A stretch of 64,000 nt of DNA from a virus, in IMG/VR virus record IMGVR_UViG_3300042197_003344, positions 1 through 64,000 of that record; one strand, 5' to 3'. Shown here one piece after another: positions 1 through 64,000 of this stretch. The translations under genes were made by a program, and so were the position numbers. Every line of letters starts with the position of its first letter. Within the stretch, counting starts at the first letter, position 1. Below the pieces are notes generated by a model. It ran no database searches. It saw nothing but the letters and a program-made list of their open reading frames with translations, and was not told the origin of the DNA.

Positions 1-551
1 TTAGCCGCTTTGGCTTGATATGTAGGTTCGGCTAGATGTTTTTCACCTTCATCCAAAAACTCTTCATTGGTCAAAGTCATTGCCCACTTAAGATAGTCAA
101 GACCTGCTTCCGGACAGCGCCAGTTTCGGTACCAGCGGCGCCACCAGGGATAACTGTACTTTTTACGAGTTTCGTCGTCCCAAAGACAGTGATGCCAAGC
201 CTGTTCTATTTCAACAAAATCCACAAGTTCGTTAAAAAGACATGGAAGAAAACGGTTGCCAACATCACGCCACTCACCACGAGGAATATCGCTTGGGTGA
301 GCAGTGAGAGCGTGGGCTTTAGTGACCCAGCGATTGTTGACATAATAGCGTACATCGTTGATCCTTTCGGGAATATAGCACCAAACGTCTTGAAGTTTGT
401 CTAAGCCTTCTTCAGCCAGCCACCAACGGACGGGATAGCGAGCCTTAGCGGCTTCTTCCCATTCGCGCCATTCTTTACCGGTACCACACTTAATTTTGGT
501 AGTACCGCGGATCCAATCCGCAAATTTTGAGCAAGTCCAATAATTTCTCAT
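1..551 (-). CDS. Trp-rich hypothetical phage protein, 3' end outside window
   Basis: Manual translation MRNYWTCSKFADWIRG... stays open to the window edge; follows a consensus promoter. Confidence 0.75.
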   Translation of the reverse strand, partial: MRNYWTCSKFADWIRGTTKIKCGTGKEWREWEEAAKARYPVRWWLAEEGLDKLQDVWCYIPERINDVRYYVNNRWVTKAHALTAHPSDIPRGEWRDVGNRFLPCLFNELVDFVEIEQAWHHCLWDDETRKKYSYPWWRRWYRNWRCPEAGLDYLKWAMTLTNEEFLDEGEKHLAEPTYQAKAA

Positions 552-578
552 AGTGTTTTCTTTCTGTCGAACAACTTA

Positions 579-607
579 ATTATACGAGATCTTTAAAAAC
601 CTGTCAA
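579..607 (-). promoter_or_regulatory. sigma70-type promoter
   Basis: TTGACA-N17-TATAAT. Confidence 0.8.
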
Positions 608-625
608 TATCGTTTGGAAAACGAC

Positions 626-1009
626 TCAAAACTTTCTTTGGTAACCTGCTAGATTAAGCATTAGGCTATACTGTTCGTAGGCCTTTTGGACAGCAGGATT
701 GGTATGCCGATAGTGAGACTCTTCTCGTTCCTTGTCCATTAGCGTTTGGAACATATCAATTTCGCCAGTACTATGCCTCTGCCACTTAAAGAATCGTTGT
801 TCCATTTCAACCAATGCTGCCAATCTACCTTCCGGTATTTCTAAAGTATAAACTTTCTCAGTATCGTATTGAACGATGTCGTTGCGAATAATGTCTGCAC
901 GTTCAGGATCTGTAAAAAATCTAGGAGGATGATATCGTGCTCTGCGCTTTTGATCGTTCAGGATACGGACCTCGTAGTTTTCACAGAAGTCTTTGAGTTC
1001 TTCAGACAT
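626..1009 (-). CDS. hypothetical protein
   Basis: 127 aa ORF overlapping the thyX stop. Confidence 0.75.
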   Translation of the reverse strand: MSEELKDFCENYEVRILNDQKRRARYHPPRFFTDPERADIIRNDIVQYDTEKVYTLEIPEGRLAALVEMEQRFFKWQRHSTGEIDMFQTLMDKEREESHYRHTNPAVQKAYEQYSLMLNLAGYQRKF

Positions 1010-1673
1010 TTTGTACTAGGCTTTCGCTCATCGGAAAGATCGCAGCGATTGCCGTAGCACAGGCTAGAGCAACAAGTTGATGTTCTTTCTGGGTACCATT
1101 GCCTGAACGTAGTTCAATAAAGTGAATCCACGAACGAAGTGTGCCGTTCATATAGAGTCTGCTTTCAATTAGGCCTTCTGGAAGAACAGCACGAGCCTGT
1201 TCCTTGGCTATGCCATTAGCGATAGCCCACTCGTATTCTCTTTGTGAGGCATAGATGACTCGTTGTTGAGCTCTGTACCATTCATTTTGTAGAAGTTGAT
1301 CTTCCACTTCGACACTGTTTTGTCTGTTCTTAGGGTCTTGGAGTCGTGCTTCTCTTGTAACGAATTTGAGATCTTTAGTTGGGTCAGCATAGCGTTGACT
1401 GAATTCTTGGAAACTAAAACTTCTATGTCTGAGAATCTGTCTTGCGATATCTCTGGTGGTTGTGATTTCAACGCAGGCTGAAACCATTTCAAGGGGGCTC
1501 CAGTGTGCGTGTTTAACAAGATATCGTATAAGCTTCTCTGATGTCTCTGTATTGAATTGGTTGCTTGGATTCGAGACACGGGCGCAATACGCAATGAGTT
1601 CCTGCGCATCTGCGATGCCCATATCTGCAAATTCTGCTGTTGGTTGTGAATAGGATACCAGCTTAACATTCAT
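1002..1673 (-). CDS. thyX: FAD-dependent thymidylate synthase
   Basis: RHRSFSFQEFSQRY ThyX motif, HWSPLE, EQARAVLP; start taken at MNVKLVSYS. Confidence 0.95.
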   Translation of the reverse strand: MNVKLVSYSQPTAEFADMGIADAQELIAYCARVSNPSNQFNTETSEKLIRYLVKHAHWSPLEMVSACVEITTTRDIARQILRHRSFSFQEFSQRYADPTKDLKFVTREARLQDPKNRQNSVEVEDQLLQNEWYRAQQRVIYASQREYEWAIANGIAKEQARAVLPEGLIESRLYMNGTLRSWIHFIELRSGNGTQKEHQLVALACATAIAAIFPMSESLVQNV

Positions 1674-2164
1674 TCTTTCTCTTCTTTCTCTTCCGGAAAA
1701 CACAATGATTCCATTGTCTTATAATGTTCATAGGCTTTTTTTAGAGCCTCAAACTTTTCTAGTTTTTCTGGATTCGGAACAAGAATAGATAATCTCTGTT
1801 CCATTTTGGTCATGAAATCTTTTAGACTTTTACCATCAATTTTAAGATCAGCACCTTGAGCCATTTCAATACCATCACTATTGATATGAACAGTATTTGA
1901 CGATGTGGTTGCCCAACTATAATTATTATTACTATTATTACCAATAGTGTAAACACCTCCAACTCCACCTCCGGCAATGGAATAGTTCATTGAAGGTAAG
2001 GTTATAGTTGATCCTGAATATAAATTATCATCCAATGTGATATAATCAGTAGTGGATAGTGCTGGCTCAGCAGCACCAAAGTCTAGATCTAATGTTACTG
2101 TATCAGTGACTGTGATGCTGTCTGAGTTGCTGCCACTGAGGATAATGTTATCCTTGTTGTCCAT
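1670..2164 (-). CDS. hypothetical phage protein
   Basis: Likely start MDNKDNII; low-complexity N-half, helical C-terminus. Confidence 0.7.
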   Translation of the reverse strand: MDNKDNIILSGSNSDSITVTDTVTLDLDFGAAEPALSTTDYITLDDNLYSGSTITLPSMNYSIAGGGVGGVYTIGNNSNNNYSWATTSSNTVHINSDGIEMAQGADLKIDGKSLKDFMTKMEQRLSILVPNPEKLEKFEALKKAYEHYKTMESLCFPEEKEEKE

Positions 2165-2165
2165 A

Positions 2166-2390
2166 TTAGGCCTTTGCTGCGGCTTTGGCTGCTTTCTGCG
2201 ACTCTTTGGATTCCTTGCGAGAGTTTTTTTCTTCTGTGATTTCATTACGGCGAGTTTTGACCAATTTGCCTACTTCTTGTAAGGCTTTACGAGCACGGGT
2301 ACCTGCAGCAGAGTTGCCGCCGGTAAACTTAGCATCTTCTGCTAAAAAGTTTTCAAATGCTGATTTGAGTTGTTCTACTGTGTTTGACAT
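2166..2390 (-). CDS. histone H1-like DNA-binding protein (Hc1-like)
   Basis: GNSAAGTRARKALQE motif and K/A-rich tail; SD AAGGA. Confidence 0.75.
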   Translation of the reverse strand: MSNTVEQLKSAFENFLAEDAKFTGGNSAAGTRARKALQEVGKLVKTRRNEITEEKNSRKESKESQKAAKAAAKA

Positions 2391-2433
2391 TTTGTTTTCC
2401 TTATAAAATGTGTCTAATACTTATAAAATAATC

Positions 2434-2545
2434 TGGTGTGGTCGGTAGGATTCGAACCTACAAAGGCTGTGTCTAAGACGGCGCCCCATCACCAGCCTTC
2501 CTTTCGGAGAGGCGGCAGGTCTGCCTATATTCCACTCACGACCAC
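2434..2545 (-). ncRNA. tRNA-like RNA (Leu-like body) lacking a canonical anticodon loop
   Basis: Acceptor GTGGTCG/CGACCAC-A-CCA, T-arm GTAGG-TTCGAAT-CCTAC; anticodon arm replaced by a GAAA-capped hairpin. Confidence 0.75.
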
Positions 2546-2608
2546 AAGTATATTATATAACCTTAATCTTAAAAAAACAATAGCTGATGGATTAAATACT
2601 AGCAGTTT

Positions 2609-3595
2609 ATGATGCACGACTTTCAAAAAATACCGTTTCAAAATATCGTTAAGTTTGGACAGAGAACAATGTTACAAAGACCCTTGTTCTCTGTCAGTTG
2701 GATATTGGGTCGATTCTGTAATTATAATTGTTCCTATTGTTGGCCCTATGCTAGAACTGATCGTATAGACCATTTGTCTTTGGAAATATATAAAAATACA
2801 GTAAACGAAATCAAACGTCAGGCTCGACAAAATGGTTTTACAGAATTTCATTGGAGTTTTAGCGGCGGTGAACCTACAGCATTTAAGCAACTTCCCGATT
2901 TGATTAAGCACATCGATGACGGAATAAACACACCTTATCAAAGTATTCATATGACCACTAATCTTTCGCCTGGATCTAAATGGTGGAAAAATTGGGCAAA
3001 TATCACAGCGAATTTACAAAGACGAAGTATTACAGCAAGTTATCACGCAGAGTTTGCCAAGGAACAGGAATTTGGAGACAAATGTCTTCAACTTATATAT
3101 GATAATGTATACGTTACAATTAATCAGGTGATGGTACCAGATAAATTTTTTGAATTATATGAACGCTGTGAAAGATTGAATAATCGAGGAATTAATGTAA
3201 CTTTAAAACCGCAAAGCGATCCAACAGCTAGTCGGGTGATAGAAGGTTATACAACAGAAATGATTAATCTAATGCAGACAGGTTTCCCTCAGCAAATATC
3301 AGGAGAAGAATTATATCAAATATCTCTTTATGATAAAAATAATACAGAATATTATTTTGATCAAGCAGAAAGATTCAATGCTTATGGCTTCAATAAATTT
3401 AAAGGTTGGAATTGTAATTCTGGCTATCAAAGTATTATAATAAGAGGAGAAGAAATAAAAAGAGGATATAGTTGTCAAGAAGATGCGATAGGCAAAATTA
3501 CAGATGGCTTTAAAATTTTTAACTCTCCGAAAAAATGTGTAACAGATAGTTGCGTAAGTTCTGCTGATTCAAAGATTCCTAAAACGAATGTATAA
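2609..3595 (+). CDS. radical SAM protein
   Basis: CNYNCSYC, SGGEP, C-terminal Cys cluster. Confidence 0.9.
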   Translation: MMHDFQKIPFQNIVKFGQRTMLQRPLFSVSWILGRFCNYNCSYCWPYARTDRIDHLSLEIYKNTVNEIKRQARQNGFTEFHWSFSGGEPTAFKQLPDLIKHIDDGINTPYQSIHMTTNLSPGSKWWKNWANITANLQRRSITASYHAEFAKEQEFGDKCLQLIYDNVYVTINQVMVPDKFFELYERCERLNNRGINVTLKPQSDPTASRVIEGYTTEMINLMQTGFPQQISGEELYQISLYDKNNTEYYFDQAERFNAYGFNKFKGWNCNSGYQSIIIRGEEIKRGYSCQEDAIGKITDGFKIFNSPKKCVTDSCVSSADSKIPKTNV

Positions 3596-4610
3596 TATCA
3601 ATACTATTACCGATCTTCATATAGAGCTAACTGATCGATGTCAGGCTAGTTGTCCTATGTGTGCTAGAAATGTAAACGGCGGTAAAGAAAGGGAATTCGT
3701 GGGAAAAAATGAAATAACTTTAGAAGTTTTTAAACAGTGGTTTCCTTCTGAGTTTATTAAACAGCTTAATCATTTTTATGCTTGTGGTAATTATGGAGAT
3801 CCTATAATCGCTAGAGACTGCTTAGAAATATATGAATATATAAGGTCTCTTAACAATAACTGTCATTTAGGAATTCATACCAATGGAAGTGCTCGTGAAA
3901 GTAAATGGTGGAGTGATTTAGCCAAGGTGTTAGGAAATAATCATACCTGTACTTTTGGAATAGACGGATTTGAACACAGTCACAATTTATATAGAAGAGG
4001 TACAAATTGGCAAAAGATCATCGATAATGCATCTGCATTTATAAAAGCAGGCGGTCATGCTGAAATTGATTGTCTAGTATTCAAACACAATCAACATGAA
4101 ATAAATCAGTTTCAAGATAAAATGTTAACGTTAGGGTTTAAAAAAATAAATTTTAAATATACAAGAAGATTTTATGATATGAGTGAATTTCCTGTAGAAG
4201 ACAAAGAAGGAAATATAGAATATTACTTAGAGCCAGCCATACAGGAATCTGTAATCGAATTTTTACCTCTTAAAAAAATCAGCGAAGACATTTCGATATG
4301 GGAAGAAAAGGTATCAAAGTCAATCATCAAACCTAAATGTATTGAAAAAAATGAAATTTTTGTAGACAGTAAAGGCAATGTATTTCCCTGTTGCTGGATA
4401 GGATCGGACTGGGCGGAACAACCGATACCTGAAACTATGCCTATACAAAAATTAAGAAATTTAGTCGTGAACGATACCAAGAAAAAATTTGAAAAAATAG
4501 GTATAGATAATCTCAACAAAATTAAAATTATGGAATTATCTTGGAATAACTTAAATGATACATTACAAGAAATCAAACCATGGACTTGTGTAAAAAACTG
4601 TTATGCTTAA
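3588..4610 (+). CDS. radical SAM/SPASM protein
   Basis: CQASCPMC; C-terminal GNVFPCC. Confidence 0.9.
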   Translation: MYNINTITDLHIELTDRCQASCPMCARNVNGGKEREFVGKNEITLEVFKQWFPSEFIKQLNHFYACGNYGDPIIARDCLEIYEYIRSLNNNCHLGIHTNGSARESKWWSDLAKVLGNNHTCTFGIDGFEHSHNLYRRGTNWQKIIDNASAFIKAGGHAEIDCLVFKHNQHEINQFQDKMLTLGFKKINFKYTRRFYDMSEFPVEDKEGNIEYYLEPAIQESVIEFLPLKKISEDISIWEEKVSKSIIKPKCIEKNEIFVDSKGNVFPCCWIGSDWAEQPIPETMPIQKLRNLVVNDTKKKFEKIGIDNLNKIKIMELSWNNLNDTLQEIKPWTCVKNCYA

Positions 4611-5238
4611 TACTTCAACAAACTTAAATTTTTTAGTTGATTTGGAACATCTCCATTATTGGATGATGGCAATTAGGGACAGTCATAATCCGATACGCAC
4701 GTTAGATGCTTTCTGGAAAGGTCAAATTTCTAGTAAGCTATGGCTGATACAAAATCTTAGACCCGTTGTATTAGAGAATTTTAGTTCTAAGAAGGTTAAT
4801 ATTGATGTACATGGCGGCTGGGTAGGTGTATTGTCCAGTATGATTTTTCAAAGTGACCTACCAGTTTTAAATATTCGTAGTATTGATATAGATCCAGGTT
4901 GCAAGGATATAGCCACAAAGATGAACAAAATAGAAGAAATTCAAGGTAGATTTAAATCAATAACTGCTGATATGTGTTCGATTGATCCCGAAGGTGACAT
5001 TATTATTAATACAAGTTGTGAACACATTACACAACGGCAATACGATGATTGGATTAAAAAGATTCCTGATGATAAAATTTTAGTTCTTCAGAGTAACAAT
5101 TATGATATTTCTGAACACATTCGTACAGCAAAAAGTTTGTCTGAATTTCGATCACAATGCGATATAAATGTACTATGGGAAGGCGAATTTGAAACACAGC
5201 TATATACTCGTTATATGTTAATAGGAAACAGAAAATGA
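4603..5238 (+). CDS. putative class I SAM-dependent methyltransferase
   Basis: VHGGWVG, SIDIDP, INTSCEH Rossmann-like motifs. Confidence 0.65.
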   Translation: MLNTSTNLNFLVDLEHLHYWMMAIRDSHNPIRTLDAFWKGQISSKLWLIQNLRPVVLENFSSKKVNIDVHGGWVGVLSSMIFQSDLPVLNIRSIDIDPGCKDIATKMNKIEEIQGRFKSITADMCSIDPEGDIIINTSCEHITQRQYDDWIKKIPDDKILVLQSNNYDISEHIRTAKSLSEFRSQCDINVLWEGEFETQLYTRYMLIGNRK

Positions 5239-6071
5239 TTGAAACGGGTATTGTAAAATGGTACAATGATTCTAAAAGATATGGATTTATTATCGCTGAT
5301 CGCGATGGTTCAAATATTTTTGTAGAAAAAAAACAAATTTTAAGTGTACCCCAGACTATATTCGAATTACAAAAGGTAGAATTTATTAGAGAAAAAACTG
5401 AAAGAGGGTACTTGGCCATCGAAGTAAGAATCTTAGAATTACAAGAAAGAAAGTTATTAGAATTTCCTCGAATTAGTATTTTTGATAACTTATTGGATCA
5501 AGAATTTTGTAATAATTTGATACTTAAACATCAAACAGTTGGAATGAATCCAAACAGCGGTTATCAGAGTCGTATAGAATCGTATGCACAGGTAACGGAA
5601 GAAGTAGAAAATAGAGGCATAAGCCTAGGAGTAGACCCGTATGATTACGATATACTAGCTACGGCTATAGTAAAAGCTGCAAGAATTCCGTATAGTCATA
5701 TAGAAGCCATTGACATTTATAACTATAACGAAGGCCAATTTTTAGCTTACCATCATGATTATCCGTATGATTCAAAACAGATCAATTATTATAAGTATGG
5801 CGGGGATAGAGTAGGAACTGGTATATTTTACCTCAATGAAGATTTTGACGGAGGGGAAACATACTTTCCTCATCATGATATTACTGCCTATCCTAAAGCG
5901 GGATCATTTTTATATTTCGAACAAGGGTATGACGAAGCAACCAATTGGTCAACAATACACGAAAGCAAAATGATAACCAGAGGTACTAAATGGATCGCTA
6001 GTTGCTTTTTTAGTGACAGACCTAGAGTAGGGTGGAGTCCGAGAGACAATTTATATAAGGAAAAACAATGA
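5235..6071 (+). CDS. cold-shock domain fused to prolyl-4-hydroxylase-like 2OG-Fe(II) oxygenase
   Basis: N-terminal GIVKWYNDSKRYGFI; C-terminal HHD, YLN-GGET-F, HE..I.RG.KW. Confidence 0.85.
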   Translation: MIETGIVKWYNDSKRYGFIIADRDGSNIFVEKKQILSVPQTIFELQKVEFIREKTERGYLAIEVRILELQERKLLEFPRISIFDNLLDQEFCNNLILKHQTVGMNPNSGYQSRIESYAQVTEEVENRGISLGVDPYDYDILATAIVKAARIPYSHIEAIDIYNYNEGQFLAYHHDYPYDSKQINYYKYGGDRVGTGIFYLNEDFDGGETYFPHHDITAYPKAGSFLYFEQGYDEATNWSTIHESKMITRGTKWIASCFFSDRPRVGWSPRDNLYKEKQ

Positions 6072-6988
6072 AAATTTTATTAACAGGGAGCTCGGGATTC
6101 ATCGGTTCTCATATGACACCGATTTTAGAAAAAAATCATGAACTGCACCACTTGAAAAGTAATCTTCTAGATTACAAATCTGTCCAGGAAGAAGTATTAT
6201 CTATTTCTCCTGAAATAATAGTACATCTTGCTGCCCGTACCGAAGTTGAAAGAAGTTTTTATGAACAAACAACATTTAGCGAAATCAATTATGTTGGAAC
6301 AGTAAATCTTATAGAAGCAGCTGCCCGCATAAAAAATTTTAAAAATTTTGTATTTGCCAGTACAATGGAAGTTTACGGTTGGCAACCTATAAGTGATATA
6401 GTAAAAGGAGGATTAGTTCCTAGAGATTTTATTGCCTTTAATGAAAATACATCACCGAATCCCAACGCACCTTATGCCGTGGCCAAGTACGCCTGTGAAA
6501 AATATCTAGAGTATGCATATCGCTGTTACGGTTTACCATTTACTGCAATAAGACAGACTAATAGTTATGGAAGAAAAGATAACGATTTTTTTGTGACAGA
6601 ACAGATCATTAGTCAAATGATACGCAGTCCAGACGAGATTAATTTAGGATATGCAGAACCTTATAGAAATTTTATTTTTATCAGTGATCTTCTAGATGCT
6701 TGGATAGAAGTAATAGAAAACTACGACAGGGTACAAGGAAAAATTTTTACCATAGGACCAAACGCTCCTATTAAAATTAAAGATTATGCACAGAAAATTG
6801 CTAATAAATTAAATTGGAACGGTCAAATAAATTGGGATACTAAACCTAAAAGACCAGGAGAAATTTATTGGCTTAATAGCTGTCATGATCTAATTACATC
6901 TACTATAGGATGGAAACCAAAAATTGATTTGGATTTTGGTTTAGATCAAACGATTGATATCTGGCTTCATAATTATGAAAATAGATAA
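6068..6988 (+). CDS. NAD-dependent nucleotide-sugar epimerase/dehydratase
   Basis: TGSSGFIG, HLAA, YAVAK. Confidence 0.9.
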   Translation: MKILLTGSSGFIGSHMTPILEKNHELHHLKSNLLDYKSVQEEVLSISPEIIVHLAARTEVERSFYEQTTFSEINYVGTVNLIEAAARIKNFKNFVFASTMEVYGWQPISDIVKGGLVPRDFIAFNENTSPNPNAPYAVAKYACEKYLEYAYRCYGLPFTAIRQTNSYGRKDNDFFVTEQIISQMIRSPDEINLGYAEPYRNFIFISDLLDAWIEVIENYDRVQGKIFTIGPNAPIKIKDYAQKIANKLNWNGQINWDTKPKRPGEIYWLNSCHDLITSTIGWKPKIDLDFGLDQTIDIWLHNYENR

Positions 6989-7679
6989 TTGGATTCCTTT
7001 CTTTAAATTTGATGAAAACGGGTTCGGTGGAGCTATGTCTCAACAGACCTACGAACCGTTAATTAGTCCCGACGGCAAAACATTCTGTGCTAATTATGAT
7101 TGGAATAACAAATATCAACGATACGAACAATCTGTACGTTTAGACTACACTAAAGAAGTAGTTGACTATTTCTTTTCTAAGGAAATCGAATACGCTCAAA
7201 GATTTGCAGGTCGATCCTGGGCTCCTGAAATTTTAGAAATTGATCGCAGTAGACATAGAATTTATTATAGATGGAATAATCCATCTTGTAATGAAATAAT
7301 TTATCGAGATAAAAATTACCCTGTCGAATGGAAAAAGCAAATCAACAAAATAATAACTGAAATTTATCAGCTAGGTGTCTACAAATTAACAATGTATCCT
7401 CACTGTCATTATATAGATAATGAAGGACAGATGCATACTATAGATATGTACGGCTGTGTTGAAGTGAATGATCCTTTTATAGAAAAAAAAATTATGGACG
7501 GAATAATTCACGGCACCGCTAGATTTAGACTAGACGAAACTGGACCGATAATTAATGACAGATATAATTTAGAAAAAATGTTTTTTAATAGTTTACGTAC
7601 TCATGTAAAATGGGGAGAACATACTTTAGATTTTATCTATCAAAACATACTCGGAGATAGCAATGAAATATATAGGTAA
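6975..7679 (+). CDS. hypothetical, possible kinase-like fold; paralogue of 17662-18363
   Basis: Shared LISxDxKTFC, APxILEI and GxYKxxxxP motifs. Confidence 0.5.
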   Translation: MKIDNWIPFFKFDENGFGGAMSQQTYEPLISPDGKTFCANYDWNNKYQRYEQSVRLDYTKEVVDYFFSKEIEYAQRFAGRSWAPEILEIDRSRHRIYYRWNNPSCNEIIYRDKNYPVEWKKQINKIITEIYQLGVYKLTMYPHCHYIDNEGQMHTIDMYGCVEVNDPFIEKKIMDGIIHGTARFRLDETGPIINDRYNLEKMFFNSLRTHVKWGEHTLDFIYQNILGDSNEIYR

Positions 7680-8292
7680 TTGTGCAGACAGAATAAATTG
7701 GAACGAAGTAATTAGATTGTGTCAACAAAGTATTACTGGAGATAAAAATACAGTTACTTCTGTAATTGATAGATCCGAAGCAACCTTTCAAAATCGAGAA
7801 CCGATGCCTGCTCAGGTTTTGATAGAAGCCGGTGAGCAGTTAAAGAATGAACAATTATTAAAAGATTATAGAGAAGTAATAGGTGCTTGGAGAGATGCAG
7901 GATGCGATCTGGAAAAAATTTATTGGTTTGATTATTATCCCGGTGATCATTATCCGATTGAAGTTTCAGACACTTTTGCAAACATAGTCGGAATAAAACC
8001 ATTAAGAATTTTTGTAAGTGAAGTATTTCCCGGAATAACAGTTCCGTATCATTGGGACGTGGAAGATAAAGAACAGGAATGGTTAAAAGATCATGGAATG
8101 CTTTATAGATATACCTGTTGTATGGATATCCCTAGAACTGGTAGTGTATTAATAGTAGACAATCATTGCCTGTATGATTTTAAACAAGGGGATATTTTCG
8201 AATGGGATAGTTATAGAAATTATCATTCTGCAGCTAATGGCGGCGAACACATACAATACTATTTTCATATGTTAGGATATAAAGTGAAATGA
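7663..8292 (+). CDS. 2OG-Fe(II)/cupin oxygenase
   Basis: PYHWD...YHSAANGG (HxD...H). Confidence 0.75.
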   Translation: MKYIGNCADRINWNEVIRLCQQSITGDKNTVTSVIDRSEATFQNREPMPAQVLIEAGEQLKNEQLLKDYREVIGAWRDAGCDLEKIYWFDYYPGDHYPIEVSDTFANIVGIKPLRIFVSEVFPGITVPYHWDVEDKEQEWLKDHGMLYRYTCCMDIPRTGSVLIVDNHCLYDFKQGDIFEWDSYRNYHSAANGGEHIQYYFHMLGYKVK

Positions 8293-8834
8293 TAGAAAAA
8301 GTTGGAAATTGTTCAACAATTATAAACTGGAATAAGATAATAGCAGATATCGAAAATCAAAAACCTTCCTATGTAGGACCTAGTCATAAAGAAGGAGATC
8401 CGATTCCGGGACTCGATGAAGTAACTGATATGTGGAAACGTGCAGGACTTAAAACTTCTGCCCAAGGAGGAACAGTAGAATGGGATATGTTCTTACCTTA
8501 TAAAAATTTTGATATAAAAATAGTTGAACAATTTTGTGAATTTGTCGGCCTAAAAAATTATACAAGTTGCTGGATAAGCAGAATAAATCCCGGACGATGC
8601 TCTCCCTGGCACTGGGATGTTCACGACGACGAAGTAAATTTATCTAAAAGAACAGATATAATTAGATATCATTGTCATATGGGACAACCTGCACACGGTC
8701 ATGTTTTGATAGTAGACCAGATTTGTTTGTACAATCGACCACAAGGTGAGGTCTATAAATGGCCTTCAAGAACGACTTGGCATTGCGGTCTTAATAGTGG
8801 TCTAACTCCTAAATATCTTTTTAATATATGGTAG
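8289..8834 (+). CDS. 2OG-Fe(II)/cupin oxygenase
   Basis: PWHWD...WHCGLN; paralogue of the upstream gene. Confidence 0.75.
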   Translation: MIEKVGNCSTIINWNKIIADIENQKPSYVGPSHKEGDPIPGLDEVTDMWKRAGLKTSAQGGTVEWDMFLPYKNFDIKIVEQFCEFVGLKNYTSCWISRINPGRCSPWHWDVHDDEVNLSKRTDIIRYHCHMGQPAHGHVLIVDQICLYNRPQGEVYKWPSRTTWHCGLNSGLTPKYLFNIW

Positions 8835-8838
8835 AAAA

Positions 8839-9039
8839 ATGAATAATCAAAAATTAAATGATCAAGATGTTCCGATTACAGAAATTTTTTATATGCAGAA
8901 ATTTATGCAAATTCAAAGACAGAATGTTGTATTATCAAATAAGTTACGAATGTTATACGAAGATCAAAATATAAAAAATATAATTGAAACTAATATAGAT
9001 AATAGTTTTTTCGATATACTTAAAGAAACACCGGCATGA
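8839..9039 (+). CDS. small hypothetical protein
   Basis: 66 aa ORF with ATGA coupling to the next gene. Confidence 0.6.
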   Translation: MNNQKLNDQDVPITEIFYMQKFMQIQRQNVVLSNKLRMLYEDQNIKNIIETNIDNSFFDILKETPA

Positions 9040-10451
9040 ATGAAATTTATTGGATGCAATCTGAAAACAGTAAAATAGGACGTTGGCAGCGTAAAATTGA
9101 AGAAGACACAGGGTCTAAAACATTCTGTGTTTTGCCCTGGATACATTTTGCTACAAGACCCAACGGAGATATGCGTCTTTGTTGTAATTCTAATAGTAGT
9201 GGTGCAGGAATAGATCACGAAATTGGTCTGGTAAAAAATGAAACGGGAAGACCGGCTAACTTCGGCAAAGAAACTCCTATGAGTGCTTGGAACAATGAAT
9301 ACATGCAAAATGTAAGAACCAGCATGCTTCAAGGTAACATACCACAAAGTTGTAAAAAATGTTTTGACGAAGAAAGCAAGGGTGTTGCTAGTAAACGTAT
9401 ATGGGAAACAGCTACCTGGGTTGAAGAAGGAATTGATCTTGCTCAACTCATTGATCAAACGTCTGAGCAAGGTACAGTTCCAGAACAATTGATTTATTTA
9501 GATCTTAGATTGGGACATACTTGCAATCTAAAATGTGTGATGTGTAGTCCTCACGACAGTAGCCAATGGGTTTCTGAACACAAAAAAATCTACCCGTTAT
9601 TTAAAAACGAAGAAATTAAAAAACAAATGTCTTGGGATAGAAAAGAATTTAATAATTTTTGGCATGAAAATCCTACATTTTGGAAAGAAATATACGCACA
9701 AATTCCTAATCTGAAACAGGTATATTTTGCAGGCGGCGAGCCTTTAATGATTCGAGAACATAAATTGTTCTTAGAAGAAATAATTCGTCAAGGATACGCG
9801 GATAAAATATTAATAAGATACAATACAAATGGCTTATTGTTAGATGAATCTATAATTGATCTATGGACAAAGTTTAAAAAAGTCAAGGTTGGATTTAGCA
9901 TCGATGCTGTCGGAGATCGCAACTACTATATTCGTTATCCTAGTGATTGGAACACCATTGAAAAAAATCTACATAGGCTAGATGATACGCCAGACAACAT
10001 ACAGGTCAGTATAGCCACTGCTATACAGATCTTGAATATAAAACATCTACCAGATTTTGCTCGTTGGAAGATACAGCAAAACTTTAAGAAAATAAATTTT
10101 GAAAATATTACTGGGGGTATACAGGCTGGAGGTGGTATTGTTAATATGCATCTATTGTATATACCTACTTTTTTAAGTATTCAATGTTTGCCTTCGGAGG
10201 ATAAAGCAGAAGTCAGACGTAAATTTGCGGAATTCGCTACATGGCTACACGAAAACTACAGACAAGATAAAGATTACTGGAAAGATAATCCTTACGGTTG
10301 GAAAAGATGGCAGGCTGTATTAGAGTTTATGGATTCTCAAGATCTCTCACATTTATTACCAGCTTTTAAAGAATACATTAATACATTAGATAATTATAGA
10401 AAAACTGATTTTAAAACAATCTTACCAGAATTGCAACATCTAATACAATAA
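9036..10451 (+). CDS. radical SAM protein with N-terminal twitch/SPASM-like domain
   Basis: FCVLPW..GDMRLCC..CKKC then CNLKCVMC, AGGEP. Confidence 0.9.
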   Translation: MNEIYWMQSENSKIGRWQRKIEEDTGSKTFCVLPWIHFATRPNGDMRLCCNSNSSGAGIDHEIGLVKNETGRPANFGKETPMSAWNNEYMQNVRTSMLQGNIPQSCKKCFDEESKGVASKRIWETATWVEEGIDLAQLIDQTSEQGTVPEQLIYLDLRLGHTCNLKCVMCSPHDSSQWVSEHKKIYPLFKNEEIKKQMSWDRKEFNNFWHENPTFWKEIYAQIPNLKQVYFAGGEPLMIREHKLFLEEIIRQGYADKILIRYNTNGLLLDESIIDLWTKFKKVKVGFSIDAVGDRNYYIRYPSDWNTIEKNLHRLDDTPDNIQVSIATAIQILNIKHLPDFARWKIQQNFKKINFENITGGIQAGGGIVNMHLLYIPTFLSIQCLPSEDKAEVRRKFAEFATWLHENYRQDKDYWKDNPYGWKRWQAVLEFMDSQDLSHLLPAFKEYINTLDNYRKTDFKTILPELQHLIQ

Positions 10452-10460
10452 AATTTATTC

Positions 10461-11354
10461 CTATAAAATCTGTTTAGTCAAAGGTATATCTGCTGCACAG
10501 GTACACCAATCTCTCGTACATATAACAGGCTCTCGAGGAGCAATGAATGTTCCTTGATATATATTACCGAGACTTCCGCCAACTCTGCAAGTAGCGCGAT
10601 GCACTTCGCCGTCCCAATTAATCATTAAACTTTCTATTCCTGCATTACATTTCCAACCCTTAAATTGATTTAAATTTTTTTTAATAATGTCGTTAGCATG
10701 AATTATGTATTCGTTATCTACTCTACAATTAGGTTTGGCAGTAGCGTCTTGAGATAAAATCCATTCTAAATCTTTACCGTCATATTTTAAGTCATCGAAA
10801 ATATTATGATCGCCGTCTGTCCATCTTATTCTTCTTACTGCATATTTTATTCCTATTTCGTTAAATTTTTTGATTACTTTTTTAACCTGAGGTATAAAAG
10901 AATGATGCGCCATTACATTTACAAAAAATTCTCTTTCAGTAGCATCGTAATATTTTAATATTGTATCTACTATTCTAGTATAGTCAAATTCGAAATGTAA
11001 ACTAAAAACCAAATGATTAAAAAACATTTCATTTTCTAAATACCATCTATAACCTCTAGTACCGTTGGTAGTAACATTTACCCAGAACACATTTTTTCGT
11101 TTAAAATAATCTAATAAATCTTCTATATCGGGATGTACGCAAGGTTCTCCTCCAGTGAGACTTATTCTTAAAGGTGTTTTTAGTTTACAGAGTTGATCTA
11201 CAGCACTTTCTAATATGTTAATATCTGTATGATTACTAACATTATCGTGAATGCTTGTGGGACAATAACTACAATCATAGTTACAACGTTTGCCCAAATT
11301 CCATTCTATTTTAATTTGATCTTGATGCGGATAAACCGGATTAATTTGTTTCAT
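10461..11354 (-). CDS. radical SAM protein
   Basis: CNYDCSYC, TGGEP; paralogue of 2609-3595. Confidence 0.9.
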   Translation of the reverse strand: MKQINPVYPHQDQIKIEWNLGKRCNYDCSYCPTSIHDNVSNHTDINILESAVDQLCKLKTPLRISLTGGEPCVHPDIEDLLDYFKRKNVFWVNVTTNGTRGYRWYLENEMFFNHLVFSLHFEFDYTRIVDTILKYYDATEREFFVNVMAHHSFIPQVKKVIKKFNEIGIKYAVRRIRWTDGDHNIFDDLKYDGKDLEWILSQDATAKPNCRVDNEYIIHANDIIKKNLNQFKGWKCNAGIESLMINWDGEVHRATCRVGGSLGNIYQGTFIAPREPVICTRDWCTCAADIPLTKQIL

Positions 11355-12267
11355 ATAATGTTGAAAATTTGGAATGATTAATTATACTTTCGTAGTACAT
11401 ATCGCTATCGAAAAACTCAATGCTTGTAATTTCAGTATCCGATCTGACAAATTCTTTGTTCCACTTTAATTTACAAATATGATTAGGTACATACCAATCG
11501 CTTACAGTAGGATGAAACGATAAAAAATCATCAGTGATTATTATTTGACCTAAAATGTATCTGCCAAAAGATAAATTATTAAGGTTATCGAGATTCACAT
11601 TATTATTTACAGCCCAGGGATAGAAATTTTTTTCGTCAAATTTTCGATAAGGATTCTCTACATGAAAAAATATACAGGTTTCGCTGTTAATGGTAGACTG
11701 TAAAACTAATTCGTCCATACTGTCATTTCCTTTATAAATTTCTAACCAATCTTTTCCTAAAGTTCCGTACCCTAAAATTAAATCACCCCATTTATGTTCT
11801 GTGGTGATCCATAATTTATGTTCTTCTTTAATTTCTGTTAATTGGGGATCCGGATCTTTCACGAAATGAATAGAACAATTATGTTCCAAAAAAGGATCTT
11901 CTTTTATATTTTCTAGACTATGAATTAATAAATTTATCATAGACCAAATTTTTTCATTTTTAAATTTTTCTTTAACAAATTTAGAATGTAGATAATTTAA
12001 ATCTTTTTGTTCGACTGGATAAGAAATTTTTTTTTGATTTACTAATTCTAAGTAGTGATTTAATTTTTCTACAGTATATTTTATTCCTAAATTATTCATA
12101 GGATATGTAAAAAAATTAGTTTTTTCATTATGTTTATTTTGCCAACTATGTTGAACAGGATTATCATTAAGTTGAAAATAAACTGAAACATATCTGCTGT
12201 TCGACCGAAAAGTTATTTTCGCAGTGTTTTTTCCTACTCTGTTTCTATAGATGTGTCTCATATCCAA
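11341..12267 (-). CDS. hypothetical protein
   Basis: 308 aa ORF overlapping both neighbours. Confidence 0.7.
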   Translation of the reverse strand: MDMRHIYRNRVGKNTAKITFRSNSRYVSVYFQLNDNPVQHSWQNKHNEKTNFFTYPMNNLGIKYTVEKLNHYLELVNQKKISYPVEQKDLNYLHSKFVKEKFKNEKIWSMINLLIHSLENIKEDPFLEHNCSIHFVKDPDPQLTEIKEEHKLWITTEHKWGDLILGYGTLGKDWLEIYKGNDSMDELVLQSTINSETCIFFHVENPYRKFDEKNFYPWAVNNNVNLDNLNNLSFGRYILGQIIITDDFLSFHPTVSDWYVPNHICKLKWNKEFVRSDTEITSIEFFDSDMYYESIINHSKFSTLYETN

Positions 12268-13517
12268 TTTTTAAACTCCGGAACAACATCAAATAGATTT
12301 TGATTTCTTGTAACATCTAATTTACGATTAAATTCTAAGAAGTCCGACCATAAATGACTTTGATCTTTAGCATTGAGATAGTTAATATTATCTTGTATCT
12401 GTTGATAAGTTATTCTTTCCAATTGGGGGTACTTCTTAACCAGTTCAAAATCTTTAACACGATGTCTAATTTTTTCTAATTTCTCTACTGCTTTTAACTG
12501 CAATACTCGAGGCAATACCTGCGCCGATAAACAATTTGGGTAACTTACACGATGGCTGTAAAAGACTATTCCCATTTTGTTTAAGAAATATTCAATACAT
12601 TCTGATGCCTGTAAAATATTACCAGCCTGTGCAGTGAACGCACCTACTACTCTGCTGACATTAGGAATAGTTTGTATTTCTTTGATATTTTGTTCTACTA
12701 AAGTAAAATCGCTATTACCGCGAATATAATTATACACTTCGTGAATACCATCGAGACTTACATTTACTGCTACAGATTTAAAGTGTGGCCAGTAGTCGTG
12801 TATGGTTCTACCGCCTTTGATACCTAGTGTAGTGCCGTTAGTAGCATACTTTATTTCAATGTTTTGTCCATAGGGTTTCAACATATCTAGTATGCGATAA
12901 TGTTGTGGATCCATCAACGGTTCTCCGCCAGCGAATTCTACACGTCTAAAGTATGGTAATAGTTTTTCAAAACTCGTCCACCAATTGTCTGTATCTTCAA
13001 AAGGACAGAGATATTTACTAGTGTTTAGTCCTAATTTGTTAATTACCGGAACAAGATAATTATTTTCTTTTTTATAAAATTCTTCTACCTGATCCCAATC
13101 ATTCCAACTAGTGCTGTCCATAGGGTGACACATACGGCATTTCAAATTACAGAGATTATTAAGTTTGATTTCCATGGTAGGAAACTCAAATGGCATGGTG
13201 TAATCATCACGTAGTTGTTCCAAAGCATTGGGATAAAGATTGATGCGTGCCTCTGGAATTACACCGTTAATGTGTCGTTGGCGCAGACTTTCAACACCTT
13301 GGTCTTCCAAATCAAAACAGGGCTTGCACACTTTTGGTCGTTCGTTGGATAATATCTGTCTACGAACTTCTCGCATAGTATCATTGTTCCATAGTTCTTC
13401 TAAACTATTGTTTTGTATGAATCCAATTGGAGCACTGCGACAACAAACTTTAACAGCACCGTCTTCCCTAGTTGCTAATCCTGTAAAAGGATGCATACAA
13501 AATGTTTTACTTGTCAT
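12258..13517 (-). CDS. radical SAM protein with N-terminal twitch domain
   Basis: FCMHPF..VCC..CKPC; CNLKCRMC; AGGEP. Confidence 0.9.
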   Translation of the reverse strand: MTSKTFCMHPFTGLATREDGAVKVCCRSAPIGFIQNNSLEELWNNDTMREVRRQILSNERPKVCKPCFDLEDQGVESLRQRHINGVIPEARINLYPNALEQLRDDYTMPFEFPTMEIKLNNLCNLKCRMCHPMDSTSWNDWDQVEEFYKKENNYLVPVINKLGLNTSKYLCPFEDTDNWWTSFEKLLPYFRRVEFAGGEPLMDPQHYRILDMLKPYGQNIEIKYATNGTTLGIKGGRTIHDYWPHFKSVAVNVSLDGIHEVYNYIRGNSDFTLVEQNIKEIQTIPNVSRVVGAFTAQAGNILQASECIEYFLNKMGIVFYSHRVSYPNCLSAQVLPRVLQLKAVEKLEKIRHRVKDFELVKKYPQLERITYQQIQDNINYLNAKDQSHLWSDFLEFNRKLDVTRNQNLFDVVPEFKNWI

Positions 13518-14707
13518 AAGTACTTTTTAATTTCTTGATAATAGTCGGGAAACGTTTTACCGAAGCTTTCGTTTCGATATTCGTCTCTCTGTTTTACTTC
13601 TCGCCAAAATAGTTTCCATTTAACATAATTAAATTTACTATTTTGTAAAAGTTTTATTACAGAATCTCGATCGATCTCCCATTGAGGATTTTTACTTTTA
13701 TGTTCTAACAATCTTTTTATTATAACTAGTTTTAATTTATTCGGCATAAATTTTATACTTCTTCCATCATGAACATTGTTTAATATTACCAAAGAACTAT
13801 TATTTGTACAATATTCATACGTTTCGGCTAAATCCCAGATACTAAACATAGACACAGATATCACAGTATTAATTTGCCAAGAAGGATCAAATTTTTTAAT
13901 TCTCTGTAAATTTTTTTCCCATGTTATAAAATTTCCCGGATGCCGAATATACGTAAATTTTTCATTAACAGCATCTATACTAAAATTTAAAACTACATGA
14001 TCAAATTCTTTTAGATAATGAATAGTTTTTTCAGGATACAAAGTTCCATTAGTATTATAAGTAATTTCCATATTTTTTGAATATCCCAAATCTATTATTT
14101 TTGTTATAAATTGTTGATTGTACTTAACATACATAGGTTCCCCACCGGAAAATTGCAGTCGAATTACTTCAGGAAAAATTTTTAAAACATCTTTCCAAAA
14201 ATAATCATTTTCGGGATGAAAACTTTCTTCTCTAATTTTAGAACTGTTGTCTAATAAAACTTTAATTTTACTAACTGTTGATCTTTTTAATTCTTCAATT
14301 TCGAATTGACTGGATCTATTTTCCCAACATATTCTGCATTTCAAATTACAGGTATTTCCTAATGCTATGTAAGCTAATTTAGGAAGCTGATTATTATCGG
14401 ATACTAAATGTCCCCATACTCTGTTACTAATCATTCTAAGACTTTCTTTTCCAGAATCTTCGTCTTCCCAGCATTGATGGCAACTTTTTACTCTTATTCC
14501 AGAATCTAAATTTTTAATGAGTTTTTTTCTATCTTCGCTATTCCAAAAATTTATTATAGATTCTTTGTTTATTGTTGAATTCTTTTTTGCTGTGAGATAA
14601 CTATAGGTAGGATTTTTACAACACGGAGTAACTCGACCGTCTGACTCGACATTAAGATTAAGATACGGATTTACACACCAAGTATTGCTTTTATTTTCAA
14701 TGTTCAT
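13514..14707 (-). CDS. radical SAM protein with N-terminal twitch domain
   Basis: WCVNPY..PCC..CHQC; CNLKCRIC; start taken at MNIENK. Confidence 0.9.
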   Translation of the reverse strand: MNIENKSNTWCVNPYLNLNVESDGRVTPCCKNPTYSYLTAKKNSTINKESIINFWNSEDRKKLIKNLDSGIRVKSCHQCWEDEDSGKESLRMISNRVWGHLVSDNNQLPKLAYIALGNTCNLKCRICWENRSSQFEIEELKRSTVSKIKVLLDNSSKIREESFHPENDYFWKDVLKIFPEVIRLQFSGGEPMYVKYNQQFITKIIDLGYSKNMEITYNTNGTLYPEKTIHYLKEFDHVVLNFSIDAVNEKFTYIRHPGNFITWEKNLQRIKKFDPSWQINTVISVSMFSIWDLAETYEYCTNNSSLVILNNVHDGRSIKFMPNKLKLVIIKRLLEHKSKNPQWEIDRDSVIKLLQNSKFNYVKWKLFWREVKQRDEYRNESFGKTFPDYYQEIKKYL

Positions 14708-15380
14708 TTTTTTTAATTGCCCATTCTCTTTCTTTACACCAGAAACATTTTCCGCATAATGGAATGTGTTGTCCTGACTTATAAGTTTTATAGTTAATAC
14801 CTTCAAATTCTCCTTCGCAACTTCTAGTTAAATTTAAAAGGTCTTTTATACGGTATTTGTAATATTGTTTTATAATCCAATCTTTTCTAGTACGAACAAA
14901 AGGATGACAGATATGTATTCCGTCATGAATAAAGTGAGGAGGGATATGTCCTTCGTCCCGATCACTTAGCGATCCTTCAATTTTAATATCCGGGTTTCGA
15001 TTAATTCCGCCGTAAATTGCATCTAACTTATATTTGTGAGCGATATATTCGTTGTGTGATCTTAAAATAATTTGATTACCACTCTTTAATTTTCCGTATT
15101 CGTCCACGATTGTAGGACCTTTATCTGCCCACTCTAATTCGGGGGGAATAAGATTTCGATGAACATAAAATTTATTTTTGAAGTGACTTTTAAACCAATC
15201 TATTACTTGATCGGCAATGTATTCTTGCCACGGTCTAGTTCTCCATAAGCGGATCTGATTTGTAAAGTGTATTTCTGCATCAGTCTCGGAACAAATTAAG
15301 AAGGCTAAAAGAGTACTGTCAGCACCACCGCTAATGCTTATTCCAATTCTTTTCCAATTTTTATCTATAAAAAGGTTCAT
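14697..15380 (-). CDS. PP-loop ATPase (QueC/ExsB-like)
   Basis: SGGADS; C-terminal TRSC...CGKCFWC. Confidence 0.75.
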   Translation of the reverse strand: MNLFIDKNWKRIGISISGGADSTLLAFLICSETDAEIHFTNQIRLWRTRPWQEYIADQVIDWFKSHFKNKFYVHRNLIPPELEWADKGPTIVDEYGKLKSGNQIILRSHNEYIAHKYKLDAIYGGINRNPDIKIEGSLSDRDEGHIPPHFIHDGIHICHPFVRTRKDWIIKQYYKYRIKDLLNLTRSCEGEFEGINYKTYKSGQHIPLCGKCFWCKEREWAIKKNEH

Positions 15381-15423
15381 AAATATATTTACACTATAAT
15401 ATTAGCATATAAATATTTCGCCG

Positions 15424-16092
15424 ATGTTAAATCAATTATCTCATTATGTGGAATCTGATATAGTCGATAAATGTATTGAGTTATGTTCAGATTTCAACGA
15501 ATGTACTTCGCTTAATCAACCAACAGGAAATTTTTTTTACGACACTTGGAAAATTAAAAATGAGTACACAGGTACCGCTTGGCAAAAATTATTAGAATCT
15601 TTACCTTATAATTTAGGAGAAGCTAGGATAATTAAACTGGTTCCGGGCGAAACCTATATGTCACACGCAGACATAGATAATAGATGGCACCTGAATCTAA
15701 CAGGAGAACAATCTTATTTGATCGATTTAGAAAGTAAATCTATGCATCATTTACAAAAAGATTATAAATGGTATAGTATGGATGCAAGTAAGATCCATGT
15801 TGCAGCAAATTTTGGATCTAAAAATCGTTTTCAGGTAGTGATAAGACAACTATTAACTAAATCATCGTTATCTAAATTTGTATTTGTAAAAATAGAACCT
15901 AGTCGCGAACAACACGACTATAGATATAAGTTTGATCAGATCATAAGCCCTTTTCTAAATAAGGCAAATAAGAACAATTTTTTAAGAAATTTTCAATTTG
16001 AAAAAAACACCGTGACTTTTGAAATAGCAGAACAAGAAATAGAAAATTTTAAAAAAATAATTACAAAAGACTTTGGAGTTTTTTATGCCTAA
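15424..16092 (+). CDS. 2OG-Fe(II) oxygenase (Asp/Asn beta-hydroxylase-like)
   Basis: SHAD...HVAANFG..R. Confidence 0.7.
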   Translation: MLNQLSHYVESDIVDKCIELCSDFNECTSLNQPTGNFFYDTWKIKNEYTGTAWQKLLESLPYNLGEARIIKLVPGETYMSHADIDNRWHLNLTGEQSYLIDLESKSMHHLQKDYKWYSMDASKIHVAANFGSKNRFQVVIRQLLTKSSLSKFVFVKIEPSREQHDYRYKFDQIISPFLNKANKNNFLRNFQFEKNTVTFEIAEQEIENFKKIITKDFGVFYA

Positions 16093-16546
16093 GGTAATCA
16101 TCACTGGGAACACCAGAGGTATAGGACTAGAGTTCTCTAATTATTTTTTAAAAAAGGAATGGACTGTTGTTGGCTTTAACAGAAAAACTAGTTTAGATAA
16201 AGTAATCATTGAATCAGAAAATTGTGATTTGTTTATAAACAATGCTTACGCTGACGGGATTCAAATTAAATTTTTAAATGAACTCCATGACAAGGTAAAA
16301 AAAATGATAGTTTGTGGGAGTGTGGCAGCATTTTATCCTGATTCAAGAATGATTGAATATTCAGAAAACAAAAAAAAATTAGCACAACGAGTTAGAGAAT
16401 TATCTAAATCTAATATTCTTATGCTTCACTTAAGTGCCAAGGGATATAACAACACAGATGCTATTTTTAAAATATTAGACCTATGGTTAGAGCATCCTCA
16501 TATCGTTGAAATAATGTTTGATCCTACCGGAGAACCTAATGGATAA
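16085..16546 (+). CDS. short SDR-family oxidoreductase
   Basis: TGNTRGIG, INNA, YSENK. Confidence 0.8.
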   Translation: MPKVIITGNTRGIGLEFSNYFLKKEWTVVGFNRKTSLDKVIIESENCDLFINNAYADGIQIKFLNELHDKVKKMIVCGSVAAFYPDSRMIEYSENKKKLAQRVRELSKSNILMLHLSAKGYNNTDAIFKILDLWLEHPHIVEIMFDPTGEPNG

Positions 16547-17138
16547 AAAAATAATAATCACCGGACATACTCAGGGCTTAGGTAAATCTATTTACGACAA
16601 ATTTAAAGAAATTAGCTGTCGAGAAATTATAGGTATGAGTCGTAGTAACGGTTACGATATCGATAAAAATTTTGATCGAATTGTCGAAGAGGCAACTGGT
16701 GCAGAACTGTTTATTAACAATGCTTATCGTGATAAACAGCAGTTAAAATTGTTTAATGCCCTTAAGAACAAGGTAGACATGATGGTAGTTATGGGCAGTG
16801 TTAGTAGATTTTATCCAGAATTAATACCCACTCAATATGTACACGATAAACAAGAATTAGCAGAAGCATGTAGATTAGAAAGTTTAAAACCTAATGGTAT
16901 TCCTATACTACATTTAGATCTAGGATTTATAGAAGGAACAGAAATAAACGAAAACGACTCTACTTCGTTTGTCAGTGATTTTAATACCAGTAAAAACGAT
17001 ATCGTTGATACTATTATATTTTGGGCACAAAAACCTTGTATACGTCAAATAGAATTTCGATGGAAGTTAACCGATCATGTGTACTCTGAATTAAAAAGAA
17101 TTAATCCTAATTTAGATCCATCTAGGGTAACGTTCTAA
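16539..17138 (+). CDS. SDR-family oxidoreductase
   Basis: TGHTQGLG, INNA, YVHDK. Confidence 0.8.
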   Translation: MDKKIIITGHTQGLGKSIYDKFKEISCREIIGMSRSNGYDIDKNFDRIVEEATGAELFINNAYRDKQQLKLFNALKNKVDMMVVMGSVSRFYPELIPTQYVHDKQELAEACRLESLKPNGIPILHLDLGFIEGTEINENDSTSFVSDFNTSKNDIVDTIIFWAQKPCIRQIEFRWKLTDHVYSELKRINPNLDPSRVTF

Positions 17139-17669
17139 ATTTTCTAAAAATCTATCACCATAAATTTTCCACACTGTCTGGTTGGTATATCTGTAATATA
17201 CTTCTTTTACACGTTCAACGATACCTAATTTTTCTAAAGTAGGAAAATAATATCTATGAACTAATCGTTGACTGGCAGCTTTGCTGTCATTGGAGGTAGC
17301 ATAGATATTTTCAGTACCGGTCCAAGAAATACAGGCAGGTAATAAAAATTGATCAGTAAGATTTTGATGTTCAGCGATAAGACGTTGAGGAGTTATTAAA
17401 CCGTAATTAGGTCGAGCAGTACCAAAGGTACAGGTTCTAGCTAGAACTCTATAACTACCGTACCCCATAACATCGTCAAATGTATGAGCTACTACACTGC
17501 CTATAGCTTTGTCGTCTTGATACAGTATCCACGCTTTCCATAACTTTTCATTCTTAAAGCAATCTATCATTGCTTTTTGACTTAGGTTATTAACAAAGCC
17601 TCGTTGTTCAGCTTCTTTATAAAAGTCGGTAAGATCTAACTCCGGGTTCCATTCAACGATATTATACAT
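17112..17669 (-). CDS. hypothetical, possible GNAT-fold acyltransferase
   Basis: WILYQDDKAIGSVVAH beta-hairpin pattern; weak. Confidence 0.4.
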   Translation of the reverse strand: MYNIVEWNPELDLTDFYKEAEQRGFVNNLSQKAMIDCFKNEKLWKAWILYQDDKAIGSVVAHTFDDVMGYGSYRVLARTCTFGTARPNYGLITPQRLIAEHQNLTDQFLLPACISWTGTENIYATSNDSKAASQRLVHRYYFPTLEKLGIVERVKEVYYRYTNQTVWKIYGDRFLENLERYPRWI

Positions 17670-18363
17670 ATAATTTCTTACATTCGTCCATGAAGTCTGT
17701 AGGAAAGTTTGTTTTAAAACTCTCAAATGCTAATAGTTGTATATCTTTAAAAGGTGTAGGCTGATCTACATTTATGCCAGCAGCCTTCATTTTAGGAAAT
17801 AGATCTGCTTGTCTGTCTTCGCTGATGTGACTCATGACATCACGCAGACTAATTTGTGTGTCGTTATCTTTATAACAGAAGAAGTAATTAATACTTTTTA
17901 GTTGTCCGTCTACAATAAAATAGCTGCTGGGATGTAGACTATATTTGTATATACCTAAACTTTTATGCGCGATAAAAATACGCATCATTTGTTCTCGCCA
18001 ATTAGGCAGAACACTATCGTAATCTTGTTTTATAGGATCGGCCCTTTGCCAAAAATCGTCTCCGTCGATTTTTAGGTATAACTTCCTTTCTTCGTGATTA
18101 ATTTCTAAAATCTTTGGAGCCATATCAGGATACTTCCATGCCATTTCAATTAAAAATTTTACTTCGCGATCCCATTTTTCTTGCATTAATTCAGGATCCA
18201 CGACCTGATTCTGACCTCGATGATAATCGGTATCATTATGGTACCATTGACAAAACGTTTTCTTATCTTTGCTGATAAGACTTGTATAAATTAAATTATT
18301 TCTACATAAACCCTTTCCGGGAACATTATTGTAGTAGTATTCGAATTCCGTTTTCATGCACAT
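17662..18363 (-). CDS. hypothetical, possible kinase-like fold
   Basis: REVKFL..MAPKILEI..LYLKI; paralogue of 6975-7679. Confidence 0.5.
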   Translation of the reverse strand: MCMKTEFEYYYNNVPGKGLCRNNLIYTSLISKDKKTFCQWYHNDTDYHRGQNQVVDPELMQEKWDREVKFLIEMAWKYPDMAPKILEINHEERKLYLKIDGDDFWQRADPIKQDYDSVLPNWREQMMRIFIAHKSLGIYKYSLHPSSYFIVDGQLKSINYFFCYKDNDTQISLRDVMSHISEDRQADLFPKMKAAGINVDQPTPFKDIQLLAFESFKTNFPTDFMDECKKLYV

Positions 18364-18384
18364 ACTTAGTAGATAAGTAGTTGT

Positions 18385-19200
18385 ATGATTAGAGGTATTG
18401 GCGGAAAGCCTTATATAAATTTAGATCCGTTTTTGGATATAAAAAGTTTCATAGATTTGCATGCAGAAATGTGTAAAGGTTTTGCTTTGGCTAGAGATTA
18501 TGCCAAAGAGGGAACTTGGATGAAACCTGGATTTGATCAAGGCAGAGGCAGTTATACATGGGATTGGAAACCAATCTATAAAGCACACGAAGAATATCTA
18601 GCATTACCTGAAGACCATCCAATAAAGATACAGGGCAAAGAAATCTATCCTACAGATTTTAAAGATTACAAACAACGTAATTTATTCACACGATATTTAA
18701 AAAGTGCTCTTGGTGCTAACGATCCATACATCTATTACTTCCTATGGAACGAAGGCGATTGGAATGAACGAAACGCCGAAAGACAAAAGACTGAAGAAAG
18801 TCGATTTTTTCCAAGTGTTGTCCGTTGGGTAGAGAATTTACAACAACAGAATATTATTGACCGTATTGGCCGTGTTATATTTTTCTTGTGCGATCATAAC
18901 GGAAAGGCTTTTGAACATAGAGACCTCGATGCTAAGAATGGTGTTTTTGAAAACGATTATTATACACCGCACAATAATGAATTTATACATATAAGATATC
19001 GAACTAAACGAGGATTTTATATATGGGATCCTGACACACAGAACAAACATTATGTAAATTCGCACTCTGCTTTTTGGAACGATCAAGATTGGCACGGCGG
19101 CGAATCTAGTTTAGAACAAGAGTACGGTCTAAGAATAGATTGTAAGTTTACTGATAGTTTTCGTCAAACTTTAGGAATCGATCATCTGGAGAGTTATTAA
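18385..19200 (+). CDS. putative cupin/2OG-Fe(II) oxygenase
   Basis: EHRD...DWHGG...LRID. Confidence 0.55.
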   Translation: MIRGIGGKPYINLDPFLDIKSFIDLHAEMCKGFALARDYAKEGTWMKPGFDQGRGSYTWDWKPIYKAHEEYLALPEDHPIKIQGKEIYPTDFKDYKQRNLFTRYLKSALGANDPYIYYFLWNEGDWNERNAERQKTEESRFFPSVVRWVENLQQQNIIDRIGRVIFFLCDHNGKAFEHRDLDAKNGVFENDYYTPHNNEFIHIRYRTKRGFYIWDPDTQNKHYVNSHSAFWNDQDWHGGESSLEQEYGLRIDCKFTDSFRQTLGIDHLESY

Positions 19201-20360
19201 TGTCTGAATCTTATTGCCCCTTACCGTGGTTAGGATTAAATGTTTTACCCGATGGAATAATTAACCCATGCTGTCAATGGTCGGGCGAATATAAAAAGGT
19301 TGACTTGCAAAATATTAAACGATCTGATATCACTAGTATGTTTGATGAGATTAGACATGATATGATCTTGGGCAAAGAAATCAAAGGATGTTTTCAATGT
19401 AAATCAGCTGAACAAGCCGGAGCAATATCTAGAAGACAAGAAGCTTTAAAACAGTACGGGATAGTAAACACTGTAAAAACGAAGGTGTTAGATATTAATT
19501 TTGATAATGTTTGTAATTTAAAATGCAGAGGTTGTTGTAGTTCATCTAGTCATTTATGGTTCAATGATGAACTAGAAATATACGGAAAAACTTTTGCCGA
19601 TAAAAAATATCGAGAAAATTATTTGAACATCGAATACGATGATTTAGAAGTGTTAAACATTAGCGGAGGAGAACCTTTTCTGTCTAAAGAATTTAATAAT
19701 CTCTCATCGAAATTATTAGAAAAAAATATAGCAAATAATTTACAACTAATTATTTCTACCAATGGAACAATTTTACCTTCGGAAAATATTTTTAGATTAT
19801 TTAAAGAAGTAAAACAACTAAATCTTAATATCAGTATTGACGGTATTGGTTATCTTAATCAATACTTTAGAAGTGGCGCGGAATTTAATATTTGTTTAAA
19901 TACTCTAAATTATTTAAAAATTTTAAAGGAATTAAGAAAAAATAAAGTAACTAAGTTAAATGTTCATACTACTGTTTCAATTTATAACGTTAACTTGTTA
20001 GGTGAAATTAAAAGTTTTTTTGAAACTCATTTTCCTGAGTTTAGTTACAGTCATAGAATCTTATATTGGCCTGAGCAATTATGCATTCGATATATGCCGT
20101 CTGATCTAAAAAAATTAGTTAGGCCGTATGTGATTGATTTAGGCAACGATTACATCGACGTAATTAATGAATTAGATACAGACGCTGAAGATTATTTTAA
20201 TCATTTTTTGAATTTTCACCATACGCTAGATAGAATACGTTTAGAAAATTTAAGAGACGCTAACAAACTTCTTTCTGACTATATTTCTAATAAAAATACA
20301 AAAATAAACAGTAAGACATTTTTTGTCAAGCAAATGAATTTATTAAAATGCGGTATGTAG
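19200..20360 (+). CDS. radical SAM protein with N-terminal twitch domain
   Basis: YCPLPW..PCC..CFQC; CNLKCRGC; SGGEP. Confidence 0.9.
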   Translation: MSESYCPLPWLGLNVLPDGIINPCCQWSGEYKKVDLQNIKRSDITSMFDEIRHDMILGKEIKGCFQCKSAEQAGAISRRQEALKQYGIVNTVKTKVLDINFDNVCNLKCRGCCSSSSHLWFNDELEIYGKTFADKKYRENYLNIEYDDLEVLNISGGEPFLSKEFNNLSSKLLEKNIANNLQLIISTNGTILPSENIFRLFKEVKQLNLNISIDGIGYLNQYFRSGAEFNICLNTLNYLKILKELRKNKVTKLNVHTTVSIYNVNLLGEIKSFFETHFPEFSYSHRILYWPEQLCIRYMPSDLKKLVRPYVIDLGNDYIDVINELDTDAEDYFNHFLNFHHTLDRIRLENLRDANKLLSDYISNKNTKINSKTFFVKQMNLLKCGM

Positions 20361-20842
20361 GAAATTACTCTCATTGGATTGATCCATTATGGGAACATCT
20401 AATTTTATCTAAAGATGGTCAAGCCCGTCCTAGAGATTGGCCACCGTCGAGCGCCGCCGAATCTTCTGAATATTTAAAATATCAAACAGCCGGATATGAT
20501 TTAACTGCTGTTAATTGGTGGGTGTATGAAGAAAAAGATCTAAACATCAATATTGATTTGCCTTGGGATCACTCTAAAATTCATTGGTGGTTTGTAAAAA
20601 TGATGCCGGGACAATTTATGCCCGTACACACTGATCCGCATACACATTATGATAAATGTAAAAGATATTGGATCCCTTTACAAGATTATCAATTAGGTCA
20701 CATATTTCTTTATGAAGATGAAATGATAAAAAATTATAAAGCGGGAGATGTTTTTATATTTGAAAACGCAATGGCAAATCATGGGGCGGCTAATATAGGA
20801 CACTCTCCTAGAATAACTTTGTTAATAACTGAGTATTTATAA
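20348..20842 (+). CDS. 2OG-Fe(II)/cupin oxygenase
   Basis: PVHTD...HGAANIG..R. Confidence 0.75.
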   Translation: MRYVGNYSHWIDPLWEHLILSKDGQARPRDWPPSSAAESSEYLKYQTAGYDLTAVNWWVYEEKDLNINIDLPWDHSKIHWWFVKMMPGQFMPVHTDPHTHYDKCKRYWIPLQDYQLGHIFLYEDEMIKNYKAGDVFIFENAMANHGAANIGHSPRITLLITEYL

Positions 20843-21964
20843 ATCAGCATTTTCAGCAGGATGCCCATCGTTTGCTTTCATAGTAAAGTTAATATCGATA
20901 TTTTTAACTTTATTTTTTAAAGTATCTACTAATCTATTTTGAGAGTTTAATCTATATTCTAATGAGTATTTTGATGCTGTGCCTTCATAGCAAAAAATAT
21001 TTGATAAATTTATAAAAGTTGATAAATCTAAATTTAAATGATCTAATAGATTTAAGTCATGGAGTAGATCTGTTTTTATAAATTTGTATTCTATATTATT
21101 TTTTCTAATACAGTTTTCTTTATAATAGTCTAATGCTTTTTGATTATAATCATAAAAAATTACAATTCCTTCTTTTATTAAATCAAGATACAATGTGCCG
21201 CTTGCCGGAATTACTATTTGATTGTAGATTTTTGTTACACCAGTAGACCATTCTGTATTTTTAGTGTGGATTAGCTCATTTTTACAAAAATCTAATTTAT
21301 AATCAATATAATTTTTATGTTTGTTGAATTCCTCTTCAACTTCTGGATAATAATGTTTTTTACTATTCCTTATATTGTCATCAAAAACCAAGACGGGAAG
21401 ATCGTTTTCAAACGCCAGTTTTAAAATATTCCATCCGTGGCATTTATGATCATAGGTTTTGAGTTCATTACCTTTGGTTACTATTATCGGAGTATAATCG
21501 TCATGAAAATTATTCGAACTTCGCAACGGTTCTATCTGTATGTGAGATTCGTTGAGCATTGATTTTCCGATCTCAGGACATCCCAATGCACGATAGTATT
21601 TTAAATTAATAACATAACATTGATGGTGTAGTTCGTAGTAGGCATTATGTTTCGTTCTATCTAAAATATGGCCTGCGATAAAGAAATCTTTATCTAGTAA
21701 ATTATTGAGGGCGTTAAAAAAATTAAAACCATTTATGTATTCTGTTCCGGGACTCATTACTATAGCATAATCATATTCGTTTGCTTTTTTTAAAAGAAGA
21801 TCTTCGTCTTTGCCAATTAGTACTTTATATCCTTTAATGTAGAGGTTAGATATTGTGAAGTCTAAAATATTTTGTATTGTTTCTTTTATTTCTTTAGTTG
21901 CGTAGGATGAAATATCGTTAACAATACAAAAAACAATATTGTGTTTATTTTTTGTATTATTCAT
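20837..21964 (-). CDS. hypothetical protein
   Basis: 375 aa ORF; no motif recognised with certainty. Confidence 0.7.
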   Translation of the reverse strand: MNNTKNKHNIVFCIVNDISSYATKEIKETIQNILDFTISNLYIKGYKVLIGKDEDLLLKKANEYDYAIVMSPGTEYINGFNFFNALNNLLDKDFFIAGHILDRTKHNAYYELHHQCYVINLKYYRALGCPEIGKSMLNESHIQIEPLRSSNNFHDDYTPIIVTKGNELKTYDHKCHGWNILKLAFENDLPVLVFDDNIRNSKKHYYPEVEEEFNKHKNYIDYKLDFCKNELIHTKNTEWSTGVTKIYNQIVIPASGTLYLDLIKEGIVIFYDYNQKALDYYKENCIRKNNIEYKFIKTDLLHDLNLLDHLNLDLSTFINLSNIFCYEGTASKYSLEYRLNSQNRLVDTLKNKVKNIDINFTMKANDGHPAENADL

Positions 21965-22971
21965 TTTCTTTGAAATTTTATTGGAAGAACGTTTTTTTCG
22001 GTTAATAATACTTCATGAATACTTGAAGGACACATCGAACATTCTTCTATTGGTTTAAATTTAGAAATAGAAAATTTTAGAGTATCGTCGTAAGAGCATG
22101 ATGTTAAATCTAAAGGCCTATATCTTATAAATTTCCCCCATTCGATATCGTTGATAGAATCATGTTTTGTAAGAAATTGTTTAAGTGTTCCTAGAGCTGC
22201 ACATTTATATAATTTTTTATCATACATAAATGTACAGTAACAGCTAGGACAATTATTAAAATATGACTTATTAATATCTTCTGAAAGAAAAGGCTTTGGG
22301 TTATTATCTTTCATATAGTAATGTTTTACGTGAATAGGTTGTTCGTGTAAAAAGATTCCGTAATTGCCGTTCCAAAATAAGATATTATCAGTTGGTTGTT
22401 TTAATTTATTTTCCTTTGCTGAATAATTTACCTCTTTATAGTTTTCAATTTCTTCCCAATAATTTTTCCAATCGTTGTCGTTTGGTCGTTTGTACATTAT
22501 TTCAGTCCAAAATAAATCACTGTTTACCTTGCTGATATTCATAGATTTGGCTAACTGGATACAAGAATCAAGGATCGACAAAGATTTTTTGTTATTTTCA
22601 AAGAGTTTGAAATGATCACTTACCATTAGTAAAACTTTGTATTTGGGTAATATTGAAGATAAAAACTCTATATTTTTTGAAATAAGTTCGCCATTTGTGG
22701 GTAAAAATATCAACGTGTCATTATCAATACTTCTAATATAATCTAATATAGATACAATTTTATCTTTATAAAGTAAAGGTTCTCCTCCTAGTAGACTAAA
22801 GATTTCAATATCAAATTTTTTTGATGCTAACAGAATACCTTCTTTGATAGATAAAATATTCGGATCAAACTCGCCCTTCCTGAAATCATCGCTTCTTGTA
22901 TCGCATTGATCACAGGCAAGCTGGCATCTGCTTCCATAAAAAATATCAAGAATTTTTATACTGGGTTTCAT
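21961..22971 (-). CDS. radical SAM protein
   Basis: CQLACDQC, LGGEP, LYKC..CSMC. Confidence 0.9.
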   Translation of the reverse strand: MKPSIKILDIFYGSRCQLACDQCDTRSDDFRKGEFDPNILSIKEGILLASKKFDIEIFSLLGGEPLLYKDKIVSILDYIRSIDNDTLIFLPTNGELISKNIEFLSSILPKYKVLLMVSDHFKLFENNKKSLSILDSCIQLAKSMNISKVNSDLFWTEIMYKRPNDNDWKNYWEEIENYKEVNYSAKENKLKQPTDNILFWNGNYGIFLHEQPIHVKHYYMKDNNPKPFLSEDINKSYFNNCPSCYCTFMYDKKLYKCAALGTLKQFLTKHDSINDIEWGKFIRYRPLDLTSCSYDDTLKFSISKFKPIEECSMCPSSIHEVLLTEKNVLPIKFQRK

Positions 22972-23704
22972 AAGATTTTTTATAACTTTTTGCAATTAAC
23001 TTAACGAAATCATTTAATCGTTGACCGGGTATTCCGTGAGCTATTAAATGTATTCTTGAATCATTATTAAAATTTATAACACTATGATAATTTCTTATGT
23101 TGACAATAAAAAATTTACCTTCTTTCCACGGAACACAACCGAGACCTTGTAGTGTCATGTAACAATCAGGAGGGTGTGAGATGGCCACGTTAATGGGCAC
23201 ACCAAATTCTAATGCATCAAAATTTTCCTCACCTGGAAGTTTACCGGGCATATCACTATGAGGTACGATAGCACTGTTTGATTCCAACTCCATAAAACGA
23301 ATTCGACGATAAGATTCATATGGAAAATTTTCCCAAAAAGATTTAATCATCGGTGTAAATTGTGATATTTCAGTCCAACGATACGGAACATCAATTTCGT
23401 TATTAAAACCGTATTTGGTCCAAGCTCCGGTTTTGTCAACATCTATACCGTGTATGCAACAGCTATTCCAGCCGTCATTATTTTCTTCTCTATGAGGTAC
23501 CAAATACTTATGTGCATAAGCAGCTTCATATTTCCAAGAATCGATGTCTATTTCGATATCTAATTCTAACCAACTAAAATTGCTTTTGTTTAATAACCAA
23601 TCTGCAATTTCAAAATCAGATACAATATTTTCTGGTAATTTAGGCAAAGAACTTTTATATTCTTTATTTGAATTATAAAAATCAAGAGATTGGAAACTTA
23701 TCAT
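22946..23704 (-). CDS. 2OG-Fe(II) oxygenase (Asp/Asn beta-hydroxylase-like)
   Basis: PHSD...YHSVIN...RIHLI. Confidence 0.8.
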   Translation of the reverse strand: MISFQSLDFYNSNKEYKSSLPKLPENIVSDFEIADWLLNKSNFSWLELDIEIDIDSWKYEAAYAHKYLVPHREENNDGWNSCCIHGIDVDKTGAWTKYGFNNEIDVPYRWTEISQFTPMIKSFWENFPYESYRRIRFMELESNSAIVPHSDMPGKLPGEENFDALEFGVPINVAISHPPDCYMTLQGLGCVPWKEGKFFIVNIRNYHSVINFNNDSRIHLIAHGIPGQRLNDFVKLIAKSYKKSYETQYKNS

Positions 23705-23743
23705 AATAATAATTATCCTTAAAAAAAGCAGTTAAATACAGTC

Positions 23744-24565
23744 ATGGCAAAATTAGTAATACCTCATATTGAATGGCATTTGGCACATTCTTGTAATTTT
23801 ACCTGCGAATCTTGCGCCCATTTTTCTAATCACGGTCATTCGGGAATAGTATCTAAAAAAACTTTAATCGAATGGTATTCGCATTGGAATCAACGGTTGC
23901 TCCCAAAAGAGATAGATCTCTTAGGCGGAGAACCTCTATTGAATAAAGAAGTATTAGACATTGTGTTAACTACTAGACAGATGTGGCCCGATAGTCAAAT
24001 TCGATTAATAACTAATGGTATACTATTGTCAAAATTTCCAGACCTTCCAAAAATATTGAAAGAAACCAACACAGTGCTGATCATATCGATGCACAGTGAT
24101 CACGAAGATTATCTACATAAAATGTCTAAAGTTTTTGATATTGTCAATGTCTGGATCAGAGAATTTGATATCGACGTAAAGACATTCGATTCGTATACTA
24201 ACTGGTCAAAATTGTATACAGGATACGGAAATAATATCGAACCGTATACTGATAATGATCCCGAACAAAGTTGGAACAACTGTATTACAGGACAAGATTG
24301 TTTTCAATTATATGAAGGTAACATTTATAAATGTTCTCCTTTAGCGTATTTAAAATTGCAAAAACAAAAATATAAATTATCTAGCAAGTGGGATCCATAT
24401 TTAAATTATGAACCGTTAAGACCTACAGCTTCAGACAATGAAGTAGAAGAATTTTTCAATAAAAAAGCTGAACGGTATTGCGGAATGTGTCCTAGTCGTC
24501 CAACAAGCTTTTTAAAAAATAATCCGCTGATATCTAGAAAATTTTATAGGATAAAGCAACAATGA
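23744..24565 (+). CDS. radical SAM protein
   Basis: CNFTCESC, LGGEP, IYKC..CGMC; paralogue of 21961-22971. Confidence 0.9.
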   Translation: MAKLVIPHIEWHLAHSCNFTCESCAHFSNHGHSGIVSKKTLIEWYSHWNQRLLPKEIDLLGGEPLLNKEVLDIVLTTRQMWPDSQIRLITNGILLSKFPDLPKILKETNTVLIISMHSDHEDYLHKMSKVFDIVNVWIREFDIDVKTFDSYTNWSKLYTGYGNNIEPYTDNDPEQSWNNCITGQDCFQLYEGNIYKCSPLAYLKLQKQKYKLSSKWDPYLNYEPLRPTASDNEVEEFFNKKAERYCGMCPSRPTSFLKNNPLISRKFYRIKQQ

Positions 24566-25422
24566 TAGATTTGCCTTATAAAAATGCAGGCCCGATTAAA
24601 GATCCCGAAGTGCTTGATTTTCTAAAACAATGTCTATCAGAAGGATTTAATTCTCTGTACGATAATCAAATACACGATAATTTTCTATCTAACTATGTGA
24701 CTTGGATAAAATCAACAAAGAATAATCAAATAATAGGTATTGACTCTTTTACTAAACTTTGTTTTTCTAACGGAACGTCGGAATCTTTTGACAAGTTTTA
24801 CATAAAAAATAAAAATAGAAGATTTAGATGTTTTAAAGCAGAATATATCTATCATAGATTAGCCTGGAGAAATTGTTGGCCGGACTGGCAATACATAGAG
24901 GATTCATCGCTATCAGAAAATGATGCTGTTGTAATAAGTCTTCCTTTTTCGGATACAGGTAATGAACATCGTGATATGAAAATTGTTTTAGATCAATGCG
25001 ATAGATTAGGAATACCTGTTTTAATTGACTGTGCTTATTTTGGAGCCTGTAGTAATGTGATTTTTGATTTTGATCACCCCTGTATTACTGATATAGTTTT
25101 TAGCTTATCAAAAACTTTTCCAGTCGCTCATCTTAGAATAGGAATGAGAATGACAAGAACAGATGATGATGATACCTTATTTGTGCATAATAAGATAGGG
25201 TATGTTTCGAGACTGTCGTCTTTTATTGGTAATCAATTAGTCACAAGATTTGATTCTGACTATATCTATAACAAATATCAAATCAAGCAGATTGATCTTT
25301 GTAACAATCTTTCTATAACACCTAGTAAATGTGTTTTGTTTGGTATTGGAGATAACTCTTGGATTCAATATAATAGGGGAGGAATAACAAATAGATTATG
25401 TTTAAATTCATATCTCATTTGA
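24562..25422 (+). CDS. PLP-dependent enzyme (fold type I)
   Basis: NGTSE, IDCAY, SLSK, RIG. Confidence 0.8.
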   Translation: MIDLPYKNAGPIKDPEVLDFLKQCLSEGFNSLYDNQIHDNFLSNYVTWIKSTKNNQIIGIDSFTKLCFSNGTSESFDKFYIKNKNRRFRCFKAEYIYHRLAWRNCWPDWQYIEDSSLSENDAVVISLPFSDTGNEHRDMKIVLDQCDRLGIPVLIDCAYFGACSNVIFDFDHPCITDIVFSLSKTFPVAHLRIGMRMTRTDDDDTLFVHNKIGYVSRLSSFIGNQLVTRFDSDYIYNKYQIKQIDLCNNLSITPSKCVLFGIGDNSWIQYNRGGITNRLCLNSYLI

Positions 25423-25434
25423 GATTTTTATATT

Positions 25435-26607
25435 ATGAAAAAAGGTAAAATTATAAATTTTGAATTACTATGGGATACACAAGATGATCCATGGCCGATT
25501 AACCTTAAATTAATATCAGAGGACATGAGAAAAGCCGCTGAGGAAGGATATAATTTAATTGTCGGAATTATGTTAGTTGAAGGAATACGACCAATAGACG
25601 AACCCGGTTTTCTTACATTCATGAATTCTTTAGAATCTTTGGGAAAAAAGATAGGAATCGAAGAAATAATATTGGTTACAGGGTCTTCTGAAAAATTTAA
25701 AAATATCAATGTTCCTTACAAGTTGTATCACGTAAATTGTAATTTAATTATTGCTTACAATAGCTATAAAAACTTGTTATCAGATCTTCCGTTCTATAAT
25801 TCGATTAATAAACAATTTTTATTTCTTACAGGCATAGCTACTCGTCCAAACAGAGTAGGATTATTAAGCAAATTTTATGATAATAAATTGTTAGAAAATT
25901 CAGTTTGGTCATTCTTTTATCCTGCTACAGATGGTGACAGACAGTGGTGTAGAAATTATCTTTCTCATTATGATGATTCGGAATATGAAAAATTTATTAC
26001 AGATTGTCAGAGGTCGGTTGATGATAGATATACTGAATACAATAAATTTCAAAGAGATGATTTTCAAAATCAAACTGATATAAATTGGATAGACATACGG
26101 CACACAGAATTTTGTAAAAATGAAACTTTTATCGATCCTGAAATATTTAGAGATACAGCTTTTAGCATAATAAGCGAAAGCACAAATTATTGGAATGAAA
26201 ATTTTGATTTTGTCACAGAAAAAACTTGGAGAACAATAATTCATAGACATCCTTTTATATTCGCAGGTCATCCAGATCAATTTATGTATTTGAAAAATTT
26301 AGGACTTAAAACTTTCGAAGACTATATGAAAATAAAGGATTATTGTTACATCAAAGATGAAAATACAAGATTAGATGCTATTGTAGAAAATACCAAAGAT
26401 TTTTTAATTAACCATAAAAAATATTCGGAAAACATACAGAAAGATGTTCAACATAACTTTTCTTTATTTTTAAGTCTAGCAAATGAAGAATTAAAAAATC
26501 TCAAAACACTAATGTCAAGTTACGGTGTTGATGTGCAAGATGTTGAACATTATTTTGATTGCACAGGATTTGATCATTTAATAAGGATTCCGAATGAGCA
26601 AAGGTAA
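25435..26607 (+). CDS. hypothetical, possibly glycosyltransferase-like
   Basis: FSIISES..FVTEKTWR..HPFI..LGLKTF. Confidence 0.5.
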   Translation: MKKGKIINFELLWDTQDDPWPINLKLISEDMRKAAEEGYNLIVGIMLVEGIRPIDEPGFLTFMNSLESLGKKIGIEEIILVTGSSEKFKNINVPYKLYHVNCNLIIAYNSYKNLLSDLPFYNSINKQFLFLTGIATRPNRVGLLSKFYDNKLLENSVWSFFYPATDGDRQWCRNYLSHYDDSEYEKFITDCQRSVDDRYTEYNKFQRDDFQNQTDINWIDIRHTEFCKNETFIDPEIFRDTAFSIISESTNYWNENFDFVTEKTWRTIIHRHPFIFAGHPDQFMYLKNLGLKTFEDYMKIKDYCYIKDENTRLDAIVENTKDFLINHKKYSENIQKDVQHNFSLFLSLANEELKNLKTLMSSYGVDVQDVEHYFDCTGFDHLIRIPNEQR

Positions 26608-27775
26608 AGTAATTAATCTTGAATGGTTACGAGACTGCAATTACTATGAAGAAAAAGAATTTAAAAATTTAAAATTGCAGTTGATAGAAAAAGAAATTCA
26701 ACAGGCATGTGGAAATGGTTGTAATATAATTGTTGGAATTTACCTTATGGATGGTTTTTTGCCTTATAGCAAAGAACAGTTTTCCTTAGAAATGACAGAA
26801 ATAAAAAATATTGCAGAAAAATATGATATAAAAAAAATATTAATTGTTTCGGGACATGGAGAAACGATAGGAGATATTGGATTACCTTATTGTTATTTTG
26901 ATTATACTCTTAGAATGACTTACAACGGTTATAGGAATATCTTGGACAGTATACCAAAATATAAAAAAGAAAAAAATAAAAAATTTTTATTGTTAGGAGG
27001 AAATTCTGCCAGACCTAATAGAATTGGGTTGTATAGTAAATTTTACGAAGAAAGAATGTTTGATAGATGTGTATGGACATTTTTTCCTCCTGATACAATT
27101 AATGATAAAAAATATTGTAGAAATTATCTTTCTCATTGGAATGATAATCAATACCAAGAATTTTTAAAATTTTGTCAAAGGTCTTTAGACGACACGTATG
27201 TCAAAGCGTCTTGTTATTTAGGTGATTATGCCAATCAATCAGAAAATAAAATTTTTTATGATTTAGCCAATGAAGAGTGGACTAGAAATATAGTCTATTT
27301 AGATCCGAACGTGTTTGCTGAAACAAGTTTTAGTGTGATTACAGAAGGTCCAAATTATTGGAGAGATAATCATAATTTTGTCACAGAAAAAACATGGAGA
27401 ACAATACTTCATCAACACCCTTTTATTCTAGTAGGTCATCCGGAACAACTCATATATCTAGAAAAATTAGGATTTAAAACTTTTTTAAATTATATGAAAA
27501 TTTCCGACTATGCCAATATATATTCAGACGCCGAAAAATTTCAAGCAGTTGTAGAAAATACAAAACATTTTCTAGAAATTCAGGATAAGTTTTCTGATCA
27601 AATAGAACAAGATGTTATGCACAATTATGATCTTCTTTTAGAAAAAATTAAAGATCAAGAAATATTTTTTGATTTTTTAAAAACTGAATATTATATTTCA
27701 AAAGAAGATATAGATTATTATTTTGATCGAACAGGCTACGATCAACTCATAAGGAATCCTGCTAATGGAATCTAA
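26594..27775 (+). CDS. hypothetical, tandem paralogue of the upstream gene
   Basis: RPNRIGL, FVTEKTWRT, HPFI shared. Confidence 0.5.
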   Translation: MSKGKVINLEWLRDCNYYEEKEFKNLKLQLIEKEIQQACGNGCNIIVGIYLMDGFLPYSKEQFSLEMTEIKNIAEKYDIKKILIVSGHGETIGDIGLPYCYFDYTLRMTYNGYRNILDSIPKYKKEKNKKFLLLGGNSARPNRIGLYSKFYEERMFDRCVWTFFPPDTINDKKYCRNYLSHWNDNQYQEFLKFCQRSLDDTYVKASCYLGDYANQSENKIFYDLANEEWTRNIVYLDPNVFAETSFSVITEGPNYWRDNHNFVTEKTWRTILHQHPFILVGHPEQLIYLEKLGFKTFLNYMKISDYANIYSDAEKFQAVVENTKHFLEIQDKFSDQIEQDVMHNYDLLLEKIKDQEIFFDFLKTEYYISKEDIDYYFDRTGYDQLIRNPANGI

Positions 27776-28691
27776 ATGTGCAGCATTTTGGCATCACACT
27801 AATATTCGAAGCGACGATAGGATTTTTCCTTGTTGTAGATTTAAAAGTCCTATTGCTAAATTTGATGGAAATGTTTCACAGGTGCTATTCTTAAAAGAAT
27901 ACAACGAGCTAAGAAAACAAAGTGTCGATAATATACCTATCAAAGGTTGCGAAAAGTGTTATTACGAAGAAGCTATAGGGAAGAAAAGTCTTAGACAAGA
28001 ATTTAATGAAACTTATGATTGTGAAACGATTTCGATAGAATATTTAGAAATTGGTTTTGATAACATCTGCAATTTAACTTGTGATGGCTGCTATGAGGAA
28101 TTTAGTTCTTCTTGGAGTAAATTAAAATATCCCAATGCAGAAAAATCAGTACATATTAAATCCACTAAAGAAATTATTGAAATTCCTAATTCTTTAAAAA
28201 AAGTTTTATTTTTAGGTGGTGAGCCTTTAATGACTAATCGACATCAAAAATTTTTAAATGTTGTTAAAGATAAGTCTAATGTAGAAATCGTATACAATAC
28301 TAATGGTACTTTTTTATTAGATAAAGATACAATAATACTTCTTGAACAATTTAAAAAAGTTTCATTCATCGTCAGTTTAGATGGTTTCAAAGATCTAAAT
28401 GAGCAGGTTCGTAGAGGAAGTAAATGGAATCAAATAGATGAGTTTATTAAACAAATTAAAACAACAAAATTTGATCTTTCCGTAAATACAGTTTTACACA
28501 TTAATAATTGGTTTGGTTTAAAAGAATTAGAAAAATACATAAAAGAAATAAATGTTCTTTGGAGTGTTAATTTTGTAACATATCCTAAACATTTAGATAT
28601 TATAAATGTAAAAGAAAAACAAATTCTTATCGATCTATTGAAATCGATAAAAACTGTAAATCTTGAATATATTATAAAACATGTTAGTTAA
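27765..28691 (+). CDS. radical SAM protein with N-terminal twitch domain
   Basis: KCAAFW..PCC..CEKC; CNLTCDGC; LGGEP. Confidence 0.9.
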   Translation: MESKCAAFWHHTNIRSDDRIFPCCRFKSPIAKFDGNVSQVLFLKEYNELRKQSVDNIPIKGCEKCYYEEAIGKKSLRQEFNETYDCETISIEYLEIGFDNICNLTCDGCYEEFSSSWSKLKYPNAEKSVHIKSTKEIIEIPNSLKKVLFLGGEPLMTNRHQKFLNVVKDKSNVEIVYNTNGTFLLDKDTIILLEQFKKVSFIVSLDGFKDLNEQVRRGSKWNQIDEFIKQIKTTKFDLSVNTVLHINNWFGLKELEKYIKEINVLWSVNFVTYPKHLDIINVKEKQILIDLLKSIKTVNLEYIIKHVS

Positions 28692-28718
28692 AATAGAACA
28701 ATATAAGGATTTTATAAA

Positions 28719-29312
28719 ATGAACACGACAGTATCTCAAGATTATTATGTCGCACCTTGGATGATTACGGAATGTGTAAAAATTTTTAGAGACGAGATGA
28801 AAAATTTTCAAAATATTAAAGAGCATTTAATAAATGTTTTAGATTTTGACGATTCTCCCGATCTTACAGAAGTTCATCCGAAAGATAGAACCAATGTTTC
28901 GATATATGTTATTTTTTTATACGATCACATGTATGCTGCCACAGAGGAAATACAGAAAAAATTTTCTAAAACTAGAAATTATGTTCAAACTATGCCCGGA
29001 GTTAACACTTTAAAGTGTATAGCTATAGGTCCCAATTCTATAGTTCCTTTACATCTAGATGATATGAATCGAGAACCTTATGATTTAAACAATTGGTATA
29101 GTGTGTTTACCGGAGTAATAGTTCCTAGCGAAGATGCAAATTTAATTGGTATCAAAATAGATAATGATATATACAGTCATGCTGAAGAAAAATCTATTAT
29201 TTTTGATACACAGATTCCTCATTGTGCTTGGAATAATACAGATCAATGGTGGATTAGCTTAAGATTTAGTACAAGTAAAGAAAATTTTCAAAATGTTAAT
29301 ATCATCAAATAA
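28719..29312 (+). CDS. Asp/Asn beta-hydroxylase-like 2OG-Fe(II) oxygenase
   Basis: PLHLD...FDTQIPHCAWN. Confidence 0.8.
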   Translation: MNTTVSQDYYVAPWMITECVKIFRDEMKNFQNIKEHLINVLDFDDSPDLTEVHPKDRTNVSIYVIFLYDHMYAATEEIQKKFSKTRNYVQTMPGVNTLKCIAIGPNSIVPLHLDDMNREPYDLNNWYSVFTGVIVPSEDANLIGIKIDNDIYSHAEEKSIIFDTQIPHCAWNNTDQWWISLRFSTSKENFQNVNIIK

Positions 29313-30354
29313 TCATTGGGATCAGTTAGAGGAGATTGTTGTTGGAGTAGCCACTAACGCCCGGGTGCCTACTGTAGATTCGAGTACCATGAATATGTGC
29401 TATAGTAATTATTCTATAGATCAAATAAAAAAACTAGAGGGTCGATATCCTCAATGGTTGATAGACGAAGCAAATGAAGATATGCAAGTGTTAGCAGATA
29501 CTCTGTCTTCTATAGGAATAAAAGTTCATCGACCGAGAATAATCGATCATAGCAAAGAATTTAGTACTCCAGAATGGAAAACAACAGGATGGTATACTTG
29601 GTGCCCAAGAGATTTGTTGTTACCTCTCGATAATTTGATGATAGAAACACCGAGTCCTTGCAGAGCAAGATATTTCGAAACTCGTGCCTATCACGACATC
29701 ATGTTAGAAGCAGTGAATGATGGAGTAGAATGGATATCTGCTCCGAAACCTATATTGACAGATGATAATTATCAATTTGTAGACATAAAAGAAAAACCAA
29801 GTCTTCGAAATTTAGAACCGATCTTCGATGCTCCCAATTGTGTAAGATTGGGTAAAGACATTCTTTTTCAAATTAGCAATACCGGAAATCATCTTGGTAT
29901 GAAATGGTTAAAGAACGTATTAGAAAAAAGAGGATACAGAGTTCACGCAGCAGAACATATATACAGTTTCGCTCATATGGACAGTACCATAATTCCTTTA
30001 AGGCCTGGATTAGTACTGTTAAATAGTACTAGAGTTACTCCAGAAAACTGTCCTAAATTATTTGATAAATGGGATAAAATTTATTTTCAAGATGTGGCTC
30101 AAACTCCGGTTCCGACAAGTGGTCCAGGATCGGTAAGTCCTTGTAGTCCTTATATAGGAATGAATATACTAAGCATAAATCCTAATACTGTGGTAGTAGG
30201 AAAAGATCAACTATCTCTAATTAAAGTCCTAGAATCAAAAGGATTTACAGTAATTCCGATGCCAATGAGACACGCTCGTACACTTAGTGGAGGGTTTCAT
30301 TGTGCTACGTTAGATCTTAGAAGAACAGGTCCTTTAGAGGATTATTTTCAATGA
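29293..30354 (+). CDS. amidinotransferase (inosamine-phosphate/glycine amidinotransferase family)
   Basis: WDQLEEIVVG, CPRD, FDAP, HMDS, GGFHCATLD. Confidence 0.9.
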   Translation: MLISSNNHWDQLEEIVVGVATNARVPTVDSSTMNMCYSNYSIDQIKKLEGRYPQWLIDEANEDMQVLADTLSSIGIKVHRPRIIDHSKEFSTPEWKTTGWYTWCPRDLLLPLDNLMIETPSPCRARYFETRAYHDIMLEAVNDGVEWISAPKPILTDDNYQFVDIKEKPSLRNLEPIFDAPNCVRLGKDILFQISNTGNHLGMKWLKNVLEKRGYRVHAAEHIYSFAHMDSTIIPLRPGLVLLNSTRVTPENCPKLFDKWDKIYFQDVAQTPVPTSGPGSVSPCSPYIGMNILSINPNTVVVGKDQLSLIKVLESKGFTVIPMPMRHARTLSGGFHCATLDLRRTGPLEDYFQ

Positions 30355-30833
30355 AGGGATATCACGGACAAATAGAAGATTTTTGGTCTGACTATTTGCA
30401 AAGCTATGTTTACCAACAACAGATACCTTATTCGGGAATGAGAGAATCATGGCACGAAAATTTCAATAACGGTCATCTTTTACAAAGCTTTGATGATCAG
30501 TTACCTCCAATATGGAAAAAATTTCAATCTTCTTTAAACGTATATAACGGCACTGTGGGTTGGATTAACATTCGACCTAATCAAATCATTGCACCTCATT
30601 TTGATCATTTTTATACACTGAAACAAAAACTAGGGACTACAGTCGAAAAATGTATAAGATATTTAATATTTTTAGAAGATTGGAAATTTGGCCAATACGT
30701 AGAGTTTGAAAATCTTTCTATTAGAAAATGGAAAAAGGGAGATGTTTGGTACTTTGATCATACCGAAGAGCATTGGGCTGTTAATGCAAGTAATTTTGAT
30801 TTTCATACTTGTCAGGTTAATACAATAAGATGA
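30351..30833 (+). CDS. 2OG-Fe(II)/cupin oxygenase
   Basis: PHFD...HWAVNAS. Confidence 0.75.
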   Translation: MKGYHGQIEDFWSDYLQSYVYQQQIPYSGMRESWHENFNNGHLLQSFDDQLPPIWKKFQSSLNVYNGTVGWINIRPNQIIAPHFDHFYTLKQKLGTTVEKCIRYLIFLEDWKFGQYVEFENLSIRKWKKGDVWYFDHTEEHWAVNASNFDFHTCQVNTIR

Positions 30834-32638
30834 AATCTATATATTTTTTTCAGTGTAACTATTCTGCTAAATTCGGCGAAAGAACACAGTATTGGTTACC
30901 ATATTCGGTTGGTTGTCTTTGGGCTTATGCTCAGCAGTTCGATGATATAAAATTAAATTGGGAAGTAAAAGGAAAAATTTATAGGAGAGATCCTATTGAT
31001 ACCGTATTAAAAAAAATAGAAGACCCTACCGTATGTGTTTTTAGTTGCTACTGTTGGAATGAACAATATAATTTAACGGCTGCAAAAAAAATTAAGGAAT
31101 TATGGCCTGAGACACATATAGTATTTGGAGGACCTCAATCAGGAAGTAATCATTTAAAATATGATTTTATTGATTCTATTGTTTTCGGAGAAGGTGAAGA
31201 AAGTTTTTTAGAAATTCTTAGAACTATAGATGCAGGCAACAAACTTCAAGAGTTATATACGAAAAAAAGATTAGAGAATTTAGAAATTCCTAGTCCCTAC
31301 CTTATTGGTTTTTTTGACGATATCATTGCCGAATCTCCAGAAGATTTTTTTCAAGGAGTACTAGAAACTAATAGAGGATGTCCGTATTCTTGTACTTTTT
31401 GCGATTGGGGTAGTACTACCTACGGCAAGGTAAAAAGATTTAATTTAGAACGGGTAAAAGATGAAATAGAATGGGTAACAAAGAATCCTATTACTACTCT
31501 GTTTATTACAGATGCAAATTTTGGGGCGTTCAAAGAAAGAGATTTAGAAATAGCTACTATATTAGAGAAATATAGTAAAAATTCATGTTTAGAATATGTA
31601 AATGTTACCTATGCAAAAAATAGTAATGAACACATATTTAAAGTTGCTAAGGCCCTGGGTCCTTTGGGTCGAGGAGTTACTCTTAGTGTACAGAGCATGA
31701 ATCCAAAGACTCTTGAGGTTATAAAAAGAGATAATATGGCCAGTAACGATCTGAAAAATATGTATGCGTTGAGTCATCAATATGGAGTTACAACATACAC
31801 TGAAGTAATACTAGGGTTACCTGAAGAAACACTAGAAAGTTTTATAGATGGTATATCCGAATTATTAGAGCTAGGTCAGCATACTCAATGTGAAATGTAT
31901 CTTGCAAATGTAATGGAGAATACTGAATTAAATCAGGTTCAAAAATTTAAGTACGGTATAAAAACAATTAGATGCGAAAATTATCAACCATTCTCTTTTA
32001 ATGATTTAAGCAATATTCCGGAATATACAGATTTAGTATGTGAAACTAACACGATGAGTAAAAATGATCTAACCGATGCTTATATGTTTCATTGGACCGT
32101 ACAAAATTTTCATTATCTAGGTTGGAGTCAAATAATTTCTAAATATTGTAGAAATGTGTTAGATATACCTTATAAAAAATTCTACAGCAAACTTTTAAAT
32201 TCGTTGAAACAAGATCAAGGAATCTTAGGAAATGAGTATAGAGAAGTAGAAAAAAATATTAGATATTTATTTGATACAGGGACCTTAATGGTTGATATTC
32301 CTGTTCATCATTATAACGGAAAAAGTCATTCATTGATCTATGATAATTTAGAAACAGTTTTAATTTTTATAATTGAGTTTTCTAAATCTCTCGGTTATAT
32401 AGATCCTACAATAATCGAAATTCAAAAAAGATTTGTTATGAATCCTAAATATTTGCCTCTTGACTATATCGAATCAAATTATAATTTAGAAAATTGGCAA
32501 GAAAAGAAAACAGCTTACAAGATAGAATGCCAGTTCAAAGATTTTGTACCTACTTATACAAATATTTGGGTTTTAAGAAGATCGGGAAAATTAAAAAATA
32601 AAATTATAGAACTCAATGCGGAAGTATTTATAAAATAA
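30830..32638 (+). CDS. B12-binding radical SAM protein
   Basis: N-terminal cobalamin-binding domain (SCYCWN, GGPQ, GEGE); RGCPYSCTFC. Confidence 0.9.
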   Translation: MKSIYFFQCNYSAKFGERTQYWLPYSVGCLWAYAQQFDDIKLNWEVKGKIYRRDPIDTVLKKIEDPTVCVFSCYCWNEQYNLTAAKKIKELWPETHIVFGGPQSGSNHLKYDFIDSIVFGEGEESFLEILRTIDAGNKLQELYTKKRLENLEIPSPYLIGFFDDIIAESPEDFFQGVLETNRGCPYSCTFCDWGSTTYGKVKRFNLERVKDEIEWVTKNPITTLFITDANFGAFKERDLEIATILEKYSKNSCLEYVNVTYAKNSNEHIFKVAKALGPLGRGVTLSVQSMNPKTLEVIKRDNMASNDLKNMYALSHQYGVTTYTEVILGLPEETLESFIDGISELLELGQHTQCEMYLANVMENTELNQVQKFKYGIKTIRCENYQPFSFNDLSNIPEYTDLVCETNTMSKNDLTDAYMFHWTVQNFHYLGWSQIISKYCRNVLDIPYKKFYSKLLNSLKQDQGILGNEYREVEKNIRYLFDTGTLMVDIPVHHYNGKSHSLIYDNLETVLIFIIEFSKSLGYIDPTIIEIQKRFVMNPKYLPLDYIESNYNLENWQEKKTAYKIECQFKDFVPTYTNIWVLRRSGKLKNKIIELNAEVFIK

Positions 32639-32660
32639 AAGCCCTTAACGGGCTTTTATT
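32636..32660. terminator. bidirectional rho-independent terminator
   Basis: TAAAAGCCC-TTAAC-GGGCTTTTA between convergent genes. Confidence 0.75.
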
Positions 32661-34312
32661 TAAGGATTTAAACCATAATACGGAATAGCATAATCTGTTC
32701 CGCCAATATTTAATTTGAGATAACCAACTACTCCGCCGCCGACATTTACTTGACCTGATCCTCCTCCGGCCGCCACACTGTTATTTGCTACATGAACTAA
32801 TTGTGTATGATCTACTTTAAATGCCGATACTAGAGATCCGGCATTATTAAGTGTCGATATTTCGAAAGCTCCTGGAACAGCTCCTCCTGTAGTAACAGTT
32901 CCGCTAGCTTTCGCTGTGACAAGTACCGCAGGAATGTGTGTAGTGCCGTTATATCCCATATAGTAATCTGAGGCAATCGCATCACCGGTTAAAATCACAG
33001 TTGGACTATTTATAGTTCCTCTAGATCTGAGTTGTAGTTTAGGAGATCCGTCAACTTCGCTATTAGCTAGCTTTATAGTAAATAAATCATAGGAATCATT
33101 TACATCCCCTTCCGATTCTATTAATATACCACCTAGGTTTTTATCTATCAAAATAGAATTAGTTTCTATTGGTCCTACGATTTTCCCATCTACACCGTTA
33201 ACAAGAAGGGTAGAATCTTGTGCGAACACAGATCCTATAGCATCACCAATATGTAATCCTGTTAGGTTACCTGTAACATTACCTGTTAGGTTACCTGTAA
33301 CATTACCTGTTAGGTTACCTGTAACATTACCTGTTAGGTTACCTGTAACATTACCTGTTAGGTTACCTGTAACATTACCTGTTAGGTTACCTGTAACATT
33401 ACCTACTAGATTGCCTGTAAATCCTCCTGATGCATTCACCGATTGATTCAATTGATCTACGATCACGGTGCTGTCTTCAGCTAATACCGAACCGTAAATA
33501 TCACCGGTAACAATACCAACAAACGAAGCATCATCTCCTGTGGTGCCTGAATTCAACACAGTAACGCCATTAGTAGATCTTACATTACCAAAGACAGCAC
33601 CGGTCATAGCACCAGTAACATTGCCAGTGAGATTACCAACAAATCCTCCCGGAGCAGTAATAATACCTGTTCCTGAATTTAATAAAACGGTACTGTCGTC
33701 TGCTACGATGTTTATATTGTAATTACTGCCGGTTATTACACCGTCGCCTGATCCCGAACCAATAGCTACACCGCCAACCGTGGAGCCAGCTGGTAAATTA
33801 ATAGCTGAGCCTGTAGCTGTTATTACAGCGTTTCCCACATAAAGACTGGAACCGCTCAAATATAAATCTTTAAATCTTTTAGCAGCACTGCCGAGATCAT
33901 AGGTTGAATCTACATAAGGTATTACATTGCTTCTAATAGTATTATCTAAATTTATAGCACCTAATACACTATCTACTAACACTGTGCTAGTATCATCTGT
34001 GAATACAGAACCTTTGATATCTAGGACAACGACCCCACCCCCTACAGTAGCAGAAATTTTATTAGCAGCGTCGTCGTAGGTAAACGAAATACCGGTATGT
34101 GTACCAGAGGAAAGAACACTGGCTACAGCGTCTTGTGCATCTTCTGTTCCGAAAGCTGTAACAGCAGTTCCGCCAAGGGTGCCAGTAACGCCCCCGTCTG
34201 TGCTGTCACCGACAAAAACTTGTTTGAGTGTTGTATCATAGATCAATTCGCCTATGATGGGCCTAATTGACGTTCTTTCCGCTGTTGTTCCTCTGCGAAT
34301 TTGTAAAGGCAT
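32660..34312 (-). CDS. tail fibre / virion structural protein
   Basis: N-terminal LQIRRGT..GEL.YDT..VGD (Mtd_N-like), YDLGS..KRFKDLYL, G/T/N-rich repeats. Confidence 0.8.
   Translation of the reverse strand: MPLQIRRGTTAERTSIRPIIGELIYDTTLKQVFVGDSTDGGVTGTLGGTAVTAFGTEDAQDAVASVLSSGTHTGISFTYDDAANKISATVGGGVVVLDIKGSVFTDDTSTVLVDSVLGAINLDNTIRSNVIPYVDSTYDLGSAAKRFKDLYLSGSSLYVGNAVITATGSAINLPAGSTVGGVAIGSGSGDGVITGSNYNINIVADDSTVLLNSGTGIITAPGGFVGNLTGNVTGAMTGAVFGNVRSTNGVTVLNSGTTGDDASFVGIVTGDIYGSVLAEDSTVIVDQLNQSVNASGGFTGNLVGNVTGNLTGNVTGNLTGNVTGNLTGNVTGNLTGNVTGNLTGNVTGNLTGLHIGDAIGSVFAQDSTLLVNGVDGKIVGPIETNSILIDKNLGGILIESEGDVNDSYDLFTIKLANSEVDGSPKLQLRSRGTINSPTVILTGDAIASDYYMGYNGTTHIPAVLVTAKASGTVTTGGAVPGAFEISTLNNAGSLVSAFKVDHTQLVHVANNSVAAGGGSGQVNVGGGVVGYLKLNIGGTDYAIPYYGLNP
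33258..33404 (-). repeat. six perfect 24-bp tandem repeats encoding (GNLTGNVT)n
   Basis: CCTGTTAGGTTACCTGTAACATTA x6 on the + strand. Confidence 0.95.
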
Positions 34313-34378
34313 AGTAATCGACTCCTGGAGCTATCTCTTGTTGTATTATTTATGCCGTCTGTTTGATAACCTATAGCC

Positions 34379-34408
34379 AAAAAAATAGGGCTCCGAAGAG
34401 CCCTAAAA
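34379..34408 (-). terminator. rho-independent terminator
   Basis: TAGGGCTC-TTCG-GAGCCCTA followed by a T-run on the minus strand. Confidence 0.85.
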
Positions 34409-34422
34409 GTACGTAGATAATG

Positions 34423-35028
34423 TCACATTGTAGGACCGTTGCCGTTCCTAAACCCTACTTGCCCACCTTCTGCTTCGATACGCTTTAACACGTCTTCAAA
34501 CAAGATAGGTGCAAAGTCAGGTGTTTGTTCTACGCAAACACAGTGGTAACGAGGATCGATTTCGTCTCCGTACAATATTGCACCTGTTCTAGCGTCTACA
34601 CCACGAGCTTTTTTTACACGGCCTGCGTGTAAGTGTCCGTGTATGTTTACACCAAAACGTCCCAACGATGCTTCGTGGACAGGAATATGGCTCAATATCA
34701 TACCATTCATGACGTGATAGGCTCTTAACTCACGAAAGTATTGGTTGTAATCTGTATCACGAAAAATATCGTGATTTCCACGTATCAATACTTTGTCGCC
34801 GTTTAACCGACCTAATGTGGCTAAGGCTTTTCTGTTGATCACAACATCGCCTAAATGGTAGACTTTGTCTGTGGGCTTGACTCGATCGTTCCAGGCCTTG
34901 ATCATAGCTTCGTCCATTTCCGCAGGATCGTCCCACGGACGCAACTTTGTAAAGCCATCGTCCCGTGTAAAACGGCAAACGCCAGCGTGTCCAAAGTGCG
35001 TATCGCTTACTAAAAATACGCTAGGCAT
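34423..35028 (-). CDS. calcineurin-like metallophosphoesterase
   Basis: SDTHFGH, LGD, GNHD, HGHLH. Confidence 0.9.
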   Translation of the reverse strand: MPSVFLVSDTHFGHAGVCRFTRDDGFTKLRPWDDPAEMDEAMIKAWNDRVKPTDKVYHLGDVVINRKALATLGRLNGDKVLIRGNHDIFRDTDYNQYFRELRAYHVMNGMILSHIPVHEASLGRFGVNIHGHLHAGRVKKARGVDARTGAILYGDEIDPRYHCVCVEQTPDFAPILFEDVLKRIEAEGGQVGFRNGNGPTM

Positions 35029-35041
35029 ATTGCCCTCCTTT

Positions 35042-35446
35042 CTATTCTATTGATTTGCGAAACAGTAATTCCTGTCGAGAAAATGCTTCGATTTCCCACG
35101 GTAGATTCAGATACTTGTGATTTTTACGATAGCGTCGACCATTCCAATAATTTACACCGTTGACCTGCTTCAATGTTCCTTTAGCCAATTGCTTGACATG
35201 AACCATTTCGTGAGCTAGTGTTATGCCCATGTCTTTCAAACTTCTAGGTTTAATTAATACCACATAACTGTCGATCACATCTAACGGAACAGTAGCACCT
35301 TCATGATCTCCAACTTCTGTATTGGTCACTTTGATCATTACAGTTTTACGACTACTAGTTAATTTGAGCTCTTTGATCATTCTAGGAACAATGCGCTCAA
35401 AAAAAGCCTTAGTTTGTTTGCTTCGAGTTACAATAGCGTATTCCAA
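35042..35446 (-). CDS. zincin-like metallopeptidase
   Basis: LAHEMVHVKQ...PWEIEA. Confidence 0.75.
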   Translation of the reverse strand: MEYAIVTRSKQTKAFFERIVPRMIKELKLTSSRKTVMIKVTNTEVGDHEGATVPLDVIDSYVVLIKPRSLKDMGITLAHEMVHVKQLAKGTLKQVNGVNYWNGRRYRKNHKYLNLPWEIEAFSRQELLFRKSIE

Positions 35447-35986
35447 TTAGATATCTCCTTCACTCTGTCTACGCTCACGACGAGCTGCTGCCAAAGTAAA
35501 AACCTTTTCGTTATCGTTGGTCCAATCTTCTTCGACAGGAGCCCCATTAATTGTGTGAGGCTCCTGCTCGTCATAGGTCCAACCCAAGCACTTCATCATC
35601 TTGTGCTTGACTAAGAGATTAGGCGAACGAAATACTTCAGTATCACGGAAGCCCATCATAACACCAATCTCGCAGACAGCACCACTGCGACAAACACCAG
35701 CCACACAATGAACTACAACGTTCATATGATTATCAAATGCTCGTTGTAGCAGTTGAATAAGTTGCTCAGCCTGTGCGTCAGAGATTTTCCAAGCATCGTT
35801 GATGGTGTCGTCTGACTTTTCTAGATCAAGAAATTCAAACTGATGAATTTCTTTGAACTGATAGCCGGGAGTAGGAAACTCCATATCAGGATCGACAATT
35901 TGAATCAGCATGGAATTAATACCTGCATCGATATGATGACCTTTTTTAATATCGCTCAGCGATACATTTTGGATCCACGGATTCAT
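35447..35986 (-). CDS. protein tyrosine/dual-specificity phosphatase-like protein
   Basis: HCVAGVCRS (CX5R). Confidence 0.85.
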   Translation of the reverse strand: MNPWIQNVSLSDIKKGHHIDAGINSMLIQIVDPDMEFPTPGYQFKEIHQFEFLDLEKSDDTINDAWKISDAQAEQLIQLLQRAFDNHMNVVVHCVAGVCRSGAVCEIGVMMGFRDTEVFRSPNLLVKHKMMKCLGWTYDEQEPHTINGAPVEEDWTNDNEKVFTLAAARRERRQSEGDI

Positions 35987-35996
35987 CTCGATTTCC

Positions 35997-36215
35997 TTAT
36001 AAACGATATGTGACACGACCTTTGGTTAGATCATAGGCACTGACTTCTACCTTTACTTTATCACCTAAAATTATTTTAATTTTATGCTGTTTCAATTTAC
36101 CGCCTGTATAGCAAACAATAGGTTTAGACATCTGCTCTAATTTAATCCTATACATACTGCCCGGCAGCACTTCTTCTACTACACCAACTAGTTCTATAAT
36201 ATCAGTTTTTGACAT
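35997..36215 (-). CDS. infA: translation initiation factor IF-1
   Basis: 72 aa; GVVEEVLP, IKIILGDKVKVE, YDLTKGRVTYR. Confidence 0.95.
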   Translation of the reverse strand: MSKTDIIELVGVVEEVLPGSMYRIKLEQMSKPIVCYTGGKLKQHKIKIILGDKVKVEVSAYDLTKGRVTYRL

Positions 36216-36253
36216 ATACGTCCTTGATCATAAATTATAATCTCCTTTGTATT

Positions 36254-36282
36254 ATTATAGTTTATTTTTTAATTACTGTCAA
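36254..36282 (-). promoter_or_regulatory. sigma70-type promoter upstream of infA
   Basis: TTGACA-N17-TATAAT. Confidence 0.8.
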
Positions 36283-36283
36283 A

Positions 36284-36357
36284 TGGTGCCCCATGGCAGA
36301 ATCGAACTGCCAATTGATCATTACGAGGGACCTGTTATACCATTTAACTAAAGGGGC
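36284..36357 (-). tRNA. tRNA-Thr(CGT)
   Basis: Cloverleaf, loop CTCGTAA, CCA; near copy of Thr(TGT) at 38863. Confidence 0.85.
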
Positions 36358-36361
36358 AGTT

Positions 36362-36435
36362 TGGAGCGGGTAGCGAGAATCGAACTCGCAAATCAACTTT
36401 GGCAAAGTTGTAGGTTACCATTACATCATACCCGC
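36362..36435 (-). tRNA. tRNA-Gly(GCC)
   Basis: Loop TTGCCAA, U73, CCA. Confidence 0.9.
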
Positions 36436-36436
36436 A

Positions 36437-37009
36437 TTAGAGATATTCAACGTCCGCAGCTAATATAAACCTGTATTCATTACTCTGCACTATTCCCGGT
36501 CTGTGCCATTTATCACCAGGGTAAATCAGCCAATTGTATTTGGAAGGTCTTACAAAAAATTTCACATCGGATTCTAAACCTTCCGGAGCGAATTCTGTTC
36601 CGCAGTAATCTAGATCTTTTACATCGTTGGGAATATCAAGATAAAAGATCCCGCTCATAATTTTAGATTCGGGTTTAGATGGATGCCAATGATGATGCCA
36701 AAGATTTTCTCGATTTTCGGCACCCTCAAGATTAGTCATAAATGACCAGGCCATCATATTAGAAACTTTAACTTCACGACCTAGATATAAGAAAACACTG
36801 AATAAAAAACTCATTCTATATTTTAACCAGATGTCTTCTGCTCTAGCAAAAATATTTTCTTTGGTTTGATACTTAGGAGAATTTGCAAAGTAATTTCCGT
36901 CAGCGATAATTTCTTTAATAATGCCTATGGCGATATTATTATCCTGCTCAGTAATTACAGAGCTAAAGTCAAACTTCCGGAAGGTATCGTTTTGATCTAT
37001 TACTTGCAT
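36437..37009 (-). CDS. putative 2OG-Fe(II) oxygenase
   Basis: WHHHWH, SGIFYL, GTEF, WHRP..RF. Confidence 0.6.
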   Translation of the reverse strand: MQVIDQNDTFRKFDFSSVITEQDNNIAIGIIKEIIADGNYFANSPKYQTKENIFARAEDIWLKYRMSFLFSVFLYLGREVKVSNMMAWSFMTNLEGAENRENLWHHHWHPSKPESKIMSGIFYLDIPNDVKDLDYCGTEFAPEGLESDVKFFVRPSKYNWLIYPGDKWHRPGIVQSNEYRFILAADVEYL

Positions 37010-37015
37010 TTATTA

Positions 37016-37093
37016 TGGAGCGGGTAGGGAGAGTCGAACTCCGCGATCTTCAGCTTGGAAGGCTGCTGGACGCCCCTTGTCCTGTCTACCCGC
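37016..37093 (-). tRNA. tRNA-Gly(TCC)
   Basis: Loop CTTCCAA, U73, CCA; irregular D and T arms. Confidence 0.8.
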
Positions 37094-37111
37094 ATAAAAC
37101 TATTTAACACT

Positions 37112-37186
37112 TGGCCTCGCTACCAGGAATCGAACCTGGATCTAGTTCTTAGGAGGAACTCGTTCTGTCCATTGAACTACAGCGAG
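37112..37186 (-). tRNA. tRNA-Arg(CCT)
   Basis: Loop CTCCTAA, CCA. Confidence 0.9.
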
Positions 37187-37190
37187 TAAA

Positions 37191-37269
37191 TGGTCCGAGT
37201 GGCAAGATTCGAACTTGCGACATCCTGCTCCCAAAGCAGGCGGAATGAACCAGGCTATCCTACACTCGG
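37191..37269 (-). tRNA. tRNA-Pro(TGG)
   Basis: Loop TTTGGGA, CCA. Confidence 0.9.
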
Positions 37270-37274
37270 ATGAT

Positions 37275-37348
37275 TGGTTGCGGAGGAGGGAGTCGAACCC
37301 CCAACGTCAGCTTATGAGACTGACAAGATACCATTTCTATACTCCGCG
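37275..37348 (-). tRNA. tRNA-Met(CAT), initiator-like
   Basis: Loop CTCATAA, C1:A72 mismatch. Confidence 0.85.
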
Positions 37349-37352
37349 TCAA

Positions 37353-37521
37353 ACTTTTATTGATAGTACTCAAGCCTTATAGGACTGAGCGAATTTCTGA
37401 GTGGAGTTCGATTCTCCTCATAAGCCATTGCTCACGGTTTTATCAGAAGAGTAAGATGGCCCTATTCCTCATGAGTCTGTGCGTCCACAAACGATACCCG
37501 CTGAATGCTATCAATAAAAGT
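37353..37521 (-). ncRNA. candidate structured ncRNA
   Basis: About 20-bp terminal inverted repeat plus inner helices CTCATGAG/CTTATGAG and GCCAT/ATGGC. Confidence 0.5.
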
Positions 37522-37728
37522 GTCTAGCCACAGTTCCCTGTTCCGCCCTAGACTGAGTTGTCTACCCTGTCGATCAGTATTTAGGTTTTTGTCGTCAGTT
37601 CTGCTTCTGCCGCCACGGTGTCTCAAGTCGCCCCTAAAGAGGGCCTTGGGGTCGTTACCGTTTGCACCCTGACATTCTGGTGAAGTCAATTACCCCCTTT
37701 AATAACGAGGAAGGGACCCCGGGGTCTG

Positions 37729-38307
37729 TTAGAGCAAGCCTTCTTCTTGAAGGACTTGAACAACTTCATCGCTGAGCGGAATCTCAGTTTTAATGTTCAA
37801 CTCTAAAATTTCATCATTGAGTTTTTGCTTTTGCTTTTTCAGGTTAAGGATTTCTGCCTTGGCCTGAGCGATTTGCTCCTTGCTAACCACAGTAGTACTT
37901 ACTGTATCGCCGTAGCCGTAAATTCTGCTACGAGCTTCGTCCTTGAGACTCTTGATCTTCTCAAGTTTACCTTTGATCACATCGAGATCAGTGTAAGGCT
38001 TCAATGTAGCCAGCTGTTCCAATTGACCAATCCTCTTGTCAATAAACGCAGCTTTAGCTAGTGTAGTATCAATATCACTAGCGGCATTAGCAGTACCAAC
38101 CAAAGCTCTGATATTATATAGAGCCATCGTCAGTTTCTGTCTACGGGCATCTGCCGTAAACAAGGCTTCGTTGGCCTTGGTCAACTCTACACCGGGATCT
38201 TGGAACTCGTTCAGTTCTACAGTGGTGTCGAAGCTGATGTTTTTAATTACATCATTGATGCTGTTCTGTACAGCATTAGCCTTGCGCAGTGTGATATTCA
38301 TTCCCAT
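37729..38307 (-). CDS. hypothetical coiled-coil protein
   Basis: 192 aa helical ORF downstream of rpoZ. Confidence 0.75.
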
Positions 38308-38528
38308 TTTGCCTTTTCCTTTTTCTTTAATTTTGTTAGATATTCTGCTTTGGTATACTTACCTTGTTCGATTTCTCTAAGAGCTGTAATAGTAGGAGAT
38401 GCATCCTTGCCGTCTACTCTTTGTAGAGAACCATTTTTAAGTTCTCTGGCACGTTGACTAGCTATCAGTACAAGATCAAATCTATTACCAATTTGCTTCA
38501 CTGCTTCTTCTGACGAAATTCTTGCCAT
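38298..38528 (-). CDS. rpoZ: RNA polymerase omega subunit
   Basis: [25 protein letters not shown]...TALREIEQG. Confidence 0.9.
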
Positions 38529-38559
38529 CTTGCTTCCTTATATTATACTGACGGATCAA

Positions 38560-38812
38560 TGAAAGGTCAAGTAATAGACCGGACAAATGACAAACGGATT
38601 TTATCAATCCTTGACAACGTGCAATAGACAGGCGACAGTGGCCTGAATATTTCCGATCAGCAATTGACAGGTATGTAAGAATCGGTTCACTCAAGCACGA
38701 AGACTTTTCAAGAGTCTTTGCCAGATAAGTTCGGATTAGGTATAAAACCTAAGCCTAGTGTCTATCCTCATCTACCTTTCACCTCACCGGTTGAGTTATT
38801 TCTAACTCAACA
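38560..38812 (-). ncRNA. candidate structured ncRNA / rpoZ leader
   Basis: Closing helices TGAAAGGT/ACCTTTCA and ATAGAC/GTCTAT, 5' hairpin GTTGAGTTA/TAACTCAAC, own promoter. Confidence 0.5.
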
Positions 38813-38818
38813 AAACTT

Positions 38819-38846
38819 ATTATACACTGTTTTATGTCTTTGTCAA
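38819..38846 (-). promoter_or_regulatory. sigma70-type promoter
   Basis: TTGACA-N16-TATAAT. Confidence 0.7.
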
Positions 38847-38862
38847 GACATTTTGATAATCT

Positions 38863-38936
38863 TGGTGCCCCTTGACAGAATCGAACTGCCAATTGATGAT
38901 TACAAATCAACTGTTATACCATTTAACTAAAAGGGC
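38863..38936 (-). tRNA. tRNA-Thr(TGT)
   Basis: Loop TTTGTAA, CCA. Confidence 0.9.
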
Positions 38937-38940
38937 ATAT

Positions 38941-39014
38941 TGGTGGAGGATAACAGAATCGAACTGTTAATCACGGCTTGCAAAGCCGTTGTTATCCCAT
39001 TTAACTAATCCCCC
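38941..39014 (-). tRNA. tRNA-Ala(TGC)
   Basis: Loop TTTGCAA, G3:U70. Confidence 0.9.
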
Positions 39015-39020
39015 AATACG

Positions 39021-39176
39021 TTAATTATTTTTCTTTTCTTCTTCTGCTAGGTATTCTTGAAGTTTGGCTTGGAACTCTGATTCACTTAATCCGTGCCAAC
39101 CAATACAATCTCCGGTTGGGCTACGACCACAGCCGCAGGTTCCAATTTTTTCTGTTGTATTAACTCTAACTTGCAT
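39021..39176 (-). CDS. small CDGSH-like Fe-S protein
   Basis: CGCGRSPTGDCIGWH; start MQVRVN with SD GGAG. Confidence 0.65.
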   Translation of the reverse strand: MQVRVNTTEKIGTCGCGRSPTGDCIGWHGLSESEFQAKLQEYLAEEEKKNN

Positions 39177-39177
39177 A

Positions 39178-39357
39178 TTATTCTCCCTTGTCCTCTCTAC
39201 GATTTTTCTCTCTCTTAGGTTGGATCGCGGCAGCAAGTTCTGCACCAATCATGGCACGTTTCCAATCATTACGTTGTTGTGTGCTAGAAAATTTACTCAG
39301 TGCTAAACTGGTCTTTAAAGCCTTTGACATCTTATAATTTGCGGTAGGTTTCAACAT
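39178..39357 (-). CDS. small hypothetical protein (59 aa, not in the ORF track)
   Basis: MLKPTANYKMSK...KGE with SD AGGA. Confidence 0.65.
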   Translation of the reverse strand: MLKPTANYKMSKALKTSLALSKFSSTQQRNDWKRAMIGAELAAAIQPKREKNRREDKGE

Positions 39358-39377
39358 TTAGTTTCCTTTTTTAAACT

Positions 39378-39470
39378 TGGTGGAAGGAGAGGGATTCGAA
39401 CCCTCGGACCACTTTTACAGAGATCGACGGTTTAGCAAACCGCTGCCTTCAGCCTCTCAGCCATCCTTCC
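39378..39470 (-). tRNA. tRNA-Ser(GCT)
   Basis: Loop TTGCTAA, long variable arm. Confidence 0.9.
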
Positions 39471-39476
39471 TAAATC

Positions 39477-39551
39477 TGGTGCATCGTAATGGAGTCGAAC
39501 CACTGACATTCGCCTTGTAAGGGCGACGTTCTACCGCTGAACTAACGATGC
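39477..39551 (-). tRNA. tRNA-Val(TAC)
   Basis: Loop CTTACAA. Confidence 0.9.
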
Positions 39552-39554
39552 ATT

Positions 39555-39637
39555 TGGTGCCCCAGGTCGGACTCGAACCGACACGCACTAGGCACTGGCT
39601 TCTAAGACCAGCGTGGCTACCATTACACCACCGGGGC
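39555..39637 (-). tRNA. tRNA-Leu(TAG)
   Basis: Loop CTTAGAA, variable arm present. Confidence 0.9.
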
Positions 39638-39648
39638 AAACAATGTAT

Positions 39649-39677
39649 ATTATGTATTCTTTGTTGACAAATGTCAA
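39649..39677 (-). promoter_or_regulatory. sigma70-type promoter
   Basis: TTGACA-N17-CATAAT. Confidence 0.65.
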
Positions 39678-39685
39678 CTATATTC

Positions 39686-39757
39686 TGGCGCCTCTGGAGA
39701 GATTCGAACTCCCATAACCTGGTTTAGAAGACCTGGCACCGCTCCATCGGCAGAGGC
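39686..39757 (-). tRNA. atypical tRNA-Arg(TCT) with shrunken D-arm
   Basis: Loop CTTCTAA, intact T-arm, acceptor and CCA; D region only CCGATGGAGCGG. Confidence 0.7.
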
Positions 39758-39762
39758 GTGTT

Positions 39763-39839
39763 TGGTACGGATGGTGGGATTCGAACCCACGAAACTCAGA
39801 TTTTAAGTCTGATACGTATACCTATTCCGTCACATCCGT
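39763..39839 (-). tRNA. tRNA-Leu(TAA), short variable loop
   Basis: Loop CTTAAAA; variable region GTTTC. Confidence 0.85.
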
Positions 39840-39842
39840 ATA

Positions 39843-39918
39843 TGGTGCCAACTCCTGGGATCGAACCAGGTTCTACCGCTCTTCAGGCGGCTGCAATGAC
39901 CACATTTGCTAAGTTGGC
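39843..39918 (-). tRNA. tRNA-Phe(GAA)
   Basis: Loop CTGAAGA. Confidence 0.9.
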
Positions 39919-39923
39919 ATATT

Positions 39924-39997
39924 TGGGGTGAAGCCGGGAATCGAACCCTGCCTTACTGTTTCACAGACAGCCGTGCAACCATTACACTAGCAACACC
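39924..39997 (-). tRNA. tRNA-His(GTG)
   Basis: Loop CTGTGAA, G-1:C73; two U-U mismatches in the acceptor stem. Confidence 0.85.
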
Positions 39998-40012
39998 ATT
40001 GATGGTATCGTC

Positions 40013-40198
40013 TTATTTTGCAGGTTCTTTAATTCTTTCAATTTTCTCTAATGCATCGCGACGCATTTTAAATTCACGATGCTCATTCGGACGATGAACT
40101 ATGATGTATTCTACACCATCAATGTTTTCGGTCACACGGATATCGTCACAGACAAAACGCTCATTATTAAAACGATTTTTAAGCATAGTTGCTTTCAT
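40013..40198 (-). CDS. small hypothetical protein
   Basis: 61 aa, SD AAGGAG. Confidence 0.7.
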   Translation of the reverse strand: MKATMLKNRFNNERFVCDDIRVTENIDGVEYIIVHRPNEHREFKMRRDALEKIERIKEPAK

Positions 40199-40214
40199 AA
40201 CAATCTCCTTGAAA

Positions 40215-40289
40215 TGGCCGGTCCGGAGAGATTCGAACTCCCGACTGCTGGTTTCGAAGACCAGAACTCTTCCACTGAGCTACGGACCG
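40215..40289 (-). tRNA. tRNA-Arg(TCG)
   Basis: Loop CTTCGAA. Confidence 0.9.
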
Positions 40290-40294
40290 GTGTA

Positions 40295-40368
40295 TGGTGC
40301 TCTAGACAAGAATTGAACTTGTGATTCTGTCTTACCAAGACAGTGTTATACCACTTAACTACAAGAGC
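40295..40368 (-). tRNA. tRNA-Thr(GGT)
   Basis: Loop TTGGTAA. Confidence 0.9.
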
Positions 40369-40369
40369 T

Positions 40370-40443
40370 TGGCAGGCGTGCTAGGGCTCGAACCTAGAAT
40401 AACAGAGTCAAAGTCTGTGGTGTTACCATTACACTACACGCCA
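40370..40443 (-). tRNA. tRNA-Gln(TTG)
   Basis: Loop CTTTGAC, G73. Confidence 0.9.
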
Positions 40444-40447
40444 ACAG

Positions 40448-40690
40448 TTATAGATCTTTAGCGTCCACACAGGTGCCGCCTTTGAACACATAGACATCGC
40501 TGTCTAATCTTAGTTGTTCAAAAACGTGATTATTTACACACTTGTAAGGATCTTTGCGATTTTGTACTAGGTAGACTGCTCCGAAACCTAGGCCTGCAAG
40601 GATCATTAGAATTGGAATGTATTTCAGGTACTTTACTAGTTCTGGCATCGCAGCTAATATCTGCGGCAGATTTTTCAGTAGCTCTTTCAT
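40448..40690 (-). CDS. small membrane protein
   Basis: Start MKELLKNL; one hydrophobic segment. Confidence 0.65.
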   Translation of the reverse strand: MKELLKNLPQILAAMPELVKYLKYIPILMILAGLGFGAVYLVQNRKDPYKCVNNHVFEQLRLDSDVYVFKGGTCVDAKDL

Positions 40691-40705
40691 ACACTTATTT
40701 AAGTC

Positions 40706-40780
40706 TGGTGGTAATGGAAAGAGTTGAACTTTCACTGGGCACCGTATGAAGGTGTTGCACTACCATTATGCTACATTACC
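40706..40780 (-). tRNA. tRNA-Met(CAT), elongator-type
   Basis: Loop TTCATAC, paired 1-72. Confidence 0.85.
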
Positions 40781-40865
40781 ATATAGAAACACACTTATGC
40801 CTTTTTCCTAGAAGGTGGCCTTTCCCAGTACTCTAACTATGTTTGGAGTTAAGTGTGTTTTTATA

Positions 40866-40940
40866 TGGTAGGAGCACAGGGATTTGAACCCTGGACCAAC
40901 GGATTAAAAGTCCGCTGCTCTACCGCTGAGCTATACTCCC
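40866..40940 (-). tRNA. tRNA-Lys(TTT)
   Basis: Loop CTTTTAA. Confidence 0.9.
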
Positions 40941-41002
40941 ATATAGTCCGTATTAAGTTGATTTACTGTGCCAACCTGGACCATACGGGATTCCAGGCGA
41001 CA

Positions 41003-41023
41003 CTAAGGTTTACCTCGCTTCAT
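41003..41023 (-). other. mini-ORF MKRGKP* with strong SD, followed by a predicted pseudoknot
   Basis: AAGGAGAAAGAC-ATG AAG CGA GGT AAA CCT TAG. Confidence 0.45.
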
Positions 41024-41044
41024 GTCTTTCTCCTTAGTGTTTGT

Positions 41045-41073
41045 ATTATATGTTCACTTCAATGTTTTGTCAA
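41045..41073 (-). promoter_or_regulatory. sigma70-type promoter
   Basis: TTGACA-N17-TATAAT. Confidence 0.8.
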
Positions 41074-41140
41074 TCCAAATCAACCCTATGATAACCAAAA
41101 TAATAACTGCGACCGCCCCATTTTGTTTTCTCCTTATAGT

Positions 41141-41215
41141 TGGTAGCCTATCTTGGGAACGATCCAAGGACCCCCGCCTTATCAAGACGGTGCTCTACCA
41201 CTGAGCTAATAGGCT
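41141..41215 (-). tRNA. tRNA-Ile(GAT)
   Basis: Loop TTGATAA; T-loop ATCG variant. Confidence 0.9.
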
Positions 41216-41220
41216 ATATT

Positions 41221-41310
41221 TGGTGGAAGCGGTGAGATTCGAACTCACGGACCCTTTCGGATCGTCTGTTTTCAAGACAGGTGCATTCAGCCAGGCTCTG
41301 CCACACTTCC
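41221..41310 (-). tRNA. tRNA-Ser(TGA)
   Basis: Loop CTTGAAA, long variable arm. Confidence 0.9.
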
Positions 41311-41318
41311 ATAATCTT

Positions 41319-41396
41319 TGGTACCCCTCGTCGGATTCGAACCGACACGATTCTCCTTTTGAGAGAGACGCCTCATACCAATTGGGCTAGAGGGGC
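41319..41396 (-). tRNA. tRNA-Leu(CAA), short variable loop
   Basis: Loop CTCAAAA; variable region ATCGT. Confidence 0.85.
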
Positions 41397-41400
41397 ATAC

Positions 41401-41478
41401 TGGAGCACAGGGTGAGATTTGAACTCACGGTTTTAGGGATTTGCAGTCCCTTGCATTGGGCCACTCTGCCACCTGTGC
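41401..41478 (-). tRNA. tRNA-Cys(GCA)
   Basis: Loop CTGCAAA, U73. Confidence 0.9.
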
Positions 41479-41484
41479 ATTGTT

Positions 41485-41558
41485 TGGCGTACCCTGAGGG
41501 ATTTGAACCCCCACCGACAGTTTTGGAGACTGTAATGCTGCCGTTACACTAAGGATAC
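41485..41558 (-). tRNA. tRNA-Trp(CCA)
   Basis: Loop CTCCAAA, G73. Confidence 0.9.
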
Positions 41559-41562
41559 ATAT

Positions 41563-41661
41563 TGGTGCCTCTGGCAGGACTCGAACCTGCACACGCCGGC
41601 TTATCTGGCCGGTGCTTTGACGAGGTATAAGCTCGTTTCTTTACCATTAAGCTACAGAGGC
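41563..41661 (-). tRNA. tRNA with UAU anticodon (Ile codon AUA) and a long variable arm
   Basis: ACGAG-CTTATAC-CTCGT; variable hairpin CCGGC-CAGATAA-GCCGG. Confidence 0.8.
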
Positions 41662-41667
41662 AAAACT

Positions 41668-41743
41668 TGGAGCGGGTGAACAGTCTCGAACTGTCGACCT
41701 TAACTTTGGCAAAGTTACGCTCTACCAACTGAGCTACACCCGC
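41668..41743 (-). tRNA. tRNA-Gly(GCC), second copy
   Basis: Loop TTGCCAA, U73. Confidence 0.9.
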
Positions 41744-41744
41744 A

Positions 41745-41819
41745 TGGTACACGGTACGAGAATCGAACTCGTCTTTCCGCCTTGAAAGGGCAGCGTCCTT
41801 ACCGATAGACGAACCGTGC
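41745..41819 (-). tRNA. tRNA-Glu(TTC)
   Basis: Loop CTTTCAA. Confidence 0.9.
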
Positions 41820-41825
41820 ATTATT

Positions 41826-41900
41826 TGGCTCCGAGAGTAGGGATCGAACCTACGACCAATTGGTTAACAGCCAACTGCACTACCGCTGTGCTATCTCGGA
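41826..41900 (-). tRNA. tRNA-Asn(GTT)
   Basis: Loop CTGTTAA, G73. Confidence 0.9.
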
Positions 41901-41909
41901 ATAAAACTT

Positions 41910-41984
41910 TGGCGGTCCCAGGGGGTAACGATCCCCCTCCTTCGGCGTGACAAGCCGGTATGCGTCCATGAACACCTTGAGACC
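41910..41984 (-). tRNA. tRNA-Asp(GTC)
   Basis: Loop TTGTCAC, G73; T-loop ATCG. Confidence 0.85.
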
Positions 41985-41989
41985 AAATT

Positions 41990-42078
41990 TGGTGGACCCT
42001 GAAGGAATCGAACCTAATCGCCAGCCACCCAACATATCAAGGCAACAGATTTACAGTCTGCCGTTGGGAACAGGATCC
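41990..42078 (-). tRNA. aberrant tRNA-Tyr(GTA) lacking a D-arm
   Basis: Acceptor GGATCCTG/CAGGGTCC-A-CCA, GCAGA-CTGTAAA-TCTGT, TTCGATT loop; no D hairpin. Confidence 0.7.
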
Positions 42079-42311
42079 AAAATTTGTAACACTCTCCGAC
42101 TATGTCTGTCAACCGCTTACAAGGCAGTAAGGAGAGTGTGTAATTAAGCATTCTCCTTTATGATTTTAGACGCCGTCGCAGGGCGAATGGTGAATGCTTA
42201 ATTACGCTAGTTTTTTTAGTCCCACAAGAGGGATTCCATCCACTAGGCCGCCCGTTTACGTTTTTATTACAGTGTGTCGCTAGGACCTCGTTCCCTATCC
42301 ACACTTGAGTC

Positions 42312-42488
42312 TTAGTCTTCGTAGACTGGACTCATTTGTTGAGCTTCGTATAAAACACGGGCTCTATCGATCTTATCTTGAATAAGTTTGCGTTTCTGTT
42401 CTTCATCTAGTACCTGACTAGCAGAAGCGTAAGCCTGTTCAACTATGTGTTGACTCAACTGATTAAATTCTTTTTCGTTCAAATACAT
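42312..42488 (-). CDS. small hypothetical protein (58 aa, not in the ORF track), first gene after the attenuator
   Basis: MYLNEKEFNQLSQHIVEQ...PVYED with SD AAGGAG. Confidence 0.7.
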   Translation of the reverse strand: MYLNEKEFNQLSQHIVEQAYASASQVLDEEQKRKLIQDKIDRARVLYEAQQMSPVYED

Positions 42489-42502
42489 ATTTCTCCTTAT
42501 AT

Positions 42503-42534
42503 AAACAAAAACCCCAGGGTTTTTAGTCCTGGGG
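42503..42534 (-). terminator. rho-independent terminator (attenuator)
   Basis: CCCCAGG-ACTAAAAAC-CCTGGGG-TTTTTGTTT. Confidence 0.85.
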
Positions 42535-42589
42535 TCCTTTTGTGGTTTGAGTTACTTTTTGCTTAACTCACAGCCTCCACGGACCCCGG
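42531..42589 (-). promoter_or_regulatory. antiterminator hairpin spanning the leader stop codon
   Basis: GGGGTCC/GGACCCC, GTGG/CCAC and TGAGTTA/TAACTCA; its 3' strand overlaps the terminator 5' arm. Confidence 0.75.
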
Positions 42590-42703
42590 ATATAGCTCTG
42601 GTGTACGATCATTATTAAAGAGACTAATCGCAGACCAAGAGATGGACATGCCTACCTGTTTGGCTATACAATAATGTCTTGATAACGATCTTACTGTGTT
42701 CAT
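42563..42703 (-). CDS. putative attenuator leader peptide (46 aa, all 20 amino acids)
   Basis: MNTVRSLSRHYCIAKQVGMSISWSAISLFNNDRTPELYPGSVEAVS*, with upstream AAAGGA. Confidence 0.7.
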   Translation of the reverse strand: MNTVRSLSRHYCIAKQVGMSISWSAISLFNNDRTPELYPGSVEAVS

Positions 42704-42753
42704 TTGCTTTGTTTTTTCCTTTAAATTATGCGCTATCTCTAACGCATATGTCT

Positions 42754-42782
42754 ATTGTATAGTTATTTAGTCTCGCTGTCAA
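42754..42782 (-). promoter_or_regulatory. sigma70-type promoter P1 of the leader/tRNA operon
   Basis: TTGACA-N17-TACAAT. Confidence 0.8.
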
Positions 42783-42848
42783 CCACTTTTGGTAAAATTG
42801 ATTACAAGCTCTGTTGCTTGTTTTGCAAGACAATTTAACTATGCACTA

Positions 42849-42877
42849 ATTGTATTGTCTGTTTATTTATATGTCAA
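42849..42877 (-). promoter_or_regulatory. sigma70-type promoter P2 (contains TATAAATA)
   Basis: TTGACA-N17-TACAAT. Confidence 0.75.
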
Positions 42878-42905
42878 CTAAAAATACCCAGATAATGTGG
42901 CATTT

Positions 42906-43148
42906 TTACAACAGTTTATCAGATTCGATTAGTAAGTGCTTACCAACTTCGAACATACCTACTCCGCCTACGAGATCAAGACAACTGGCGTGAACCTGTG
43001 CTTCGCCGCAGTCATCCATCGAACAGGCTACGAATTCTTTTATCTTTCCTTCCTCGATCTGTCGTTGCATTTCTCGCAACACTTCTAGCATCGAGATTTT
43101 TCTTTCTTCATCTTTTTTAGCTTTTGGATCAAGTGTAACTACATTCAT
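42906..43148 (-). CDS. hypothetical protein
   Basis: 80 aa, SD AGGA. Confidence 0.7.
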   Translation of the reverse strand: MNVVTLDPKAKKDEERKISMLEVLREMQRQIEEGKIKEFVACSMDDCGEAQVHASCLDLVGGVGMFEVGKHLLIESDKLL

Positions 43149-43157
43149 AAAAAATCC

Positions 43158-43751
43158 TTAGGTAATATGGTCTGCCACATTAAGATCTACACATTCTTCT
43201 GCTGTCAGATAAACATCAGACGGTGGCAGCAATTTTTTCTTGATCACGCCGGCAGCTAATCCGGTGGCTTCTTTCAATATCACTACCATTTTTTCATTAC
43301 AGATATCATTTTCTTTCATGGTCGCTTTGAGATCATGATATTTGTCACTCATAGTTTCGCTGAATTGATGACACATAAAACTGGTATTTCTGGCAGCATA
43401 TCTTTCGCCTTTGGTTCCTGCTGCAAAGATTAAAAATGCTGCACTCATCACTGAACCCAGGGCTATAGTTCTTACAGAATGACGACTATTTCTAATCACA
43501 TCGATCAGTGCAAATGCTTCGTAGAGATTACCGCCCGTTGAGTTTATGTACAGAGTAAGAACTTTTTCTTTGGCATCTAGATTTTCGTATAAAATCCATT
43601 TGATGCATTCTGAAATATTGCTCTCTTCAATTTCCCCAAAAAGATAATGTATGTTGCTTTCGAGTAATTTAATGTTGACGCGATCTTCCGCATTAAAATC
43701 ATCTGCTTTTTTGGTCACGTTTGCTCCTCTGGATTCACTATTACTTATCAT
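43158..43751 (-). CDS. clpP: ClpP-family protease
   Basis: LYINSTGG, GSVMSAA (Ser), FMCHQ (His), DVYLTAEE (Asp). Confidence 0.85.
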   Translation of the reverse strand: MISNSESRGANVTKKADDFNAEDRVNIKLLESNIHYLFGEIEESNISECIKWILYENLDAKEKVLTLYINSTGGNLYEAFALIDVIRNSRHSVRTIALGSVMSAAFLIFAAGTKGERYAARNTSFMCHQFSETMSDKYHDLKATMKENDICNEKMVVILKEATGLAAGVIKKKLLPPSDVYLTAEECVDLNVADHIT

Positions 43752-43766
43752 ATATTATAGCATCAG

Positions 43767-44036
43767 TTAATTCCAGCGACCGTTTTCATAATCCCAATGT
43801 CTGTTATCGTATATCCTAAAACACACTCCGTAGCCCAAAATGCCTAAAACAAGTTCTAAACCTGCGTGATCTTGTTTGGTAGTGAACTTACATTCTGCGT
43901 CTAAAATCATTCCGTCGTAAAAAGTGTGTTCTAATTCCCAACTTTTATTTTGGGTGATTTTACCAAAAATGGAACCTAGATTTTTAAATCTATCTCGGCT
44001 CCAGGGATTTTGAATTTCAAACCGTAGATTTATCAT
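43767..44036 (-). CDS. hypothetical protein
   Basis: ORF coupled to its neighbour. Confidence 0.65.
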   Translation of the reverse strand: MINLRFEIQNPWSRDRFKNLGSIFGKITQNKSWELEHTFYDGMILDAECKFTTKQDHAGLELVLGILGYGVCFRIYDNRHWDYENGRWN

Positions 44037-44221
44037 TCGGGTAAGGGAGTAAATCTACTCAAAAAGCTTTCTTGATAACAGCTATATTCTTTAGGCTGAT
44101 CGTCAACAGGTTGTTCCATTCTGTAGTAGACCCAATCTTTGCCTTCTACTATCATAGTTCCTATAACAACAAAAACTCTGCCCTGTCCACTCCACCATCT
44201 TGATCCGTTTTTTATTTCCAT
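44033..44221 (-). CDS. hypothetical protein
   Basis: 62 aa, SD GGAGG. Confidence 0.7.
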   Translation of the reverse strand: MEIKNGSRWWSGQGRVFVVIGTMIVEGKDWVYYRMEQPVDDQPKEYSCYQESFLSRFTPLPE

Positions 44222-44229
44222 ACACCCTC

Positions 44230-44634
44230 CTATGTTTTAAAAACTTCCGTAGCCTCCGTGTCTACATTCTCTACCATATGTAGCATAAATCTATATGCAT
44301 CCCAGGCTGTCTTGACAGACTCGTTATCACTGAGAGCTGTGGGGAAAATATCGACCCAGATTGAACTCTCAGGTTGCATATGACGATGCATACCCTGTGC
44401 TCTGGGCTGTAGCACACGATTGGTATTCCACAGTGCCAATGCTACTGCTAAACATTGATCGTAGTCTAGACCCATTAGGTAGGTAGATTCATCCATATAT
44501 GTGCCGATGACCTGCGCAATATGTTCTTGATCTCTGATACGGGTGGCAGTGATGAGGAATGCCACATCGTCGATGCTGACTTCGCCGTTGACGATATCAC
44601 GAACACAACGACCAAAACTAAAACCAATCTTCAT
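44230..44634 (-). CDS. hypothetical phage protein
   Basis: 134 aa coupled ORF. Confidence 0.7.
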   Translation of the reverse strand: MKIGFSFGRCVRDIVNGEVSIDDVAFLITATRIRDQEHIAQVIGTYMDESTYLMGLDYDQCLAVALALWNTNRVLQPRAQGMHRHMQPESSIWVDIFPTALSDNESVKTAWDAYRFMLHMVENVDTEATEVFKT

Positions 44635-45116
44635 TCTTCGAGCCCTGACTGTTTCATTTCTCGTTGGCGCTGATCTTCGTCGATGAGATCTTCTTCTTTA
44701 GCGTGTGCATCACAGGCAGTATAGATCCAACCTCGACCACGTATCTGACCAGGACTACCACATTCTTCGCAGGTCACTGCACTCATACTTTCAGCCATAC
44801 GGATCATACCATAGATAGTATCGTCAACGCCACTGGTATAAAAACGCAGTGTACCAAACTTTTCTTTGACCTGCATGGCTATGACCTGCGAGCAGCCTTC
44901 CCCACGTCCATACTTTTCTTTCTGCTCTTGCTTCCAATCAACGTGATGCTGGATATTTGAGCAGAGCTGATTGATGATATTAAACCAACCATCTCCGCAT
45001 TCAAATCCCCAACACATAGCAGTTTCTGCCATAGGAGCGTGTCTATCCTTGAAAATCTTAGGATAGCGTTCACACAGCAGTTCGTCTAGTTCTCGTTTCA
45101 TTTTGAAATCAACCAA
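44631..45116 (-). CDS. hypothetical phage protein with Zn-ribbon-like motif
   Basis: QVKEKFGTLRFY, CEECG..C..H. Confidence 0.7.
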   Translation of the reverse strand: MVDFKMKRELDELLCERYPKIFKDRHAPMAETAMCWGFECGDGWFNIINQLCSNIQHHVDWKQEQKEKYGRGEGCSQVIAMQVKEKFGTLRFYTSGVDDTIYGMIRMAESMSAVTCEECGSPGQIRGRGWIYTACDAHAKEEDLIDEDQRQREMKQSGLEE

Positions 45117-45553
45117 TTCAAATGTGCTTTAAGAAAACGGACCAAACCGTAGAGTTCTTTACTGTTTTCAGGACAGAGTTTGCTTCGCCAATCGTGCTTT
45201 AAGTTTACAGACTTCTTTTGTAGATAGCGGGTTTTAAACGCAGTACCTGGTTTAGAAATGGTAACATTGTAGTCCCAAGAAGTATCATAGTACTGACTGC
45301 GACCAGTTTTGCCTTTGACAAACTTGCAGACATAACCATCGGATGTACGAATAGTCCAATGATTCTTTTCATCTTTACTCCAACTGTAGCCTTCGATAGT
45401 ATCAGCGATCTCTCGCATATCGTCAGCTTCTTTTTGTAGAGCTACCAATCTGTTAGAAATTTTAGTCATATCGCTGGGAGTCAAACCCATTAGTTGAGCC
45501 TGTACTAGGATACGTTCTTGTTTGTCAGTGAGTTTTGCTCTTTCTCTGGGCAT
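45098..45553 (-). CDS. hypothetical protein
   Basis: 151 aa ORF after a promoter. Confidence 0.7.
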   Translation of the reverse strand: MPRERAKLTDKQERILVQAQLMGLTPSDMTKISNRLVALQKEADDMREIADTIEGYSWSKDEKNHWTIRTSDGYVCKFVKGKTGRSQYYDTSWDYNVTISKPGTAFKTRYLQKKSVNLKHDWRSKLCPENSKELYGLVRFLKAHLNWLISK

Positions 45554-45585
45554 AATACACTCGCTATTTCAATTAATGATACACT

Positions 45586-45614
45586 ATTATAGCATATCTT
45601 CTTAAGAAAGTCAA
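45586..45614 (-). promoter_or_regulatory. sigma70-type promoter
   Basis: TTGACT-N17-TATAAT. Confidence 0.7.
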
Positions 45615-45732
45615 TGAGGTTTTGTCAATGATTTTGATATTTCTACCACACCGCCATAGGCTAAACTAACCATAATAATCGCTAATGGCGGAACTACAAA
45701 GATTATATAACACCATATTAGTATTTTGGCTA

Positions 45733-46008
45733 TCATCCCCACCTCAGCAGAAACATAGTAATTTCTTTTTTATTTTTAAATTGAAAAGTATCAAAACTTA
45801 ATCGGCGGCCGCAGTTGTGTTCTTCACACCATTGTTGTATTGGATCTATGTCTTTTTCGCTGAGTCCTGTGACAAAATGATTTTCATTATCTGCAGAAAT
45901 TACCCGCATTCTTGCTGATAGTGCATATCGCCTAGCAGTATCTATCCAATAAATTTTGGTATTGGGTAGTTCGGTCATTTCATCGATCCATATTTGATTA
46001 TATCTCAT
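45733..46008 (-). CDS. small protein, WC...FxLRW paralogue family
   Basis: QQWCEEH...EITMFLLRWG. Confidence 0.7.
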   Translation of the reverse strand: MRYNQIWIDEMTELPNTKIYWIDTARRYALSARMRVISADNENHFVTGLSEKDIDPIQQWCEEHNCGRRLSFDTFQFKNKKEITMFLLRWG

Positions 46009-46271
46009 GCCCATCTCATAGCAAACATACTAGCATCTTGCTCGTTTTGGAAATACCAAGCTCGACAACTAGATTCTTTTATGTCTCGAAATTTACTTTG
46101 GCAATGCTCCATACACCAGGTCAATTTTTCTGCAAAGTCATCATCATTGATTAATCTCACCACATGATAAGATTCAAGGATCTGCATCAATCTTTCGTGT
46201 TCCAATAAAATTGCCCCTACTTGTTTATGGGCCATATTGGCAAATAATTTTGGATATTCTTTACTTGCCAT
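46005..46271 (-). CDS. small protein, WC...FxLRW paralogue family
   Basis: TWCMEH...DASMFAMRWA. Confidence 0.7.
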   Translation of the reverse strand: MASKEYPKLFANMAHKQVGAILLEHERLMQILESYHVVRLINDDDFAEKLTWCMEHCQSKFRDIKESSCRAWYFQNEQDASMFAMRWA

Positions 46272-46545
46272 ACTTTAACAACCATTCTGTCAATGCTGGT
46301 CCCATAAATTTTGCTCTTATTACGTACTTATGTCCCATATCGGCAAAATCTGCCTGATGATAGTACACAGGAACTTCATAGGCATTTTTCATTACCCATT
46401 GTCCTCGTTCACTCTGTTGCCATTCCCATATAGGTTGGGCAGCGTATATTTCCGGATCGTCAACATCGCCTACTTTAAATTCATAAACAGTTACTCCGCG
46501 AATTTCTTCGACTCTGTCTCCTACGATTTTGTATTTTATGTCCAT
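46261..46545 (-). CDS. small protein, possible divergent member of the same family
   Basis: WEWQQSE...LTEWLLKYG. Confidence 0.65.
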   Translation of the reverse strand: MDIKYKIVGDRVEEIRGVTVYEFKVGDVDDPEIYAAQPIWEWQQSERGQWVMKNAYEVPVYYHQADFADMGHKYVIRAKFMGPALTEWLLKYGK

Positions 46546-46799
46546 TTTAATGTAAAGTTCACAGCGTCTCCTTTGTTTTCAAAAACAAAGGTGGTACCTC
46601 TATGCTCAAAAGGATGTTTGATATGTTCTTCGCACCACATCAAAATGTCTACAGAATGTTTGCGACTGAAGAATCTAGTAAGAACTACTTTCTTCCATCC
46701 TAGTTGTACCAGCATGTCTGATAGTATGTGAAAATCCATTTCACTCTGCATGCCACTGGCTAACTCATTGGCGATTTCTTCTTCTAGGTTTGCGGCCAT
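46536..46799 (-). CDS. small protein, WC...FxLRW paralogue family
   Basis: MWCEEH...DAVNFTLKWT. Confidence 0.7.
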   Translation of the reverse strand: MAANLEEEIANELASGMQSEMDFHILSDMLVQLGWKKVVLTRFFSRKHSVDILMWCEEHIKHPFEHRGTTFVFENKGDAVNFTLKWT

Positions 46800-46819
46800 A
46801 TTGATTTTTTAAAGTACTC

Positions 46820-47032
46820 TCACATCCACCTCAGTGCGAACATCACATGATCGTAATCATTGTTGAAGAAGAAGAATAGTCTAGGACCTACACTGTCATA
46901 GGTCCATCGCTTGTCTCCTACAAGTCCACGAGGATCTGGTTCGCTGTGTCCAAATCTCTGCACACACCATCGGACCATTTCTTTCTTGTGTTCTGCCTGT
47001 AGTTTGTCAAAGCTGATTTTAATCACATCCAC
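46820..47032 (-). CDS. small protein, WC...FxLRW paralogue family
   Basis: RWCVQRFG...DHVMFALRWM. Confidence 0.7.
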   Translation of the reverse strand: MDVIKISFDKLQAEHKKEMVRWCVQRFGHSEPDPRGLVGDKRWTYDSVGPRLFFFFNNDYDHVMFALRWM

Positions 47033-47262
47033 CTCAGAGAAAACAATAGATAATCTCGTTCTTCTTTAAACCAGAACTGGGTACTTCCAAACATTGAATC
47101 GACCCGCCAGCGATTATCACCTAAGACCAGAGAACATTGCCAACCACCGGTTCCGAGATTCTTTTGACACCAACGTATCATGTCCTCTTGTTCATGATAT
47201 CTGTCTTTGCCAAAAGAAACCTTAGTGATTAACTCCAGGTCCTGTGTGCTTCCGCTACCCAT
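47023..47262 (-). CDS. small protein, WC...FxLRW paralogue family
   Basis: RWCQKNLG...DYLLFSLRWM. Confidence 0.7.
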   Translation of the reverse strand: MGSGSTQDLELITKVSFGKDRYHEQEDMIRWCQKNLGTGGWQCSLVLGDNRWRVDSMFGSTQFWFKEERDYLLFSLRWM

Positions 47263-47555
47263 TCTGCACCATCATATTCTTGTATGATCCATTCAACATC
47301 ACCAGGGATCTCCACTATTTTAAGATTGGAATGGGGACCGTTGGCTCCCATTCCTAGTTGCTTGACGATTTTTACTAGATAGGGATCATCTCTAGCGATT
47401 TCCCTATCGTAAAATTCAGGATCGGTGATACAGGCCAAACGACGATACTCATCGATAGCTTTAGAACTTAATCCAAAGCCACCATAGCAGTCATTGATAA
47501 CCACAGAACGCACACCTGTTTTTAGATCTTCTAGAAACTTTTGTTTATCGTTCAT
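47229..47555 (-). CDS. hypothetical phage protein
   Basis: VVINDCYGGFGLS..RDDPYLV..EYDGAE. Confidence 0.75.
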   Translation of the reverse strand: MNDKQKFLEDLKTGVRSVVINDCYGGFGLSSKAIDEYRRLACITDPEFYDREIARDDPYLVKIVKQLGMGANGPHSNLKIVEIPGDVEWIIQEYDGAEWVAEAHRTWS

Positions 47556-48355
47556 ATTTCCACCGTTAAGTTAGGGTTCCAACCAGTATCCTCACTCCAC
47601 CCACTGGTCTGTTCATAGCCTCTGGGATTACAGATAACACGGCAATCACCGACTGAGTAGTCAAATGGATGATGTGTATGACCGTGCGTCCACAGTTTTA
47701 TCTGAGGATGATCTAACATTATGTCTGTGAGATCACTGTGATATGCACCGTTCATTACGTGATCACTTCTGTACATTTCGTGGCAGCTCTGATAAGAAGG
47801 AGTGTGGTGACCAACTACCACTACCTTTTTATCTGGATTTTCTTTTACTACCAGTTTTATATAATCTACGGTATCACGATGTCGTTTAGCAGTTTCTACA
47901 GGCTTTAATTTTGTATAGCCCAAGTTATCATCCGTGATAGCACGAAAATCGTTCATCATATCACGAACGGCGTGAAGTGTCAGAGGATCACCTTTGTTCA
48001 TATCTGTCCAAAGGGTTCCGCCAACAAAAACTACATCGTTGATGATTTTGGTATCTCTTTCTAAGAAATAGACATTATCGTGAACTGCGCAGGCAGCACG
48101 AAGCTTGTCTATACTCTTAGACCAATATCCGCCATAGAATTCGTGATTACCTGCGATATAAATCACGTGAGGGAACTGAAAACTTACTCTCTTTAAAAAG
48201 TCTCTAAAACGGATTCCAAGCTCACTTTCTGGCAGAAGAATTTTTTCAGCCAGCATAATATCACCGCCGAGTATTAAGACGTCAGCATTGTTTTCATTTT
48301 TTATGAAATAATCCGAAAACTCTAAATGCAGATCGGAAACAATTTGGATACGCAT
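47552..48355 (-). CDS. calcineurin-like metallophosphoesterase
   Basis: SDLHLE, GGDI, GNHE, HHTP, HGHTH. Confidence 0.9.
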   Translation of the reverse strand: MRIQIVSDLHLEFSDYFIKNENNADVLILGGDIMLAEKILLPESELGIRFRDFLKRVSFQFPHVIYIAGNHEFYGGYWSKSIDKLRAACAVHDNVYFLERDTKIINDVVFVGGTLWTDMNKGDPLTLHAVRDMMNDFRAITDDNLGYTKLKPVETAKRHRDTVDYIKLVVKENPDKKVVVVGHHTPSYQSCHEMYRSDHVMNGAYHSDLTDIMLDHPQIKLWTHGHTHHPFDYSVGDCRVICNPRGYEQTSGWSEDTGWNPNLTVEI

Positions 48356-48383
48356 AATTTCTCTTTCTTAGAAAAGTATGTAT

Positions 48384-48412
48384 ATTATAGCACCACTTAA
48401 TTGAAAAGTCAA
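48384..48412 (-). promoter_or_regulatory. sigma70-type promoter
   Basis: TTGACT-N17-TATAAT. Confidence 0.7.
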
Positions 48413-48450
48413 TCAGTTAAATACATGTATATAAACCCGGGGGCGAAACG

Positions 48451-48732
48451 ATGGGAGATTTTTTCAAACTGGTCGCAGAATTGGGCTTTCCAATCGCGGC
48501 TGCAATGGGGGCAGGATACTTTGTATTCCTAACGCTCAAATTTATTTTGGCTGGTGTTACATCTAGTGTAAAAGGTATGGCTGGTATTATTAACGCACTG
48601 GATAATCGAGTCAAAACCATGAATCACGATGTGATTCGCATCGACACAGTAGTTTCGAATGCATTAGGTCTTAGGCCCGATGTAGATCGTATTGCTCGTG
48701 CCGATGGAAAAAATGATGCTAGAAGAGACTGA
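48451..48732 (+). CDS. small membrane protein (GFPI-type), paralogue of 49482-49808
   Basis: LGFPIAAAMGAGYFVF...LDNRVKTMNHDVIRI. Confidence 0.7.
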   Translation: MGDFFKLVAELGFPIAAAMGAGYFVFLTLKFILAGVTSSVKGMAGIINALDNRVKTMNHDVIRIDTVVSNALGLRPDVDRIARADGKNDARRD

Positions 48733-48883
48733 TTATGGAAGCTGGTCTTCTATTTGAGTCTTTTTTGGTATTTTATCTCTTAGAGTGCTTGGTTTTGATT
48801 TTAGCAGCAGTGTATTATTACCACGAGCCTAAAACACAAACAAAAAAAGTTTGGGATCCGTGGGGATTTTTTAAGGAATAAAA

Positions 48884-49081
48884 ATGTTATATGTTGATTA
48901 TACCTGGGATTGTAGTGAAAGAGGAATCCTTCTTGATGAAGAATTTAACAGCGACAAGCTGGGCTGGAAAAGCGGAGATTATTTTCAGTTAATCAACATA
49001 AACGGAAGGCAGATATTAAGAAAAGTAGGAAATGTTCAGCAGTTCATACTAGAAGGAGCGGATAAAAATGAACAAGAATGA
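48884..49081 (+). CDS. hypothetical protein
   Basis: 65 aa, SD AGGA. Confidence 0.65.
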   Translation: MLYVDYTWDCSERGILLDEEFNSDKLGWKSGDYFQLININGRQILRKVGNVQQFILEGADKNEQE

Positions 49082-49268
49082 AGCCTGGTGGGATTCGTTA
49101 TCTCCACAGATGCAGAAGTATCTCAAAGAACAACCAATTTGGAGAGACAGAGATTTATATAAATCTCTAGTTATAGGAGTGGTCTTAGGATTTTTCGTTG
49201 GTCTCGTTGTAGGATACGAGTGGGCATGGAGACCGTTGGAACAATCTATTAGACCGTTGATCGGATAA
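49068..49268 (+). CDS. small membrane protein
   Basis: One TM segment; SD AGGAG. Confidence 0.65.
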   Translation: MNKNEAWWDSLSPQMQKYLKEQPIWRDRDLYKSLVIGVVLGFFVGLVVGYEWAWRPLEQSIRPLIG

Positions 49269-49471
49269 TGGATTCTACTTTAATACTATTTGGATTGACC
49301 TATACCGTGGCCGTGATAGCATTATTGTTTGCCATTTATTCTTTTCTAACTTTGAGAGAAGTAGAAAGAGAATTGAATGATTCTAAAAAACGACAGACAA
49401 TGAGTGCATGGAATTATTATCACGACAAAGCGGAAAAAGTATCAAAGCCATCACCTTTCAAAAATTTATAA
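49268..49471 (+). CDS. small membrane protein
   Basis: N-terminal TM segment; TAATG coupling. Confidence 0.6.
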   Translation: MDSTLILFGLTYTVAVIALLFAIYSFLTLREVERELNDSKKRQTMSAWNYYHDKAEKVSKPSPFKNL

Positions 49472-49481
49472 GGGGAAATAA

Positions 49482-49808
49482 ATGGATCCAGTAGAATTAG
49501 TCAACAAATATGGTTTTCCCATAGTCGCCGCAGGCGGCATGGGATATCTCATCTTTTACGTATGGGAATGGGCCACAAAGGAAGTTAAACCAGTACTCAG
49601 CGAAGCAAATACAACTCTAATAGCCCTGATCGATCGTATCCGTATGTTAGACAATGATCTTATTCGATTACAACAAAAAGTTAATACAACACTACATCTA
49701 CGTGGTAAAATTATTGAAAGTGAGCGTGTTTTAGAACAGGTCAAAGTCGACAACGAAGCCAATAAAAAATTCGACGAAGCTGCTCACATAGATGACAAAA
49801 AAGTCTAA
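49482..49808 (+). CDS. small membrane protein (GFPI-type)
   Basis: YGFPIVAAGGMGYLIF...LIDRIRMLDNDLIRL. Confidence 0.7.
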   Translation: MDPVELVNKYGFPIVAAGGMGYLIFYVWEWATKEVKPVLSEANTTLIALIDRIRMLDNDLIRLQQKVNTTLHLRGKIIESERVLEQVKVDNEANKKFDEAAHIDDKKV

Positions 49809-50527
49809 TAACTGCTGGCCAACTTATAGGCTTCGGGAATTCGAGTCTTAGTATTTTTACTATTCAATAGGACGACAATACGTCGTCCTATTTTTGTATC
49901 CAGCATCATTACAATACATCCGCCCGATGCTCTGATATAACCTGTCTTGCTGATAATAAAATCTTTATGTGCCACTAACGGATTGGTATTTTTGAAAACC
50001 AGATACTTTTTCTTCTTGTAAGGAATCTTCACCACAGACATGTTACTGGCCGCTACTATTTCTTCGTAGTGTTCTGCAGCCTTGACTAATTTTATTAGAT
50101 CGTAGGCTGTACTAGAATTCATTACCCCCAATCCTGTAGGATCAACAAAACTGGTATCTAACATGCCGAGATACTTTGCTTTGGCATTCATAGCGTTCAC
50201 ACAGGCAGTACGTCCTCCGTGATAATGGTTACATAATGCTTCGGAAGCTCTGTTATCGGAATGCACTATGGCTAACTGTATCAATTCTTTTCTCGTATAG
50301 GGTTTGAAGAATTGATCCAAATCCTGTTTGGCATCTAAAATTACCATAACAGTCATTAATTTGGTTATGCTGGCGATACTACGACGCTCGTGCATGTTTT
50401 CACTTTGAATGATATCCCCATCGCCGTTGGCCACTAGCCATGCGGTAGCTGTAATATCTTTGGCCTGAGTGCTGAAAGACAGCGATACTAATAAAATAAA
50501 AGAAAAAAATCTCAACATGGTTTGCAA
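49805..50527 (-). CDS. serine D-Ala-D-Ala peptidase (S11, PBP7-like)
   Basis: Signal peptide; SITK, SDN, KTG motifs. Confidence 0.9.
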   Translation of the reverse strand: MQTMLRFFSFILLVSLSFSTQAKDITATAWLVANGDGDIIQSENMHERRSIASITKLMTVMVILDAKQDLDQFFKPYTRKELIQLAIVHSDNRASEALCNHYHGGRTACVNAMNAKAKYLGMLDTSFVDPTGLGVMNSSTAYDLIKLVKAAEHYEEIVAASNMSVVKIPYKKKKYLVFKNTNPLVAHKDFIISKTGYIRASGGCIVMMLDTKIGRRIVVLLNSKNTKTRIPEAYKLASSY

Positions 50528-50678
50528 ATATTAAAAGACTTAATACCATTTAGGCTAAAAGTTTGTATAAACTTAGCCATATCGTCGTTGACGCTGATCA
50601 TCTGTGCCGGGGCCATGAACTAATATTGTAGCATCAGCCACACAGAATAGTCAATCCACCAATCTAGAGGAGTATATA

Positions 50679-52739
50679 TCATTTTTCGTGAGCGATAAAT
50701 TCGCCATTCCAGTCAGGACCTAGATCTTGCTGTTTCATAAAGTCACAGCGTTCAATCCACATCTTGTAATACTTGTCCATCTGGCCGTCGAAGGAACCTT
50801 TTAATTCTCCGCAGAGAATTTTAGCCGCATCAAATTGTTTTTCTTTGTATAGTTGATGCATCTTATTGTGTGTTTCCAGTGACTTATAGTAGGCTGTTTC
50901 ATTGCCTCTGATTCTTAGCACAGTGTAGATGCTGTCCGCTACTGTCTTGCCTTTTGGTTGTAGGTTATCCAAGTATAGGTAGAAGAAATCGTTGGCTGTT
51001 CTATTGTATGTTTCTGCTCCGATGATGGCCAACACACCATAGGCCTTACAACGTGCTTCTAGTCGTGCAGCAGTTGAAACCATATCGCCTAAGATATCAT
51101 ATCCGTGCCTAGCAGTCGAACCCATCTCACCAATATATCCATCACCGGTATTGCAACCCCAGCCCATCGCGGCAGGAGGTAAGCCTAGTGCTTCTTTTTC
51201 TTTAGTAAACGTCTGCACAGCATCTAACATTTCTAAACCAACTTTGACGATAGTATGAGCATGATTGGGATCATCCAACGGAGCACCATGCATGTGCATA
51301 CTAGCATCGCCTACATACTTGATGACCATACCGTTGGCATTGATGATAGGAATAGTAATAGCATCCATGTAGCCGTTCATATATTTGGCTAGTCCTTCTG
51401 GTCCACCATTACCTGGTTTATCAAAGTGTTCCCCAATTGGGGTGAATCCACGTAGATCGCTGAACATAACTGATACATCTTTTTTAACACCTTTCTTGAT
51501 TAAATCTGGATTCTCTTGTAACAGTCTCACGACTTCTGGAGAACAATAGCCAGCGAACTGTTTCTTTATGGCCTGCTTCTGTAAGAACTCTGAGACGAAC
51601 TTGATACCGTAGGCATGCAGAGCGACCAAGAGTAGGCCAACTGCAGGGGCAGTAGCGTCAAGTAACCATAGATTGAAATCGAACATAAGCCAACTGCCAA
51701 CAGCACTACCAGCCACGATAATAATCGTTGTTGCCAAACCTGCATACACATACCTCGTTAAGAAAATTAATAATACACCCGCCACTGCCAGTATTAAAAT
51801 TTCAAGACCATCTGCATAGTCGGGTCTTTGTATAGTAACACCGTTAAACATAGTACCTAGCACAGCGGCCTGTACTTCGTGCGGCCAAACACTACCCACT
51901 GCTGTGGGCACAGGATTACCTAACCCTGCTGCTGCTACTCCCACTATTACCACAGCACCCCCAAAATCTTTTGGTAGTTCTGTCATCGACACACTTTTAG
52001 ATTGTTGGCTCCAGTCAATCCACACACGACCTAGATTGTCTGTGCTGATAGGACCAAACTTGGGTATACGCATTTTTTCTACGCCGTTGTCGTTCAATTT
52101 AATTTGAACAGTTGAATCCTGTGCCGCCACACGCAGAGCTTCCATGGCCAAGCTAGGATATATCTTACCGTCTACAGCTACCAATAAAGGCATCCTACGA
52201 TTAACACCATCCACTTCTGGTAGAGTATTGACTACGCCCACGCCAGCAGCCTTTTGTTCTATGCTAGCGATATTGGCCATGATACCAGGATATTGAATTA
52301 TTCTATCCTGATAGTCTGATCCTATGACTGCGGTTCCTGGTTGCTTTGCTTCGTTTTTATTTCTATCCGCAGGCATATTAGGCAGTATCACAGGGTACCT
52401 AGACAGTGTGTCTGCTAGAGCTCGATCTCCGCCTTGTCTATCCTTTTCTGTCATCAGCACATTGAAAACCACTAGCCCAGCATTTCTTAGATAAAGATTT
52501 TCTATAAGTGCTGCATATATTTCACGGTTAAATGGCCATTGTCCGTATTTGTCTAGAGCATTTTCATCTATGTTTACCGTGACAATGTTATTTTCTGTGG
52601 GAATTTTGTTGACTATGAGTGTGTCAAAATATCTTAATCTTATACTTTCTACAAAGACAGGATCGGCTATTCTTATACTTACTATAAGTGCCAATGTTAT
52701 AATAGCAGTCCAAGGACTTAAGAGTATTTTTTTCATCAT
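50679..52739 (-). CDS. CHASE2-domain class III adenylate cyclase
   Basis: GQWPFNR CHASE2, TM helices, MFSDLRGFT, KYVGD, YDILGD..AARLE. Confidence 0.9.
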   Translation of the reverse strand: MMKKILLSPWTAIITLALIVSIRIADPVFVESIRLRYFDTLIVNKIPTENNIVTVNIDENALDKYGQWPFNREIYAALIENLYLRNAGLVVFNVLMTEKDRQGGDRALADTLSRYPVILPNMPADRNKNEAKQPGTAVIGSDYQDRIIQYPGIMANIASIEQKAAGVGVVNTLPEVDGVNRRMPLLVAVDGKIYPSLAMEALRVAAQDSTVQIKLNDNGVEKMRIPKFGPISTDNLGRVWIDWSQQSKSVSMTELPKDFGGAVVIVGVAAAGLGNPVPTAVGSVWPHEVQAAVLGTMFNGVTIQRPDYADGLEILILAVAGVLLIFLTRYVYAGLATTIIIVAGSAVGSWLMFDFNLWLLDATAPAVGLLLVALHAYGIKFVSEFLQKQAIKKQFAGYCSPEVVRLLQENPDLIKKGVKKDVSVMFSDLRGFTPIGEHFDKPGNGGPEGLAKYMNGYMDAITIPIINANGMVIKYVGDASMHMHGAPLDDPNHAHTIVKVGLEMLDAVQTFTKEKEALGLPPAAMGWGCNTGDGYIGEMGSTARHGYDILGDMVSTAARLEARCKAYGVLAIIGAETYNRTANDFFYLYLDNLQPKGKTVADSIYTVLRIRGNETAYYKSLETHNKMHQLYKEKQFDAAKILCGELKGSFDGQMDKYYKMWIERCDFMKQQDLGPDWNGEFIAHEK

Positions 52740-52775
52740 TGAGTATTTAACTAACTATTTGAGGTGATTAGCTAG

Positions 52776-53069
52776 TTAAATCTTCTCAAAAATAAATTTA
52801 GAATTGTTGCCCACTCCAAGGATACAGGCAAACTCTTTATTACTTTTTAAAAGAGTCCAGCTGTTGCCCTTGAGATCAACCCATAGACTGTATACTGAGC
52901 CGTCATTATCGTGGTTTCCGGCCCAACTTAGTTTTTCTTGATAATTTTTATTTAGACTCTCTATCACTGTTTGTGTGGAATCACACAATACAGGGTAATC
53001 ATATCTAAATTGAGCGTTGGCTATAGAGCTAGTTAGGCAGAATAGGAACGCCACGGAATACAGACGCAT
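52776..53069 (-). CDS. secreted hypothetical protein
   Basis: Signal peptide and Cys pair. Confidence 0.7.
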   Translation of the reverse strand: MRLYSVAFLFCLTSSIANAQFRYDYPVLCDSTQTVIESLNKNYQEKLSWAGNHDNDGSVYSLWVDLKGNSWTLLKSNKEFACILGVGNNSKFIFEKI

Positions 53070-53087
53070 GGCATACTCCTTAAAACA

Positions 53088-53339
53088 CTATTTATTTTTG
53101 AATCTGTCTTTGATCAACATACCTGCATATGTTCCTGAAAATGCCCCCATCAGTGCAGGTATAAGAGCCATGTTATCTTGTGTATAATTTATTACAGCAA
53201 CACTGGCAGTGAATGTTACAAATGCTGACCAGAAACTGGCAGTTAGCGGTTTGTTGTTTTGAATAGAATTCACAAAACATACATAGATTATATCTGTTAC
53301 AAAAATTGCAAGAAACGTGATCAGATAAGTCAGCATCAA
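53088..53339 (-). CDS. small membrane protein
   Basis: Three hydrophobic segments. Confidence 0.65.
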   Translation of the reverse strand: MMLTYLITFLAIFVTDIIYVCFVNSIQNNKPLTASFWSAFVTFTASVAVINYTQDNMALIPALMGAFSGTYAGMLIKDRFKNK

Positions 53340-53512
53340 TTTTGTTGCTTATCCTGCTTTTCTGTCTGTACCTGTGGAACAGGTTCGGGAGGCCATACTC
53401 GGTCCTTGATATAACTAGCACCAAACCAACCCCAGGCAGAAAAGAATCCCCACATCATTATTTCTAATATCATAGCTTGTCCTTAAAAAAACACAGCTAT
53501 TTAGTGAGAGAA

Positions 53513-55192
53513 TTATTGCCCCTGTGTTACAGTGATTGCAGCGCAGCTGATCTGGGCGCAGTTGTAATTGATTGAATAATGCTGCTGAGTGCTACCAGAT
53601 TGTGATGTTGTGATAGAAGTAGTTCCGCCACTTAGTGTTATATTGGCCATGTGTGCAGCACTTCCGCTCTGTGTTAGATTGACAGTTTTATTTCCGCCGC
53701 TTAGATTAATTTCTGAATAGTGATTACCGCTGCCGCTTTGATTTATAGTTAGACTATTAGCTGTATTATCGATAGTAGCCATTATTCCTTTGGTACCTCC
53801 GGTACTGCTCTGTGTAAGATTTACAGTATTAGAACTGCCTATAACATCTAGTTCTATATAGTTTGTAGCACTGGCACTGGTACTGGTTTGTGTAGTATTG
53901 GTTGTATTATTGCTTCCGCTGACATAAATTTCACTATAGTTATTTTTTGTTCCGCTTTGTATAACCGTAGCAGAATTATTGTTACCTATTTGTGTAATGA
54001 TAACCTTAGTATCCTGTAGTGGTCTGTTCTGGAATGTTGTAACTCTATTAGTAAATTGTGTGTCAGCATTAAACGGTGCATTAGTTCCACCGCAGCAGAA
54101 ACTGCCGGGATTAGACACTGAGCCGGAACCTGCGTCTGCAGATGTCGTTGCATTATTATAGTCATAGTAAAAAGTTATTTCTGCTATCTGCATCGAGTCG
54201 CAGTTTAATCCGCAACCATCTCCTGCTTTGGTTGTAGGGAAGAATATGTAGTAATAGATATATGATGTAGAATTGGTCACGGTGATCATTGCGCTGGTAT
54301 TATATCTACTGTCGCTGAGATTTAGATTACCGTCTTGTATCAGCGTCCAAGTAGTACCATTATTACTACCATATAATTTGTAACTGGTAGGATCTCTACC
54401 TGGAAAATCGTTGGCGGTGGTTAAAGTAAATCCTGTGACAATACGACCCTCATTTAATTTCACAGTCACTCCAGCATTGTACTTGTCAAAGTTTAGATAT
54501 TTGGTATAGGGGTTGTTGTCAAATGCGTTAGCGGCACCTTCGCCTGCAGGACTATTATTACTGGTAGGATAATGATTGGTGATCCAAACATTACTGCTGT
54601 TGTTGTAGATGGCAGTGGGCACAGGGCTAGGAGTAGAATTGCTGGGCGTTTGTGTGGCAGTTTGACCCTGACTTAGTGGTACAGTTGAGTAATTGGCATC
54701 AGCATAGGTGTTGGCCTGCGCTGTGGTGGGATTCAATGTGCCGGTCCAAGATACACCGGCTGTGTTGTTCATACCTGAACTGCCACTAAAAAGTTGACCG
54801 GTGTCGTTGTCGCTGCCTACGAAAAAGAAATAATCAGGACCCATATTGACGATTTTACCTAGGCCAATGGTTCCAGCCACACTTCCGTCGCTGTTGTAGA
54901 CTTTGCCTTCATAGGGAAAACTGGCATTGCCAGAAAGACTGAATTTCACATACTGTCCTGCTTGCCACGACCATTGTCCACTGGTCCAGGGTATCTTATA
55001 CATCACACCTGGATTCTTACTGTAGATCTGGCAGGTCGTGGTGTTCAAACAAGCACTTACATTCCATTGACTATCTGCTATCTGGTATCGACCAAATTGT
55101 ATATCTGTAAGAGCAGCCCAAGTCTTAGGGCTGAGAAGTATCAAAAGAAATAAGATGATGGCTGCATCAAGCCAAAGTTTAAATTTGTTCAT
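53513..55192 (-). CDS. secreted protein with discoidin-like domain and C-terminal curlin-like repeats
   Basis: Signal peptide; NAFD..TK, RDP.SY.LYGSN; Q.G.NN.A...Q repeats. Confidence 0.75.
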   Translation of the reverse strand: MNKFKLWLDAAIILFLLILLSPKTWAALTDIQFGRYQIADSQWNVSACLNTTTCQIYSKNPGVMYKIPWTSGQWSWQAGQYVKFSLSGNASFPYEGKVYNSDGSVAGTIGLGKIVNMGPDYFFFVGSDNDTGQLFSGSSGMNNTAGVSWTGTLNPTTAQANTYADANYSTVPLSQGQTATQTPSNSTPSPVPTAIYNNSSNVWITNHYPTSNNSPAGEGAANAFDNNPYTKYLNFDKYNAGVTVKLNEGRIVTGFTLTTANDFPGRDPTSYKLYGSNNGTTWTLIQDGNLNLSDSRYNTSAMITVTNSTSYIYYYIFFPTTKAGDGCGLNCDSMQIAEITFYYDYNNATTSADAGSGSVSNPGSFCCGGTNAPFNADTQFTNRVTTFQNRPLQDTKVIITQIGNNNSATVIQSGTKNNYSEIYVSGSNNTTNTTQTSTSASATNYIELDVIGSSNTVNLTQSSTGGTKGIMATIDNTANSLTINQSGSGNHYSEINLSGGNKTVNLTQSGSAAHMANITLSGGTTSITTSQSGSTQQHYSINYNCAQISCAAITVTQGQ

Positions 55193-56274
55193 CGGTTCCA
55201 GATCCTTACTGTTACTTTGTTAGATCCATCGCCTACTGTTTTAGTCTCAATATCGTTAGAATTAATAGAAATACTATAGGTAGTGTTGTCCATCTTTTCA
55301 CCACTTCTAATTACTATTGTATTGCCTCGATCGTCGTCTTTTCTATAATACCAATTTAGACCTTTTTCGTTGCCGCAGTCATTAAAAGGCCAACAGGGAT
55401 TAGACCTAGGGTCGCCTAATGCTCCGTTGGCTCCTGCGTTCAAACCTATTAACTTTGTTTCTTCATGGGCCTGTGCTAGTCTAGAGACCGCATTTTTATC
55501 ACTACTTTCTCTAGAGGTTTTCTTTTCATCATCATTGGTTCTGCTTTTATCCTTGTCTCGATCTTTTTTATCATCTCTTTCTGTTTCAGATTTTAGAATA
55601 GATTCGGGTTTTTTCAAGTTGCTGTCATTGCTTACAACTGCAGGATCAACCTTTACAGGTGGGAGTGGAGGTTGTTGCGCATCAGTAACATAAGTAGCGG
55701 TGTAGGCTTCTCTCAGCGATACGCTTCCTCCAAGAGTTTCAACTTCAATTGCACCCACAGTGCAATTTCCGGATATTTGTGTATGAGTTACTAATCTAGA
55801 TTCATCATCGCAACTAGGAAGTAAAACTACAAGACTTCTTCCTACTTCATCTACGGTCATGGCAAAATCGGTTCCTCTTACGGCAATAGATGCCGTAGGA
55901 GTTTTGATGTTAACATTTTGTGGATTATTTTTTGCTACCTGACCGCTGGCATACCTAACTGTACCTAGAGCAACTTTCATTCCTAGTTTTCCAGCGTCTT
56001 TGATATTTGGATCAAAGACAAAATCATCTATAACTAATCTTGAGTTTTCTGTGATTTTTACTTTGGTATTATCTATAAATGTAATGCCTGTGCTAGTTTT
56101 TGAACCAACTATAACAGTATCCATCGATTCAACGATGCTTTTATCTTGTGCTTTGATTGATTGATTTTTTCTTTTTATTTCAATGGCTGTGCCCTGGAGT
56201 TCAGTCAAATTTCCTATGTTTGCTTGAACTCCAGTGCAAAATAACATGCTGACAAGCAGCCATACCGTTTTCAT
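55189..56274 (-). CDS. FecR-domain periplasmic protein
   Basis: Signal peptide; IKTPTASIAVRGTDF. Confidence 0.85.
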   Translation of the reverse strand: MKTVWLLVSMLFCTGVQANIGNLTELQGTAIEIKRKNQSIKAQDKSIVESMDTVIVGSKTSTGITFIDNTKVKITENSRLVIDDFVFDPNIKDAGKLGMKVALGTVRYASGQVAKNNPQNVNIKTPTASIAVRGTDFAMTVDEVGRSLVVLLPSCDDESRLVTHTQISGNCTVGAIEVETLGGSVSLREAYTATYVTDAQQPPLPPVKVDPAVVSNDSNLKKPESILKSETERDDKKDRDKDKSRTNDDEKKTSRESSDKNAVSRLAQAHEETKLIGLNAGANGALGDPRSNPCWPFNDCGNEKGLNWYYRKDDDRGNTIVIRSGEKMDNTTYSISINSNDIETKTVGDGSNKVTVRIWNR

Positions 56275-56957
56275 TAATTACCTGTAGAAACGTTTACATT
56301 GTTACTGTTGCCATTGGTTGTAATATTCACTGTTGTATTAACAGTTCCGGACTGAGTCACAGTATGTGTGTTAGAAGTTCCTGTCACACTGGCTACTAAT
56401 GTATGTCCGCTACCTGCACTGGCACCACTCATAGTTGAAGTAAATGTGTTAGAGTCTCCTAATATTGTAATCGTGCTAGAACTATTATTAGTTGTAATAG
56501 TTTGTGTTACAGTATTGCTGTCACCGGTAATATTTAAAAGATTACTAATATTTGATCCTTTAATAGTACTGGTAACAATATTAAGATCACCTGTAATATT
56601 CATAGTACTAGTGACATTAGTACAACCTGTTGTTCCGTCACCGCAAACAAAAGTAATCTGATTTGTATCACCGACAACAGTCTTGCTGATAGTATTGCTA
56701 CTACCTACTACTGTATAATCAATAATATTTCCGTCGCCAGTTTGTGATGCAGTTAGAGTATTTGTAGAACCTGTGATTTTACTTTGTTGATTTAATCCGC
56801 TGTTTCCTACTCTATTATTAGCACCTATTTGTGTTATCGTAACCGTGTTGGTTGATCCGACTTGTTCAATGTAAACCCCATTGTTTGCGTAGGCGCCTGA
56901 ACCCCAGAACACGGCCGCTATTACAAAGGCGAAACCACTTCTAGAATTTTTTAACAT
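56274..56957 (-). CDS. curlin-like beta-repeat secreted protein
   Basis: Signal peptide; repeated GxxNxxxxxQ/I units, T/N/G/S-rich. Confidence 0.75.
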   Translation of the reverse strand: MLKNSRSGFAFVIAAVFWGSGAYANNGVYIEQVGSTNTVTITQIGANNRVGNSGLNQQSKITGSTNTLTASQTGDGNIIDYTVVGSSNTISKTVVGDTNQITFVCGDGTTGCTNVTSTMNITGDLNIVTSTIKGSNISNLLNITGDSNTVTQTITTNNSSSTITILGDSNTFTSTMSGASAGSGHTLVASVTGTSNTHTVTQSGTVNTTVNITTNGNSNNVNVSTGN

Positions 56958-57051
56958 TTTTCGCTCCTTGGTATTTTATTATACCTTGTTATTTTATTTT
57001 TAACTAATCTAAGCCTTACTTTTTGCCTGTGTATCTATAATCTTTATTTTC

Positions 57052-57978
57052 TCACTTTGTTCCAACTGCTTCTTGTCTCTCAACAGACTGCTCTTGTGGA
57101 GTTTCTGTTTTCGGGGTTTCCGAAGGTGCGGAGTTCGTTTGAACCAACTCATTTTTCTTCTCCTCGTTTTTTACAGCGACCGTTTCAGACTTAAAGGCCC
57201 AGTGTCCTTTTCTAACACCATCATTGATCATCTCGATAACAGCAGCATGAATGGCTAATTGTACTGCCTTGTTCATTGATTCGTTAGTTGCTGACCCTGT
57301 TTCTATTTCTAAAGCCTGTGTTCCTGCATCGTAAAATCTAAGAACTCCTAGTTTATCCATAAAACTAATAACTTTTTTATTAGTATTAACAACTACTAAG
57401 ACTTCTCCGGTAGCCACAGAAACTGCTCTTAAACTAACAGTTACTTCGTCTTGTTGATACTGTGTTGTAGCACCAATACCTAATAATCTAGCGCCACTAC
57501 CTCCGCTCATTGTATTAGAATCGTAGCCAATAATACCACCTTCTACAAGTATTCCAGCGAACAACATAGGAGGTAAAGGCTGTGCTTTATCTCCTTGATA
57601 AAGTTCTCTCATTTGACGAATTAACTGACGTTCTTTTACAAGATTATCTAATCCGCCTCTTTCTAAAACTTTGAACCATTTGCCGCTTCCAACATCTTGT
57701 AAACTTTTAACAAGATAAGCATCTGCACCTTGTGTGACAGCAGAACTAAGGCTAGCAATGACCTGGCTAGATTTTCTTTGTCCGGTCATATCCCTAAAAT
57801 TATAAACTGCTACAGTGATAGCGCCTGTAGAAGGTTCTGGAAGTTTTACTTCATTCTTAAGTTTAGGTGCGATGACTACAGGATCTTCAAAACTTCTTAC
57901 AGCATTTCCCATCGTTCCGCAACCTGCTAATAAAATAGCCAGTACTATAGGTGTTATTTTTGTTATGGTACTAGCCAT
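57052..57978 (-). CDS. csgG: curli secretion channel CsgG-family lipoprotein
   Basis: Lipobox LLAGC; VAVYNFRDMTGQRK, SAVTQG, ERGGLDNLVKERQ, EGGIIGYD. Confidence 0.9.
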   Translation of the reverse strand: MASTITKITPIVLAILLAGCGTMGNAVRSFEDPVVIAPKLKNEVKLPEPSTGAITVAVYNFRDMTGQRKSSQVIASLSSAVTQGADAYLVKSLQDVGSGKWFKVLERGGLDNLVKERQLIRQMRELYQGDKAQPLPPMLFAGILVEGGIIGYDSNTMSGGSGARLLGIGATTQYQQDEVTVSLRAVSVATGEVLVVVNTNKKVISFMDKLGVLRFYDAGTQALEIETGSATNESMNKAVQLAIHAAVIEMINDGVRKGHWAFKSETVAVKNEEKKNELVQTNSAPSETPKTETPQEQSVERQEAVGTK

Positions 57979-58421
57979 CCGAAGTCTCCTATTGGTACGG
58001 TCATCGTAGTAACATTACCGTTAGCATCTCTAATGGTTATTTCAATCATATTACCTGCTTTGGTGTATGTGATTGTTCCGCCATTGAATACAAATGTTCC
58101 GGTGGCTTGAGTTCCCTGGCCCTCAAATAATTTTTCAGTTATCTGTCTTGCTAGTTCATTGTAAACACGACTTTCTAAGTTTGCCACAAACTTGGCCATT
58201 GTGGTGTTTTTAGCATCGTTTTCTGCTTTCAATTCATCGGCTTTTTTCTCTGCGGCAATTGCAAGTTTTCGACTTAGTTCTTGACTGTAGATAGTTAAGG
58301 CATGACTTGAAAACCCAATGCCTGAAAAGGAAGGACTGTTGAATTGATGGACAAGTTCGGCAGCTTGTCCTGCTGTCGATAAGGATAAAAATATCCCTAA
58401 AGATACTAACGTTTTCTTCAT
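57963..58421 (-). CDS. csgF: curli assembly protein CsgF-family
   Basis: Signal peptide then ELVHQFNSPSFSG; directly upstream of csgG. Confidence 0.8.
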   Translation of the reverse strand: MKKTLVSLGIFLSLSTAGQAAELVHQFNSPSFSGIGFSSHALTIYSQELSRKLAIAAEKKADELKAENDAKNTTMAKFVANLESRVYNELARQITEKLFEGQGTQATGTFVFNGGTITYTKAGNMIEITIRDANGNVTTMTVPIGDFGWLVP

Positions 58422-58480
58422 CGGTTCGCTCCCGGTTACCTAATTATTTAGTGAACCGGTAATTCCGATAATAGTATGAG

Positions 58481-58849
58481 TTAAACCAATAGAATGTAAG
58501 CGATACCTAGATAGGTGGCCTGATGTGCAAGTTGATCTAAACCAAATTGATTCCAAAATTGTGGCTTAGTGTTGTCTTTACAACCATATTTTACTTTTAC
58601 AAAATCTATTATGTAATGTAAAATTCCTTCAACAAATGCGATTATTAAAATTGCCAATCCCGATAATGGATGTATTAGGCTGAACAATAATAAAGCTACT
58701 AATGTGCATAACACATGATCTGCACTGTGACTTATGCCAATGGGATCTAACCAAACGCCTTTTTTAACAGTCTGTAAATAGGTTTGGATTTTGAAATCTG
58801 CGTACCAATGTTTGATCTGAAGAAATAATAAAAGTAGCAGTATTTCCAT
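58481..58849 (-). CDS. DUF3307-like membrane protein
   Basis: HWYADF.IQ, H..H, H..ID, GLDQLAH. Confidence 0.75.
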   Translation of the reverse strand: MEILLLLLFLQIKHWYADFKIQTYLQTVKKGVWLDPIGISHSADHVLCTLVALLLFSLIHPLSGLAILIIAFVEGILHYIIDFVKVKYGCKDNTKPQFWNQFGLDQLAHQATYLGIAYILLV

Positions 58850-58963
58850 TTATTCTATTTATATAGCATTTTCCCTAGATTTCAGGAAAAAGGCAGTCTT
58901 GAATAAAAACTCTTACATCTTCCTTATTTACTGAGGATCGATGACGGATTAATGCTGCGAGAA

Positions 58964-60022
58964 TTATTTTGCAATAGCAGATATTTTTGGAAATGCTTCT
59001 GCTGGTCTTGGAGAAATAGGATACGCAGCACTAACACTGATATTACTCACAGAAAGTAAATCTCCTAAACTATCTGCATAGTTTGTTCTAGCCGGGCGTT
59101 TACCTGCATGAACGAATAATATACCCATTCCTGCCGCTTTGGCACCAAAATATAATTCTAAATTGGCTAGCCCGTGATAATACAAAGCATCTTTTGCATT
59201 TTTGCTTTTAAGAGATTCTTCTATCTGAGGTAGATATTTGTTATTAGAACCCCACAATGCTCCTATAGTAGCAACAGCATCTTTAACTATTTGATCCGCC
59301 TTATCTGGATTAGAATTCATTCCTGCTACTATATGTTCCATAGAGTAACCGCTTTTACCCGCACCGGTAATCAAATTTCCGTATTTTTGTAAAAATTTTG
59401 ATACTTCTGCTGAGTATGGTGCAATATTTGTTTTCACATCATCATCGCTGAATCTACCTGCGGTTTTTCCGCCCTTGACTTCTATTTCGCGGTTATCGCT
59501 GATGACAGTTAGGTCACCTTTGCTTCCTTTAGTTAAATTTTTACTATGTGTGGAAAATAAAATTTCGCCGGGACCAATACGCTGTCCTGGTTGATACATC
59601 AACATATCATCAAAATAATGGGCTACTTCGGCAGATGTATTATAGTAGGGAATAATCTTTGAAAGATCACTAGATGTTGCTTTCAATGCATTTAAATTCA
59701 CAAGGCTGTCATCTTCTAACTTTAAGATAATATCTTTTATCTCTTTTGAAGTGAGCCCGTTTCCTATCATAAACTTAGCCATTTCCTTATAATGCGATTT
59801 AGTATCTCTATCATCTACATTCGATAATGGGGTGGCAACAGCACCGTATGTTGAAGGTGTTTTGGGTTTAGTTTTGGTTCCTGGGCCATTAATGGCTAGA
59901 TCTATTAAATCTTGAAGTTTTTGTAACAGTCGTGGGTCCGTATTTGGTGATAGTTTTTGCACACCTTGGGCGATCTGATTGATTTGCTGCGGAGTTTCAG
60001 TTATTAATTCAAATGCTCTCAT
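58964..60022 (-). CDS. hypothetical protein with PD-(D/E)XK-like motif
   Basis: GPGE...KGDL...EIEVKG; start taken at MRAFE. Confidence 0.5.
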   Translation of the reverse strand: MRAFELITETPQQINQIAQGVQKLSPNTDPRLLQKLQDLIDLAINGPGTKTKPKTPSTYGAVATPLSNVDDRDTKSHYKEMAKFMIGNGLTSKEIKDIILKLEDDSLVNLNALKATSSDLSKIIPYYNTSAEVAHYFDDMLMYQPGQRIGPGEILFSTHSKNLTKGSKGDLTVISDNREIEVKGGKTAGRFSDDDVKTNIAPYSAEVSKFLQKYGNLITGAGKSGYSMEHIVAGMNSNPDKADQIVKDAVATIGALWGSNNKYLPQIEESLKSKNAKDALYYHGLANLELYFGAKAAGMGILFVHAGKRPARTNYADSLGDLLSVSNISVSAAYPISPRPAEAFPKISAIAK

Positions 60023-60033
60023 GCCAATATTTA

Positions 60034-60714
60034 TCAGATTTCTGGGAATAGACAATCCTGTATAAACACCCTAACATCCTCTTCAGAAAGGCCTAAACTG
60101 ACCATTACACGCGGTGTATGGGGGTTTTGCTTTTGATTTTGAGCATAGAAATTCTGTTCAAATGTAGTGTCTGCTACTTTATGGTTAGTTTCACCTACTG
60201 TTTCTATGTAATGGTTTATTAGTATGTGTGCTAGATTTTCTATTTGATTTAATTCGTGTTCATCACTGACATTTCCTGCAGCTATCATACTCGAACTGAA
60301 AATACGCTGTGCCCAATCAGGAAGATCGCGTTTTTTAATCCATTCATATCTGCTGACTTCTTCAGCAAAATATTCTATCATCGGATGATTTCGATCAGTT
60401 GTGGGACTGTAATCTATGAAACAGCCTGTGATCTTGTTTTTGCCTGCGATTACGTCAAAGCCAAATATGGGAGCCGGGTTATGGGTATGCGGAAAGACGC
60501 AGCAGTGCATCATCCAGAGACCCTTTGTGGATCGGGAATCGACTACATCGATATGGGCTCTGCGATAATTGCCGCTGCTCCAAACACGATTTACCCAACC
60601 CGACTGATTAAATCTTTCCATGCCAGGTTCAAAAGCTTCTACACCTGTTTCTGAAAATTTATTTTCTAGTAGCTGTTGTATTTCTATTAGGGTGTCCCAT
60701 ACTTTACTGTTCAA
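60034..60714 (-). CDS. ferredoxin-dependent bilin reductase (PcyA/PcyX-like)
   Basis: RRAHID, MHCCVFP, PIFGFD, DYSP, LPDWA.RIFS, Q.QNPHTPRV. Confidence 0.85.
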   Translation of the reverse strand: MNSKVWDTLIEIQQLLENKFSETGVEAFEPGMERFNQSGWVNRVWSSGNYRRAHIDVVDSRSTKGLWMMHCCVFPHTHNPAPIFGFDVIAGKNKITGCFIDYSPTTDRNHPMIEYFAEEVSRYEWIKKRDLPDWAQRIFSSSMIAAGNVSDEHELNQIENLAHILINHYIETVGETNHKVADTTFEQNFYAQNQKQNPHTPRVMVSLGLSEEDVRVFIQDCLFPEI

Positions 60715-61198
60715 GTGGTTCTCCTTGATCGTTCACTTCGATCCAAGTGTAGTCTCCCAACCATTTTACTCTGCAGATATATTCATACCAATCTGGTGCT
60801 CCGGTACTCCAGTCATTAGGACCATGAAGTGTAAGAAGTGTACCACCTTTTCTATTATCATATGCTAACCAATATATCTGTCCGTGGTAGGTTTGAAATT
60901 GATATTTGGCCGCGTGGACTAGATCTGTAATCTCTAATCTACGTTTTATGCTGGCTGCTTGTTTTTGGAGCACAGCCACCAACTCCATTATGCGATTATA
61001 CTCTTGTTGCCCGTGCATACGAGCAACATTGACCATTATATCTTTTTGTTTTTCGACAGGTATAAGATCAAATGCTGGACCGCCAACTTCGGTTGGATAA
61101 GGGGTAACGTTTCTATTAAAAAATTGTACGAGAGAATCACCGACTTGACTGTCGTAACTGTCCTTGCCTTTGGCTCGATTACTTTTGTGATCCGTCAT
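60704..61198 (-). CDS. hypothetical protein (DUF2452-like)
   Basis: PYPTEVGGPAF, AKYQFQ..GQIY.L, GPNDW. Confidence 0.6.
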   Translation of the reverse strand: MTDHKSNRAKGKDSYDSQVGDSLVQFFNRNVTPYPTEVGGPAFDLIPVEKQKDIMVNVARMHGQQEYNRIMELVAVLQKQAASIKRRLEITDLVHAAKYQFQTYHGQIYWLAYDNRKGGTLLTLHGPNDWSTGAPDWYEYICRVKWLGDYTWIEVNDQGEPLEQ

Positions 61199-61727
61199 TT
61201 AGGTCTTTCATAATTCGGATAGCCCATTCAAAGGCTACGCGAGCTTCGTCGCCTAAATCATCTGTTAGTTCTGCACGAATCTGTTCTTTAAGTTTTTCCG
61301 GATCTTTAAATTTGTAAAAACGACCTTGGCCAGGTACACGTTTAGCTATCATCTGACCTCCGTACAGGTCGCCCATATGTCGACAGTAAAGATGTGCTTT
61401 GATTAAATTCTTTCTTTCTGGATCATTGGATAGTTCTAGTAGATAATTATGATACTCGATAGTAGAAGGTAACCATTTAAAATTATGATCTTTGCCTGCT
61501 AGTTCAATAAAATCTTGATAAATCGGCCAGGCTCTTTCTATATCCGGTAGGTTAGTGAAATTGCCTAGTATTTTGTTACCCATTTCAATAGGTTGATAAA
61601 TCAAAACCATTTGCCATAGATAGTTGGCATAATCTTCTTTGGATATAGATCCGCTTAGAAGTTTCTTAGCGAATTCTGTGCGTTCTGCATCTGAATGCAA
61701 GTCTTTGGTTATTTCTCGTAAGCTCAT
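61179..61727 (-). CDS. heme oxygenase
   Basis: LREITKDLHSDAE, AHLYCRHMGDLYGGQ, EARVAF. Confidence 0.9.
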   Translation of the reverse strand: MSLREITKDLHSDAERTEFAKKLLSGSISKEDYANYLWQMVLIYQPIEMGNKILGNFTNLPDIERAWPIYQDFIELAGKDHNFKWLPSTIEYHNYLLELSNDPERKNLIKAHLYCRHMGDLYGGQMIAKRVPGQGRFYKFKDPEKLKEQIRAELTDDLGDEARVAFEWAIRIMKDLNDGSQK

Positions 61728-61737
61728 AGTGAGTTAT

Positions 61738-62004
61738 TTACACTTTAGAAATTTTCAATAACAATAATAAGAGATCTTTTTCGTTGTCAAATTTAATGAA
61801 AAAGGTGTTTCCGTTATTTTTTTGATATTGCCATTTAGCACCTAATTTTCCGAAGGACTGTTCTATTGTTTTGATAAAATCCAATCTACCTAATCTTCCT
61901 AAAGTAGCTGCCGGAGTTCTGTAATCTTTGATCAACGCCCAATGTCCAAATCTTTTCGATCCCACATTTTGATAAGAAACTATTTTGTAATTTTCTTGTA
62001 TCAT
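61738..62004 (-). CDS. hypothetical protein
   Basis: 88 aa; C-terminus FDNEKDLLLLLLK resembles the FxLRW family. Confidence 0.6.
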   Translation of the reverse strand: MIQENYKIVSYQNVGSKRFGHWALIKDYRTPAATLGRLGRLDFIKTIEQSFGKLGAKWQYQKNNGNTFFIKFDNEKDLLLLLLKISKV

Positions 62005-62300
62005 TCTCTTTCTAAATTAATCTGTAACGGAAAACCGTTCAGTCTAGAAAGTTTAGTTGATTCTACTGATTTATGTTCAGCGATTTCATAATTGAAAACC
62101 CCTACTACAGCAGAACCTGTGTTATGGATTTCTAAGGTAAGATCCTTGGCCACATCTTCTTTGTGTTTGAAAATCGATGTCAAAAGTTCGATGACAAATT
62201 CCATTGGAGTTTGGTCATCATTTAAAAAAACCACTTTCCATAAAGAAGGAGGTTGTAAATTAACTTTAACTTTTTCTTCTGTTTTGATTTCTGTGCTCAT
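62001..62300 (-). CDS. clpS: Clp protease adaptor ClpS
   Basis: VVFLNDDQTPMEFV, IHNTG.AVVG, FPL. Confidence 0.9.
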   Translation of the reverse strand: MSTEIKTEEKVKVNLQPPSLWKVVFLNDDQTPMEFVIELLTSIFKHKEDVAKDLTLEIHNTGSAVVGVFNYEIAEHKSVESTKLSRLNGFPLQINLERE

Positions 62301-62317
62301 TCGATGCTCCGGTATCA

Positions 62318-62345
62318 GTGGGGGATTTCTCCCCCACTATTATTA
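62318..62345. terminator. hairpin / probable terminator
   Basis: AGTGGGGGA-TTTC-TCCCCCACT. Confidence 0.5.
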
Positions 62346-62780
62346 CTTAACCTCTACGATATCGATTACTTTAGGTTTGGCAGACTCTGGAATATTTCTT
62401 GTCAATTTAATAGACAGCATTCCGTTTTGTGTCTCTGCACCTACTACTTCGATATGTTCAGCCAAAGGAAATTCTTTGCAGAAATCTCTGGTAGCCAGTC
62501 CTCGATGTAGATATACGATTTCTGCACTTTCGTTCGGTGTTTCGCTTTCTCCTTTAACGATTAATACATTATCCTCTACAGTTACTGAAATTTCTTCTTT
62601 CTTAAATCCGGTAACAGCAATCTGGATTTCGTATTGATTCTCGCCAGTTTTGAGAATGTTATGTGGTGGGTAGTTATTGGATACACTATTAGCGAAGCGT
62701 CGTTCCATTTGATCGAACATCGTGTCGAAACCAATAAGTGCTCTGTTGATAGCATCAAGTCTTGCTAGTGCGTTATTCAT
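62343..62780 (-). CDS. small heat-shock protein Hsp20 (IbpA-like)
   Basis: NYPPHNI, AVTGF, YLHRGLATRDF, NGML.I. Confidence 0.95.
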   Translation of the reverse strand: MNNALARLDAINRALIGFDTMFDQMERRFANSVSNNYPPHNILKTGENQYEIQIAVTGFKKEEISVTVEDNVLIVKGESETPNESAEIVYLHRGLATRDFCKEFPLAEHIEVVGAETQNGMLSIKLTRNIPESAKPKVIDIVEVK

Positions 62781-62835
62781 AATGATCTCCTTATAAAGTA
62801 AGATAAACTGGGCCCTATGCCCTTATTACCGATCC

Positions 62836-63015
62836 TCACCCGAGTGACCTGTAATTCTTTTTTTCTGTTTCTTGAAGAGTTTCTTCTGCGATTAGTTTAG
62901 AAACTTCTTCAATTGCAGATTGTTCTTTTTTAAAGATAGTATCCCAATTAGAATCGAAAGTTTTTTGATCGACACTGAACGGGCGAGCTCTACTACCTTT
63001 ACCTGCTTCAGCCAT
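62836..63015 (-). CDS. small hypothetical protein (about 59 aa, not in the ORF track)
   Basis: MAEAGKGSRARPFSVDQKTFDSNWDTIF... Confidence 0.6.
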   Translation of the reverse strand: MAEAGKGSRARPFSVDQKTFDSNWDTIFKKEQSAIEEVSKLIAEETLQETEKKNYRSLG

Positions 63016-63018
63016 CGC

Positions 63019-64000
63019 TCATTCCTTTTTTTCTGTAAACGTAGCATCCACTACATTATCATCTGTAGGACCTTCGCTGGCTGCTGTTTCCTGAGATGCT
63101 TGCTGTTTAGATTGCTTCTTTTCTAACAGTGTTTTCATTGCAGGATAAACTTTATTCAATTCTTCGGTAATTTTATCCTTGTCGTCACTCTTGAGAGATT
63201 CTTCCACTGATTTTAATGCAGACTCTAATTCGTTGATTTCGGATTCAGAAAGTTCGTTACGATGTTCCTCGAGATCTTTCTTGACTTCGTGAATTTGAGC
63301 TTCTGCAGAGTTCTTAGTATCGATTAGTTCTCTAGCTTTTTTATCAGCTTCTGCATTTATTTCAGCATCTTGAATCATTTGTTCAATCTGTTCTTTGCTC
63401 AGACCGCTATCTGATTTGATAGTGATCTTATTTTCTTTACCTGTGTTTTTGTCTTTGGCAGAGATATTCATAATACCATTGGCATCAATATCAAAGGTAA
63501 CTTCGATCTGAGGTAGTCCTCGACGTGCCGGGGCAATGCCTTCGAGATTAAATTCACCTAATAGCTTGTTGTGCTGAACAAGCTCGCGCTCGCCTTGGAA
63601 TACTTTGATAGTAACAGCAGGCTGATTGTCTTCAGCTGTTGAGAATGTCTGTTGACCTTTGGTAGGAATGGTAGTGTTCTTTTGAATGATCTTTGCCATA
63701 ACACCACCCAAGGTCTCAATACCCAAGCTCAGTGGAGTTACATCCAATAAAAGAACATCGGTTCTATCTCCGCCTAGCACAGCGCCTTGGATAGCAGCAC
63801 CTACAGCAACAGCTTCGTCTGGATTCACATCCTTACGCGGGGCTTTGCCAAATAGCTTTTCTACTTCTTCTTGTACCTTAGGCATACGTGTTTGGCCGCC
63901 AACAAGAATAACTTCGTCGATGTCTGTGGCAGTAACACCTGCATCTTGCATGGCCGTGCGACAAGGAGCAAGGCTGCGTTGGATTAGATCCTCCACCAGG
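63019..64000 (-). CDS. dnaK: DnaK/Hsp70, C-terminal part (5' end outside window)
   Basis: [41 protein letters not shown]. Confidence 0.95.

Follow-up and report, generated by a model that had tools for sequence, protein, structure and literature searches.

A tRNA-Tyr gene of phages whose core fold lacks a D-arm and is closed by a pseudoknot

We describe a tRNA-Tyr(GUA) gene from a freshwater virus whose RNA has no D-arm, and whose core is closed by a pseudoknot between a long-range helix, H2, and a short variable stem, V. Covariation support for this fold is strong, and the RNA is a new structural variant of tRNA. To our knowledge, elongator tRNAs outside mitochondria are held to share one cloverleaf, and the exceptions that we know of, tRNA-Sec and the 8/4 and 9/3 tRNAs, alter stem lengths but not connectivity. 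The gene probably encodes a working elongator tRNA-Tyr, presumably used in translation, with a core wired unlike that of every canonical tRNA.

Results

The stretch of DNA that was analysed, referred to here as the window, covers the first 64 kb of an IMG/VR virus record of 77,298 bp, for which CheckV estimates a completeness of 22%. The record comes from fresh water, and the best holders of this DNA are freshwater and lake metagenomes. An array of tRNA genes lies at 36.2-42.1 kb of the window on the minus strand. ARAGORN called 29 tRNAs in the window, Tyr not among them, while the other 13.3 kb of the record gave no call; a tRNA-Ile(UAU) at 41566-41661 was added to the array by Rfam. The rewired gene heads the array at 41990-42078, spans 89 nt including an encoded CCA, and scores 102.6 bits with a covariance model (R1) of 61 homologues. 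A preliminary description of the window had called it the only tRNA-Tyr and the first tRNA after an attenuator. Neither ARAGORN nor Rfam found another GUA tRNA in the 77-kb record, so it is indeed the sole one, and it does stand first in the array, but the attenuator found no support, our scans having detected no terminator-like site on the tRNA strand. The strand also needed correction, the gene being on the minus strand. A search with PF00579 found no TyrRS gene in the 77-kb record, a result which says nothing given that the record is a 22% fragment.

Directly upstream of the gene, at 42079-42260 on the minus strand, is a structured leader with two long hairpins (MFE -55.2 kcal/mol, z -3.55). 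Within it lie TTGACA and, 18 nt further on, TACAAA, the latter ending approximately 6 nt before the tRNA, and in many relatives the motif GAGAGTGT-TACAAA stands in front of canonical as well as rewired Tyr genes. No sigma-70-type promoter was found by the criteria of our scan, and terminator-like hairpins were found on the opposite strand only.

Standard tRNA finders do not recognise the gene. It received no call from ARAGORN in the window and remained below threshold with the Rfam tRNA model RF00005; its closest match in the Rfam clan was tRNA-Sec (RF01852), with 24.1 bits where the gathering score is 47. In default, metazoan-mitochondrial and low-threshold modes ARAGORN either gave nothing or forced a wrong fold on it, namely a tRNA-Asn at -ps80 and a mitochondrial tRNA-Ser on the opposite strand, both of which we rejected. 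At none of the 81 phage loci described below was the rewired gene itself called by ARAGORN, and inventories of phage or prophage tRNAs made with ARAGORN or Rfam will list Tyr as missing.

Several features described earlier can be read directly from the sequence: an 8-bp acceptor stem, the absence of a D-arm, and the presence of only TTCCCAAC, 8 nt, between the acceptor and anticodon stems, with no local D stem-loop carrying G18G19. The acceptor 5' strand (RNA 1-8, 42071-42078) pairs with 41994-42001, with one G-U in the window, and is followed by a UU connector (RNA 9-10, 42069-42070) and by CCCAAC, the 5' strand of H2 (RNA 11-16, 42063-42068), which pairs with 42028-42033. The anticodon arm (42044-42062) has a 6-bp stem (RNA 17-22 with 30-35) and a 7-nt loop, CTGTAAA, with U33, the anticodon G34 U35 A36 (42052-42054) and A37. 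The 27-nt 'variable' stretch after this arm holds GTTGGG. It begins with GCC, the 5' strand of V (RNA 36-38, 42041-42043), which pairs with 42020-42022, and continues with an A/U-rich linker (RNA 39-45, 42034-42040) to the H2 3' strand GTTGGG (RNA 46-51, 42028-42033), which thus lies within the variable loop. Directly after that strand come YGG (RNA 52-54, 42025-42027) and then GGC, the 3' strand of V (RNA 57-59, 42020-42022), whose pairing crosses H2. The T arm (42002-42016) has a stem of U-U, A-U, G-C and G-C in the window and the loop TTCGATT, and the 3' end (41990-42001) comprises the acceptor 3' strand, the discriminator A (41993) and the encoded CCA (41990-41992).

In one sequence such complementarity is weak evidence. 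When the variable stretch is shuffled with its composition preserved, 5.8% of the shuffles contain a perfect partner for CCCAAC, and the single-sequence fold does not exceed shuffles in stability (z-score -0.73). Homologues were therefore needed. Searches of INPHARED phages with megablast and blastn found no homologue of the rewired gene, only of the neighbouring ordinary tRNAs. We used as an anchor for relatives the neighbouring ClpP-like protease gene (43158-43751, minus strand), which lies approximately 1.1 kb upstream of the array. In the syntenic relatives found in this way the array likewise opens with tRNA-Tyr, followed by tRNA-Asp, and their Tyr gene is of the ordinary class II type, 84-89 nt in length. 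In L071/L116 this canonical gene sits between flanks that are near-identical to those of the window up to the tRNA ends. A scan of Tyr-Asp junctions then gave D-armless versions within the same flanks (L120, L135) and also elsewhere (L125, L131). The same slot and the same flanks thus hold either form, and the canonical and rewired genes behave as alternative alleles.

With two gapped patterns that placed no constraint on the helix strands we obtained 84 matches, corresponding to 81 accepted loci and 63 distinct sequences on IMG/VR phage contigs (more than 80 contigs). Sixty-one of the 63 were kept; L194 and L199, which have no acceptor pairing and are seemingly unrelated, were left out. Because these patterns prescribed the T loop, the anticodon loop and parts of the anticodon stem, the conservation seen there is by construction. 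The anticodon GTA is found in every member of the phage set, which was selected by this motif; bacterial copies found with R1, which does not require GTA, carry it too. Members of the family measure 85-93 nt.

MAFFT was run on the 61 sequences with no information on structure, and pairs were then counted for the five-helix structure. Pairing over all helices amounts to 96.6% of cells, compared with 81.2% for column shuffles, and double changes occur at 21 of 27 pairs; none of 500 column shuffles reached any of the measures, and sliding the partner by 1-3 columns lowered pairing from 96.6% to 35-62%. All eight pairs of the acceptor helix show double changes (99.0% paired), including the eighth, which is GC in 49 members, AU in 7, UG in 3 and UA in 1. 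The preliminary description had proposed covariation of CCCAAC/GTTGGG as a check, and the check was clear: the six pairs of H2 are 99.5% paired, five of them change on both sides (the sixth is an invariant C-G), and no shuffle of 500 matched this. H2 occurs in 24 complementary strand-pair versions among the 61 homologues, such as CCCTAC/GTAGGG, CTCTAC/GTAGAG, CCACAC/GTGTGG and CGACAC/GTGTCG. The three pairs of V (98.3% paired) all show double changes; its strands come in 10 combinations, at least six of them fully complementary, with GCC/GGC, GGC/GCC, GTC/GAC and GAC/GTC besides longer forms, some of 4-6 bp. The anticodon stem is fully paired (100%, six pairs, double changes at three), its outermost pair being G-U in 51 members, A-U in 8, G-C in 1 and U-A in 1. 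The T stem is the least regular helix, with 81.1% pairing over four layers and double changes at two: its two inner pairs do not vary, the pair beside them is A-U in 45 members, U-A in 5, C-G in 1, G-C in 1 and unpaired in 9, and the outer layer is paired in just 24 of 61, most members having U-U there, as the window does.

Outside the helices, the connector is TT in 54 of the 61 homologues, the linker between the V 5' strand and the H2 3' strand is 7-8 nt long in 50 of 61 and variable in sequence, and in 61/61 the GG of YGG is present with a T or C before it. The discriminator A73 is present in 61/61, G1-C72 in 60/61, and CCA is encoded in 52/61. One phage member (L201, 6125-6212, minus strand) has C1-G72 in place of G1-C72 and does not encode CCA.

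These data bear on whether the gene is a decaying tRNA-Tyr pseudogene, in which the D loop and the 3' D strand were deleted and the complementarity arose by chance. Such a reading would accommodate the U-U in the T stem, the rejection of the gene by tRNA finders and the finding that a match to CCCAAC, present in the above fraction of shuffles, is not rare, but it is barely credible when there are 61 distinct homologues as well as bacterial copies, when four helices show compensatory changes, and when lengths are conserved and several positions invariant. The earlier proposal of a re-wired fold rather than decay is upheld by the covariation of H2 and of all eight acceptor pairs, by the invariant A73 and by the way in which the gene completes arrays for 20 amino acids that otherwise lack Tyr (see below).

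The fold is more elaborate than had been proposed. The helix CCCAAC/GTTGGG is the rewiring helix, as described, but it is half of a pseudoknot, interleaved with the covarying V. Along the RNA the strands are ordered H2 5', V 5', H2 3' and V 3', therefore the two helices cross and the core is a pseudoknot, in the first loop of which the anticodon arm sits. V, with its 3 bp, occupies the place of the canonical variable arm, and its loop of approximately 18 nt is tied into H2. The same long-range pairing could also be drawn as a nested D-armless fold, in which CCCAAC/GTTGGG extends the anticodon stem with a large bulge and V does not form simultaneously, so that there is no pseudoknot. The nested MFE structure of the single sequence indeed gives the long-range helix without V, and V has just 3 bp; however, the pairing and the double changes at all of its pairs extend over six complementary sequence pairs, and GCC...GGC is the variable stem in canonical phage tRNA-Tyr, for which reasons we consider the nested fold very unlikely and retain the pseudoknot.

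We then considered the distribution of the gene as evidence for its function. A canonical tRNA-Tyr was absent from the fetched stretch at 78 of the 81 rewired loci and present at 3; as the phage records are fragments, a canonical gene may lie elsewhere in these genomes. Among the 21 arrays with at least 22 tRNAs called by ARAGORN, Tyr was missing in 20, and in 10 of the 21, the window included, it was the sole missing amino acid. Contigs of four metatranscriptome libraries cover copies that are approximately 92% identical, including one double change, A14U/U48A; we take these contigs as weak evidence because the libraries may contain DNA, and because contigs do not show ends, strand or level; intergenic bins left uncovered by them carry no weight either way.

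The gene could instead encode a structured tRNA-like RNA that acts outside translation, either as a decoy for a nuclease directed against tRNA-Tyr or for a tRNA-binding factor, or as a processing or regulatory element which heads the operon. This would fit with the failure of tRNA models to recognise the gene, its position as the first of the array behind a structured leader, the presence of a canonical tRNA-Tyr beside the bacterial copies, and the importance of phage tRNA-Tyr against a retron effector that depletes tRNA-Tyr (PMC11555353). Nevertheless, the gene takes the site of the canonical tRNA-Tyr and fills arrays that are short of Tyr alone, features for charging and for EF-Tu are kept (A73, G1-C72, CCA and the 12-layer acceptor/T branch), and a decoy for an anticodon nuclease needs no covarying 8-bp acceptor. 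We consider a role outside translation unlikely, and a working elongator tRNA-Tyr is the reading that we prefer.

A pattern search of bacterial assemblies found the rewired fold in eight genomes of Planctomycetota or Phycisphaerae, one being the chromosome CP030884.1, in one proteobacterial MAG and in the cultured Tateyamaria omphalii KCTC 12333. Fifteen bacterial copies share the layout, and H2 has 5-6 of its 6 pairs in the 11 that parsed. With R1, strong matches (71-86 bits) were obtained in 6 of 151 sampled Planctomycetota genomes, all others scoring at most 38 bits, and among 121 genomes of the Tateyamaria family T. omphalii alone matched. The Planctomycetota copies sit in tRNA arrays. Both CP030884.1 and T. 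omphalii have a canonical tRNA-Tyr besides the rewired copy, and the rewired gene in cells is therefore a sporadic extra copy, for which horizontal acquisition is the simplest explanation. In T. omphalii the rewired copy is at about 48964-49054 of NZ_BMWT01000003.1, a contig that also holds the canonical one. No mobile-element genes were found within 3 kb of the T. omphalii copy.

For T. omphalii we had entertained the idea that the rewired gene is the sole tRNA-Tyr, as an inventory made with RF00005 gave 41 tRNAs for 19 amino acids, with Tyr alone absent. The idea was rejected when BLAST with the gene of a relative found a canonical tRNA-Tyr there. The gap in the inventory is an artefact of the search filter, because the canonical Tyr of the relative was also missed by that method; pattern searches for canonical Tyr are likewise unreliable. 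Having a cultured carrier, T. omphalii KCTC 12333, makes the function of the rewired tRNA directly testable. In the same genome, at G002:C5:210300-210700 on the minus strand (L329), we noticed what looks like the 3' piece of a tRNA, which has a T arm and ends much like GGTCCGCCA; ARAGORN gives no call for it, and it may be part of a two-piece tmRNA.

Discussion

One close counterpart of the rewired gene is the canonical class II tRNA-Tyr (GUA) of bacteria and phages. Both share the sequence of the anticodon arm, U33, A37, A73, G1-C72, the encoded CCA and the T loop, as well as a GCC...GGC variable stem right after the anticodon stem and, in related phages, the same genomic slot. In contrast, the rewired form has an 8/4 rather than a 7/5 acceptor/T arrangement and no D stem-loop, and its variable loop of approximately 18 nt, compared with 3-4 nt in the canonical form, supplies one strand of a 6-bp helix.

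How such an RNA might build an L-shape can be proposed from the order of its strands. Covariation shows that the acceptor and T stems, with 8 and 4 layers, keep the usual 12-layer branch, that RNA 11-16, after the UU connector, enter the anticodon stem directly while pairing with 46-51 of the enlarged variable loop, and that V (36-38 with 57-59) forms alongside H2, interleaved with it. V would keep its usual position. The 5' strand of H2 would run unbroken into the anticodon stem, as nucleotides 22-25 of a normal tRNA do, and its 3' strand would lead away from the anticodon stem and then into YGG, in the manner of nucleotides 10-13 followed by the D-loop G18G19. H2 would probably stack on the anticodon stem where a D stem normally lies. 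Its 3' strand and YGG would substitute for segment 10-19 of a normal tRNA, and the invariant GG would dock against the T loop, at the elbow, as a stand-in for G18G19. The 8th acceptor pair and the 4-layer T stem may shift the exit of the 5' strand one step toward the elbow, where H2 starts. If this model is right, the 5' D strand and the GG of the D loop have been relocated into the variable loop. Host TyrRS could then charge the rewired tRNA by way of A73, G1-C72, the GUA anticodon and the variable stem, and the charged tRNA would decode UAY for the phage.

Precedents exist for parts of this architecture. Turnip yellow mosaic virus (TYMV)-type tRNA-like structures, located in the 3' UTRs of plant RNA viruses, build an acceptor stem with a pseudoknot and are a precedent for tRNA mimicry of this kind. 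The permuted tRNA genes of red algae are a precedent for changed connectivity, but they are processed back to a normal cloverleaf, whereas here the mature RNA itself would carry the change. Like the rewired gene, the tRNA-Sec family (RF01852) has an acceptor of 8 bp, a connector of 2 nt that leads into a 6-nt strand, and a long variable region; the rewired gene differs in its anticodon, GUA rather than UCA, and lacks the local D stem of 6 bp and its loop of 4 nt. Metazoan mitochondrial D-armless tRNAs, such as mt-tRNA-Ser(AGY) and the nematode and arachnid forms, in which an unpaired connector replaces the D-arm (PMC7609411), set the precedent for a functional tRNA without a D stem-loop. Those are small, organellar and flexible, whereas the rewired RNA is full-length, belongs to phages and bacteria, and has a replacement strand that is paired.

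The (8/4) tRNA-Ser, tRNA-His and allo-tRNA of bacteria and phages keep a cloverleaf with a D-arm (Mukai et al. 2017, PMC5389517). They have in common with the rewired gene the 12-bp branch, in which the outer T layer of the rewired form is often non-standard, as well as their occurrence in phage tRNA clusters and the fact that standard finders miss or misread them. They retain the D-arm and an ordinary, free long variable arm, whereas the variable loop of the rewired gene is engaged in H2, and neither a Tyr species nor a pseudoknot is described among them in PMC5389517. Our search of the literature, with a coverage that was incomplete and leaves novelty unproven, found no tRNA in which variable-loop pairing replaces the D-arm and no such phage tRNA-Tyr. 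A widespread family of this kind, which takes the place of the canonical gene in complete tRNA sets of phages, would demonstrate that another strand topology can also give the L-shape while the identity marks for Tyr are kept, and the rewired scaffold could serve tRNA engineering.

Why a phage should carry such a form invites a more speculative reading. Phage tRNA-Tyr was shown to rescue phages from a retron effector which depletes tRNA-Tyr (PMC11555353), which makes a role in counter-defence conceivable. The rewired core may possibly be an adaptation in a contest over tRNA-Tyr, accepted by TyrRS, EF-Tu and the ribosome and evading a nuclease directed against tRNA-Tyr or a factor that reads the D-arm; we put this forward tentatively, as a possibility worth considering rather than as the expected outcome. 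If true, it would explain how alleles are swapped at one locus, how the form came to spread over phage backbones that are unrelated, and why bacteria have sporadically captured it, and it would mean that a natural tRNA with permuted core connectivity offers a scaffold distinct from all host tRNAs.

Other tRNAs of these arrays also have unusual shapes. The tRNA-Ile(UAU) of the window, on the minus strand and approximately 96 nt long, has a hairpin of about 26 nt in its variable region and hence a class II-like shape; it scores 59.8 bits with the Rfam tRNA model and was missed by ARAGORN, which calls a 92-nt tRNA-Ile(tat) in relatives. Conversely, class I-shaped tRNA-Leu genes of 73-79 nt with a short variable loop are present in the window (41319-41396 and 39763-39839, minus strand), and clusters of such short tRNA-Leu genes, with 2-4 isoacceptors, lie directly beside the rewired tRNA-Tyr in Planctomycetota arrays (L224, 2223-2672; L225, L233, L253 and L258). 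Class II tRNAs seem to be systematically remodelled in these arrays. The tRNA-His at 39925-39997 (minus strand) has two U-U mismatches in its acceptor as drawn by ARAGORN; (8/4) tRNA-His is known from phages (PMC5389517).

Further from the array, the window encodes four radical-SAM proteins (9036-14806 and 30830-32638), two of them with SPASM and one with a B12-binding domain, in a region of low GC content (approximately 30%). It also encodes a CHASE2-adenylate/guanylate cyclase protein (50679-52739, minus strand) and a protein with an Mtd_N domain (32660-34312, minus strand), the N-terminus of the major tropism determinant, as in the targets of diversity-generating retroelements.

Follow-up and report, generated by a model that had tools for sequence, protein, structure and literature searches.

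Organization of the locus

The window analysed here is the first 64 kb of a 77-kb IMG/VR viral contig that is estimated to be 22% complete, so it is a fragment of a giant phage. It has no near or distant DNA match among 50,697 GenBank phage records (INPHARED), and DNA searches and tblastn of the leader and switch likewise found no match; no cultured relative was found. All of the features discussed below lie on the minus strand and are listed in Table 1. Two promoters that each match the consensus at 11 of 12 positions are followed by a 46-codon ORF in which all 20 amino acids have appeared by codon 36. The ORF uses 35 distinct codons, including three Ile codons and five Ser codons. Codons 39-46 and the TAA stop codon form the 5' half of a long three-part hairpin (GGGGTCC/GGACCCC, GTGG/CCAC, and GAGTTA/TAACTC pairings), which is the minimum-free-energy fold and pairs the whole CCCCAGG arm of an intrinsic terminator. 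The 3' strand of the hairpin ends in the segment GGACCCCAGG, which is shared with the 5' arm of the terminator. The terminator is followed by a 58-codon ORF and then by the tRNA genes.

Table 1. Coordinates of the features of the leader, the switch, and the tRNA array (minus strand).
Feature	Coordinates	Description
Upstream promoter P1	42877-42849	TTGACA-17-TACAAT
Proximal promoter P2	42782-42754	TTGACA-17-TACAAT; predicted transcription start near 42747
5'-terminal stem-loop of the P2 transcript	42748-42727	9 bp
Leader ORF	42703-42563	46 codons plus TAA
Conserved motif N-D-R-T-P-E	42613-42596	AAT GAT CGT ACA CCA GAG
Antiterminator hairpin	42590-42527	5' arm is codons 39-46 plus the stop codon
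Shared segment	42537-42528	GGACCCCAGG
Intrinsic terminator	42534-42503	CCCCAGG, 9-nt loop, CCTGGGG, then TTTTTGTTT
58-codon ORF	42488-42312	AAGGAG ribosome-binding site directly after the T-tract
First tRNA block	42079-41141	Tyr-like, Asp, Asn, Glu, Gly, Ile(UAU), Trp, Cys, Leu, Ser, Ile; no promoter of its own
Degenerate tRNA-Tyr-like gene	42079-41993	
tRNA-Ile(UAU)	41661-41566	26-nt insertion; added by Rfam
Internal promoter	41073-41045	consensus match
Rest of the tRNA array	40940-36284	has its own internal consensus promoters
Internal promoter	39677-39649	consensus match
Internal promoter	38846-38819	consensus match
Internal promoter	38570-38542	consensus match
Internal promoter	36282-36254	consensus match

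A preliminary description of this region had proposed that the leader is an attenuator sensing every amino acid and gating an array of 31 tRNAs. The anatomy it described was confirmed with some corrections. ARAGORN finds 29 tRNAs, not 31; Rfam adds a tRNA-Ile(UAU), and the degenerate tRNA-Tyr-like gene brings the total to 31. Additionally, a protein ORF, not a tRNA, is the first gene after the terminator. The 58-codon ORF and the leader have no Pfam or PHROG family. A search with cmscan (E up to 1) over 35500-43500 gave only tRNAs and chance hits, with no leader, T-box, or riboswitch family; in 42479-42530 the only hit was a 26-bit nos_TCE match. No promoter-like site lies between the terminator and the first tRNA, or, more broadly, between a weak 10/12 site at 42754-42725, upstream of the leader ORF, and 41900. 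The preliminary description also cautioned that three internal promoters could limit direct control to the first 11 tRNAs. These are real consensus matches and two more were found, so that the switch can be the only gate for the 58-codon ORF and the first block of about 11 tRNAs, and most of the array can be made without it. No minus-strand ATG-ORF of at least 35 aa begins just downstream of an internal promoter, although the ORFs of 51-192 aa listed there were not examined as leaders.

Conservation of the leader and its residue content

In this one sequence the presence of all 20 amino acids is only mildly unusual and is not significant alone. Random peptides with the protein composition of the phage hold all 20 amino acids in 2.4% of 46-residue draws and 0.26% of 36-residue draws. 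In the six frames of the window, 1.5% of open 46-residue stretches (0.14% for 36 residues) and 2 of 48 ATG-ORFs of 40-55 aa do so. The case rests on relatives.

Viral contigs were searched with the neighbouring ClpP-like protease and the 58-codon ORF, which gave five distinct homologous regions at 68-82% DNA identity, all with the promoters, the ORF, the hairpins, and the terminator. Both hexamers of the upstream promoter are conserved in these loci. All six leaders (46-48 aa, 37-80% identical) hold all 20 amino acids by codon 34-39, with Cys, His, Tyr, Phe, and Glu at different positions. The ATG is invariant and every indel in the ORF is a multiple of three. The 5'-terminal stem-loop is present at the same place with a different sequence (GCG/CGC, ACG/CGT, GACAGC/GCTGTC), but it is absent from family members whose promoter abuts the ATG. 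A DNA pattern from the conserved NDRTPE motif gave 72 distinct leaders of 43-49 aa, of which 70 are complete. A pattern from the terminator alone, which does not depend on the peptide, added 49 more distinct leaders without the exact motif: 32 with 20 amino acids, 15 with 19, and 2 with 18. Some of these have almost no similarity to the peptide of this window and still hold 20 amino acids in 42-44 codons. In total, 102 of 123 distinct leaders from viral contigs are complete. A profile search of 5.8 billion proteins found 439 homologues, all unnamed and without Pfam domains, and an exhaustive search of 1.84 billion cluster representatives found 172.

Among 122 near-full-length representatives of 50%-identity clusters (median pairwise identity 43%, mean length 47), 90 (74%) hold all 20 amino acids and 97.5% hold at least 19. 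A null that draws each alignment column independently, and so keeps all positional conservation, gives 19% and 59%, and composition-matched random peptides give 3.8% and 21%. The family members are related, so sequence counts overstate the number of independent events, but the binomial P of 6e-39 is still 1e-7 if only 20 lineages are independent. The signal comes from relocation of rare residues. Cys is single-copy in 88 of the 122 representatives yet occupies 34 alignment columns, and His is single-copy in 98 and occupies 23 columns; single-copy Tyr also wanders between columns. When one residue is missing it is usually Cys. Synonymous diversity is also higher than expected for the same peptides, with 35.6 distinct codons against 32.2 expected (mean z of 1.7). 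These results indicate that residue completeness is selected. The preliminary description had proposed that homologous loci lacking the ORF or its residue diversity would refute its reading; instead, every homologous locus keeps the ORF and the great majority keep all 20 amino acids although peptide identity falls to about 40% or lower.

Completeness does not explain everything in the leader. The conserved core (AKQxGFMPxYW, NDRTPE) shows further constraints, and the codons of the motif just before the antiterminator arm are near-invariant in the synteny-derived relatives and are kept as GAT CGY ACA CCA GAG in loci found through the terminator alone, although the most divergent leaders lack the motif. 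Pairing between codons 23-27 and the NDRTPE motif, as in a trp-like 1:2 pause hairpin, appears in the fold of the window but is not kept in relatives. Pairing of the motif with the inner hairpin arm is only 5 bp and is absent in this window.

Structure of the RNA switch

Both alternative helices of the switch are under selection. The base of the shared segment that is C in this window pairs with G in the upstream arm and with G in the 3' arm of the terminator. Across 71 distinct sequences, the upstream partner, the shared base, and the terminator partner occur as G/C/G in 34, A/T/G in 23, A/T/A in 11, and G/T/G in 1, and no incompatible combination occurs. In 116 distinct switches the 7-bp outer stem of the antiterminator is paired in 95-100% of sequences and one pair covaries (A-T 62, G-C 45, G-T 3), while the interior has 106 different sequences that still fold, with a mean z of -3.8 against shuffles. 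RNAalifold on a MAFFT alignment of 116 switches confirmed the terminator pair that uses the shared base (C-G 48, U-G 38, U-A 28). It recovered only the terminator because the 5' arm is misaligned by one base between the GGGGTCC and AGGGTCC groups, and the antiterminator pairs were therefore counted with anchored scripts. The arm GGGTCC is read as Gly-Ser in some leaders and as Arg-Val (AGG GTC) in others, so the ORF tail is constrained as RNA and not as peptide.

The two states were examined by folding. Free RNA folds into the antiterminator in 108 of 117 cases (mean -27 kcal/mol). When the ORF end and 15 nt from the stop codon were masked, as a terminating ribosome would do, the terminator formed in 117 of 117 (mean -11.4 kcal/mol). 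The stop codon, which is TAA in 115 of 121 distinct leaders and usually lies inside the inner hairpin, is held 21-34 nt before the shared segment. The terminator of this window is modest, with a 7-bp GC-rich stem, a 9-nt loop, a T5GT3 tract, and about -12 kcal/mol.

It is possible that the ORF instead encodes a small functional phage protein with its own terminator, and that its residue diversity is inherited and kept by ordinary purifying selection. The conserved core, the invariant W, D, R, T, and P in the 72-sequence alignment, and the 439 family members fit this view, but we consider it unlikely. The column-profile null predicts only 19-25% complete leaders against 74-97% observed, rare residues relocate between columns, and the C-terminal tail is read in two frames. 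AlphaFold2 with 72 homologues predicted no fold (pLDDT 57, pTM 0.12), which is weak negative evidence only. A stable hairpin that masks the gene's own terminator, with covariation on both helices, makes no sense for a plain terminator, and the genes after the terminator have no promoter of their own. A small non-coding RNA running from P2 to the terminator, with an incidental ORF, is very unlikely. The unit is short (about 245 nt from promoter to terminator) and has strongly conserved hairpins, but the ATG is invariant, the in-frame stop is conserved, indels preserve the frame, there are amino-acid-level patterns across more than 120 distinct sequences, and no Rfam family matches.

Linkage to tRNA genes and initiation of the leader

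A same-strand tRNA array of up to 41 genes begins about 200-1230 nt after the element in nearly all loci with enough downstream DNA. Usually no tRNA lies upstream, but a few phages have 1-8 upstream, so there the element heads a second block. A small ORF usually sits between the terminator and the first tRNA, and homologues of the 58-codon ORF lie 32-84 nt (mostly about 50-65 nt) after the shared segment in 36 of 131 loci. Leaders that lack an amino acid tend to head arrays lacking that tRNA, in 5 of 10 cases against 74 of 830 otherwise (odds ratio 10, P = 0.001), although many arrays are cut by locus ends and the cases are few and related. In contrast, leader codons are not enriched for codons read by the array's own tRNAs (0.757 observed against 0.756 expected).

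A promoter-like site of at least 10/12 lies within 140 nt of the leader ATG in 117 of 121 distinct family members, and 53 of these are 12/12. In 32 of the 117 the -10 element ends 6-11 nt before the ATG, so those mRNAs are probably leaderless. Only 37% of leaders have any Shine-Dalgarno-like motif, and in this window the only such sequence, AAGGA, lies 14 nt before the ATG. That about a quarter of family members look leaderless ties the switch to initiation, and it could be that the switch reports only whether the leader is being translated at all, sensing ribosome availability, coupling of ribosome to polymerase, or the stage of infection, with the residue content a by-product. The untranslated RNA folds mostly into the read-through form, so any loss of translation opens the gate, and codon choice is not tuned to the array's tRNAs. 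This reading is also unlikely, as it does not explain why single-copy Cys, His, Tyr, and Phe are kept while changing position, why very divergent leaders still hold 19-20 amino acids in 38-50 codons, or why synonymous diversity is raised.

Proposed mechanism

The interpretation we favor, with a probability of roughly 0.7 on in silico evidence alone, is that the element is a ribosome-mediated (leader-peptide) transcription attenuator placed in front of the phage's tRNA operon that senses slow decoding of any amino acid. In this model, host RNA polymerase starts at P1 or P2 and transcribes a leader containing at least one codon for every amino acid. If the lead ribosome keeps pace, it occupies codons 39-46 and the stop codon while the polymerase makes the next 28-66 nt, and the shared segment stays free and pairs downstream, forming the terminator. 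If the ribosome is delayed at any earlier codon, or the leader is not translated at all, the more stable antiterminator would form first and sequester the 5' arm of the terminator, and the polymerase would run on into the 58-codon ORF and the first block of tRNA genes, with read-through also adding to the later blocks. Because selection keeps every amino acid in the leader, the switch would report a shortage of any usable aminoacyl-tRNA, and newly made phage tRNAs would shut it off again, giving negative feedback. The position of the last new residue in some leaders counts against the model. The full residue set is shown before the antiterminator arm in 78% of leaders, typically 3-4 codons before it because Glu of NDRTPE is the last new residue, and 22% complete it only inside the arm. 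On average 18.7 residue types lie at least 5 codons upstream of the arm, and in this window the Pro35 and Glu36 codons lie at the edge of the zone where a stall would leave the arm free.

The likely physiological meaning is control of phage tRNA supply by demand. More tRNA cannot cure true amino-acid starvation, so the signal (scarcity or damage of host tRNAs during infection) is inferred. A more tentative proposal is that the leader is a dedicated test-translation sensor, in which depletion or cleavage of any single tRNA species delays the lead ribosome and switches on transcription of the phage's own complete tRNA set. The preliminary description suggested tRNA cleavage by host anticodon nucleases as one such cause, which would make the element an inducible, self-limiting counter-defence, but this role is pure inference. 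Phage tRNA arrays are usually treated as constitutive codon-usage helpers or as replacements for tRNAs destroyed during infection, and how they are regulated is essentially unknown. A leader that samples all 20 amino acids and gates the array would show that phages measure the decoding capacity of the infected cell and respond by making tRNA, extending attenuation from one operon and one amino acid to a general sensor of the tRNA pool. It would also give a compact natural part of about 250 nt with consensus sigma-70 promoters. Residue completeness maintained while sequence and even reading frame drift is an unusual kind of selection on a coding sequence, and this signature could be used to find more such sensors.

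Comparison with known regulatory systems

Full-text literature searches found no account of leader-peptide control of tRNA genes or phage tRNA arrays. An inducible long tRNA array, the trn operon of Anabaena PCC 7120, is also an accessory array that is kept low and switched on under translational stress, but it is controlled by the protein repressor TrcR, and neither paper on it mentions a leader or attenuation (PMC8421152, PMC10272220). T-box riboswitches control transcription termination according to tRNA status and sit before translation-related genes, but they bind one uncharged tRNA directly and need no translation.

In the leader-peptide attenuators of enterobacterial amino-acid operons (trpL, hisL, pheL, leuL, and the multivalent thrL and ilvL), a short translated leader lies between the promoter and the regulated genes, the 5' arm of an intrinsic terminator is shared with a mutually exclusive antiterminator, and the position of the ribosome decides which helix forms, with a stall giving read-through. 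The phage leader has no runs of one regulatory codon but roughly one codon of every amino acid; Cys is single-copy in 65 of 72 leaders, His in 64 of 72, and Trp in 65 of 72. The regulated genes are tRNA genes of a phage and not biosynthetic enzymes, and there are three RNA segments with no 1:2 anti-antiterminator, so an untranslated leader is predicted to give read-through. In ribosome-mediated attenuators of antibiotic-resistance genes, such as the bmrB leader of bmrCD (PMC4191407) and mef/mel (PMC4335068), a stalled ribosome in a leader ORF prevents formation of a terminator, so general translation trouble is turned into transcription. Those respond to drug-stalled ribosomes at particular leader positions and control pumps or ribosome-protection genes.

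The closest published analogue is the whiB7 (wblC) uORF attenuator of mycobacteria and other Actinobacteria (PMC10274678), in which a uORF ahead of a terminator senses translation stress of many kinds. Knock-down of biosynthetic genes or tRNA/synthetase pairs for 18 of 20 amino acids induces it, and removing the Trp or His codons removes that response. The whiB7 uORF encodes all amino acids but Cys in M. smegmatis, lacks several in M. tuberculosis, varies in content between species, is enriched in Ala, and controls a transcription factor. In the phage family, completeness itself is conserved in a minimal 42-50 codons, Ala is not enriched (an average of 2.6 of about 47 residues), and the output is tRNA genes on a phage genome. 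There is no sequence relation between the two; the phage element is proposed to work like the whiB7 uORF but is not a member of that family.

Coordinates of additional features of the leader region and the tRNA array
Feature	Position in the window	Strand
tRNA with anticodon UAU	41566-41661	-
tRNA-Tyr-like sequence	41993-42079	-
N-D-R-T-P-E motif of the leader	42596-42613	-
58-codon ORF	42312-42488	-
Internal promoters of the tRNA array	36254-41073	-
ClpP-family protease gene	43158-43751	-
Terminator palindrome, scored on the opposite strand	42511-42535	+

Leader and switch region

In L134, L140, L089, L168 and 28 other distinct loci, about a quarter of the family members, the -10 element of the consensus promoter ends only 6-11 nt before the leader ATG and the leader is then probably a leaderless mRNA. 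The window instead has a 44-nt 5' UTR with a terminal stem-loop. The N-D-R-T-P-E motif is found at the same place in relatives, 3-4 codons before the antiterminator arm, and is fixed even in codon choice (GAT CGY ACA CCA GAG), although the most divergent leaders lack it. This motif could be a pause or arrest signal or an RNA site, but no pairing partner was found. The terminator palindrome, with its A-rich loop side, also scores as a terminator on the plus strand and so it looks bidirectional.

The 58-codon ORF is of no known family and starts directly after the T-tract of the terminator. Homologues hold the same place in 36 of 131 loci, and most other loci have some small ORF there. Additionally, one database protein from the representative search (P0184, 127 aa) reads from a leader homologue through the switch into a homologue of the 58-codon ORF. 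This protein is either a variant that lost the stop codon of the leader or an artefact of gene calling or sequencing.

The tRNA array and neighboring genes

The first gene of the array is a tRNA-Tyr-like sequence that has the GTA anticodon arm, the T-arm, and the acceptor 3' end. When compared with the tRNA-Tyr of two relatives (loci L051 and L016), it lacks about 12 nt of the 5' acceptor/D-arm region and has an insertion in the variable region, and it is either a pseudogene or a rewired tRNA. The tRNA with anticodon UAU (Ile, reads AUA) carries a 26-nt insertion in the variable region and was found with Rfam at 59.8 bits but was missed by ARAGORN. The leader uses one ATA codon. Five near-perfect sigma-70 consensus promoters, three of which match at 12/12 positions, are interspersed in the tRNA array, and no terminator-like sites were detected between them on the minus strand. 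Upstream of the leader lies a gene encoding a ClpP-family protease (Pfam CLP_protease, E = 1e-29), whose best phage matches, from Synechococcus, Sinorhizobium, and Ralstonia giant phages, are only about 41% identical.
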